Below, in pieces: positions 1 through 64,000 of a DNA stretch of 64,000 nucleotides. The notes under the pieces are model-generated. The model was not told the DNA's origin. It saw only the letters and a list, made by a program, of their open reading frames with translations, and did not search any database. Positions within the stretch are counted from its first letter, which is position 1, and every line of letters begins with the position of its first letter. The position numbers and the translations under genes were made by a program. This DNA comes from Eledone cirrhosa (lineage: Eukaryota), in NCBI GenBank assembly GCA_964016885.1, contig OZ024747.1, positions 76,570,001 through 76,634,000 of the forward strand. Direction: 5' to 3'.

Positions 1-62
1 TGAAATAAAGTGTTTTGCTCAAGAACATAACACACCTCCCAGTCCAGGAATCGAACCGACGA
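1..62 (-). mobile_element. CORE-like tRNA-derived SINE fragment
   Basis: Minus strand reads GGTTCGATTCC (B box) followed by ...ttcttgagcaaaacactttatttca, shared with the copies at 8030 and 48600. Confidence 0.6.
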
Positions 63-1111
63 CACTAAAACAACAACTGGAAAATATATGAAGATAAGAT
101 CTAAGACACCCTCATGCCTTCTAATAAGTGGTAATGGAGGTAAATCTAAACGGGAATGAAATAAAAGTCTCCTCAAGCCGGGACTTATCCTCGGTTTTCG
201 TTGGCTTTAAGCGACAGAAGGTACAAGACTCTCCCTAGACAAGAGATCGGTCTATCGCAGTAGAAACCAATAGGTTAATATATAGTAAACAGCGTAGAAA
301 TTTATTAAATCTGTATCAATCAGATTGTATGACAGAAATGGGAAACACAAACCACCAAAATCTAATTTTAAGCAGTAGTTGCTATTGTTACTATTTACGT
401 TATCGTTCCTTATCAAATGTATTTCTGAATTGAATAAACATTTGTGAGCGATGCGTTGATATTAACTCGCGGGGTTGTAATGGTTATTTCTAGAATTTCA
501 ACTTTGTCTCACGCCCACGGTGACTTACAATACCACTCTATAATTAAAAGCTCTACTACTACTACTACTACTACTGTAGAATTTAATTATCTCCAGAAAA
601 TGCAGTAGAGAAATCCCGACATGTTTAGCTCTAATTCTGAACCTTGACCTCAACTGTGACGAGTGAATCTGTATGACCATTTACTATTGTAGAAAATTAG
701 AATTCTTTGGCGTCTTTCAGGCATATGCCTTTGAATATACATACATAAATATCATTATTTCTGAACTGATACGAAATTAACTTCGCAAGATTGAAATAAT
801 TGCGTTTTTGGTTACATTTTTCAAAGGTGATTTTTGCTAAGGCAAACCTTATCACGAGCTGTTTCATTGGATATTATAAATATATATTTTTATGTTCTAT
901 CATTGACATACATATAAACCACATCCAATGACTAGCAATTATGTAAACAAGATAAAACATGGCAATAAAACTGGTCACTAGTTTTGTATTTATTTCAATT
1001 TGAAATTCATACGAATATGTTTATCAACCACAATCTTTAGTTAAAATTAAAATACTGTAGTAATAATTGCTATTAGTTTATTATTATTGTACAAATTTCT
1101 GTATAAATAAT

Positions 1112-1300
1112 TGTTTCTACGTTAGGCACAAGGCCAGCAATTAACCAGTGCATTACTGGTACTTTATTTTATCGACCCCGTAAGGATGAAAGGCAAAGTT
1201 AACCTCGGCGGGATTTGAACTCAGAATGGCAAGGGCCGTAACTCTATACGTCAAAGCATGGCGTCCAACCCTCTACCAATACTGCCAATCCACCGCCATT
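1112..1300 (-). mobile_element. tRNA-derived SINE family A, full length with 17-bp target-site duplication
   Basis: A box TGGCAGTATTGG, B box GAGTTCAAATCC, body ccgaggttaactttgcctttcatcc...ggggtcgataaaataaagtaccagt; direct repeat atttctgtataaataat at 1095-1111 and 1301-1317. Confidence 0.85.
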
Positions 1301-1485
1301 ATTTCTGTATAAATAATAATTGTTGTTTTAATTTGATGCATATTTTATGACTTGCATCTATTATTATTAATTTAGTGAAGGATATTTAAGATAACGTACT
1401 CTAGCCGAATTATACATTGTGTATAAATTATTAAAATATCTATTATTTTATTATTAGTCCTGTATATTTATGGAGAAATATAAGG

Positions 1486-1809
1486 TTGTTGTTACTGGAT
1501 TGAGGGTGGTGGTGGTGTTGTTGTTCTTTTTGTTGTTGTTGTTGTTGGTGGTGATGGTGGTGTTAGTGGTGGTGGAGGTGGTGGTAGTGGTGGTGGTGGT
1601 GATAAGGGTGATGGATGTTGTTCTGGTGATGGTGGTGGTGTGGTGTTAGTGGTACTGGTGGTGGTGATGGTGTTAGTGATAGTGGTGGTGTTAGTGGTAC
1701 TAATGGTGGTGCTGGTGTTAGCGGTGATGATGCTGGTGATGCTGGTGTGTATTTCATCGATTAAATAAACAATAATCACATTGTATTGTTATACATAGTT
1801 GTTGTATTG

Positions 1810-1879
<70 letters not shown>

Positions 1880-1892
1880 ACGCAGCAGTAGC

Positions 1893-1948
<56 letters not shown>

Positions 1949-1958
1949 CAGCAGTAGC

Positions 1959-1993
<35 letters not shown>
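1486..1993. repeat. Compound (GGT/GTT)n and (GTA)n microsatellites
   Basis: Seen directly. Confidence 0.95.
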
Positions 1994-2315
1994 AAGGATC
2001 ATCGCCATTAATAAAAACTACTATAAATATGGTTACGGCTAAAGTCTAAAAGTCTAAAGAATGTCTTTAGTCCGGGGACTCATCGTGCCGGAATTTATCC
2101 CAGGTTTTATGGCGTAAACCAACAAAGTTCTTGGCATTAAATATGTTAGTAGTTATATAAATACTACTACTACTACTATTACTACTACTGTTAAATATTT
2201 CAATTTTTTGTAGCCTCCGTGCATTGGAACCTTGTATTTATGGTTGGTTAACCCTTCAAAGTTTACTGCTTTTCCAGGTTTAGTGTACATATATATATAT
2301 ATGTGTGTAAGTTTA

Positions 2316-2350
<35 letters not shown>

Positions 2351-2847
2351 ACTAGAAATTGATTAACATATAAATAAACATGAATAATCACAGGAGATAA
2401 TTTTTACAAGTGTGTAAGCACACATGGCTAGGTTGGTAACTAAATAAAGTTAACTAGAACTTCAAAAATAGATACCTTATAATATGATTAATCTTCCCTG
2501 TATATATTCCATTAAAGAAATATATTTCACCAATTAATCGAATGGTAAACCACGGATGCCGATACTTGGATTTTCAACAAGGAAGAGGTTTCAGCGATCT
2601 ATGATTACACTTTAAGTTCAAATCAGCGACTGGCCAGCAACACGTGCTGTATCTACTAGAAATACACACATCATACCAGCTTCGTCCCAGTGGCGTGAAT
2701 ATGGTTATCGACAACTAGAAACAGCAGTCAAGTCCTTTCAACAGAGTTAGCTCTACAATTAAGGAGCCGTATTTATATATATATATATATATTAACATTC
2801 ATATATGTATGTATGTATATATATATTAACATTCATATATATATATG

Positions 2848-2960
<113 letters not shown>

Positions 2961-3764
2961 GTGTGTGTGTATGTGATAAAATATGTGCGTTTCCGCATAT
3001 ATATATACTCAAGTGCGAAAATATGTATGCATGCTCTCTACACGATGATTTTCGTATATACACTCGTAATCTCCATAACAATATAGGTGGCACACGTCAC
3101 GAACATAAGTCTGTATGTAACAGCATTATATACTTCACACATACATATACATACACACACATATATATATACAGGCATATAATATCCATAAAGGCAACTG
3201 CAAAGAATCACCTACATACATATTCATAATACACACGTATGCACAAAAAGGCCTGCATATACAAAACAAATACACATAAGTATACGCACATGAATATGTA
3301 GATGGCTTTGTTGATTTCATTACCGGCGACACCAACCTCTATTCCTTCCTGTTAAGACTTTGGAATGAATGTAGGAAGGAATTAACATTGGTCTTGAATT
3401 GAATTTCTCTGCGTGTGTTTTGTTGCTATGAAAATATTTTCAAATTCATGAATAACTGTATACATTTACCATTTAGTACCGAACGGAAATCTGCATCTCT
3501 ATAATGAAAAGAAATTGTTTCCGACAATATGCTTTACTTATCTCGTTACTACAACATGATTTATGAATTTTTATTTGTATATACGCTTTCATTCAACTAA
3601 TGTATATGGACTATAAATTGCATTAAATTGTTTCTATTGAAACTGGAATTGTAAATATACTTGGCCTTGCTTTATACATGAACATTGCAAGAAAGGGTGA
3701 AAGTTTTTCTTTAAAATCTTAGAGAACAAATGGTGTTCCTTTCAAACTGTATTATAATTATTTC

Positions 3765-3985
3765 TAATTTAAGCACAAGACCCCCTCCCCCCAGTAACTC
3801 TACGGGTGAGGGAGGGGAATGCCGAACACATTGATTCCAGTACTCGACTGCATCTTTATTTTGTCAACCCCGAAAAAATTAAAAAAGTTGACCACGTCGT
3901 GAGTTAAATTCAGAATAAGTGCCCGAATTATAAGGAAAAACTCTTTACTCTGTGTTGCACTCACAATTCTACCAATTCTTCACCA
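3765..3985 (-). mobile_element. SINE family A, diverged copy
   Basis: tttattttgtcaaccccgaaaa...aaagttgaccacgtcg matches the family A body. Confidence 0.55.
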
Positions 3986-4194
3986 TTTCCATATTATTTA
4001 TTCATGTGAACAATGGTGAAAAAAGGAAAAGAACATAGTATATAATGATTCATAACTGTCAAAGAGAATTCATATTCCGCAATTATTTTTCTGAAAATAT
4101 TTCTTCCAACATTTGTTTCTGCGATTGATATTATTCTATCCTGTCTACTAAATGTATGGACACGGTGTTGGCTATGTTGACTATAATTGACTAC

Positions 4195-4390
4195 AATCAT
4201 CGGGAAGTTGCGAGTTCGATTCCCAGACTGGGTGGTGCGCTATGCCACTGAGCAAGACCCTTTACTCTGCGATGCTCTTTCTGCCAGGAAATAGTATCAA
4301 CAATGGAAAGACCAATGAAAACATTGTTTCCTTGGTCCAATTTGACACGGTCAACCCCACTCGGTAACCGAATGAAGTCTGGTATCTTAA
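4195..4390 (+). mobile_element. CORE-like SINE, diverged
   Basis: B box gagttcgattccc followed by ctgagcaagaccctttact. Confidence 0.55.
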
Positions 4391-5861
4391 CAATCTATTC
4401 CTATATTTGCTGTTGTTGTTGGTGTTTATTAACCTAATGTCATTCATTATAGAGTTGATCTCTGATCAACGCCGTTCTAGTCCTGATTATCTCCACTTAT
4501 TTTCAATCATATTCAATCTATGACTACATTATCCAATGTTTTATGGTCTGCTTGTTTCTAACGACAGAGCGTGAATTAAGTGAGATTTGACCGGTATGTC
4601 TCGCAGGGTGACAAATACCCCCAAATCGTCATAAATCACTATGACCCCCTACGATCCCATGAGGAGTTTATCATATCCCAGTGTTGAATTTATTTTGTTT
4701 TACTAATTGTGTTGAGATACACTCATATACATGGTGCACAGAAACAACTTTATATATTGTTTAATAAAACTTAATGAAGCAGATGTGGGTTTATAATGTT
4801 CCTTCTAAGCTACATAACACCAGCCTGATTATCCTGCCATAGATTCCATTTCCTAGAAAAGCAGCCTCGATATCGTGACGTTGTCGGTCAGCTGCAAGTG
4901 ACCTATTAATTTGATGATCTCCATTGAGCAGAAAACCGACCATATAAAATGTACATTTTAAGACATTATTTATTCAGAATCAAAATCAGCTCTGTTGGAA
5001 TTCTTCATGTAACCTCTTCAGTGAGAGCCTGAACTATGTTAATTAATAACGAAAAGGAATTCAACCTGAATTCACAATTATTTCCTTAACATTTTCGAAG
5101 CAATAGAATTTAAGATGTCATTCTATGATATCACATCTGACATCTAATAAGCCAAACACATGGTGGAATAGAGCAGTTGTCTCTAAATTCATATATATAG
5201 TTCTGTATTAACCAACAGTTTGAACGGCTTGACGAAAAGTCATAGATGTTTGATGACATCTAGGCAGAGAGTCTCAAGAAATATTGTGGATAATATTTAA
5301 TTGGTAATTACTTCAGCTTCCGATATTGTCGTGTGTAATTTATCAAGGGAATATCCAATATACTCTGGACGACTGAATCTAGAGGTCAGTGAACATTAGC
5401 TATTAATATGTACTAAAGCTGACTAACATATTACGGTGTATTTAATAGCAACCGCAACAAGCTGAGGCTCGGGCTGAAGTGTTGGATAATATAAGGATTG
5501 CCAAAGGCCATTGACTAGACATGTCTATAACAACATCCTCTTTTGGACAATCCCAACTGCATTAAAAGAAATATTATAAATAACAATCAGAGAATTGTTA
5601 ATAAAACGTAATCAGATAGAATCTGTCTATTAGTAGAGGGCATTATATTGACAGATACGAATCTTGCGCGCACCTACTCACACATATATACACACACATA
5701 CACACCCACTCACATACACACACACACATACACACCCACTCACATACACACATACATACACACTCACACATACATACACACACAAAAAAACACATTCAAA
5801 ACAGAATAGAAAATAGACGTAAAAATGGAATCATTAAAGATGCGAGAAATATATATCTAAA

Positions 5862-5960
5862 ATAATTGTTCCTACTTATGACACAAGGCAAGCAATTACT
5901 CCAGTGCATTACTGGTACTTTATTTTATCGACTCCGAAAGGATGAAAGGCCAAGTTAATC
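5862..5960 (-). mobile_element. SINE family A 3' fragment
   Basis: cattactggtactttattttatcgactccgaaaggatgaaaggc. Confidence 0.7.
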
Positions 5961-6499
5961 CAAAATAATTCCAATTATTTTCTAACAACACTGTTAATAC
6001 TGAATTAGCTCTTAAAGAGTCTACTGAAAATAAAGATGAAGAATTTCATGGTGTCTTTTTCAGAATATAGAATATAGCAAGAGAAGCGCAGTTCATGTTA
6101 TAGGAAAAGTTAGTGATGTAATCAATATAGAATACAGCGTTAATGTGACACCTGAGGACTGATTTAAAATATTACTGCGAACTAACAACACACCAGAGTC
6201 ATTGAAAAACCCACAATTGAACTGTGAGAAAAAATAATAATAGTGAAGATAGTTTATTGGAGAAAATATTTTTGTTAACTATGTTTTTAATAGATCATAT
6301 ACAAATAATGCTGTTCGATTTGTGTTGTTGTCAGTTGAATTGCAGTGAAACCTATAAGTCAATATTAAAAGTTCTTCAATATATTGTTCTCTCAAAACTT
6401 TGTTTCGCCGATTTTTCACAAAATCAATTTGCTTTATCGAACATGCATTTTAGTTTCATTTTCTATTTACAAGCACATGTATGAACAAAGACAGACATG

Positions 6500-6530
6500 T
6501 ACACACACACACGTATATACACCTATATAT

Positions 6531-6607
<77 letters not shown>

Positions 6608-6636
6608 ATAAAGTATGTCCATAGAATCATATATAC

Positions 6637-6703
<67 letters not shown>

Positions 6704-7173
6704 AGTGTGTATGTATACATATATATATATGCATATATATATATATATATATACATATATATATGCATATAAAAATATACTTGTATATTCAAATATTTAT
6801 ATTTATATACCTTATGTGTATATATATATATATATATATATACATAAGGAATATAAATATATATATTTATATATATATATTTATATATATATATGCATGT
6901 GTGTGTGCTTGTATGTGTCTGTGTATGTGTCTGTATCTATGTAGCTGTGTGTATGAGCGTGTGTGTAGTTTCCTTAAGCATTGTTGTAAGTTTTCAGCAG
7001 GTATTTATAAATCGTGGCAAGCAGTCTGTATTTTGGGTGAGAATTAAACACTAGAACGAGGTTATATATGCATACATGCGTGTATGCAAACATACATTAC
7101 AAATATATATGTGTATATGTCCCTGTATATATATATATATCTGTGTGTATATGTATATATATATATATAAATA

Positions 7174-7231
<58 letters not shown>

Positions 7232-7241
7232 TATACGTATG

Positions 7242-7289
<48 letters not shown>

Positions 7290-7315
7290 GTATATATATA
7301 TATATTTATATATAA

Positions 7316-7346
<31 letters not shown>

Positions 7347-7382
7347 TATATATAAATATATATATATGTATATATATATACG

Positions 7383-7429
<47 letters not shown>

Positions 7430-7433
7430 GTAT

Positions 7434-7529
<96 letters not shown>

Positions 7530-7550
7530 GTATATATATATGTATATATG

Positions 7551-7616
<66 letters not shown>

Positions 7617-7679
7617 CGTACATATATATATGTATATATATATATATACGTATATATATATATACGTATATATATATAC

Positions 7680-7748
<69 letters not shown>

Positions 7749-7770
7749 TGTGTGTGTGTACGTGTGTGAG
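6500..7770. repeat. Long (TA)n and (TATG)n-interrupted microsatellite block
   Basis: Seen directly; source of the poly-IY ORFs. Confidence 0.95.
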
Positions 7771-8029
7771 GGATTGTGCCAGCAGAGGAAGCAAGTGAGC
7801 GAGAGAAAGGAGGGAATCATGGAAACAGAACTGAGATATTATAGGTTTTTTCTTGTTTATCCAATCAATTCCAGAAATCGAGAAATTTTCCCGAAGGCGA
7901 TAGAAAATAGTAAGCACTAAAAACTATGAGAATTGATCTTGAATTAAAACCATAAAATACATCTTAATGTGCTTGTTTCTGCTTCTGTACGTCTTTATAT
8001 ATATATATGAACACGTACGCATGTATGTG

Positions 8030-8160
8030 ACGGCGTATGTCTTCGTGGTTGGAGCGTTAGGCTTGCAGTTCTTGAGGTTGTGAGTTCGATTCTTGAGCAA
8101 GACACTTTATTTTACGTTGCCCTATTTTACCCAGCTGTAGAAATGTGTTGCGACCCCGAG
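8030..8160 (+). mobile_element. CORE-like SINE
   Basis: gtgagttcgattcttgagcaagacactttattttacgttgcc...cccagctgtagaaatg. Confidence 0.65.
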
Positions 8161-8606
8161 AGAGAGAAAGAGAGAGATCGGTTATTGATGCTAGGCGAAG
8201 TACCTTCACGATTGTTTTAACTTTCAGTGTTCTTCTAATATGTTTCTTTAGTTATTTGAGATCTGTGAACTGATTTCAAATTGTGGACAGATGCTCATTT
8301 TGTTTACGGTGAACCTCAAAGAGGTCGCTTCCTCTGATGCATGACAGATAAAACCTAACGCTTTACACCACTAACAACATATAGAGTCATTCCAACTTAA
8401 TCTTTCTAGCAAGCTGATGTGTTTGGTTGAGTGAAGTATTCCTGGTCGAGTAGAAATAAACTTCGGGTGTGTAATCTTTGCTTATCTCACATATTTTAAC
8501 AGTCACGTATACACACACATACATGCATGTATATATAAATAAATATATATATATGTATATATATATATACTCATATATATTCACATATATATACACATAT
8601 ATATAT

Positions 8607-8859
<253 letters not shown>

Positions 8860-9419
8860 TAGATAGATAGATAGATAGATAGATAAATATATAGATAGAC
8901 AGATGGATAGATAGATAAATATATTAAAGGTAGTCATTCATTGACACCACACAGACACTGTACAATAGCCTTTATAGTGACTGACTTAAAGACAATTAGA
9001 TTATTACTGGATACTGAAAGAACAAAGAAAAGAAAACACTTGTCATTGAGAATGTTTCGAAAATTGATAAGGTTAATGTTCTAATAGCGACTGAAAGATG
9101 TCTACCATTCTTCTGTACCTATACTATTAAGAGACGAACGAATTGAAGAAGCAGGAATAGAATAAGTTGTAAAATATATATGAAAGAAGAAGAAGAAGAA
9201 GAAGAAGAAAAAAGACGGAAATGAATTCGTACTAATCTTTATTAGTAATCAGATTGACTTTCTTCTAAAGAGATCAAAGTAGATTCTTGTAAAAGATTAA
9301 GAGTTTGACTGTAGCCGACGGCGGTGGGTGGGGGAGGAGATAAGCAAATAAATAAATAAATAAATAAGGTGTCGCTTTCTGCTTTAAAGAGTTGAGTTGA
9401 TTTAAGTGAGAGAATTCCG

Positions 9420-9600
9420 GTCCATTGGCAGTATCGGTAGAGGGTTGGACGCTTTCTAGCATAGTTACGTCCCTTTACAGTCTGAGTTCAAATCCCGCCG
9501 AGGTTAACTTTGCCTTTAATCCTTACGGGGTCGATAAAATAAAGTACCAGTAATGTATTGGGTAATTGCTGGTCTTGTGCCTAAAATAGAAACAATTATT
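9420..9600 (+). mobile_element. SINE family A
   Basis: ttggcagtatcggtagag...gagttcaaatcccgccgaggttaactttgcc...tagaaacaattatt. Confidence 0.85.
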
Positions 9601-9778
9601 TAGTTATGACACCAGTTACGAGGAAGATGGAATGGAGGTTGTGTTGGAGGGATTATGTGAGGGGGTCAAATAGGTAAATATATGTGTGGAGGGGGGGGGT
9701 ATGTGTATATATGTGTATGTCATGTATATCTACATGTACACGTAATATATAAATACACAAACACACACACACACATAT

Positions 9779-9809
<31 letters not shown>

Positions 9810-9838
9810 TGTATATATTCATACACACACACACACAA

Positions 9839-9869
<31 letters not shown>

Positions 9870-9877
9870 CATATATA

Positions 9878-10042
9878 GAATAAGAGAAAGCGAAGTAGTT
9901 TCAGATGTTAAAGTCCTTAATCATTAAAGGACTTTAACATCTGAAACTACTTCGCTTTTTCTTATTCGATATATACTCCGTCACTCCTGTGGAAAAAGTA
10001 CGTTGAGTGCTTGAATTGAATTGCATCAATATTTACCTTAAG
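9878..10042 (+). mobile_element. PLE-like 3' remnant with 41-bp fold-back and degenerate HHR-like core
   Basis: Arms 9878-9918 and 9927-9967 match at 40 of 41 positions; flanked by (TA)n. Confidence 0.55.
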
Positions 10043-10089
10043 TATATATATATATATATTATATATATATAAATATACATATATATATA

Positions 10090-10147
10090 TTACTCTTTTA
10101 CCTGTTCCAGCCATCTGGCTGAGGCCATGCTGGGGTACCGTCCTTAA
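10090..10147 (-). mobile_element. CR1-type LINE/SINE 3' tail
   Basis: gacggtaccccagcatggcctcagccagatggctggaac matches the 3' UTR of the LINE fragment at 53261-53433 at 31 of 39 positions. Confidence 0.7.
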
Positions 10148-10154
10148 ACAGTAA

Positions 10155-10438
<284 letters not shown>

Positions 10439-10617
10439 GATAAAACATTTGTGGAGTGAGAGATTGTAAAAGGGAGAGAAAAATGATTTTCAAAAAATAA
10501 CTGAAAAAAATAATCTAATCTACAGTAACAGAGATTGATAAAGAGAGGACAACAGATAAAAGGCGGAAGCGACAGGAGACAAACAAAAGAGATTTGGAAA
10601 GGACAGTGAATTTGTGG

Positions 10618-10668
<51 letters not shown>

Positions 10669-11702
10669 GTAAAGAGGATAGAGAAGGGAGAAAGGGAGAT
10701 ATACAAGGAAAATAGTTGAAGAAAGAGAAAAGATATAGAAAGAGAGAAATGAGAGATTTTGGTAACGAAAGAAACAATATGAAAATAAAAGTGATATCAA
10801 AACATCAACTCAAATCATAAAACAACAAACTAGAGAAAACCATAATGTAGACAAATTTAAATTGTACTCCAGCCGGAATAAATATCGATACAAAGGTAAA
10901 CTCGATTGGTTTCAATATTGGGATGAACGAAGAAGAAATATATAATGTATTAGTAACTACATTTTTCCTGTCTCAAAACATATTTATGTTCTTACAGATA
11001 AGTATATTGTCTGGAATGGGATTTTTTTAGTTGGTTTTTGTTGGTTTTTGTTTGATATTTTCACTCATGTTAACGACAGTGAATTGTTAGGTGGATGGAT
11101 AGATAATAGATGTTGAAGGAGTAAATATATATAGGATCTATGTTTTATTTGAGAAGTAGAAGACGTTTATTTATGTCATTAACATATTTATGAGTGGCGT
11201 CTGTCTATTATTTCTGTTCTATATTGCATATCAAACCATCTTTAAACGGTTCTGATATCAGGATTTTCAGGATTTTCTATGGGAAGTGGTTGCTAAACCC
11301 TCATCCACAGTACTCTATTTTCTCGGGAGAAAACAGCACGTTGTGAGTAGTTTCCCACGAGAGTTTCTCACGGCAAAACCTTGCAAATTCTCAGAAGGAG
11401 TGACTGTGGGAAACAGAGACACGGTCAAGCACACGGACAGTTTACCGACCCCGAAACTTTGAAGGGAAAATTTGACATAGGGTAGATGGCCTGTGACTCT
11501 GACGAGTTCATACTCCTTTTTTTACAGCTCTTGTTCTTTGTACTTCTGGGGTTCCACTTACCCTCCTCACTGGGTCTACTATACAATAGAAATCAAAGAC
11601 AAACGTTCACTCAAAGTTATATACAAAACTCGGGAATATCAACGAAGAGCAGTAGTTCCAAAACTTGTTGTAGTGCGGAATACTTGTATTGTTTTCTAAA
11701 AC

Positions 11703-11895
11703 CGCGGTGGATTCGCAGTATCGGTAGAATGTCGGACGCCACGCTTTGCAGAATAGAGTTACGACCCTTACCATTCTGAGTTCAAATCCTGCCGAGGTTA
11801 ACTTTGCCTTTCATCCTTACGTGGTCGATAAAATAAAGTACCAGTAATGCACTGGGGTAATTGCTGACCTTGTGCCAAAAGTAGAAACAATTATT
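11703..11895 (+). mobile_element. SINE family A
   Basis: Head gcggtggattcgcagtatcggtag, B box, family A body and tail. Confidence 0.85.
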
Positions 11896-12074
11896 TGCAA
11901 AAACCGTGGAGCTCGTGACAAACTCCATGGACAAACCGCATCACTGTGATTTTACTAATTTCTTTAGAGAGAATTAATTAATATAAGAAAACATATCTTT
12001 TAATTAAATTTTATTACAAAGTATATTATCATCTTGTGAAAGATACTTGGTATATATAAACTTATATAGAGACT

Positions 12075-12415
12075 GTATGTATGCATGAGCCCATAACTCC
12101 TGGGGAGACGTTAGGTCATCTCATTGACATACGGCGTTTCTTGGACATTTCTAAACCTGGCGGAGCCCATCTCCACCCCACGTTTGAATACAGCAGATTT
12201 CTTCCAGAGAAAGATAGAGAGTGAGACTATGGAAGTGAGAAAGAGATATAGAGGAAGAATCGACCCTAATACTTGACTGGAACATTTCTTATCGACCTCG
12301 GAAGGGTGAAAGGCAAAGTTGACCACGGCGGGATTTGAACTGAACTCAGAGAGCAGAAAGCTGAAACAAATAGCGTAAATCACTCTATCCGACATTCTAA
12401 TGACTTTGCTAATCT
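12075..12415 (-). mobile_element. SINE family B (family A head, different tail ending in CATA repeats)
   Basis: Sense tail ggctccgccaggtttagaaatgtcc...ggagttatgggctcatgcatacatac; homologous to copies at 28785, 40955 and 56288. Confidence 0.75.
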
Positions 12416-12769
12416 GACAATAATATAGACTCTATATTACAGAGAATATGAAACTAGAATATATATGTCTGATTTGCATTGGTTTTTGATATTTTTTTTT
12501 ACCTTCTTTCAATCAACAAATCAGAATTACAATAATGTTTTGTTTGTTTTATATATTTGTTTGTTTGTTTTATATCTCACCCGAATCTGACTAAATAAAC
12601 ACTCCAATATTTCGTCTTATATTTATTGATTAATTGAATTATATATAAAACTTAATTAAGTAATGTTTCCCTGATTACTATAATCAGCGTAATTAATACC
12701 TGTCCCATTTCAACAGTAAACGATATTGACATTTATTATCTAATTGTAAGCAACATGTAAACATTTTTT

Positions 12770-12841
12770 TCATTCTTCTTCTTCTTCTTCTTCTTCTTCT
12801 TCTTCTTCTTCTTCTTCTTCTTCTTCTCTTTCTTTATCTTC

Positions 12842-12873
<32 letters not shown>

Positions 12874-13018
12874 CTTCTTCTCTTTCTTTTTCTTCTACTT
12901 CTTCTTTTCTTTCTTCTTCTTCTTCTTTTTCTTCTTCTTCTTCTTTTTCTTCTTCTCTTTCTTCTTCTCCTTCTTCTCTTTCTTTCTCTTCTTCTTCTTC
13001 TTCTTCTTCTTCTTCTTC
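12770..13018. repeat. (CTT)n microsatellite
   Basis: Seen directly. Confidence 0.95.
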
Positions 13019-13052
13019 CCTGTTTTTGTTATCACTATCATGAATATTATTA

Positions 13053-13275
13053 TTTGGCAGTATCGTGAGAGCGTCAGACACCATGCTTTGCAGCATAGAG
13101 TTATTGCCTTTTACGTTCTGAGTTCAAATCCCACTGGGGTTAAACTTTGCTTTTCCTCCTTACGGGGTCGATAAACAAAGTACCAGTAACGTACTGAGGT
13201 CGATATAATCGATTTTCCTACCCACCCACCCCCCACCCCCAAATTACTGGCCTTGTGCCTATACTAGAAACCATT
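13053..13275 (+). mobile_element. SINE family A
   Basis: ttggcagtatcgtgagagcg...gagttcaaatccc...ggggtcgataaacaaagtaccagt. Confidence 0.8.
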
Positions 13276-13334
13276 ATTATTGTTGTTGTTGTAGTTGTTT
13301 TTGCTGTTGTTATTATAATTATTATTATTATTAT

Positions 13335-13391
<57 letters not shown>

Positions 13392-13406
13392 CAGCAGCTC
13401 CAGTAC

Positions 13407-13457
<51 letters not shown>

Positions 13458-13473
13458 CAGCAGCAGCAGCTCC

Positions 13474-13507
<34 letters not shown>

Positions 13508-13920
13508 TCATAATCGTTAGACCGTCAGACAAAATAATTTACGGTATTTATTCCGTGGGTTTTTTTTATATATTCTGTGATAAAACCCAGCCGAGAATTA
13601 CTTTGACTTTCATTCTCGAGAGAAATAGAAAATAAAAGTACTAGACTAGAGCTACAATTGATTTAATCGACTCACGCTACAACTTAATATTAGATGAAAC
13701 TGATAAGTTACAACATACAGAAATGAAAGGGGAATTTAGAAACGATTGCAACCCAAGAAATGATGGCTCAGTGATAGAAATAAGTTGATCTGTGTAAATA
13801 CACCAGTCTCCTCATTTACAAACATCAGCTTTAAAATGATAAGCTTGAAATTCAGTGAATTAATATTCTTAAATAGAATGAAAAGCAGAATACAGCTAAC
13901 AGTGTTCGGAAACCAGCACG

Positions 13921-14057
13921 TCGCCACCATAGGCGCTAAGCTGACTACCCACAGGTGTGAGCCTCGCGAACTGGAATGGCTTTTCCAGCGCGTCTCTCTT
14001 GCCGTCCTTCGAGGAAACGCCTTCTCCATTCTGTCAGCCGGGGCTGTGGGGAGGCCA
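13921..14057 (-). repeat. Unclassified GC-rich module of about 137 bp, copy 1
   Basis: About 80% identical by eye to 51739-51874, with unrelated flanks. Confidence 0.75.
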
Positions 14058-14596
14058 CCAATATGATTGACTGACTTGTCATTTTATCAGTAAATATACT
14101 GTGATATACGGTGTGTCCTGAGTATGCAAAACTTAACAGTGCAAATATCGCACGTATACAGAAAAGTGTCACAATATGGACCAGCTTGCTCTTCTTTGTG
14201 AATATAGATATTATATTTAGTGTTATATCTATACGGTATTTCATAAAACTGACCCATCCTGCATTTATGAAATACAGTGTTGATACGAATAGGATACTAC
14301 TACAAAGTAACAATATTGGGACTAGGAAAACAGGCAAAGGTAAGTAAAGAAAAACTGATTAGTTTAAATTGAAACAGGTAGAAAATACGTCTCTGTATAT
14401 ATAGATATTAACTTTAGCTCCATCGTTTACGGGGCTAAATAGTTACAAAAATATAACAAATGAATAAGTGGATGAAGAAAGAATAAAGAATGATAAAGGA
14501 AGTAAGGAATGAAGGAGAAATCTTGGAAGGAAAGAAAGAAATAATGAAGAAAGAAAGAAAGGTAGCTAGCTAGCTAGGTGGATATATATATATATA

Positions 14597-14776
14597 TTAG
14601 AAAGTGAGGTTTTTTTTTACAAAATGAAAAATAACCGAGGTGTCCTACACGAGTGAAAGTATAAAGAAAAAAGATGAAATCGAAAATGCAACTGGAGTCT
14701 TATTTAAAAAAAAAACAAATAAATATATATATATATTTTTAAATAAGACTCCAGTTGCATTTTCGATTTCATCTTT
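14597..14776. mobile_element. (TA)n-embedded element end with 41-bp inverted repeat, PLE-like
   Basis: Arms 14670-14710 and 14736-14776; terminal ttagaaagtgaggtt recurs at about 61351. Confidence 0.5.
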
Positions 14777-14791
14777 ATATATATATATATA

Positions 14792-14906
<115 letters not shown>

Positions 14907-14908
14907 CT

Positions 14909-14969
<61 letters not shown>

Positions 14970-15152
14970 TCGATAGATAGATAGATAAAAGAAATGTGAG
15001 AAATAGAAATAGAAAAATGAAGTAAGAAAAGAAAGTGAGAAGAATAATAGAGAGATATAGAGATGAATACAATGTAGAGAGATGGAGTGGGAGAGAATAG
15101 AGAGACAGAGAATATGACAGAGTGAGAGAGAGATTGAGAGAGCGAGAGGGAG

Positions 15153-15208
<56 letters not shown>

Positions 15209-15476
15209 GAAAAAGAAAAGAAATTGTTGTGAGATGCCATCGCAGTTGAGATGGAATCAATTGAATGTCTTTGGGGAACTTCTTTAGTTTTAAAGCCAGA
15301 GAATGTCTAATAGGACGAAAGAATGCGTTGCCAATGGAATGTGTTCTTTGGAGAATCTTTTGTAATGACTGACATGTCATTTATGATAAATTGATAAACT
15401 GACACTTTTATTGATTAATAGGTATTAATATATGTGTATATGTTGTCATGTCTATGTAGACGTGTGTTTATACGTA

Positions 15477-15547
<71 letters not shown>

Positions 15548-15594
15548 TACATATATACATATATATATATATATACATATATACATATATATAT

Positions 15595-16000
15595 AATTAA
15601 GTTAAAAATGTACATCCACATATGTATACTGAAATACTAGTATGCATATGAATACACACACGTATACATATGTAGATGTACCGAGTTTTTCACTGGTCAC
15701 TTTACTGTGAGTGTCCAGCTATTCTGTATGTAAACACACAGACAAACCGGTTTTTAGAGTCATACTGGTTTTTTAGGAAACACCTTTCCTCTATTCTCCA
15801 GAAAGCCAGACAAGGAATATTGAACTAGTTTCGATGTTGTTACATCTCATCAGCAATATTTACCTATCTTCCGGCCTCTCTAGAGAATCGTAAAAGCACA
15901 TATCGTTATATGCTTTTTCTATGAAAATTAGTAGTGGGCAGACTAATTTGCATACTAGTATTTCAGTATACATATGTGGATGTACATTTTTAACTTAATT
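15595..16000 (-). mobile_element. PLE-like remnant with perfect 52-bp terminal inverted copy and internal HHR
   Basis: 15595-15646 is the exact reverse complement of 15949-16000; left end abuts (TA)n. Confidence 0.75.
15816..15860 (-). ncRNA. Type I hammerhead ribozyme
   Basis: AATATTG-CTGATGA-GATGT aaca ACATC-GAAA-CTAG-TT-CAATATT: 7-bp stem I, 5-bp stem II, palindromic stem III, GUU triplet. Confidence 0.8.
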
Positions 16001-16261
16001 GTTTAAGCGTCAGTCATACAAAAGTGAGTTACAAACGAAACGAAATTTAATTTCGTTTCGTTATTTGTTTTTATCATATATATATATTTACATATATATA
16101 CACATATATATAATTATATATATATATATATACATATATATACATATATATATATTTATATATACATACATATATATATATTTATATATTTATATATATA
16201 TATTTATATACATACATACACGTATATATTTATATATATATATTTATATACATACATACAC

Positions 16262-16341
<80 letters not shown>

Positions 16342-16759
16342 GTAGAGAGAACAGATATGTTGAATATATATATTATTTAAATATATGTATGTGTCTTGAT
16401 TTCTCCACGTGACAGTCCAGTCAAAATGTTTATAAATTCATGTATAAAAGCTGAACACGTGGGAATTGCTGGTTTTATCATTTTTTTAAAATTCGTATGG
16501 CATAAATTTATATTTGTTTATAACCTCGTTTCAGTATTATGATAATGAGCTATTCAACGGATTGAGATTGTTGAATGAATAGGATTTAGATAATTTCTAA
16601 TGTAACTTACAATAAAATCCATATTAGTAATATGTAAATTAATATATGTAAATTTATGCAAAAATAAGATCAGGTAATAAAACCTTTATTTAATTCGATT
16701 GGTTTTACTTGAGTACATCACTATACATATTTGTTTCCTAACTATTATTTCTCGTTTTT

Positions 16760-18080
16760 CTTAGCAGCCGGCTTCGCTATCATCTTCGGAGGCTGAATCG
16801 TTGCAATACACAGTGGTATCTGCTCGTTGGTCAAAGTAATAGCCACATATATGAATTGTTTCCATATCACACTCTCTGATATTTCATGAAGAACCTATAA
16901 TTTCCATGGAGTTCATTTCTCTCTCATTGAAAACGTGAATGAGCTCAAAACATATTTGCTAAAATCCTGGGTATCAATGTCACTTAGGACTTCAGGCGCT
17001 TGATATACTTCCAGAATTACTGTGATGTATCATATACCATGTGCTATAACAGTCTCTAAGTGTCTTTAGTAGAGTGACATATCTCATCATATTGGAATTG
17101 AAAACTCTCTTCCCTCATTATATTTAGCAACCGGTGCAATAATAACTGGAACGATGACAGCAATAGTTGTTATTTCTTTGGAAGCGCAATCCTGTCCTTT
17201 GTAAATATATTTGACACTTTTATTTGACACTTTTCGAGGTTGAAAATATTTTGATAACACTTATAGTTGAGCCTGGCCTAGTGGTAAGGGTATTGAATTT
17301 ACGATCATTCCTTGACTGGGTCATCAAGCACCCATGAGCAAAACACTTAATTTCATGTTGCTCCAGCATACTCAGCTGAATATAAGTACCAGTAGTAGCT
17401 GGGGATTTCATCTGCGATGGACTGGCGTCATGTCCAGGAATAAGTCTTGTACTCTCAGTCGCTTAACGCCATGAAAACCGGGACAAGCACCAGCCTGACG
17501 TGCCTCTGGACTCGAGACAGATTTCAGACTTAGACGATGTTACACGACACTACACAACGACATTGTCCTCTAACTCTACCTTGCCGCTGGCATTGAAGAT
17601 GTCCTTTTATATTTAAAAAAATATTTTTTCTTAGAACTCTTCGGGGATTTACTTTTGACATGATCCATTTTTTCCCATTCAATGAAAGTGAAAGAACGTC
17701 AACGCTACTGGAATTCATTTTATCACAAATACAAGCAGCTTCCTATCTTCATATTCATGTTGAATGTTGGCTGAGATTAATCTGTCAATATCATCTTAGT
17801 TCCTTGTTTTATCTTCGTGTCGGAACGTAATTAGCATATATCAATGAAGAAAACGAGGTTTAAGTAATTCTATTACATGTACGGTCACAAATGGGTTTCC
17901 AAAGGCATGCCGCTTCTTTAAATCATTCAATAACTCGTTAAGTCTGGCAGATTTTCTAAAGTGTGATGCCTTTATTTGATTGTTTACAATTTTCAAGGCA
18001 TTTTGAATTGCTGGTTAGGCTTGCCGTGCTCCGTAAGTATTGCCAATGGATCTTGAGTATATATGTGATGTTACGTCAAT
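16760..18080 (-). mobile_element. Degenerate Helitron Rep (HUH/Y2) remnant interrupted by a SINE
   Basis: 17909-17715 translates HAFGNPFVTVHVIELLKPRFLH*YMLITFRHEDKTRN*DDIDRLISANIQ, resembling Helitron VIEFQKRGLPHxH...DIDxIISAEIP; 17212-17183 translates KYIYKGQDCA, resembling KYxYKGHD. Confidence 0.75.
17270..17530 (+). mobile_element. CORE-like SINE with tail shared with 59100-59350
   Basis: tggcctagtggtaaggg head; gagcaaaacacttaatttcatgttgctccag; tail gatggactggcgtcatgtccagg...ctcagtcgcttaacgcca. Confidence 0.75.
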
Positions 18081-19213
18081 TCCCAATGAATGAAGAAAGA
18101 ATTATAACTGATGCTTCCTTCCGGTAATTTCTCACCAAAAGGTGAGCCACCAGCTGTTATTGGTCGGGATATTCGTCTTAAAATGAGTACCAGCAGTAGC
18201 TGGGAATTTAACCCCACGATGGACTGGCGTCCTGTCCATGGTGGTATCTTGGGCTGTTAGTCTCTACCGGCCAGGGAAACCGCGATACATACTTAGACTT
18301 AGAATATGTTATATTTGTTAATGTGTTATTGTGTCAGCATTTTAAAAAACCCTTGAAAATTAAATCACACATATTTCTTTACCACGTTTGGCTACATTTC
18401 CATGCAAGTAATTCAACATGAACACCCAGATTTCACAAAGAAGAAGTATTTGTTTGCGATAGAGTTAAATGACTTTTTTTTTGTTGTGTTTTTCTTTGCT
18501 TTCCTGCTGACTTAACAACATATTAATTTTCCCAGTGACATATTGGTTTTTCTATTAATATGGCAAAACAAAAATTAAATTGCATCTGCATTTAATATAT
18601 AGGCAAGAACTTATCCGAAATAATATGATTATATTATCAGCAGATGTTTTTGTTGTTTTTTTCTAATATAGTCTGTGGGACCTCTGTCTGTTCGACAAAG
18701 AGTGTTCTAGTTGTTTGACACAACAAGGCTCTTGTTTTCTGTGTGTGTGTGTTCCTCTTACCCTCCTCACCGTACCACGGTCTGGTGGGGGTGACCGATT
18801 TAGTCACCGAACATTCGATTAGGAATAAGGTTTTTCTGGGTTACATGGAACCTGTAGCAGGCAGAAGCTTGACCTGACATTACGCTATAATTAAGATCGA
18901 AAAGCACAAGGGAGGTATTACATTTAAACATAAAGGAACTTTACTAAATGACACAACTTCCTATCTCCATCACTCTTTATATTTCGGCCATTCACCGCAT
19001 TTCAGTGATTCTTACTCAATACAAAGAATTTAAAATTAAATCATCCAGATTCGAACCAGCAAGGTATCAAACAACTTAATGAGGCTGAGAAATCCGGCAC
19101 ACGATTGATTATTTGTTCAAACCTTAATAAACAGATTTATTCGTTCACAGAGGAAAAACGAAATTGATTCATCTTGCATGACATTAAATCACACTTGTGT
19201 TTATTTCTGATTT

Positions 19214-19214
<1 letters not shown>

Positions 19215-19273
<59 letters not shown>

Positions 19274-19292
19274 TCTCTCTCTCTCTCTCCCC

Positions 19293-19368
<76 letters not shown>

Positions 19369-19530
19369 TCCCCTTTCTCTCTTTCTAGTTTTTCCAATAT
19401 TTACTTCTCTCTCTCTCTCTCTCTCTCACACTATTTACTTCTCTCTCTCTCTCTCTCTCACTCTCTCCTTCTCTCTCTCCTTCTCTCTCTCCTTCTCTCT
19501 CTCCTTCTCTCTCTCTCTCTCTCTTTCTAG
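19215..19530. repeat. (CT)n and (TA)n microsatellites
   Basis: Seen directly. Confidence 0.95.
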
Positions 19531-20132
19531 TTTTTTCCAGTATTTACTTGTCTCTCACTCTCGTTCTCTCGTCTTCTTCCTTCCTCTTTTTCTCCACCTT
19601 TCCTTCTTCCTTTCCTCTCCTAGATTTGGTAGGCAGCGGCCATACTTTTTTATGTCCCACCAATCACATTCCTCAGGCGAAAGTCTAAGTGTTTCCATCT
19701 TACCAGTGTTAGCACATTTCTTCAAATCATATTTATCAGTCACAAATGTGTTTGTTTCTAGTCGTCATATTGTTAGAGTAAAGTTACTGGATAATGTCGC
19801 ACTTGAGGATCTAGCTGCATATATTTGAAACGGTGGCTTGTGAAAGGAAGGCTTGTCTGAGTATTATGGCCACCACTACCGTCAAATGAATGAGAGAACA
19901 AAGAAGAAGAAGAAGAAGAAGAAGAAGATGATTATCTAGTTACTATATATTTATAGAGGTGTTCATAAAATCCCTTTTATTTTCGCTAAGACTTCCAAAG
20001 TTATTCCAGCCAGATCAACAGATCAGCAGTTCAATACCATCTCAGATTATTTCTACAAATTGTTTTAGTTTCCTTTCTTTAAGTTTACAGGAGACAGCGT
20101 CTTCATTGTCACATTGTTTTGGATGTTGCTAT

Positions 20133-20720
20133 TCTTCTTCTTCTTCTTCTTCTTCTTCTTCTTCTTCTTCTTCTTCTTCTTCTTCTTCTTCTTCTTCTTC
20201 TTCTTCTTCTTCTTCTTGGTGGTGTTGCTGGTGGTGTTGATGGTGGTGGTGATGTGGGGGGGTATTGGAGGTGGTGGTGGTAGTAGTGGTAGTAGTGGTA
20301 GTGATGGTAGTGGAGGTGGTGGTGGTGGAGTTGGTGGTGGTGGTGGTGGTGGTGGTGGTGATGGTGATGGTTGTAATGGTGGTGGTGGTGGTGGTAGAAG
20401 TTGTAGTAGTGGTGGTGATGGTGGTGGTAGCGTTGTTGTTGCTTTTGCTGTGACATTTTATTGGTTTGTTTATTATTCTATTTTGTTTTCTATTTTATTT
20501 TATTAATTTATTTTAGTGTTATTTATTATTATTTTTTAAATTATTATTTGTTTCTGTTAGGTCATTAGTCTGCAGCAATAATTAGTTTCGTTCTGATGAA
20601 ATTTCAAACGAAACAGTAAAAAAAAAATAAATATATATATATAAATTAAAAAATAATAATAAGATGTACGAAAGACAAAGACAGAAAAATAACGATAACA
20701 ACAACAATGACAACAATAAT

Positions 20721-20751
<31 letters not shown>

Positions 20752-21300
20752 ACAACAACAGCGACAACAAGAGCGACAACAACAATGACAACAATGACAA
20801 CAACGACAACAATAATAACAGCAACAACAATAATGTCAACAATAATGACAACAAAATCAATTGTTATAACAACATTAATAACAATAATAACAATGATAAA
20901 AATACAAAGAATAAAGTATACACAAACAACAGCAATAACAACAACAACAACTACTACTGCTATCACTACTACTACAACAATGGCAACAACAACAGCAACA
21001 ACATTGAAAATACAAAGAAAGTAAGAACAATAAACTATACACAAACAATAACAAAAGCAACAATGAACTATATACAAACAACAACAATAACAATGACAGC
21101 AACAACAAACTATACAAAGACAACAACATCGACAGCAACAACAACACCAACAACAATAGCAACAACAAGAATGACAACTAGAACAACAACAATAGCAAAA
21201 ACAACACCAACAACAATAGCAGCAACAAGAATGACAACTAGAACAACAACAACAGCAACAACGACAACAACAACATTGACAGTGACAAAGAAAGTAAAAA
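20133..21300. repeat. (CTT)n, (GGT)n and degenerate (AAC)n microsatellites
   Basis: Seen directly. Confidence 0.9.
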
Positions 21301-21518
21301 CCATAAGCTATACAAAAACCATAAAAGACAATAAAAGACCATAAGAGACAAGAAAAAGGCAATGTAGAAGAGACATTATAGAGACAGGCGACAATAAACG
21401 ACTCAACAAAAAGTTACATTTCTTATCGATAACAATTTTTCACATTATGTCTGGCAGATGATTTTTATTGGCAAATTAAACATAATACTAATAATAACAA
21501 CAGACTCACTCATAGTCA

Positions 21519-21578
<60 letters not shown>

Positions 21579-21817
21579 TATATGTATGTATATATATATA
21601 TATATATATATATTGGTAAATATATATATATATATTGGTAACTTGTGTGTTACACCTCTATTCTTTTAACTATATATATATATATACATACATACATAAC
21701 ATATATATAAACTATGTATATATATATATATATATATACATACATACATAACATATATATAAACTATGTATATATATATATATTTATATACATATGGGTG
21801 TGTGGGCGGGTGTATAT

Positions 21818-21874
<57 letters not shown>

Positions 21875-22112
21875 TATCGATATATGCAAATATTTACATA
21901 CATTCTCACACATACACTTACACACATATACATATATATGTTAATGTATATACACATACATTTATATACAAATTATTTCACACACACACACATCTACACA
22001 TCTACACACATATATCTACACATCTACACATCTATACATATGCTCAATTATAAGTACCTACAAAAAAATTTAGAATGTTTGACAGGAGAGGACCAGATAC
22101 GACGTGTCTTAT

Positions 22113-24010
22113 AGATGATGATGATGATGGTGGTGGTGGTGATGCTGGTGGTGATGGTGGTGATGATGATGGTGGTGGTGGTGGTGATAGGCGTGGTGAT
22201 GGTAGTGGTGATGGTGGTGGTGGTGATGGTGGTGGTGGTGGTGATAGGGGTGGTGGTGGTGGTGGTGGTGATAGGGGTGGTGATGGTGGTGGTGATAGGG
22301 TTGGTGATGGTGGTGGTGATGGTGGTGGTGATGGTGGTGATAGGGGTGGTGATAGGGGTGGTGATGGTGGTGGTGATGGTGGTGGTGATGATGCTGGTGA
22401 TGATGGTGGTGATGATGATGGTGGCGGTGGTGGTGGTGATAGTGGTGGTGATGGTGATGGTGGTGGTGGTGGTGGTGGTGATGATGATGATGGTGATGAT
22501 AGTGAGTGGAGGTGGTGGTTGACAGTGGTAGGTGGTGGTGGTGGATAGTGAGTGTATGTGGTGGTTGACAGTGGTAGGTGGTGGTGGTGGTGGTGTTGGG
22601 TAGTGAGTGGAGGTGGTGGTTGACAGTGGTAGGTGGTGGTGGTGCGTAGTGAGTGGATGTGGTGGTTGACAGTGGTAGGTGGTGGTGGTGGTGGTGTTGG
22701 GTAGTGAGTGGAGGTGGTGGTTGACAGTGGTAGGTGGTGGTGGTGCGTAGTGAGTGGATGTGGTGGTTGACAGTGGTAGGTGGTGGTGGTGGTGGTGTTG
22801 GGTAGTGAGTGGAGGTGGTGGTTGACAGTGGTAGGTGGTGTGGTGGTGGTGGTGGTGGTGGTGTTGGGTTGTGAGTGGATGTGGTGGTTGACAGTGGTAG
22901 GTGGTGGTGGTGTTGGGTAGTGAGTGGAGGTGGTGGTTGACAGTGGTAGGTGGTGGTGGTCGTGATGGTGGTGGTGTTGGGTTGTGAGTGGAGGTGGTGG
23001 TTGACAGTGGTAGTTGGTGGTGGTGTTGGGTTGTGAGTGGAGGTGGTGGTTGACAGTGGTAGGTGGTGGTGGTGTTGGGTAGTGAGTGGAGGTGGTGGTT
23101 GACAGTGGTAGGTGGTGGTGGTGTTGGGTAGTGAGTGGAGGTGGTGGTTGACAGTGGTATGTGGTGGTGGTGGTGGTGTTGGGTAGTGAGTGGAGGTGGT
23201 GGTTGACAGTGGTAGGTGGTGATGGTGGTGGGTTGTGAGTGAAGGTGGTGGTTGACAGTGGTAGGTGGTGGTGGTGTTGGGTAGTGAGTGAAGGTGGTGG
23301 TTGACTGTGGTAGTTGGTGGTGGTGGTGGGTAGTGAGTGAAGGTGGTGGTTGACAGTGGTAGGTGGTGGTGGTGGTGGTGTTGGGTAGTGAGTGGAGGTG
23401 GTGGTTGACAGTGGTAGGTAGTGGTGTTGGGTAGTGAGTGGAGGTGGTGGTTGACAGTGGTAGTTGTTGTTGGTGGTGGTGGTGGTGGTGGTGGGTAGTG
23501 AGTGGAGGTGGTGGTTGACAGTGGTAGTTGTTGTTGGTGGTGGTGGTGGTGGTGGTGGTGGTGGTGGTGGTGGTGGGTAGTGAGTGGAGGTGGTGGTTGA
23601 CAGTAGGTGGTGGTAGTGGTGGTGGGTAGTGAGTGAAGGTGGTGGTTGACAGTGGTAGGTGGTGGTTGACAGTGGTAGGTGGTGGTGGTGGTGGGTAGTG
23701 AGTGGAGGTGGTGGTTGACAGTGGTAGGTGGTGGTGGTGGTGGGTAGTGAGTGGAGGTGGTGGTTGACTGTGGTAGGTGGTGGTGGTGGGTAGTGAGTGG
23801 AAGTGGTGGTTGACAGTGGTAGGTGGTGGTGGTGGTGGGTAGTGAGTGAAGGTGGTGGTTGACAGTGGTAGGTGGTGGTGGGTTGTGAGTGGAGGTGGTG
23901 GTTGACAGTGGTAGGTGGTGGTGATGGTGGGTATTGACTGAAGGTGGTGGTTGGTGTGGGTGTAGGGGTGACTGAAGGTGGTGGTTGACAGTGATGGGTG
24001 GTGGTGGGTG
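22113..24010. repeat. (GGT/GAT)n microsatellite grading into a 45-70 bp G-rich minisatellite
   Basis: Roughly 30 units of gggtagtgagtggaggtggtggttgacagtggta(ggt)n from about 22500. Confidence 0.9.
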
Positions 24011-24397
24011 GTGACAGAAGATGGCAGCTGACAGTGATGTGGAGGAGGACTGAAGAAGGCGGTTGAGGAAAGTGACTGGAAGGTGGAAGTCTGACTGAAA
24101 TAGTATTGTTAGAAGTGATGTGATGAGGACAACAACAAACAAACAAAAAAGAGGTTACAAAAAAGATAATTAAGAATGGAGTTGTGAAGTTGTTAGTTCA
24201 GTTTAATGATGAAAGACGTCTTACTAAATAAATGACATGATGTATTGACTTTATCGTTGACCTCAAATAGAAACTTTCCAGCAGGACGGAAATTCATTAA
24301 AATTACTTGACACATTTTCTTTAGAATTCCTCATTGAATAAATTTGTTCTTACTTAAACTGTAAAAGAATGTAATAGTTTGTGTTGTTAGTGTTATA

Positions 24398-24456
<59 letters not shown>

Positions 24457-24458
24457 GC

Positions 24459-24489
<31 letters not shown>

Positions 24490-24502
24490 GCTGTGGTTTT
24501 GC

Positions 24503-24551
<49 letters not shown>

Positions 24552-24775
24552 GAGGGTTGTTGTTGTTGTGTTATTGTGGGTGTTGTTATTGTTGTCGTCG
24601 ACGTTGTTCTATTGTGGTTTTATCGTTTTGTTGTTGTTTTCGTCATCGTTGTTGTTGCTGTTGTTGCAGTTTCGTTGTTGTTGTTATTATTATTGTCGTT
24701 TTATTTTTGTTGCTGTTGTTTTCGTCATCGTTGTTGTCGTCGTCATTGTTGCCGTTGTTGTTGTTGTTGTTGTCG
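24398..24775. repeat. (GTT)n microsatellite
   Basis: Seen directly. Confidence 0.95.
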
Positions 24776-26027
24776 GAGTTAAATTGGTGGATGGCAAGAA
24801 TCGTTAGAACTTGATACAAAAATATCTTTCAGTCAGTATTTGCTTAAGATTCAATAAAATCTTCATTCAGATCCCACCGAGGGTCAACTTCTCCGTTCAT
24901 GGATCAAAGTTCGACGAAATGAAGTGATAAAGTATCCTACGGTGGAGAATTGGGTTGAATTGTTTCAGAATGAGACCAAATGCCTTGCAGTATTTATACT
25001 CTTAATTCAAATCCGAGCGAGGTCAATTTTTTTTTTTTTTTTTTACGATATAAACTTTTTATTAAAATTAATTGAAATAAATTATAAAAATATTCAATAC
25101 ACAAAATCTCACAATGTTATAAACAACCACTGATATTATAGAAATAATTTAGAAGTATGTAATAAAACAAAACTCTATTAAAGGGGACAGAAAAGGAAGT
25201 AACAACAAAAAGGAAATAAAAAGAAGAAAAAGAACAAAGGTATCAATCAACGAAAGAAAGGAAGAGGGGAAGGGAGAGACATTACATCTTTTCATTGATG
25301 AAATAATTTGTGCAAGGTGAGATGCTGGTGTAATTTTTAAAGTGCTTTAAGAAAATGCCTTGTGGTATTTATTCTGGATCTTATCCAACCGAGGGCAACT
25401 GTGCTTCCCATTGATCCGGGGGTCTATGAAATATATTACCAACGAGAGGCTATTGGGTGTGGATTCATGAAATTATTAAAATGTTGAACAAGATATCATG
25501 CGATATTTGTTCCGGCTCTTTTGGTATTGTTTGATACGACTTTTTTGTTGCACACATTTCTCATGGGTATATTTTAAGAAGGTTCAAGGCTACTTCGAGT
25601 TTACTGTAAGGTAACGAACGGTTAGGTGTCGGGAATGATGGATGTTTGGGATCTCAATTTAAGTAGTATGGTGGATCGGTCTCGGTGGTAGGTTTAATTA
25701 TAAATAGCTGGGATACATGGGTTTGTAAAGGTACCTCATAGCAGACCTGGTGCCTTATACCTGATTTCGGCTTTCTTTTCCTCGTGTATACCAGGCTTAG
25801 TTCCACGCTGGGTTTGATTTTCTGGGCCTGTTTAATTACAAATTTAGGCTATTGAAAGTTATAATTACATACATACATACATACAAACATACATGCATAC
25901 ACACATACATACATACATACATACATACATACATACATACATACATACATACATACATACATACATACATACATACATACATACATACAAACAAACATAC
26001 ATAAATACATACATTCATACATACATA

Positions 26028-26721
26028 TATATCTGCTGCACAAAAGAGGAGGGCGATCAGCTGACAATAAATGTAGGCTATGTAAAACAAAGATCGAAGT
26101 TGTAAGCCACATTGTTGCCAACTGCGAAAGAATGTCATCTCGCTACTACCTCCCCCTGGGACACGGTGGGATAGCTAGAACCATCTGGAATGCACATCGG
26201 AAAACAAAATTAAAAACAAACGAGGAAGAATATATTGAGACAGATGGCACTAAAGAATACTGGTGGAACCTGAAAATAAAAACTGCCACCAAATTAAAGC
26301 ACAACCGGCCTGATATTGTTATTTGGGACCACACATTGAAAACGTGTTCTGTTGTAGAGATCAGCCGCCCACTTGATGTAAACGTTATCAGAAAATTACA
26401 GGAGAAGGAGGACATCTACTGACTATTGATGAAGAGTTTACAAATCCAGTATCCAAGATAGTCCTTTAGCTTCATACCCATCATTATTTGAGCTACGGGT
26501 TATATACCAACCCTCTTGGACCAATGAATAACTGAACTTGGTTTTGCGGACAAAGAGTGCAGCTCCCTAATTCATAGTCTACAAATGGCTGCGATAGCTG
26601 GCACCTTCAAAGTTTGCAAAACATTCTTGCGATTCAAGGGATGACAATTTCTTTTCTTTTACAACCTTGCCACCAGGAAGGTGGCCGGTCAAAATATACT
26701 CGAAATTAAGAGAAAGAGAGA
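26028..26721 (+). mobile_element. R4/Dong-type LINE family A, 5'-truncated copy (zinc knuckle, RLE endonuclease, 3' UTR) with stop codons
   Basis: Near-identical to 31616-32312; RYYLP, HNRPDIVIWD, VVEIS and EKEDIY motifs; (TACA)n on both sides. Confidence 0.92.
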
Positions 26722-26754
26722 CACATACATACATACATACATACATACATACAT

Positions 26755-27314
26755 GGTGGCTGCCAACTCGTTTTCGAGTACGGCCACTACTTTACATCCA
26801 TGTAGGATAACCCCTACCGAAGCGCTGAACGAGTGTGACTTTTTAGTCCAGCCAGCGACTTGAAACCTCTGGTACAAACACTACACCTGTGACAATCATT
26901 GACACATAGTGCTAGGCCCATGGTAGGACAATTATTGACACATAGTGCTGGGCCCATGTGAGGACAAGTGCAGAGAGATCTCCAGATATAAAGCAATGCC
27001 TGTGCCGTGAAGCTTTTATAGTGAGCAAAGGCACTGCACAAAGCCAGTCCCACTCTCTTAACCAAGATGCTATTTACCAAAAAGAAGAACAAGTCAACAT
27101 CATTGGATACCATCAGGGTTGCAGGTGTTATATCAGAGTTTTCCTTCTCCTAGAATTCTGCCTTGACTAAGGCTAAAGGGGTCATCTCTCCCGGTGATTT
27201 TGGATGGCCATTGACTCTTAAGAGCTCCTTTGCCCTTTGACAGGTTTTGTTTTTAGTCCTGCAGGATGTCCAAAGTCACCCTCCTCACCAAGAAACCTTG
27301 GTGAGGAGGGTGAC
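26755..27314 (-). mobile_element. Non-autonomous bipartite RTE derivative, copy a
   Basis: Near-identical to 50890-51406; encodes terminal C2H2-like CSVCTRGFKSLAGLKSHTRS; lies within (TACA)n. Confidence 0.8.
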
Positions 27315-28784
27315 ATACATACATACATACATACATACATACATACATACACACGTACATACATACATACATACATACATACATACATACATACATACAT
27401 ACATACACACGTACATACATACATACATACATACATACATACATACATACATACATACATACATACATACATACATACATACATACATTAAGAAGGCGAA
27501 TTCATCATAGTGTGTAAATATTCTTATATGGTAGCCTAGTTTCAAGGGTGCTGCCTAATGCCATCAGAAATATACAGATTAGGATGCGAGTAAAACTCAG
27601 ATAAACCTTGACCCCAACAGTATGAAAAAATAACAAAGGTAATCAAAATGAAAAGCACATAAAGCTCTCGTGAAAACTATTGAAAAGATTTATCGCAGTG
27701 AAAACGTTAGAATGAGACTCCTTAATGTGTACATGATAAAATATTCTGCCTTGTGTGAGATATATTAAGAATATCAACCGCTTCTTAATTATCGACAAAA
27801 CATTCTGAACCCTGCTTTTACAATCCTAAAAATTGCCTTTTTGGAAAGGCTGACGGAAACATCAACGTGAGTCGAGTGAAATCTATTTGGATATCTTTAA
27901 AGAAAGAAATTTAGAGGTTGACGAAAATCGAGAGAGGTGAAGTGAAAATTGATGTGGCTTAATGGGATGAGAGATAACAAGTCTTAATATATATAATACC
28001 GTATATAATACTGTATATAATACCGTATGAGATAATGGTTTATAGCTTAAGGAAGATTCCATAACTGACTGTAATATTTGTTGATAAAGCATATTCGAAT
28101 AAACGAACTAGAATCATAGCAGAAATCACGAAATTAACTACAGAAATAAAGATGGTTAGGTGGGAACTATCAAAAGACAGAAGGTTCATGATCCAGTGAT
28201 AATTGTAATTGTATCAAAATTTCTCGCATTACTACTCATAACTTGTAAGACAATTCCATGAGATTCAAAAGAAATTCTACGATCATTTGTAACTTAATCA
28301 TGTTTTGTAGCAATGTAAAAAGAATGTAAATACCACAACGCATTTATTGAAAACTGTATTCCCCTGTGAATGATATAACTCCTATGGATTCACTCGACTT
28401 GCTACAATTAACACCTAAATCGCTGAAATGACACCGCTTTATCTTTAAAGTTTAAATAAATTATTAGAAAATGTAGTCCTAGATATAATTAAAACAATGA
28501 TACTGTCAAAGCTGAAATTACTTAGATCATAAGTTAGTGCTCAATCAGTTCTGACCACGGATTAAAGAACAACAACGGAAAAAAACACAAACACGTTTTT
28601 TCCAAAAATATAACAAATATTAATAAAGAAAGCGAAACTCATTGAAGAAACACCTATCACAGTTTTAAACAGTAACATGAAAGATGTTGTAGAAGTATCT
28701 GTTAAGGGTGTTCATCTACATTCAGTGTGGAAACACTGAAGCAAGTACGAATCTACTTGGAGGGGAATTGGAGAAATGTATTTG

Positions 28785-29110
28785 GTATGGTATGGTCCCG
28801 AATCTCTCGAGGGAGTAATAGAGCGGAGTATTAGGACATTTTTAGACCTGATGGAGCCCATCTCCGCTCCAAGCCTGAGTACAGCAGATTTATTTCAAAG
28901 AAAGATAAAGATTGAGGGAAAGAAAGTGAGAAAGTGATATAGAGAAAGAATGAAATCTATTACTAGTCTGCTATTTTTTTTATCGACTTCCAATGGATGA
29001 AGGCCAAAATTGACCTCGACGGGATTTGAACTCAGAGAGCAGAGAGATGGAACGAATACCGTCAATCAATCTATTCGACGTTCTAAGGATTCTGACAATT
29101 CGCTGCCTGC
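28785..29110 (-). mobile_element. SINE family B
   Basis: Homologous to 12075-12415; sense end cgggaccataccatacc. Confidence 0.7.
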
Positions 29111-29855
29111 CAAATACATATAATTCAATGCTAATTGGATCATACAACATTTATACACATTTGTTGTTATTTAGCACCGCGTCTAAAATGGTCCAATACA
29201 CTCTTGATCAAATGTGTTCTAGCCATAACCAGCCAAACTCTCCAGACACATTTCATCTAAAACTATATCTCTTCCATTTTCTTCTAAAAGAAACGACGTG
29301 GTATTAAATATCTAAGTATTTAAAAGTCTGAGTGAAATTGTGAAAACTGTTTATAAATTTGACTTAATCATTACGAACGTGATTTACGGTCTTAAATACT
29401 ATAATTGTATTAAGAATGGAGTATGATTTGAGAAAGACTACGATGCTGTTTCTAATAGGTTGAGCAGTCTTGTCGAAATATCTTCATCAACTCACATATT
29501 AAAATGAGATAATATGGGAGCTAAATCAAATTATAATTTATGTAATAGAAAAGCATGCAGATTGTGTTGTGTTTTTGTTCTTTCTTCTCATCTATGAAAC
29601 ACTATTGAATTATAAATAACCAGATTATTCTTGAAACTCTGCAGTGTTATGAGAACTCTGGGTCAAATACTGATTTAAGTATGGTCGCAAATCTTCTGAA
29701 AATAGACAAAGTTGATGACGTAAATTACAGATAATAATAATCTTAAAGCAACTGATATAGGATTAAAAAGAAATAGAGATGTAGAAGAGACAACCTATAA
29801 TATTAAATAGTTTGAAATTTTGAAATATTTAAAGATGATTATAATCTGAAGTTAA

Positions 29856-30073
29856 CCCTTTAGCATTTACATTACTCTATATATACTATTGTATTTTCAC
29901 AGTAAACACTTTATCTCACATACTTATCCAACATGATATCGAATCTATGAGATTTTGATATTATTTATTTTGAGAACAAGACATTAACAAAGTATGAGCA
30001 GTCGAGTATGGCCAGTTTGAACAGAAAGGTGAGAGAATTCTGACCGGATATGGCCGGTTTAAATGCTAAAGGG
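29856..30073. mobile_element. piggyBac-type MITE, 218 bp
   Basis: 14-bp terminal inverted repeats CCCTTTAGCATTTA / TAAATGCTAAAGGG flanked by TTAA at 29852-29855 and 30074-30077. Confidence 0.85.
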
Positions 30074-30131
30074 TTAAGGATTTACATATAAGTAAAGAGA
30101 AATATGTTTGTGTCTTTGTATGGTTATCGAT

Positions 30132-30451
30132 TGGCTTTGACGGGTTTTGAAATGCCATAGAAACAACGTATGTCAACACGGCGACCATACAACTCCTTTA
30201 AGAGTTACGGGACCATACATACATACATACATACATACATACATACATACATACATACACACATACATACATACATACATACATATGTACATACATACAT
30301 ATGTACATACATACATACATGCATACATACATACATACATACATACATACATACATACATACATACATACATACATACATACATGCATACATACATACAT
30401 ACATACATACATACATACATACATACATACATACATACATACATACATACA
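30132..30451 (+). mobile_element. Family B 3' tail fragment followed by expanded (CATA)n tail
   Basis: gaaatgccatagaaacaacgtatgtcaa...gagttacgggacc(atac)n matches family B sense ends. Confidence 0.6.
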
Positions 30452-30453
30452 TA

Positions 30454-32312
30454 GTTAGCTAAAGTCCCACAACCATTGGTAGCTGCTGTTGAACGCCTGA
30501 CCAAGAACTGGTACACCAATTTGATCCTTAGAGGTGAGAAGGAGCAAGTTAAGACTGATAAGATACATTACCAGAAGGGCATCTTTCAGGGTGATAGCTT
30601 GTCAGTGCTACTCTTCGTTCTCTCACAGAATCCACTATCTTACCTACTCAGGAAACAAGGTGGACAAAGAAGTGGGCCCAGAAGTATCTCCCATCTTTTC
30701 TTTGTTGATGACCTGAAGTTGTATGGGCCAAATATCAATGACATCAAGAAACAATTGGACCTCATTACACAATTTTCAACCGACATCAAAATGAAATTTG
30801 GTGAGTCCAAGTGTGCATATTTGGCAATAAAACGTGGAAGAGCTGTGCCCTCCTCTAGAAATCTAGAGATGAACGGCCTGACAATACAACCTATGCAGTC
30901 AGGTGACAACTACAGATATCTTGGACAGGATGAGAATGTCAGATATGATGGACCCATAAATAAGGAGAGAACCAGAACTGAATACCTCAGAAGAGTAAAG
31001 AAAATATGGTTATCAGAACTGTCAGCATACAACAAATACATTGCCCACAATACTTATGCTGTGCCAATTCTAACGCCATTTGGCCTGCTGAACTGGTCAT
31101 TGCAAGAACTAAGTTAGATGGATGTTAGAACTCGAAAACTTCTCAGTGTTACTGGGAACTTTAACATCAATGGTGATGTGGATAGGCTATACTTCTCACG
31201 CAAGGAAGGTGGCCGGGGTCTAAAATCAATATTAATAACATATGAGACCCGGATAGTAACACTGAAGCAACACCTTCAACAGAGGAAAAAGGTTGGCAAC
31301 CATCTTGCCCAGGTTTATGAGCATGAAAAATAAAATATCATTAGAATAGCGACTGATCTGGAGGAGAGATATGGAATAAAGCCTGATATAAATCTCTCAC
31401 CCAGAGAAATCGGAAGATCCTATTCAATGTTCAAACAAGATAAAAAAAATTGACCAATTTACAGAAAAAGTTGTGCATGGATACTTGAGGCGTAAAACAC
31501 AGACCATAGAGGGGATAAACCACTCAAAAAGCCTGGCATGGAGTTCCGACAAGTTTATGACATCACACCTTGAGGGATATCTCTATGCAATACAGGAACA
31601 AGAACTCCCTACCAAATATCTGCTGCACAAAAGAGGAGGGCCATCAGCTGACAATAAATGTAGGCTATGTAAAACAAAGATCGAGGGTGTAAGCCACATT
31701 GTTGCCAGCTGCGAAAGAATGTCATCTCGCTACTACCTCCCCATGAGACACGATGGGATAGCTAGAACCATCTGGAACGCACTTCGGAAAACAAAATTAA
31801 CAACAAACGAGGAAGAATATATTGAGACAGATGTCACTAAGGAATACTGGTGGAACCTGAAAATAAAAACTGCCACCAAATTAAAGCACAACTGGCCTGA
31901 TATTGTTGTTTGGGACCACACATTGAAAACGTGTTCTGTTGTGGAGATCAGCCGCCCACTTGATGTAAAAGTTGTCAGAAAAATACAGGAGAAGGAGGAC
32001 ATCTACGGACCATTGATGAGGAGTTTACAAATCCAGTATCCAAGATACACCTTTAGCTTCATACCCATCATTATTGGAGCTACGGGTTATATACCAACCC
32101 GCTTGGACCAAAGTATGACTGAACTTGGATTTGCGGACAAAAAGCGCAGCTCCCTAATTCATAGTCTACAAATGGCTGCGATAGCTGGCACCTTCAAAAT
32201 TTGCAAAACATTCTTGCGATTCAAGGGATGACAATTTCTTTTCTTTTACAACCTTGCCACCAGGAAGGTGGCCGGTCAAAAAAATATACTCGAAATTAAG
32301 AGAAAGAGATAT
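30454..32312 (+). mobile_element. R4/Dong-type LINE family A, 5'-truncated within the RT; disrupted ORF
   Basis: GIFQGDSLS, HLFFVDDLKLY, YRYLG, RLYFSRKEGGRGL, CRLCK...SHIVASC zinc knuckle, RHDGIA and PDIVVWD...VVEIS (PD-D/ExK RLE). Confidence 0.95.
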
Positions 32313-32377
32313 AACATACATACATACATACATACATACATACATACATACATACATACATACATACATACATACAT

Positions 32378-35300
32378 TAGTCAACGCGATCAGTCGCATA
32401 TTTTGGCGTGGGAGACTATTTATTAAATTTAAGATGAATACTACCTCCGACAGTAATGCCACAACTACAGCCAGGTTGAATAACTGGTTATTCTGCTAAC
32501 TATCCCTTCTGAAGACACCTTTTATTCGAATTCGTAGAGATATCCGACTAAATACATAATTCATTTTACAAGGATTTGCTACAAACAGCATGGCTGAACA
32601 CAACATCAACAAGAAAATTAAGGAAGGTTCGAAGACAAATAACAAAGAAGGTAATCAAACTTTATTCAGTTGTAGCTACAGAAGAAACCGAAATTATAAA
32701 TCGCATTTCTCTTGGAGTTGCGAACTTAATAATGATTTATATAATTGTTATAAAATGGCAAAAAACAATCCCTCCATTGGCTATATGAATAGAATGAAGC
32801 TACACTGGGACGAAATGCACCCAGAGCTGAATTATTTCACAGCGAAACAATTACGGCAACAAACGACGTTTGTTGAACGTAAAAATAAGATAAATATTAT
32901 TAATTGTAAGTCCCCCACAACAAACATGGAATCAACAACACGTGCTACAGATCGCCATGCTACTAGACTTCCTAGCAGCCAGGTCAACAGCGCCTGTTTA
33001 TATGCCTTAGCAATGACAGTGAAGCATTATCTTGGTGATAGCAGAGATAGTAACAAGAACTAAACACCACCAAAAATACCGTCATATATAACTAAAATAG
33101 AAAAAAAGAGTGCTGACCTACGAAAAAACATAGGACATGTGATAATGCTCCTTACATGCAAACAAACACAAAAAAAACCTCACTCCTCACCAACAAAGAG
33201 TGAAAAATAAAATAGAGACGATGTTTGGTGACAGTAGAACCAGAACTCTCCAATATAAGCTGATCACCCTAAAACAAGAATTGAGAGCTGTTAGCGAAAA
33301 ACGCCGATACCTGAAGAAAGTAGATGAGAGAAAAATGCTTAATAAAAGATTCAGACGAAACCAAACATCAGTCTATAGAGATATGAAGGGCAAAATAATA
33401 AGTGTCACTGAGGCCCCATCCCAGAAAGACATAGATTCCTTTTGGAGAAAAATATGGGGTGAAAAGAAGAATTTCAACCAAGATGCAGTGTGGCTAAGAG
33501 AAATCCGAAAGAACTATTGCACCTACACTACAATAAAAACATACGAAATTGTGATAGGAAAACTCCAAGATAAGAAAACACCAGGAAGAGACATGATTGT
33601 CGGCTACTGGTACAAAAAACTAATATTCTATCGGAGGTATCATACTGACCTCTACCAACAAGTTCTTAAGGGAGATACACTTATACCAGAATGGTTGACA
33701 TTAGCACAAACGTTACTGGTCCCCAAGAACAAAGACACCCACTTGGCAAAAAACTACCGACCCATTGCATGCCAGAACCTGATGTATAAGATGTATACAG
33801 CCTGCCTCAACCTATTCCTCCAAGATCACTGTGAAAATAATAACATCATCACAGATGAACAAGCAGCTGGAAAGAAAAGGGTTTGGGGATGTGCTGAACA
33901 ACTCCTAATCAACAAAACTGCGATGTCGGAGGTGCGACAACTTAGGAGGAATATGGCTACAGTCTGGCTGGACTACAAGAAAGCTTTCGATTCTGTTCCC
34001 CACTCTTGGATGATAGAGGCCCTCCAACTTGCTAAAGTCCCAGACATTATTGTCAGAGCCATAGAGAGGCTGTCTTCTTCTTGGGCTACTATCCTAAGGT
34101 TAAAGACAGAGAGGGAGGACTCTATTTTCACTGATAAAATAAAATATTGCAGGGGTATATTTCAGGGGGACAGTCTCTCTGTGATATTGTTCATCTTGTC
34201 ATTAAATCCCTTGTCCTTTCTGCTCAAGAAATGTGAGGGATACATCATTGGCTCACAGGAGGACAGAAATACGAACCTAACCCATATCTTCTTTGCGGAC
34301 GATCTGAAACTCTATGCCAAGAACATGGATGGGATGAAGAAAAATCTTGACCTGGTTACAACGTTCTCAAAGGATATAGGAATGGAGTTTGGCCAAGATA
34401 AATGCTCATACATGACTGTAAAGCGGGGAAAAACAACAACCCAATCTAGCAACATTGTCATCAATGGTCTAACTGTTTCACCGATATCTGATGAGGACTG
34501 CTACAGATACCTGGGGATAGATGAGAACATATCCTATAATGGTATCTGTAATAAAGAACGCGTAACCAGTGAATACTACACCTGATTAAGAAAGATCTGG
34601 TCATCGGAACTCTCTGCGCAAAACAAAACAGTGGCTCACAATGTGTTTACTGTGCCTGTCCTAACACTAACGTTTGGAATACTCAATTGGACAATAGACG
34701 AAATCCGAGCAGTTGATGTTGGAACTCGAAAAATACTGAACAACACCGGAAACTTCCACATCAACAGTAACATAGACCGCCTTTACTTGAAACGTAAGCA
34801 GGGAGGCAGTCCAGACAACATTTGAATGTCGCATCATATCTCTCCGACAACATCTACGAATCTCGAAGCGTAAGAGCCCGCTTCTTGAGCAAGTCTATCT
34901 GCATGAAACAGATAAGATCATGAGAGTTGGGAAGGAACTCCTTGAGAGATATTCCCATTGTGATAATCAAAAACTCACACCCAGGGATGTCGCTCAGCAG
35001 AATCGCAGTGAATCCATGGATGAAAAACTGCATGCCTATCAGCAAAAAATCATGCATGGATATGTTGCCAGGAAGCTCCAGAGTGAGAGTAATATAGATA
35101 AGGAAAGTAGTCTATCTTGGACCAACAACCGCTATATGGCTCCCACTTGAAGGATACGCTTTTGCAATCCAAGAACATGAGATTAGCACGAAATACCTGA
35201 TTCACAAAAGAGATAGGGATGCAGGCAAAACACCTAGATGTGATAACAAGTGCAGACTCTGCAGAACTAACATCGAGGATATCACCCATGTCATCAGCAG

Positions 35301-36068
35301 CTGCCCAAAGATGTCATCGCGGTACTATCTACCTATGAGGAATGATGTAGTGGCCAAAACACTGTACAATGCAGTTCGTAAAAAAGATAGCCACGATAAC
35401 AAACACATTAAAAGCTACAACAATGTGGAAGACATCCATGTACATAATATGAAAGAGTACTGGTGGAATGTTCCAGTAAAAACCCCAATAAAATGCAGGC
35501 ATAACAGACCAGACAGGGAGAAGAAAACATGCACAGTAGTGGAAATTAGCTGCCCAGCAGATGCCAATATAATATCAAAGATTAGTGAAAAGGAGAATAT
35601 TTATGCAGAACTGATGAGAAATCTGCAGATACTCCACCCTGATTACACCTTCAGATTTATGCCTGTGATTATTGGGGCACTGGGATATGTTAGTAACTGC
35701 CTCAATACAAATCTTGAGAAGCTAGGCTTCACAGGAACAGAAAGAACACAACTAGTTAGGAAACTACAAGTACAATCCATTAATGGAACAGTAAAAATAT
35801 GTAAAACATTCCAAAAATGTTGCATCTAATAACTGCATATACACATGTACAGATACAAAGCATATGCACATGCACACATACAACTCAAAACATACACATC
35901 CACACATACAATAACATCTATATCTACACATGCATGCATGCAGACATACATACATATCTACCTAGTTGATGTTGTGTAAATTCCAATGAGAGAGTCTTGT
36001 GTCTATGTTAGAAACCGACTCTCTCTCTATTGCTAAAACTTTGTGAAATTATAAAACCAGAAGAATAT
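32378..36068 (+). mobile_element. R4/Dong-type LINE family B, near full length with deletions and stops
   Basis: N-terminal Myb-like W...LYNCY...GYMNRMKLHWDEMHPE; RT motifs NYRPIAC, WLDYKKAFDSVPH, GIFQGDSLS, FFADDLKLY; CRLC...HVISSC; HNRPD...VVEISCP; (TACA)n on both sides. Confidence 0.95.
33200..34585 (+). pseudogene. Longest intact reverse-transcriptase frame of R4 family B (461 aa)
   Basis: ORF track; non-LTR RT motifs; ends at a premature TGA with homologous coding sequence continuing downstream. Confidence 0.9.
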
Positions 36069-36256
36069 ACATACATACATACACACATACATATATACAT
36101 ATGTACATACATACATACATATGTACATACATACATATGTACATACATACATACATGCATACATACATACATACATACATACATACATACATACATACAT
36201 ACATACATACATACATACATACATACATACATACATACATACATACATACATACAT

Positions 36257-36667
36257 GGTGGCTGCCAACTCGTTTTCGAGTACGGCCACTACTTTATATC
36301 CATGTAGGAGAACCCCTACCGATGCGCTGAACGAGTGTGACTTTTTAATCCAGCCAGCGACTTGAAAACTCTGGTGCAAACACTACACATGTGACAAATA
36401 CTGACACATAGTGCTGGGCCCATGGTACCATGTGACGACAAGTGCAGAGAGATCTCCAGATATAAAGCAATGCCTGTGCCGTGAAGCTTTTATAGTGAGC
36501 AAAGGCACTGCACAAAGCCAGTCCCACTCTCTTAACGAAGATGATATTTACCAAAAAGAAGAACAAGTCAACATCATTGGATACCATCAGGGTTGCAGGT
36601 GTTATATCAGAGTTTTTATTCTCCTAGAATTCTGCCTTGACAAAGGCTAAGGGGTCATCTCTCCCGG
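36257..36667 (-). mobile_element. Non-autonomous bipartite RTE derivative, copy b (5'-truncated)
   Basis: Near-identical to copies a and c. Confidence 0.8.
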
Positions 36668-36689
36668 GGAAACATATATACATACATAC

Positions 36690-36917
36690 ATGTACATACG
36701 CATGTACAGATACAAAGCGTATGCACATGTACACATACAACTCAAAACATACACATCCACACATACAATAACATTCATACCTACACATACATGCATGCAT
36801 ACATATCTACCTAGTTGATGTTGTGTAAATTCCAGTTAGAGAATCTTGTGTCTATGTTAGAAACCGACTCTCTCTCTATTGGCAAACATTTGTGAAATTA
36901 TAAAACCAGAAGAAGAT
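36690..36917 (+). mobile_element. R4 family B 3' UTR-only copy
   Basis: Matches 35840-36068, ending aaaaccagaagaa before (TACA)n. Confidence 0.85.
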
Positions 36918-37006
36918 ACATACATACATACATACATACATACATACATACATACATACATACATACATACATACATACATACATACATACATACATACA
37001 TACATA

Positions 37007-37402
37007 ATGGCTTCCCCTTCGTTATCGAGTATGGCCATTGCACGATATGCCATTATTAATAATTATCAATTAATTCTACCGTGCAATGCCTGTGCGTGAA
37101 GATATTTTTTAAAGTGAGGAAAGACTGTGCACTGAGCCAGTCCCACTCTCTGAGTGACAGTAGCTATAACCCGAAAAGACGAAAAGATCAACATCATCGG
37201 TAACTACTGAGCCGCAGGTTTTATATCGGAGTTATCGCAGTTTCCTGAGTTGCCGTCACCTAGAAGAATGCCCTGACAAAGGCTAGGGGTCCTTCACTCC
37301 CAGTGATTTAACCGTGCGGTACATGTGTCCATACATATTTACACACTTTTGGATGACCGTTGACTCTTATGAGTTGTTCCGCCCTTTGTCAGGTTTTTTT
37401 TT
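37007..37402 (-). mobile_element. Sister non-autonomous RTE derivative
   Basis: Diverged version of the same 5' module (gagagtgggactggct...cacaggcattgc) joined to a short tail ggccatactcgataacgaaggggaagccatt. Confidence 0.7.
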
Positions 37403-37565
37403 GTACATACATACATATATACAAACATATATACATACATACATACATACGTACATACATACAAACAAACATACATACATACATACATACATACATACAT
37501 ACATACATACATACATACATACATACATACATACATACTTACATACATACATACATACATACATA

Positions 37566-38530
37566 CGTGGATATCAGAAGCTGATTCACGCTCCGGTGGT
37601 TGATGACTAAACCAATCCCCTACCAGAACCTGCTCTGGTCAAATCAGACCTCTGCCTGCCACTGGTACCATGTACCCTAGTAAATCCTGCTTCAAGGTCG
37701 AGTTGTTGGCAACTAAACCGGCATCCCCTCCAGACCCTGGTGAGGAGTGTAAGTTGAAACCCAGCAGCACAAATAAACTAAGAGCTGTTAAAAGGGGTGG
37801 ATGAACTCCTCAGAGTCAATGACCATCCACCCTAACTATGGGTTAAATAGCCTCACCAACCCACAATTGGCCAAGCGTGGTGAGTACGGCTACACCCCTG
37901 ACATGACCATCTACCCTAACTATGGGTTAAATAGCCTCACCCACCCACAATTGGCCAAGCGTGGTGAGTACGGCTACACCCCTGGCATGACCATCTACCC
38001 TAGCTATGGGTTAAATAGCCTCACCCACCCACAATTATCAAGCGTGGTGAGTACGGCTACATCCCTGACATGACCATCTACCCTAACTGTGGATTAAATA
38101 GCCTCACCCACCCACAATTATCAAGCGTGGTGAGTACGGCTACACCCCTGACATGACCATCTACCCTAACTATGGGTTAAATAGCCTCACCCACCCACAA
38201 TTATCAAGCGTGGTGAGTACGGCTACACCCCTGACATGACCATCTACCCTAACTGTGGATTAAATAGCCTCACCCACCCACAATTATCAAGCGTGGTGAG
38301 TACGGCTACACCCCTGACATGACCATCTACCCTAACTGTGGATTAAATAGCCTCTCCAAACTGGCCAAGCGTGGTGAGTATTGCTACACCTCATAAGACA
38401 TGACCAAAACCAAACAGAAAGTCGTGGAGGTCAACCAGGGAGGGGTTACTCCGACAGGAGTGAGAAGGCATGGAGGTCAACCAGGGAGGGGTTCCTCTAA
38501 GAAAAGTGAGAAGGCCCTGGATGTGGCTTT
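37566..38530 (+). mobile_element. RTE-related 5' UTR element containing a tandem array
   Basis: 37637-37830 aligns with 50800-50990 (ctaaaccggca, ggtgaggag, agagtcaatgaccatcc). Confidence 0.6.
37819..38405 (+). repeat. Seven-unit 83/84-bp tandem repeat
   Basis: Units start at 37819, 37903, 37987, 38070, 38153, 38236 and 38319. Confidence 0.95.
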
Positions 38531-38789
38531 ATATTTATATTTGGACTATATTCAACACTGATGTTATAGAGAGACGTACGAGATATTTAGAAATGATGTG
38601 GGAGGAAACAATACAGACACACTATCCTACACAATTATTAGGAGATTCATAAACTAATTCCACAGAATTGAAATAAAAGAAAGCATAAAAAAATATACAG
38701 AAATATAATAAAACGACTTTACATCAAAAAGAAACTGGAACGAATCGATTAAAACATCATAACAGATGCTCCTGTTTGGGGTATTACTA

Positions 38790-38822
38790 CTGGTGATGAT
38801 GGAGATGATGCTGGTGGTTGTG

Positions 38823-38877
<55 letters not shown>

Positions 38878-38989
38878 GGGGGGTTGTGGTGGTTGTGGTG
38901 CGGATAGTAGTAGTAGTAGTAGTAGTAGTAGTAGCAGTGGGGTTGTGGGGATTGTGGTGGTTGTGGTGGAGATAGTAGTAGTAGTGGTG

Positions 38990-39056
<67 letters not shown>

Positions 39057-39195
39057 CGGTGGTGGTGGTGGTGGTGATTGTGATGATGGTGAATATTATG
39101 GTTAAGAGGGATTATGTTGATGATGGTGGCGATTATGGTGAAGAAGAAGAAGAAGAAGAAGAAGAAGAAGAAGAAGAAGAAGAAGAAGAAGAAGA
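38790..39195. repeat. (GTA)n, (GGT)n and (GAA)n microsatellites
   Basis: Seen directly. Confidence 0.95.
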
Positions 39196-40728
39196 ATCAG
39201 CAGACGATTAATATGTTATCCAAAACAAGTAAGATGTGCGAATCCCAGTATGGAACACCTATGGACTTTTGGTTTTTAATGGAGACCTAAGAACAGGACA
39301 TAAAAGACATGAAATACTTAGAGATATTAGTTTTGGAATATGCAGAAACACAAGTAATTTTGATAGAATAGAAACGAATTGATATCTGGACTTGGGGAAA
39401 TACGTGGAATGTTTCTTAATAAAAAAAAAATATATGAGATAATATAATATATAGCAGAGGTTTAGATGGTGTTTCCATTGTGCTTCCATACAAGTTAGAT
39501 GAAACGAACACTATATTCAATAAATCAATTACAACAATAACAAGCAGTATTAAATCGGCTGTGGATATGACAGCAAAATTGTTTTATACGGGAAGTGTTA
39601 AATGGAATTAATCAATAGCTCTATGATCTGAGTCACAGTACTATGAATTCTCAGAACGCCGTATTCTCAAATTTGTCGAGATAATACCAGTAGCTTACGA
39701 AAAAAACAAAATGAAAATATAAAAATTTGTCTTATTAGAGATTACAGTTTGTATGCGAGAGGATAATTGCAGGGGGTGTTAGGTACCCCGATTTGCAGAA
39801 GAGCAATTAGAAAGAATGTATAGATATAGAAAAAGGAATGGAAAGGTCATAAGGAATTTGAATTCTTTAAAGACTACAGCGATAACTATAGACTGCAAAC
39901 TGTTTAATATTTGAGGAATTACAAATAGACAAGCAATGGGTAGATAAATTACACTCGGAAAGAAAGAAACAGTATTACAGAGAAAAAAAACAAGATAAAA
40001 TTAGAAGAAATAACAGTTAAATGCAGCAAATTAACGAGTAACTTCTTGTTTATTCAAGGTGAAAAATGATCTCTACCGCAAAATGAATGTTACAAAGCAG
40101 TCAAGTGATTTGAGAAGAAATAATTTATTGAAATTTTGAGTGAGCGTAAGGGAGCGAATAACAGATCAGGTTTACTACGGATGGATAGAATTGCTGAAAT
40201 GTGAACGAAAATAGTTGAATATGGCAGAGATCCATTACAAGCAGAAACCACGATCTTACTCGAGTTATTTCGTAAAAGAAACTAAGCGCTACCAGAAAAT
40301 CAATTAGTATCGTAATGCTACAAAATGTCCTTCATTCCATTCCCTATTGTTCCTTATGTAGAAAAACTTCTGCGAAAAATATTTACCATAGTACGATATT
40401 TTGCTAAAGTAGTTCAAACCAGACTTTTAGTAAATGTTGTTGGGTAAATATTTGATAATCAGAGTTCCATACGAAGGTGTTATGCAGTTGGTATTACGGC
40501 AGACTGTTTGTTACTAATTGTTAGTGATATAAACTGTTATAGATAAACGAAGTGAAAATCTGTCTATATGTAGTTTTATAAGATTAGAATTAAAGCTATC
40601 ATATGGTGTAACGTCATTGGACACGTGTATATATGAGGACAAGTGTAATTAACAGATAGAAGTGGTTACTGGCGGGATTTCACGTGAATTTCTGATAGGT
40701 TGTAGTTAATCTCTAATTAGATATTGAT

Positions 40729-40812
40729 TATAGAATGTAAGCCCTTTACAACAGAATATAGAATGTAAGCCCCTTACAACAGAATATAGAATGTAAGCCC
40801 CTTACAACAGAA
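40729..40812. repeat. 28-bp tandem repeat, three copies
   Basis: tatagaatgtaagccccttacaacagaa repeated three times. Confidence 0.9.
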
Positions 40813-40954
40813 ATATCTTCGTTTTCTTTCTTATCATTGACGACTTCTGGGAAAGAAGAACTACGAGCTTGTTTCGGAGTGAACAATAACATAACACTGT
40901 AAGCGAGCCATAAATAATGTAAAAGACTATTTTAAAATATTGCATATAATATAT

Positions 40955-41265
40955 GTATGGACCCTTAACTATGGTGGAGTCGTAGGGGCGCCACATAGGC
41001 ATAAGGCATTTCTAGTGCATCTCTAAACCTGGCAGAGCCTCTCCATGTCTGAATACAGCAGGTTTCACCCAGAGAAAGGTAGAGTGTGAGAGGATGGAAG
41101 TGAGAAAAGGACAAAGAGGGGAAAATGATCCCAGTACTAGGCTGGTACTTCTTTTATCGATCTCAAATGGATGAAATGCAAAGTTGACTTCAGCGTGATT
41201 TAAACTTAGAAAGAAGAGAGCCGAAATGAATACCATTCTATCCGAATTCACCAGTTTTGTCTCCA
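40955..41265 (-). mobile_element. SINE family B
   Basis: Sense end ggcgcccctacgactccaccatagttaagggtccatacat. Confidence 0.7.
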
Positions 41266-42519
41266 TTACAAACTTCTTTACATGTGAAAAATAAAAATAA
41301 ATGTTGATTTATAGAGATTTAATAGAAACATCCTACATTCATAAATATGATTATATTTGTGGCTTCGTCCTGCTTATAGGTGGTTCACGTGAATTGAGAT
41401 TGCTTCAACCTGATCTTACAATTTCAGCTGGCGAAGAAATCACATTCTCCTCTGTCACGCAAGTGAAATTAAGAAATTGATAATAGAAACGTATAATTAT
41501 TACTAGATACCTAATCTAAATTAACAATTTATTCATCTTAATTGCTTCTCAAAAGACCTTGGACATTGTATGATTTTTAACCTTTCCTAATGTTATAATT
41601 AACGTACTGTAGGTAGTTTCGGTTGTCCATTATCTAAATTCTTATTTTGATAAATTTTAAATTTTCATTTCATTCTAGAAAGAAAGGAAATCGTCATCAT
41701 ATATTAATATTAATTATTTCTTAATTTTCCGAATTCCTATCTTTGAAAGTGTTAGCTGAGTTCTGTGGCATTTGACTTTAAAAAGACCTAGAAATGTTTT
41801 AATGATATATTCATTAAGTGAAAGCCTAGAGAACTCATTCTTGTCAGAGCATAACATCATAAACCTTTATATAAAACTATGAAGATTGCATATAAGGGTT
41901 TCATGGATGATTACAAGGAAGCCGACTGTATGTTGTGCAGATATTTTATGTAAGCGATCTGAATTGCATAAATCAAACGGGGTCGGCAATAAATAATATT
42001 CAATTAAATAGCAAAAGAAGCCATTTTCGGAGTTGGAAAAAGTAAAAATTGAAAGAGCAATACCGAGAAAAATAATCGTGTATGAAAATATATATTTTCA
42101 AACACTTGCTCTCAAATGCTATATATTATCCCTCACCGTCAACTGGGGTCATATTTTCTTCATCCTGTCAGCCGGAACCACAAGGCGAACTGTCTCTTAG
42201 TTTCATTTGTGGTTGTGGTTCTCCTTGCTTGTTATTATTTGTCATACGCATTGGTTCCATAATATATCCTTCAACAACTGCTCTTTCGTGGTCAAAAGAA
42301 AAAGACCCTTCTCTTTTAAAATCCATTAATCATTTCGTTTTTAGTTTTTGTTGAGGTTTTTGTAAGCGGTGAGGTAAGTTACAGGTCAAACCTTGTAGCC
42401 ATTCTATTTGTTTATAAGTATGAAAAAGAGCCTAAAATGTAAAGACATTTTACTGTGCATTCTATAGATATACGTATACTTAACATGATTCACCGGGACA
42501 TTCAGCAGGCGGCATTTTG

Positions 42520-42710
42520 ATGGAGGTGATATGACTGGCCCTTTAAATTACAGATGCAGTCTATGTGATGGGCTTCCAAACAGTTTCTATCTACATAATT
42601 TCACTCACAAGGCGAGGAGTCAATACGAACCCATGATAAGATGCCATACAGTGTGATCAACCCCGAAACCTAATGATATCAAAGCCAACTCTTTAACCAA
42701 GCAGCCATAC
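42520..42710 (-). mobile_element. Diverged tRNA-derived SINE; related copy at about 63315-63490
   Basis: gggcttccaaacagtttctatctac...tttcactcacaagg is shared with 63355-63400. Confidence 0.5.
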
Positions 42711-43213
42711 TATGTCCACAATCACTGAGGATATTGTATCAAAAAACATCAAAAACATAATTCATAATTGTTTGTAGGTAAAACCGTTATTGAATCATAT
42801 GCAATACGTGGAAGGCGAATATATTGATATTTCATATCGATGTATTTTGATAGGATAAAAATCAATAATGTTATGAGGCGAATATATGATCGTTCTGTAT
42901 TTCTCCATAAGTATCTAGCATATACTTCATTTAGCTTCACATCAAAAACCTATATCCACAACTTGCACACCCGCACATACACGTTAATATATAGAAAGAT
43001 TCGCTCACACATAAAATTACTCACACATATACTGTATATATATGTTAATATATATGATCTAAGTTCTCATATGTGTAGTATAGTGAGTTGTATCTCCATT
43101 ACTATATGTGTATATATATCTAAGTATGTGTGTGTATGCGTATATACAACACACGCACTGGCCCTCACAACCACACACATATATATACGTATATATATAC
43201 ATTTATATATACG

Positions 43214-43246
<33 letters not shown>

Positions 43247-43388
43247 ATCCTTAAATTGATATTTATGCGTACCTATGGGAGTTTATCGACTTATAATTAC
43301 ATATATATATAGCTCTACAAAATTATGGATATATGTGTGCATATATACATAGATATGCACATACATACCTACATACATACATACATAT

Positions 43389-43436
<48 letters not shown>

Positions 43437-43439
<3 letters not shown>

Positions 43440-43580
43440 ACACAGAAGAGAAAAGCGAAAACAAACCAAACAGTGAGTGTGTTCTGGCAATATTACACAA
43501 ATATGACCCTCCCCAAGTATAACAATATTTGTTTCGACACACGATTTCATATCAAAAACCTCGCAAAAATAATATGTGAA
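43437..43580 (-). mobile_element. (TA)n-embedded short family X; other copies at 52841-52939 (+) and 61181-61262 (-)
   Basis: Shared atacttggggagggtcatatttg...cactcactgtttggtt...ttttcgc. Confidence 0.75.
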
Positions 43581-43594
43581 TATATATATATATA

Positions 43595-43721
43595 CGTTAT
43601 TCCGGGTTGAATCGGAGGTAACCACAGTAAGTAAGGTACTCAATACATAGCAGAGTATAAAAGTTTTAATATAGATGAGATTCTACAGGACTAGAACTGT
43701 TTCATTCATTAGAAATCATCA

Positions 43722-43768
<47 letters not shown>

Positions 43769-43867
43769 TGAGATTCTACAGGACTAGAACTGTTTCATTC
43801 ATTAGAAATCATCAGGATTCCTGATGATTTCTAATGAATGAAACAGTTCTAGTCCTGTAGAATCTCA

Positions 43868-43870
<3 letters not shown>
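43595..43870. mobile_element. PLE-like remnants: HHR plus 3' tail (43595-43724, minus strand) and a perfect 105-bp palindrome (43766-43870)
   Basis: Three copies of the same 50-nt unit separated by (TA)n; 52-bp arms centred on 43818. Confidence 0.8.
43816..43864 (+). ncRNA. Type I hammerhead ribozyme
   Basis: GATTC-CTGATGA-t TTC taat GAA t-GAAA-CAG ttctagtc CTG-TA-GAATC: 5-bp stem I, 4-bp stem III, GUA triplet. Confidence 0.8.
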
Positions 43871-43929
<59 letters not shown>

Positions 43930-44882
43930 TATATAAACATATTTACGCGTATAAATATATATAAATAAATAGCAACATGAGTGTTTGTATGTGTGTGTAT
44001 GTTTGTGTGTGCCATGTATGTGTATATGTGTGTATGTTTGTGTGTGCCATGTATGTGTGTCTGTATGTTTGTGTGTGCCATGTGTGTGTGTGTGTATGTT
44101 TGTGTGTGCCATGTATGTGTGTGAACTTAAATACTGTTATGACTTATGACAGTTACCACATTTAGCTGATGATGTATCGTAGAACATCAATATTCTTCAC
44201 AGTTTGAAAAAAACAACTGTTAATTTTATATTTTATATTTTTCACATTTATATTTTTATATTTTTCACATTTATATTTTTATATTTTTTAGATTTATATT
44301 TTGTATTTCAAATTAAATTTTATATATTTCATATTTTAAATTGAATTTTATATTTTATATATTTATAATTCATAATTTTTTATTTCTCATATATATATTT
44401 CATATTTTCATATTTTTTATTTATATATATACTTCATATTTTGATTTTTTTTTTTTGTATTTATATTCTTCATATTTTGATTTTTAATTTTATTTTTATT
44501 TTTCATATTTTTATTTATATTTTTATTTATATTTTTATTTATATTTTTATTTATATTTTTTATATTTTATATTTATTATTTTCATTTTTCCTATTTTTAT
44601 TTTTATGTATTTATATTTTTCATATTTATATTTTATATTTTAATGGTTTATTTTTCTTATTCTTATATATATTTTTTTTTTCGGAGATTTTATTACATAA
44701 AGAAAAATAAATATAAACGAGTTTTCTCTCCACGTTTCATATTTGTTAGATTTCTCTGCCTTGAGAATCCCAGCAGAAAATAATTACAGACTCCCATGAA
44801 AGAAATTTTGTAGATTGTCTTGAAAGACGAATCACTACTTTAATCTAATTTTTTATACTTTGTTATTCGTTCCTTATTTTGC

Positions 44883-45034
<152 letters not shown>

Positions 45035-45083
45035 GAGAGAGAGATATGTAATGTATATATATATTTATATATATATATATATA

Positions 45084-45193
<110 letters not shown>

Positions 45194-45391
45194 TCCTTCA
45201 TCTCTCATATTCTCACTCACACTCATACATAAATACACACACATACATTCACGCTCAGATATGCAAGTATAAACAATCTAAATATTACTCTCTATTTTAC
45301 ATTCCACCTCACCTTAACAGAGTTTTTATATAATTCCATATTTTATCACACAGAAAACATAATATTTTAGGTTAGTGGCGCTTGCTTTCAC

Positions 45392-45432
<41 letters not shown>

Positions 45433-46029
45433 TATATATATATATGTATGTATGTATATATATGAATGTATGTATGTATATATGTGTATGTAAATATTAT
45501 GTCTATATATTATATTATTGTATATATAAATATATAACATCATGTTATTGTTTATACCTTACATCACTGTAAACATTACTATATATATATATATATTATG
45601 TATATATGTATATATTATGTATCACATTATGTTATTGTTGTTTTGATTATTTACTTGCAGAGAATAGTGTTCCTAGCAGATGTTGATAAGTTTCATTTTA
45701 ACCTTTGAAAATATATTGATTTCTTAACAGCAAACAATGACATAACTGTGGATGTTAGAAAATATAGATTGTGTGACATGTATGCCCTTTGTAGAAAAAA
45801 CTTGGAGAATTTGTTTTGAATGTGATTTGAATAGCCACCCGTCGTTAAATATTCCTTAAATAACGGTTCAACTTTTAAGTTGTTGCTAGAAAGAGCAACT
45901 AATTTCATGAACCGATCAAAATATATGACTAATGTTGCTATTATTTCACTAAAATAAAGCACCAGTAATGTATTGGGTAATTGCTGGTCTTGTGCTAAAA
46001 GTAGAAACAATTATTTCACTATGTTAGAC

Positions 46030-46245
46030 CGGGGGGTTAGCAGAATCGGTAGAGCATCGGACAGCATGTTTTGCGGCATAGAATAACGGCCCTTTTCGTT
46101 CTGATTTCAAATCCCGACTAAGCTAGATTTGCATTTCATCCTTTCAGGGTCGATAAAATAGAGTACCAGTAATACACTAGGTTCGATTTTATAGACTTTC
46201 CCCTCCCTCAAAGTTGTTGGACTTCTCCCTACATCATAAACCGTT
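46030..46245 (+). mobile_element. SINE family A, diverged
   Basis: ttagcagaatcggtagagc...ttcaaatcccgac...gggtcgataaaatagagtaccagt. Confidence 0.7.
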
Positions 46246-48242
46246 CCCTACCCTTTAAACAACAACTCCACGTTGAAGTTGCTAGAAATAGCAGCCCATT
46301 TCATGAACTGATGAAAATATATAAGTAGTGGTGTTATTATTCCCAAAGGGCAGTGGATTGACAGAGTCAGTAGAGCGTCGGGCAAATACTTCGCCGTATT
46401 TGTTCCGGTTTTTCTCGTTCTGAATTCGAATATTGGAGGCATTTGGACTAATGGTAAAGGTGTTGGACTTACGATCATAATGTCGTTGCTTTAATTCTTG
46501 GACTGGGTTATGTGTTGTGTTCTTTAACAAAACATTTCATTTCGCTTTCTTAAATGTTGATTATAAAATGTTGTTTTGACTGTTTCCGTTGTTGGACCTC
46601 TGTTGTCTCCCATGACGACTGCTGCTGTTGATTCAATTAGAAGAATTGCCTGCTCATGAAATTAACGTGTACATGACTGAACATTTCACAGACACGTGCA
46701 CTCTTAACATTAGTTTTCAGGGGATTCAAAGTGGCATAATATGTGAAAAAGCCGACATCTTGAATTACAGGTACGACTCATGTGTACCTGTTGAGTGAAC
46801 TGGAATCGAACGTACTGTGTTCTGAAACTACACTCATTCCAATACTAAAAAGTATTTTATTTATTTATACTAGATATTCGATTATTAATTTCTGGCGGCT
46901 GAATAAGGAAGACCATCCTCCTATTATAAATATTGACTTCTATTAGGAAACATCCAGCCAAGCGACTTGCTAATGGTTTCATAAAATATTTTTTTAAAAT
47001 ATAATTTTCTTTTGATTAATTGAAATAGAATTAAGTCGATTCCTTTGATCCTAATGTACAGAGTTTTTCCTTGCTTTTTTTTGTTAATAGTTTGGTCTAG
47101 AGAAAGGGGCTGTGGTCATGGTTTTCACAGAGCCTCGTAAACAGGTGAGATCAATAGGGTTTTTCTTTTTTTTATGTTGTTGTTGTTTTTGCTGTTGATG
47201 CTGCTGTTGTTTAGCACCAAGCCAGAATCGATTAAACGCACCTATTATTCAAAGTGATCTACCGGTTACCATACTGACTATAGTTTTTCAAACATATTGT
47301 TTTATGTTTTTCTAGAGGGTAGGCTATGAACTGAAGGAGATTTGGTTACTATATCGTCCAAATAACTTTGTATGAGTAACACTATAAAAATATTCAAATA
47401 ACACGTCTTTCACTGTTAGTACGGCTCTAAACATATATATAACATAATCTTAATAATTTATTATATAACTATCTGGCTCAACTCCGGCACAGTTGGCTCA
47501 TCAGATATTTACGAAAACTCCTTCAGATCTGCTTGGCTTTCGGGAACTTGTCTGACGTTTAAATACGTTACTTTATGATCTCAAACATCAAAACAATCGA
47601 CTGAATCAAGTAAATAAACAGTAGATAAGAGATAAGAAATGAAGGTAAAAGTAAAATATAAAGTTACTGTTTGTAAATAAATTGTAAAGATAAAGTATAA
47701 AATATATAAAATTAAATATAAGAAATTAAAACGAAGTTAGAAACACAAATAAGATAATTACTGTACTTCAGGGGTAATTAAAAACCGATTCAATTCTGTA
47801 TACGGCAAATTCTAGACCACATGGCTGGTTCATATTTAGAGAGATGACAATGAATATCAGTCAAATGAGAGGAACATATAGGAATGACCCCGGGGGTGTT
47901 GATAAATGTTTTGATTGCTACACTGGCCTCTGCTAAGTTTTCCTAAATAATTGCCACTAATCAGGGTCAGGCACAGATAAAGTACGATGTTCTTTTTTTG
48001 AGAGAAAAAGAAAAACAAGGAAGAAAGAATCAAAAGAAATATGAAAGGGAGAGACAACATAGTGTTTACAATAATAACAATTGGAATATCATACACATGT
48101 ATTGACTTTAACATGGAGGTTACTAAAACATTCAACAACAGAACCTTCTAGACGCTCTACTGCTTCCCTTGCTACACAATTTTTCTTAATCTTTTTTGTT
48201 TATTTTGCCACCAGTTGGCCAACTTTAATTTATCTTTTTTAT

Positions 48243-48505
48243 TATTTTATTTTTATTTTTATTTTTATTTTTATTTTTATTTTTATTTTTATTTTTATTT
48301 TTATTTTTATTTTTATTTTTATTTTTATTTTTATTTTTATTTTTATTTTTATTTTTATTTTTATTTTTATTTTTATTTTTATTTTTATTTTTATTTTTAT
48401 TTTTATTTTTATTTTTATTTTTATTTTTATTTTTATTTTTATTTTTATTTTTATTTTTATTTTTATTTTTATTTTTATTTTTATTTTTATTTTTATTTTT
48501 ATTTT
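48243..48505. repeat. (TTTTTA)n hexanucleotide array
   Basis: Seen directly. Confidence 0.97.
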
Positions 48506-48599
48506 CACTTATCTGTATATTCACTTATCTGTATATTTTGTTTTATATTTAATTAAATAGATGTGTGTTTTGGTAGTTTGGGGAGAAAAGCATAACTAA

Positions 48600-48745
48600 T
48601 GGGGGGAAATGGCTTAGTGGTCAAAGCATTGGGTTTGCAATCGAAAGGTTGTGAGTTCAATTCTCGGACCGGTTGATGTGTTGTTTCCTTGAGCAAGACA
48701 CTTTATTTCACGTTGCTCCAGTTTACTCAGCTGTAGAAATGAGAT
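48600..48745 (+). mobile_element. CORE-like SINE
   Basis: tggcttagtggtc (A box), gagttcaattc (B box), ccttgagcaagacactttatttcacgttgctccag...cagctgtagaaatgag. Confidence 0.8.
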
Positions 48746-49447
48746 GATAGGACTGGAGTCCCTATCATTAAATTATCCAAGACACCTCCAACGAGATATA
48801 CCTTGGAGGAGGCTAGCTGAACCTGCATAGGTGTGAACTGTCACATACACACATGACCCCCACCCCCCACCCCAACACACACACACATATACACAAACCA
48901 GTTCCACCGCCCGTGTAAGTATATGTGTTACATGGTGTAGAGATAACATACTCTACATTAAAGAAGATATTAAGTACTCTTTACAGGCTTACACACTTAC
49001 ATATATTCACATACACATATATGAACATACGTGTACATACACGTGCAAACTGCCGTATTTGCCCACACGTGCAGTTACAAGATTATGTTAGAATTATATA
49101 TTACTAATTAATTTATTCGATATAATTACATAAATACCCAATAGGTATGTACAAATGTATGAGGAACTTTCTAGAAATAACTATTTCTATTTACAGGAAG
49201 AAATGTGGGGTTCGAACCCAGGACGTTGTCAATGGAGATTGTATTCCTGAGGTAGCAATACCGGATGTTTGTCGTTTCCTAGACTATTCTTTATATATAC
49301 ATTCGATTGGAAAGGTTGGAATACCATCTACACATACATATATATCGATGTAAGTACACGTATATACGAACACACCCACACACACATATATATACATATA
49401 TATGTATATATATATATATATATGTACATATACATATATATATATAT

Positions 49448-49537
<90 letters not shown>

Positions 49538-49775
49538 AGGAGGTTATAGTTCACTAGAAGCATTGTGTAATGAGGTATAAACGTTTGAATATGTATAATA
49601 AAGCCAAAACAATGCAGGTATGGACATAGAAAAAAGAATGCAATTACAAAAGATATTGTTGACAATTCGTCCTTTACCTTAGATTTATTTAAATGTCCTT
49701 AATTTTCGAGATAATATCTCTTCTTCGGAGGGAAATAAAGGTCTCAAACCAGCGTTCTAAATATCTTGCCAAGCC

Positions 49776-50252
49776 AAGCTCCCACACTTCAGTGTAGAAA
49801 CAACAACAGCCATCCGCAGAGCCATCAGACGAGAGGGACTAGATATCCAACTGGCCCACTCAGGTCCTTCTCTACGCGGACAGCTAACCAAAAGACACTC
49901 CACCAGACATGACAACTGCTGCAGACTAGCCAACTGCCCCATCAACGACACAGACCTATGCCACCAGGCTTACGTCGTATACAGACTAGAGTGTGACAAA
50001 TGCAACAGCTTCTACGTAGGTAGCACCACCAGACCACTCCACATAAGAATAAAAGAAAACCTCAATACTAACGCTTCCTCATTTAAGAAACACCTAGTTA
50101 AATGCAAAAACACCGACAAAACCATAACAGTTAGGATCGAAACTAAGGAAAGAAACCTCGGCAATCTTAGAATTAAGGAAGCACTAATTATAGATAAAAC
50201 ACAACCACCAATCAATAATAGACTAAAACTCAACACCCAATTTATAACCTGA
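49776..50252 (+). pseudogene. PLE C-terminal linker and GIY-YIG endonuclease, 158 open codons without a start
   Basis: KLPHFS...CRLANCPINDTDLC...VVYRLECDKCNSFYVGSTTRPLHIRIKE...KH...LRIKEALII...PPINNR. Confidence 0.9.
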
Positions 50253-50622
50253 TAGTGCTTCTAGCCCCATATTTACACACCCCACGCACACACACGCTCA
50301 CACCTCCACTTATTCTCTCTCACACATTCACACACAAAACCAGTTCTAACACCAGATAACACCTATCCCCCACATTTACGAATAGACTTAACTTCTCACA
50401 CTCACACACACTCACATACTTACACCTTCATGCATTCTCCCACACACTTAAACAGGCATGTATATAAAAAAAAACCTAAACAAACCCCTTTTAAAGGGAG
50501 ACTACTCTTTATCCACCTAATTTTAACTCTTTGACATTAGAGATAGAACAGATACTCGATACTATTTCCTGTCAGCATGGCTTGGCAAGATATTTAGAAC
50601 GCTGGTTTGAGACCTTTATTTC

Positions 50623-50657
50623 CCTCTGAAGAAGAGATATTATCTCGAAAATTAAGG
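50623..50657 (+). ncRNA. Minimal hammerhead ribozyme in PLE terminal repeat
   Basis: CCT-CTGAAGA-a-GAGAT att ATCTC-GAAA-AT-TA-AGG; palindromic AATT stem III; the inverted copy near 49700-49735 carries CCGAAGA. Confidence 0.6.
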
Positions 50658-50799
50658 ACATTTAAATAAATCTAAGGTAAAGGACGAATTGTCAACAATA
50701 TCTTTTGCAATTGCATTCTTTTTTCTATGTCCATACCTGCATTGTTTTGGCTTTATTATACATATTCAAATGTATATATATATATATATATATATATAT

Positions 50800-50884
50800 G
50801 GTCAGGTCACCAGTTGCTGCTACTGGTAACATGTATGCCAGTACAACCTGTCTCATGGTCGGGTCGTTGGCGACTAAACTGGCA
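50800..50884 (+). ncRNA. Candidate HDV-like ribozyme at element 5' end
   Basis: TGCCAGT/ACTGGCA helix, CTAA junction, GTCG-ttgg-CGAC hairpin, CC/GG pair; P1 and P3 imperfect. Confidence 0.4.
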
Positions 50885-51404
50885 ACCCCGCCAAGGTTTC
50901 TTGGTGAGGAGGGTGACTTTGGACATCCTGCAGGACTAAAAACAAAACTTGTCAAAGGGCAAAGGAGCTCTTAAGAGTCAATGGCCATCCAAAATCACCG
51001 GGAGAGATGACCCCTTAGCCTTTGTCAAGGCAGAATTCTAGGAGGAGGAAAACTCTGATATAACACCTGCAACTCTGATGGTATCCAATGATGTTGACCT
51101 GTTCTTCTTTTTGGTAAATATCATCTTGGTTAAGAGAGTGGGACTGGCTTTGTGCAGTGCCTTTGCTCACTATAAAAGCTTCACGGCACAGGCATTGCTT
51201 TATATCTGGAGATCTCTCTGCACTTGTCGTCACATGGTTCCATGGGCCCAGCACTATCTGTCAATAATTGTCACAAGTGTAGTGCTTGTACCAGAGTTTT
51301 CAAGTCGCTGGCTGGACTAAAATGTCACTCGTTCAGCGCATCGGTAGGAGTTCTCCTACATGGATATAAAGTAGTGGCCGTACTCGAAAACGAGTTGGCA
51401 GCCA

Positions 51405-51406
<2 letters not shown>
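50800..51406 (+). mobile_element. Non-autonomous bipartite RTE derivative, full-length copy c (about 607 bp)
   Basis: RTE-type 5' UTR motif ctaggaggaggaaaactctgat, then C2H2-like terminus HKCSACTRVFKSLAGLK and a short 3' UTR; (TA)n on both sides. Confidence 0.8.
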
Positions 51407-51464
<58 letters not shown>

Positions 51465-51738
51465 TGCTATTAGTAAATAAATATATATATATTTATATAT
51501 TTATATATATATTTGTTTATTTTTTTATTTATACTCCTATCTGTAACACATATCTGCCCCCCCCCCCCCCATCACATTTGATGATCGCCATGTTCTCTAA
51601 TAAACCAGAAACTCTATGAACACAACCATAAGGATATGATCCGAACGTGGAAGAACCGAACTCCTACTGTCATCGCCCCCATCTCTCTCGCCCTCCCTCC
51701 CATCTCACTGTATGGTGAGAAAATAGGGTCCCACGTGC

Positions 51739-51874
51739 TGGCCTCCCCACAGCCCCGGCGGACAGATGAAGATGGTGTTTCCCCGGAGAATGGTAAGGGA
51801 GGTGCGCTGGAAGAGCTATACCAACTCGCGAGGCTCACACCTGCGGTTGGCCGGCTCAGCGCCTATAGTGGTGA
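51739..51874 (+). repeat. Unclassified GC-rich module, copy 2
   Basis: Homologous to 13921-14057. Confidence 0.75.
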
Positions 51875-52753
51875 GTAGGGAGGTAGCCCTAGGGCCAAGG
51901 GCACGACCGAAAACCTGTCGGAGAGCGACAAGTCTGAACAAGTTTTTAATTTAAGAGATAAAAAATTTTATCTGAAAAAATGACATCCCGGGCGAAAACT
52001 TCCTGCTTTCACGGTCGATGAGGGTTGCCTTCCAGTTGTCCGCCTGAAGTAAAATTTTGCATAGATTGTTTTCTTGTTAATTGGAACAACAGGTGCTAAA
52101 CTTTTAGAAAGTTGAAAAATAAGGGCCACCCTAATACATATGTGTGTGCATTTTTGTTGGAACTGCCTATTTGTGAAATTCACGTACAAAGAGGGTGAGA
52201 ATTGAAACAGATACAAGTAAGGTTTGTTGTAAGGTTTGTAAACAAGTTAAAACAGGGGAGGTTAACTGGGCCCATATTTTATACCGTCTAATTGACAATA
52301 TTATATTTAGGGTTGAAAGTGGATTAACGTTGAACTATTGATCCTTTACCTTATCGAGATCTCGTACATGAATCTCAAACCAAGAAGATCAAAGAAAGCC
52401 AGTGGTTACAAGAACATTTATTTGGCAGTTGAAATGTAAAACGAATTTATTTCTATTTGCTCCGATCTCATTTTAAAGTGGATACTCTCTGAAAGATCCA
52501 AGACGTAATTCCATTCAAAAATAGCTGGTGCAACAGATAATGATCCACGTATGGAACAGATTATTGTCCTATGTTAACTTTAAAGGTTTAGATTCAAGAC
52601 ACTTGTCTGTCTTTTAAAAATTGATGCGAGGAAATAGGTTCCGAGACGGCAAACCTGATGCAGAAGGAATTATCTATGAAGATTGCTGGAGACAAAGATA
52701 TGACAATGATAGGTAGTAATATGGCACACAAGTAGAAGTGAGTACAAAGGACA

Positions 52754-52846
<93 letters not shown>

Positions 52847-53050
52847 ATACTTGGGGAGGGTCATATTTGCGTAATATTGCCAGAATTAATAACAGAACAC
52901 ACTCACTGTTTGGTTGGTTTTCGCTTCTCGCTGTCTTTTATATATATATATCTGCGATCTAACTTACTCGGTTCTCAATGTTGCCATTGACTGACCGGCG
53001 GTCAAAAATAATACAGATACAATATAGACAAACACATATATATATAGTTT

Positions 53051-53091
53051 ACATAAATCTTTCGTTGCACATCTGCAACATCGTCAGTGGT
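53051..53091 (-). ncRNA. Type I hammerhead ribozyme in PLE-like remnant 52951-53115
   Basis: acca-CTGACGA-t-GTTGCA gatg TGCAAC-GAAA-GATT-TA-tgt: 6-bp stem II, near-palindromic AGATTT stem III, weak stem I. Confidence 0.65.
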
Positions 53092-53111
53092 GTTATATTC
53101 ATTGTTCCTCC

Positions 53112-53229
<118 letters not shown>

Positions 53230-53260
53230 TGTAAAGAAGTGACATATATATATATATATA

Positions 53261-53432
53261 TATTTATTTATTTGCGTTCCAGCCGAGGGGGTGAGGCCAT
53301 GTTGGGGCACTGTCACCGAAGCTACACTTTCTTTAGCCAGCCTTCCCTGGTTGGCCATTGATGTAAAAGGGAGTTTGTTGCTGCTGCTCTCATTTGTGTT
53401 TCGCCTCGTGCTGTGGGTTCATCCGAGATCTT

Positions 53433-53433
<1 letters not shown>
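53261..53433 (-). mobile_element. CR1-type LINE 3' end
   Basis: KISDEPTARGETQMRAAATNSLLHQ resembles invertebrate CR1 ORF2 C-termini (PDEP...RAAxxNSL); 3' UTR followed by (AAAT)n. Confidence 0.65.
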
Positions 53434-53505
<72 letters not shown>

Positions 53506-53616
53506 GTAGAAATAAACACACTAAATTGTGTGTTTAAATTTACGAGGGTTGAAAGACCACGTTCGTTTGACAGATTTAAACTGAAACAAACGGAAAATAC
53601 ACACACACACACACAC

Positions 53617-53726
<110 letters not shown>

Positions 53727-53862
53727 TATATTTATTAAAATAACCTGTTATTAAAATAATCTGTTATTTTTATAAATATTTGCTCTACGGTTCTTATATA
53801 TTTGATATATATTTATCCTTATCGAGCCCTCTTTGGATTTTAGTCTTCAAATTTATTATTAT

Positions 53863-53910
<48 letters not shown>

Positions 53911-53912
<2 letters not shown>

Positions 53913-54459
53913 TAAAACATGTCTATAGAATCACCAGATAAAATATATACCGTTTCCTCTCCCAATTAGCATAATTAACCATATAAAAAATCAATTAGAC
54001 CAAGCTATAAGAATAAAGGCTCCTATGAAGAAATCTCCGACAAATAACCGAAAGCTGCCCCTTCGCGGCGGTTGCGACGGAGTATTTATCGAGTATTTCG
54101 ACAGCGTGTATAAATCGACCAGATATACAGTCAACTAAACAGAATAAGGTGTAAAATAAACTAGAAGAAAAGTGTACATATTTAATTACCTCTACCATGG
54201 TTTCATCCGCATTTTAAGACATCCGATAACATTGGATATCTAGAGCTTCGGATTCTTCAGGGAGTTTGCTCAAATTTAGACAATTAATTTTCCAAAGTGA
54301 TCGCGCCAAGAATACATTAAAAAATGGCTAAGAATAGTGACGTGGCAGCGGTCAAGTTAGAAAGGATGTGATTAGTTGCTTACGGCTGGTAGGCTTTTTG
54401 CTAGAAAGCGCAGCCCAATACAGCCAAAATTGTATCTCAACCTAACGGGAGATTATTAC
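53911..54459 (-). mobile_element. PLE-like HHR-bearing element, copy 1
   Basis: Flanked by (TA)n; 53911-54191 is inverted-homologous to 54636-54918. Confidence 0.8.
54188..54265 (-). ncRNA. Type I hammerhead ribozyme with extended stem II
   Basis: actcc-CTGAAGA-ATCCG...(agatatcc/ggatgtct hairpin)...CGGAT-GAAA-CCATGG-TA-gaggt; palindromic ACCATGGT stem III, GUA triplet. Confidence 0.8.
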
Positions 54460-54476
54460 ATATATATATATATATA

Positions 54477-54999
54477 TAAAGTCATAAATATATATGTGTT
54501 TTGCAACGGGTCACTTTGTGGCTCAATGAAGAATTAATAAATTAAATAATCAGAGCTATATATCATAAAACATATCTATAGAATCACCAGATAAAATATA
54601 TACCGTTTCCTCTCCCAATTAGCATAATTAACCACAGGTAATTAAATGTGTACACTTTTCTTCTAGTTTATTTTACACCTTATTCTGTTTAGTTGACTGT
54701 ATATCTGGTCGATTCATACATGCTGTCGAAATATTCGATAAATGATCCGTCGTAACCGCCGCGAAGGGGCTGTTTTCGGTTATTTGTCGGAGATTTCTTC
54801 ATAGGAGCCTTTATTCTTATAGCTTGGTCTAATTGATTTTTTATATGGTTAATTATGCTAATTGGGAGAGGAAACGGTATATATTTTATCTGGTGATTCT
54901 ATAGACATGTTTTATGATATATAGCTCTGATTATTTAATTTATTAATTCTTCATTGAACCACAAAGTGACCCGTTGCAAAACATATATTTATGACTTTA
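54477..54999 (+). mobile_element. Copy 2 of the same family: inverted 3' end (54477-54634) followed by forward copy (54636-54999)
   Basis: Direct comparison of the arms; flanked by (TA)n. Confidence 0.85.
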
Positions 55000-56287
55000 T
55001 ATATATATATATATATGTAAACCTTTATATATATATATATATATACGAAGCCGAATTAGTTTGGCCTTCCATCCAAAAGGGATCAATTTAATAAAGAACC
55101 AGTTATGAACTGGGGTCCATTATGTAATAGATATTTTGTGTAAACAGATTAGTATTCTACATAATAAATGTTAATTGTAACCTAATTCCAAATAAAACGA
55201 GGAGAAAGATTTTTGTTTGAGATGGTACGTGAAAATTCGGTTCAATATGTTAGATATTTCTATAAAGTACTTCTCCAAGTACCTCATAAAATGTGTACTG
55301 GTGATAACATTTAAACATTTCCGGGGGCGGGGGTGTCATCAAAGTATCGTCTTCGCAGGTGTGGAGGGATATTATTGCTCTTTTATGTAGGGCAATATAG
55401 GCTTGACTATAAATCGGTCGATATCGAAATGGGCAACACCTTTGTCATTGAGATTCCATAATACCTATCCAAGAATATATTGTTCACTTTTTCATTATTC
55501 CAGAAGATAAAGTATTTCATTATTCCAGAAGATAAAGGCTTTGAAATTGCTCTGGCACATTTCTATGTACATTTTTTTTTTGGGGGGGGGGGGGGGGGGT
55601 TACCCGCCACCCATTATGTGTGTAACTTTACTCTCGTATATAATTTATGTTTTAGTATTTGCTATGAAGCAGACAAGATTCGTTCGTCTCGTTAGTTACA
55701 TTTCACTGCCTATATATTCTGGTTGAGCCATTATAATTTGCTCATTAGTGTGCCCCCGAGATGTTTCATGCAGTTGCACATGATATGGTATTGTGTTATC
55801 GAATAACTTATGCTACTTGTCGGAGAAAAAACGTCTATGTATATTCAATTCTACAATTTGCTGTAGGCAGGGTAAATTAGATAATGAGGCTTTACAATGT
55901 CTGTTTCCTTGCTGCTTGCACTATGGTAGGAATGTGATATTTTTCTTTAAACACTTCTTATTTTCTAATGATTGACAGACTTGATAAAGTTGGTCCTACC
56001 TAAAGATGTATCATGTAATCTTTTTGTCTGGTGTGAGGTTTGTTTTTTATATGTAAATAAGCAAATAAGTCAAACATGTAAATCTGAACGTAAATATACT
56101 TAGAACAACAGCAGAGTAATTACTGACTGTCCCTATATGTATATAATATACTCCGGGAACAAAGCCGACAACAACAAAATCACTGAGGGTCTAAGACCAT
56201 TGAATTTATTAGGTAAGTTATATTTTATTATATTGCATTTTTTTCTATCTTATTGGGGGTTTTCTATACGTGTATAGTCTTATGGTG

Positions 56288-56586
56288 AAGGCGGTGAATT
56301 GAGAGGGTTGTTAGAACGTCAGATAGAATGCGTTGTGGTAGTCGTTTCCACTATCTGCTCTCTGAGTTCAAATCCCACCGAGGTCAACTTTGCCTTTCGT
56401 CCATTCTAGGTCGATAAAAAAGTACGTCAAGTACTGAGGTCGATTCTTCCTCTATATCTTTTTTTACTTCCATTCTCTCAATAGTTATCCTTCAATGAAA
56501 GAAATCCGTTGTATTCAGACTTGATGAGGAGATGAGCACCACCAGGTTTAAAAAGCGCCCCTACGACTCCGCCAGGTGTTACGGGG
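56288..56586 (+). mobile_element. SINE family B
   Basis: aggcggtgaattg...gagttcaaatcccaccgaggtcaactttgcc...gcgcccctacgactccgcc. Confidence 0.75.
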
Positions 56587-57529
56587 TGAAAGTAGCTAGA
56601 GAGACGCGCATGGGGAACCATTTAATCACGCGTAGTGTGCATCAAGAATCTAGAGTGGTTTAAGAATTCCTAGAGGGAGCTGATCTGTCGAAGAAGAATT
56701 GATTAGTATATTTAGTTCACTCTTTTGTCTAAAAGGAAAGACACAACAGCAGTGAAATGAGTAAAATTACTCAGAACAGGAAGTACAAGATAGAAGACGT
56801 ATGCAAGAAAGAAATTTGTTTTCGTGCTTTCTTTAAGATGACGTTATGACGCTAGGAATTAAAACTATAATTCAAATACTAATCTATTTGTTTTAACTGT
56901 GAAAGAAGAATGATTTCAAAGAATGGATATATAGTTAGATATATAGTATTAAGTCAAGATGTTCAATGTCAGAGTGTTGAACAGGATTTACCAGACTTAA
57001 ATAGATTAAACAGGCTTAAATTCCGTACGATTGATTAATCGACGCTGCTTCTTAATTAAAATCTTTAAACTGAATGTATGCCATAAAAATTATGTCAGAA
57101 TTACTATGGCAGTATTAATATCATTTCATTGGTGAGAAGGAAAATATAAACGATGAGGTGAAGTTTGAGGAAGACGACAAATTAAACAATGATGATGATA
57201 ATGATGATGATGAGGAGGAGGGGGGGGGGGGAGGACGACGACGACGACGATGATGTGAGAAGGAGGAGGAGGCGGAAATAGTGCTAATAGATGTAAACCA
57301 TGTAAGAGTTTCTGGCATGTACATGTATATATGTAGTTTGCTTGATATACTTACAAGTACAAAAGTCTACAGCCGTCACTCACAATCGGGTATGACTTGG
57401 TAGTATGTGCAGTACTTTAGATAAGGGTTTTATATATCCATGTAGTTGTGAGTGGACACAGATATCTTCTCAAACCTCTCTCTTTGGATCCAACAGAACT
57501 TCCACGATGTGACAGCCGGAAGGAAAGAA

Positions 57530-57660
57530 GGCCGTACCAGTACTAAACTGGTACTTTCCTCATCGACCCCGAAAGGGTGAAAAGTAAAGTTGCCATTTGC
57601 GAGATTTGATCTCAGAACGAGAAGAACCGGTACAAACATCTAACACTCTAGCAAACCGAC
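57530..57660 (-). mobile_element. SINE family A/B head fragment
   Basis: ctggtacttt...atcgaccccgaaagggtgaaaagtaaagttg. Confidence 0.6.
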
Positions 57661-57893
57661 CATCTTACAAATTAACAGAACAGATTAAAAGAAAGCATGA
57701 GGCGAGTATGTCCCCACCTACAAATTGTAACCCCATTCATTATATCTAGTCCGCCTATCCCACCTCTAATCAAACCTGAATATAATAAATACTCTGTAAA
57801 TATGCGTGTCTGTCTGTGTATGTGTGTATGTGTGTGTGTGTGTCTGTGTATGTGTGTGTGCGTGTCTGTCTGTGTATGTGTGTGTGTGTGTAT

Positions 57894-57943
<50 letters not shown>

Positions 57944-59099
57944 TTGCAAAAAGCCCTGCTTTCAAGTGAATAGGGCTAATCACCCATTGATGAGGCAATA
58001 ATAATGCAAGTAATTGACTCTGTTTATCGCACTTTTGTGAGATAAACCAATATTGATTGCTTGATTGATAGGTGAAATGAAAAGAACAAAACATATTGAA
58101 GAACCGTTAATGTCTGAGAGACAGTTATTGGTGAAAATTGATGTGAGGATTTATCTAACATTTCTCTCTTTAGCTGATTTTCTCGTATCATTAAATTTTA
58201 TTGTTCTTTTCTCTCTTATCGCCTTTTAATTACACATTTTAACCTGTTAGCCACGATAGTGAACCAGAGTGTTGTCTCTAAAAGCTGGCCATGTTTATAT
58301 TACTAGAAAGCTTAAAGTGGTTTTAGTTTCAGTTGTTATATTTAACTTTATTATTTTCAACATTATTTCATTAGACGATCTGGTCAATAAATTAGCCCCC
58401 ATGTGGTTCGTCGACCAGCTAGAAATATTAGAATTTGTTGCCAAATTTCCATGAAATCTCACCTCTACCATCTTAACATTAAAATGGATATTTTGAATAA
58501 GATACATTATGTCTGAAAATATATACGGGTTGTTCACACCATAATGTTAAATGTTCATAAGGATTGATGCTAGAGCTATGAAATCTTACATGTGTTAATT
58601 TCAACTCTTCTTATTAATAACTACATTGCTTCATTCCAGGGATTATATTGAAAAATAAACCTCATTTGGTCATTCCATGAGAGTATATTGGTCAGTCTAT
58701 GAACTTTTCAGCCTATCATCGTAAATATTGACATTTGTCAATACGGAGTCTTAATGTATAATAATTTCGCTGGCAGCAAAATAGGAATTAAACGAACTAA
58801 TTTTAATCCCATATTAGGATTTGTATTAAAACAAAACACTATTTACGCTTTAATAATTTATTAATTGAACAAGCTGCCAAGAATGCGTTACATATGCAAC
58901 TTGGTCTATGAGATTTACTTAAGCCATTAAGCTAATGCTGGGTCAATAATTAGTGTCTCTATGAACAGGTTATGAATGTACTCGATGACTTTTGAAATAT
59001 CAACCGATGATTGAATCTAAACCATCTTTTTGTTCTCTTCTTTACGAAGATAATGTATATATAAACAAGCTTTCTACATTTCTCTGTTTATAAATATCG

Positions 59100-59350
59100 A
59101 CTAATGGTTAGGATACTTGACGTATGATCGATCGTAATTTCATTGGTTCGATTCCTAGATCGGGTTGTGAGTTGTGTTCTTGTTGGTCCAGTACACTCAG
59201 CTGAGTGTGTGTACCAACAATAGCTGGAGAGTTCATCCTACGATAAACTGGCGTCCTGTCCAGGAAGAGTCTTGTAATCTCAGTCGCTTAACGCCAAGGA
59301 ACAGAGATAATCTCCAGCTTAATGAGTCATCGGCATAGAACAGACTTTAT
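59100..59350 (+). mobile_element. CORE-like SINE
   Basis: ggttcgattcc B box; tail as in 17400-17520. Confidence 0.7.
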
Positions 59351-60711
59351 TTTATTATTATTTTAAAATATTTTCTGTAATGCATTACAACATTGAAACA
59401 AAATAATTTTCTGAAATAACATCGTTTGTTTTTTTTGTTTTTGTTTTTTTTTTTTGTTTTTTTTTTCTTTCTTCACTGCTTTATTTCACTGAACAAGTCA
59501 GGAATAAATCCGAGAAATAGCCGATAGACATACCTTGACGAATAAATTACTGTCCGCACTGAGAACTTCGCATATTTCAATTTAATATGATATTCAAAAT
59601 AAAGGATATTGTATTCAGGATGTTATGCAAGACAACTACCGTAATCAGCTAACGATGCAAATATAATTGTCCTATCTGTGTGGGCAGAAGACTAGAGTGA
59701 ATACCGATCTTTTCTCGCATTTATTCCGAAGAACTGAAGGAAATAAAGCCCCGAAGAAGACATAACAGTTGTTATTTATAAGAACTATGTAAGGTAATAC
59801 GTTTTAATATAAAGAATCTGTTATTTAAATTCATTTCCCTCGAAAGAGTTAACGGTTGAGTATTACAAGATTGATATACATGATATTCTTTTAATACAGT
59901 ATACGCCTGATATTGCTTTAAAATAAGCTGGACCTTGTTTTTCTGTAATTGCAACTGTCTAAAGTTCGTCGTCTTTCGATATATATTGACATGATTTTCT
60001 CTTCTATAATATTCGTTATGTTAACTTAATGTGTTAAAATATTTCCAGAGTTGATTGCTAATGTGAACTTCCTTATAGAACCATTAGCGAAATGCCATTA
60101 GCAGAAAATACCGCTTTTAAGTTTGACCATCGAATAATTAGAGAAATTGTACTGATCTGTATCCAAAAGTAAACAAATTGATAATGACGCCAGGGTTGAC
60201 TCTAGTATTCAGAGTTCTAGGGTGGATAGAATAAAAACAAATAATGGATAAACTTTATAGGTTTTTCACAGATGTGTTTCATCTTTGATAAAGCTAGAAA
60301 TGAATAATATATTGAGAGCGATTCAATCGAATATACATCAGCCCTGTTAATAAGGATGCTCTTGTACCTGGTCTAAAGAAATCGATACGCCATTTGCTTG
60401 ATGGAAACCGTCATAGATTTATCAGACAGGTTCTTGAGGAATTAAAAGGATTCGAAGATTTAGACACAGATACACATATTTCTACATAGGGGTGTAACAC
60501 ATGTAGAAATCAATATATACCAACAGATATAATCAATAACAAGCTTAACTATATCGATCTACCAGTAATTCTCTATGCAGTTTATGTAAGTGTGTCTGTA
60601 TGTAAGTACGTATGTATGTATATTCTTCTGGTATTATAATTTGACACATATTTGCGTGTATGTATGTATGTCAATATATATGTGTGTGTGTATCTAAGAG
60701 TGTGTGCTTGC

Positions 60712-60773
<62 letters not shown>

Positions 60774-61257
60774 ATCGATGTGTATATACATATATACGTG
60801 TATGTCGCGAGTGTGTATGCGTATGTGATGTATATGTATGTGATGTATATATACATATATATATGTGTGTGTGTGTGTTTGTGTCTCTGTGTGTGTCAGT
60901 GTGTGTATTTGTGTGTGTGTGTGTGTGTGTGTCATCGAGAGTTCTAAGAATCTAGAATTTCGGCAAATCCTTACAGCCGCCACTATATGTATTAAATATT
61001 ATTTTTACTCTATAAACTCCATTTTCAGTCCATTCGGTGCATATATTACATAAACCTATAAACCAGCATTTATATATATGTATGTTGTGTATATGTGTGT
61101 ATGTATGTATACTCATACGCGCAATCTTTTTCTCTTATACACACATGCATATATATATGTATATATATATATATAGTTTTGCGAAAACCAACCAAACAGT
61201 GAGTATGTTCTGTTATTAATCTGGCAATATTATTACACAAATATGACCCTCCCCAAG

Positions 61258-61310
<53 letters not shown>

Positions 61311-61598
61311 AATACATATTTATTAATATATATATGTATATATATATATATTAGAAAGTGAGGTTATATATATATACATGTGTATATGTGTGTGAGTGTG
61401 TGTGTGTATGCGTGTGTGTGTTTGTGTGTGTACGTGCGCCTGTGTGTGTGTGTGTACGCGCGCCTCTGTGTGTGTGTGTGAATGTGTGTATGTATGTGTG
61501 TCTGTACGCCCGCCTGTATGTGTGTGTGTGTGTCTATGTGTTTGTGTGTGTATATGTGTGAGTGTGTGTGTGTGTGAATGCGTGTATATATCTGTATG

Positions 61599-61680
<82 letters not shown>

Positions 61681-61994
61681 TGTACGCCCGCCTGTTTGTA
61701 TGCCTATAAAGATTTATTGAAATCTACTCTCAGTAAATTCCTACAAGACCACATATTGAAACAATCACAGAAGCAGTATATATTTCTCTGTCCTTATGTC
61801 ACCATTGTCCCTGTTTCACAAGGCCGCATTTAATTTCATACTCTGTCAACATGAAATAAACCCTTATATTATTTTATCGCTAGGGTTTCCTTCTATACAG
61901 GAACTCCCTAAATGCAATCAATTATTCATGTCAAAATTATCTTTCTATCATTCTCTACCACAAGGAAGAACTAACAGACGTTGGATTGAAACAG

Positions 61995-62672
61995 GCGGCG
62001 AAATGGTAGAATCTTTAAGGAATTGAATAAAATGTCTTACGGTGTTCTTTATGGTTCTCTGTGCTCTGGGTTCATTTCCCACCGAGGTCAAATTTACCTT
62101 TTATCCTTTCTTCGTCTTCGTCCTCATCATAATCATCACCGTCCTCATCATTATTATAATCATCAGCATCATCATCATCATCAACCTCGTCATTATCATC
62201 ATCATTATTAACATCATCATCATTACTGGTACTTTATTTTATTGACCCCATAAGGATGAAAGGCAAAGTTAACCTCGGCGGGATTTGAACTTAGAATGGC
62301 AAGGGCCGTAACTCTATGCTTTGACGTTACGGCCCTTGCCATTCTGAGTTCAAATCCCGCCGAGGTTAACTTTGCCTTTCATCCTTACGGGGTCGATAAA
62401 ATAAAGTACCAGTAATACACTGGGATAATTGCTGGCCTTGTGCCAAAAAGTACAAACAATTACTAACATCATCATTGTTTGCAGTTCAGGATTGGCAGTA
62501 CGGTAGAGGCTCTGACACCATGATTTGCAGCAAAGAGTTACGTCCCTTTATTGTCTGAGTTCAAATCCCGACGAGGTTAACTTTGCCTTTCAATCTTACG
62601 GGGTCGATGAAATAAAGTACCAGTAATGTACTACGATAATTACTGGCCTTGTGCCAAAAATAGAAACAATTA
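61995..62672. mobile_element. Cluster of four SINE family A pieces, including an inverted pair at 62222-62416
   Basis: Pieces at 61995-62110 (+), 62222-62312 (-), 62326-62462 (+) and 62490-62672 (+). Confidence 0.85.
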
Positions 62673-63764
62673 TTAACATCATCACCATCGTCATCATTTT
62701 CATCATCATTATCATCATCATTATTAACATCATCATCATCATTATTCTCATCATCATCATTATCATCATGATCACCATCCTCATCACTATCTCACCATCC
62801 TCACCAGCATCCTCACTATTATCATCATCACCATCGTTGATCTGACGTGCTTTATCCCAACCCCCATCAGCAATATATCTCAACACGTAAGGACTATTAG
62901 TATCAGATGAATATCGACGACCTTAAAAACTGTTGAGAGACGACGACTGAACTAATGGAATGGGCCTTAGTCGGTTGCGATGATGAGTGTTCTAGTTGTT
63001 CGGTCAATGGAACACCCTGCTGGCTCATGAAATTGACGTGCAAGTGTCTGAGCATTCCACAGGCGATTGCACCCTTAATGTCATTATCAGGGAGATTTAA
63101 ATTGAGGGGTAGCTGAAACGTTCCTAGGCTGAGCAAGATACTCTCATGGAATGACCAAATGAGGTTTAGTTTTCAACATAGTCCCTAACTGGAAAGAAAC
63201 AATGCAGTTATTGATGAGAAGAGTTTAAATTAATGTATGCAAGATTTCACAGCTCTAACATCACCCCTTCGTAGTCAGCCTATGAATGTTTCAGCCTATT
63301 CTCGAGTGTGTGTAACAAGGCTCGTCCTTTGAATTAAAGATACAATCTATCCGACGGACTTTCACATATTTTCCGTCCACAAAATTTCACTCACAATCAT
63401 GGGTTTACTTGAGGCATTGATAAATGAATTTTATGCAAGATACTGAGTGGGATCGAACACGGGACTTATTGATTGCGAAGCGAATTTATCGATCTATGTG
63501 TCCATGATGCTTTATCTTGTTGTTTAGCCTTAGATCAATTATAATTGAGCAGTTTTATTGTTAAAAGCATTCCAGCTCTGATCGTTCCGTCAATTTTCTT
63601 GGATGGTGGGCTGCAATGTCTTATCTAGAACTACATTATCTAGAGTCTTTTATTCTAAGGCGGTTTCTAATTGGGGGAAGATTAGCCAGTTATCTTAGAG
63701 GGTCGAAAGATCGAGTATCGGTTCCCTCGCTGTCCAATGTATTCGGTATCGATACTCAATGGCA

Positions 63765-63819
63765 ATGGTAGTGATAATGATGGTAATCGTAGTAATGATG
63801 GTGATGTTGATGGTGATGT

Positions 63820-63851
<32 letters not shown>

Positions 63852-63947
63852 ATGATGGTGATAGTGATGATGATGATAGTGACAACAACGACGACGACCA
63901 TGATGATGACGACGATGATAACCACGACGACAACGACCATAATGGTA

Positions 63948-64000
<53 letters not shown>
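63765..64000. repeat. (GAT)n microsatellite
   Basis: Seen directly. Confidence 0.95.

Follow-up and report, generated by a model that had tools for sequence, protein, structure and literature searches.

The window, by which we mean the whole stretch of 64,000 nucleotides analysed, contains a single insertion in which two arms stand head to head; both derive from a 657-bp non-coding tandem unit that carries a type I hammerhead ribozyme. The best explanation, to which we give a probability of roughly 0.72, is one insertion of this hammerhead repeat in which a borrowed Penelope-type reverse transcriptase made both arms and the short arm stopped at an end cut by the ribozyme. Across the genome, copies of the repeat end at two fixed 3' sites, inverted pairs show one site per arm, most arms read through the predicted cut, and in sister subfamilies 5' junctions are in excess at the cut itself.

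Anatomy of the insertion

Positions along the unit are numbered from the predicted cut, the G of GAGG being 0. The features of the locus, in coordinates of the window, are the following:

53868..53910, unstranded: (TA)n target microsatellite, E1 end
53911..54634, minus strand: long arm, which enters at about +210 of one unit, passes the unit boundary and an uncut hammerhead, and stops at E1 (+286), the upstream one of the 3' end sites
54186..54266, minus strand: type I hammerhead, with the predicted cut between 54193 and 54192
54266-54261 and 54260-54254, minus strand: stem I 5' strand, and CUGAAGA (CTGAAGA in DNA)
54253-54249 and 54209-54205, minus strand: stem II, ATCCG / CGGAT, around an inner hairpin
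54204-54201, minus strand: GAAA
54200-54195 and 54194-54193, minus strand: stem III with palindromic loop (ACCATGGT palindrome), and UA
54192, minus strand: G at which the predicted 3' product starts
54635, unstranded: head-to-head junction, a lone C between the arms, untemplated or mismatched
54636..55026, plus strand: short arm without ribozyme, which begins at unit position +1 (1 base past the predicted cut) and stops at E2 (about +390), the downstream one of the 3' end sites
54917..55026, plus strand: tail of about 104-110 nt from E1 (TTTTATG) to E2 (AAACCTTT), at this end only
55027..55045, unstranded: (TA)n target microsatellite, E2 end

The minus-strand sequence from 54634 to 53911, which an earlier note on this DNA had divided between two neighbouring copies, aligns to a natural tandem copy as one 730-nt piece spanning the unit boundary. 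The same note described copy 2 as preceded by an inverted copy of its own last 160 nt. The arms are indeed inverted (288 nt at 97%, 174 nt at 93%), but the segment is the 5' continuation of copy 1 and not a repeat belonging to copy 2, because the same continuity recurs upstream in most of the 30 best relatives. A snap-back origin of the second arm is rejected for this locus, as neither arm is contained within the other. Two contig sets aligned to the region yielded nothing further about the junction.

The plus-strand arm has a length of about 390 nt, reaching 55026, and begins AGGTAATTAAAT at 54636, 1 base beyond the predicted cut, just where the earlier note had placed it. Taken alone this coincidence is weak evidence for cleavage, since every part of the unit has 5' ends, at a rate of about 3 per 1000 nt of arm. 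We consider it reasonably probable that this +1 junction reflects a cut RNA end.

Repeat family and tandem arrays

The family was searched in the window's own 3.0-Gb genome, which gave 3959 candidates; 40 of them were scored and showed 96-97% identity. For most of the 30 best loci, what was first taken as the tail of copy 2 lies directly upstream of copy 1, and the repeat is therefore a circularly permuted tandem unit. At C4:42.644-42.667 Mb (L061-L063) about 35 units follow one another in a tandem array whose period is near 657 bp. Its variants show higher-order repetition, and its first unit has lost the hammerhead through a deletion that stops at the cut site, where there is a GAG microhomology. 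The sister subfamilies, which are about 73% alike, show the same period of about 657 bp and at least 1242 half-motif matches; an array of a sister subfamily, of about 30 kb and with this period, lies at C1:92.986-93.016 Mb beside an inverted arm.

The element shows no protein coding capacity, its longest stop-to-stop frame being 72 aa, and arms extended in the 5' direction run into the preceding unit and not into an open reading frame. Among 397 pieces, 93 are longer than one unit, in a set where 30 of the loci were chosen for long matches. A type I hammerhead is present in consecutive tandem units, a feature by which non-LTR retrozymes are recognised. By these testable features, and as known here from genome sequence alone, the element is a non-LTR retrozyme, and the retrozyme class named in the earlier note is borne out by the tandem units with hammerhead and without coding capacity.

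Hammerhead ribozyme

All of the hammerhead motifs reported earlier are present at their coordinates in the minus-strand sequence, and the core elements CUGANGA, GAAA and NUH are found in type I order. The ribozyme had been called complete, which holds for the core motifs but not for the stems: the window copy has a private mismatch in stem I, with 4/6 pairs formed. Its stem I 5' strand, AACTCC, gives a C.A mismatch adjoining the core and occurs once among the tabulated haplotypes, versus 26 AACTTC relatives sharing stem II. In the minimum-energy fold of the window copy the hammerhead is not formed. The Rfam Hammerhead_1 model gave no match in the window at the gathering score, and the best of four loci reached 20.2 bits against 34; the long stem II insert may lower this score.

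In the family as a whole the core is intact in 99 of 121 own-subfamily copies and also in the sister subfamilies, and the CCAUGG palindrome and the core letters are conserved between subfamilies that are 73% alike. According to the haplotype tables, the base of stem II is G-C, A-U or U-A, three Watson-Crick types across subfamilies, and the stem I pairs, 5-6 of 6 in five haplotypes (6/6 in the sister types, 5/6 in the window's types), are re-formed across subfamilies. These tables, from which covariation was read directly, suggest that selection acts on the hammerhead fold. Of 121 own-subfamily copies, 34 have an A.C mismatch at the stem II base, and impaired ribozymes therefore spread well.

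The form of the ribozyme differs from the minimal type that the earlier note mentions for Penelope-like elements. The minimal hammerhead of Penelope elements has a stem III cut down to the core pair, without a loop (Cervera 2014), and the canonical metazoan form has a short palindromic stem III and works in dimers, as described in PMC4209133. With a stem III of 2 bp and a palindromic loop of 4 nt, the hammerhead analysed here is of the canonical metazoan type I.

Fixed 3' ends and pairing of the arms

The census of ends included 236 distinct loci, which remained of 261 once multiple entries for a single place had been removed; neither arrays nor the reference locus were included. These loci comprise 129 head-to-head insertions, 94 single copies and 13 others. 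The 3' ends of their 397 pieces lie at E1 (+286) in 194 cases, at E2 (about +390) in 154 and elsewhere in 49. E1 and E2 are about 104 nt apart, and copies end there in (TA)n, which makes target-site duplications illegible. Within the 129 pairs, 100 show one E1 and one E2 end, one shows E1 twice, one shows E2 twice and 27 have an unclassified end, so that one of each is found in 100 of the 102 pairs with both ends classified. A motif-based recount found one E1 and one E2 in 68/74 cases of the 236-locus set and in 39 of 40 pairs in 140 sister loci. One site per arm is thus a near-strict rule. A negative correlation between arm lengths was discounted as a likely by-product of how the loci were anchored. 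The insertions show a tail at one end, an inverted 5'-truncated arm, partial tandems and microsatellite targets, as expected of a Penelope-mobilised element.

Junction positions in the window's own subfamily

The own-subfamily sample contains 202 pieces with their anchor in +81..+108; one variant contributes all of its 99 matches and another 103 of its 237. After 11 apparent duplicates were collapsed and the window arm was dropped, 190 pieces remained. About five of the 11 collapsed events, which lie at -296, at -312 or between inverted arms, were probably distinct events, and in the 0..+36 interval the only collapsed event is L164/L165, which are true duplicates. Position +1 is reached by 151 of the 190 arms, 148 of these 151 continue beyond -5, and 125 retain the whole ribozyme. 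The proposal that the cleaved RNA is itself the usual template is not supported, given this read-through.

Arms ending at 0/+1 number 3 of 151, against 0.87 expected (P 0.058), and inverted joins alone give 3 against 0.48 expected (P 0.013). The best 37-nt interval, a width picked afterwards, starts at 0 and contains 30 ends against 15.6 expected, with a scan P of 0.12. In the genome-wide count for this subfamily, the -2..+1 interval shows 8 of 385: the window, one array deletion and six others. The +4..+7 interval shows 12 matches, comprising nine arms in eight events, two that start at +1 and one point mutant, and the -14..-11 interval shows four matches, three of them true. The excess at the cut in this subfamily is suggestive only.

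Junction positions in the sister subfamilies

For the sister subfamilies the whole genome was searched with patterns in which the conserved GG or CC is lost and 23 conserved bases follow; the cut interval and two controls were run together, and three further intervals were added later. The denominators, 966 and 1139, include array units. In the cut interval (-2..+1), 21 of 23 matches were true after inspection of the loci, which corresponds to 21 of 966 arms: 14 junctions are at G0, two at -1, two at -2 and three at +1. The control intervals gave 7 true junctions in 10 matches (-14..-11), 3 in 6 (-6..-3), 8 in 9 (+15..+18) and 15 in 17 (+63..+66). Against these four controls the cut interval is in excess with P = 5e-5 (Poisson) or 7e-4 (conditional binomial). 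G0 alone has 14 junctions versus 1.9 per control position, and versus the highest control position, +64, with 8 junctions, P is 0.03.

The +3..+6 interval was planned as a control and was set aside only after its high count of 57 matches, of which 26 of the 30 inspected are true, mostly ATATA joined to (TA)n; if it is counted as a control, the cut interval is no longer clearly above the control mean, and the G0 peak stays. We read these joins, post hoc, as trimmed cut ends, because a comparable TATAT at +70, used as a control for TA microhomology, gives few: 6/1139 among the matches listed. In the same listings, perfect TA joins are 28/966 at +3..+6 and 4/1139 at +70. Junction rates fall at once upstream of the cut. 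The 14 arms starting at G0 have mixed flanks, mostly non-TA, and in several of these cases the partner arm likewise ends within 30 nt of the cut.

The rough excess near the cut in the sister subfamilies amounts to 80 arms, about 8%, and it is likely that about this share of arms copied a cut RNA end. When 5' junctions are plotted across copies, as the earlier note had proposed, a peak at the GUA site stands out in the sister subfamilies and is weak in the subfamily of the window. One sister variant (L411-L433) provides 15 of the 23 cut-interval matches but, counted by eye, 35 of the first 100 listed; these post hoc counts hint that subfamilies differ in cleavage.

Autonomous Penelope-like elements

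Autonomous elements with a reverse transcriptase (RT) and a GIY-YIG domain are present in the genome. One such family is termed Poseidon-like because it lacks the Neptune-type CxxC linker, according to the definition in PMC8557442. It has two ends about 43 nt apart, and among 30 loci all 5 of its 5 inverted pairs show one of each end. The window itself contains part of an autonomous Poseidon-like element, a 3' fragment with two arms at 49536-50772, with the GIY-YIG end at 49764-50249 (94% to the L313 protein). This fragment shows a minimal hammerhead at 50626 (plus strand; CUGAAGA and a palindromic AAUU) and, on the minus strand at 49728, a mutated copy; one of its arms stops at the short site and the other bears the 43-nt tail. 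Neptune-like frames of 938, 844 and 1096 aa, stop to stop, with RT, CxxC linker and GIY-YIG, are found in L301, L302 and L303, and a motif search showed no hammerhead near them. A type I hammerhead with CUGAUGA, a hairpin stem II and a 4-bp stem I is located at L310:6978-7030 in an unrelated AT-rich sequence ending in (TA)n, which may represent another family of retrozymes or Penelope elements.

A partner of the 657-bp unit was sought through a shared terminal repeat, and the comparison with 45 GIY-YIG loci and one Poseidon 3' UTR gave nothing significant. The Poseidon-type family and the unit have only short end motifs in common, and an equal score was reached by 31 of 200 shuffles. In L284/L312 a GIY-YIG copy lies 1.2 kb upstream of a unit, but it was rejected as the partner: it looks like a shared (TA)n target, because 14 of the 236 loci adjoin that flank repeat and the inspected units start at differing positions. 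The unit often lies in (TA)n beside the repeat that follows the GIY-YIG frame in L284 (L284, L142, L162), and several (TA)n-targeting families accumulate at the same sites. In the window, a 5S rRNA copy at 10156-10274 (minus strand) abuts (AT)n, and at 48610-48667 (plus strand) there is a tRNA-like piece that scores at threshold and may be the head of a SINE.

Origin of the insertions

The preferred explanation includes several steps. Tandem arrays would give rise to transcripts, some of which the hammerhead would cut, probably with two copies joined as a dimer by their palindromic stem III. A Penelope enzyme would then nick both (TA)n strands, one cDNA starting at E1 and the other at E2, as might be the case if a dimeric enzyme primed both target strands. 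In the window, it is likely that a borrowed Penelope-type reverse transcriptase made the two arms in this way, priming from both (TA)n strands, and the short arm probably stopped at the RNA end cut by the ribozyme. Most cDNAs cross the ribozyme site, so their template would be a re-ligated circle or an uncut multimer, and about 8% would run off the cut 5' end and be joined exactly or after microhomology loss of a few bases. A circular RNA has been proposed as the template of retrozymes (PMC7229834) and an uncut multimer is described in PMC11167929; the read-through and the pieces longer than one unit fit both alike, and these data do not separate the two. One natural unit folded as a circle gave -137.6, versus -131.6 (sd 5.2) for shuffles, and is not much more stable. 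A wider version is tentative and less likely than not: the insertions would be a fossil record of the whole retrozyme cycle, in which a dimeric Penelope enzyme acts on a cut and re-ligated 657-nt circle with one subunit per start site on opposite (TA)n strands, the rule would extend to autonomous Penelope elements, and the share of arms at the scissile bond would measure in vivo ribozyme activity for each subfamily through evolutionary time.

An unlikely alternative keeps the same element and route and attributes the excess near the cut, without any cleavage, to stalling of the reverse transcriptase at the folded hammerhead together with AT-rich palindromic microhomology. Positions 0..+40 are 75% AT, many of the +3..+6 joins connect ATATA to (TA)n or are fold-backs at a local palindrome, and in Poseidon cleavage was dispensable in vitro (PMC11167929). 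Against it, perfect TA joins at the comparable TATAT at +70 are the rarer by far in the counts given above, and the flanks of the 14 G0 arms are mixed and mostly non-TA; a stall would be expected at the outer end of stem I, at +6 or beyond, rather than at the scissile bond, and rates drop immediately upstream of the cut.

Two further readings, both very improbable, concern the identity of the mobile unit. The earlier note regarded the cleaved RNA of about 360 nt as the transposed unit, with copy 2 as a separate insertion bearing an inverted terminal repeat, and the short arm does span the sequence from the cut +1 to the fixed 3' end, with similar arms elsewhere. The distance from cut to cut is 657 nt, however, which is the size of the unit, and the short arm is a partial copy ending at a fixed priming site; 148/151 arms cross the cut, 93/397 pieces exceed one unit, and the supposed inverted repeat is continuous with copy 1. 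In the other reading an autonomous Penelope-like element would have the unit as its terminal repeat, and the copies would be 5'-truncated remnants of that element. The tail, the inversion and the partial tandem, an architecture known from Penelope-like elements (PMC8557442), would suit this, as would a Penelope protein fragment within about 1.5 kb at 17 of 391 loci. Against it, 5' extensions enter the previous unit and not an open reading frame, the nearby protein fragments are of more than one family and are found on both sides of the unit, pure arrays exist, and alignment with one Poseidon 3' UTR showed no significant similarity to the unit.

Significance of the junctions

The role of the hammerhead in Penelope-like elements has been called unclear (PMC8557442), and evidence for hammerheads in vivo has been noted as lacking (PMC4209133). 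A base-precise excess of junctions at the predicted cut is an indirect sign of cutting in the germ line and of copying of the cut RNA, and the read-through indicates that most templates were not cut at this site. Judged from the genomic copies, the excess likely records self-cutting of the RNA in the germ line, with about nine of ten copies running through the site. The Penelope-type ends lend support, through the anatomy of the insertions, to the earlier suggestion that animal retrozymes are moved by Penelope enzymes, and the one-site-per-arm rule provides a model that can be tested for how the inverted insertions typical of the Penelope class arise. If the fossil-record reading is true, ribozyme activity would be readable from the genome alone for any hammerhead-bearing Penelope family. 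The kind of element is already known; the parts of interest are the family-wide junction excess and the one-site-per-arm rule.

Comparison with known systems

The literature search, made on main texts, found no junction map for hammerhead elements. The closest relatives are the non-LTR retrozymes of animals (PMC7229834; bioRxiv 10.64898/2026.07.22.740005), which share the non-coding tandem unit with one type I hammerhead and a short palindromic stem III, the low GC content, the presence of both arrays and dispersed copies, and Penelope-like elements in the same genome. The link between retrozyme-type repeats and Penelope elements is already published in these two works. The unit of 657 bp is larger than the 150-450 bp given by Cervera and de la Pena 2020 (PMC7229834) and falls inside the range of 51-972 bp of Li, Clavereau and Pollet 2026 (bioRxiv 10.64898/2026.07.22.740005). 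The present analysis maps where the copies end, their tail, their two-armed form and the junction peak at the cut, whereas the consulted text of those two works contains no map of insertion junctions.

Penelope-like insertions (Craig et al. 2021, PMC8557442; Anolis Poseidon, Frangieh et al. 2024, PMC11167929) show the same partial tandems, inverted 5'-truncated arm and tail at one end, as well as (TA)n or AT-rich targets, two fixed start sites of reverse transcription and read-through of the hammerhead. In Poseidon in vitro, two internal start sites define the tail, insertion was independent of cleavage and no RNA reads ended at the cut (PMC11167929). The element described here differs from Penelope-like elements by the lack of an open reading frame and by its tail of about 104 nt, compared with 30-40 (PMC8557442, PMC11167929). 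It also differs from Poseidon by the near-strict pairing of one start site per arm, where no strand difference is described in vitro, and by a junction peak at the cut, where that study found no RNA reads ending (PMC11167929). R2 elements with a 5' HDV-like ribozyme resemble the present case in that the ribozyme cut coincides with 5' junctions of the element (PMC3774820). The ribozyme and the element class are different in R2, and in Drosophila R2 the cut defines the 5' end of the element, while here it marks fewer than one in ten arms.
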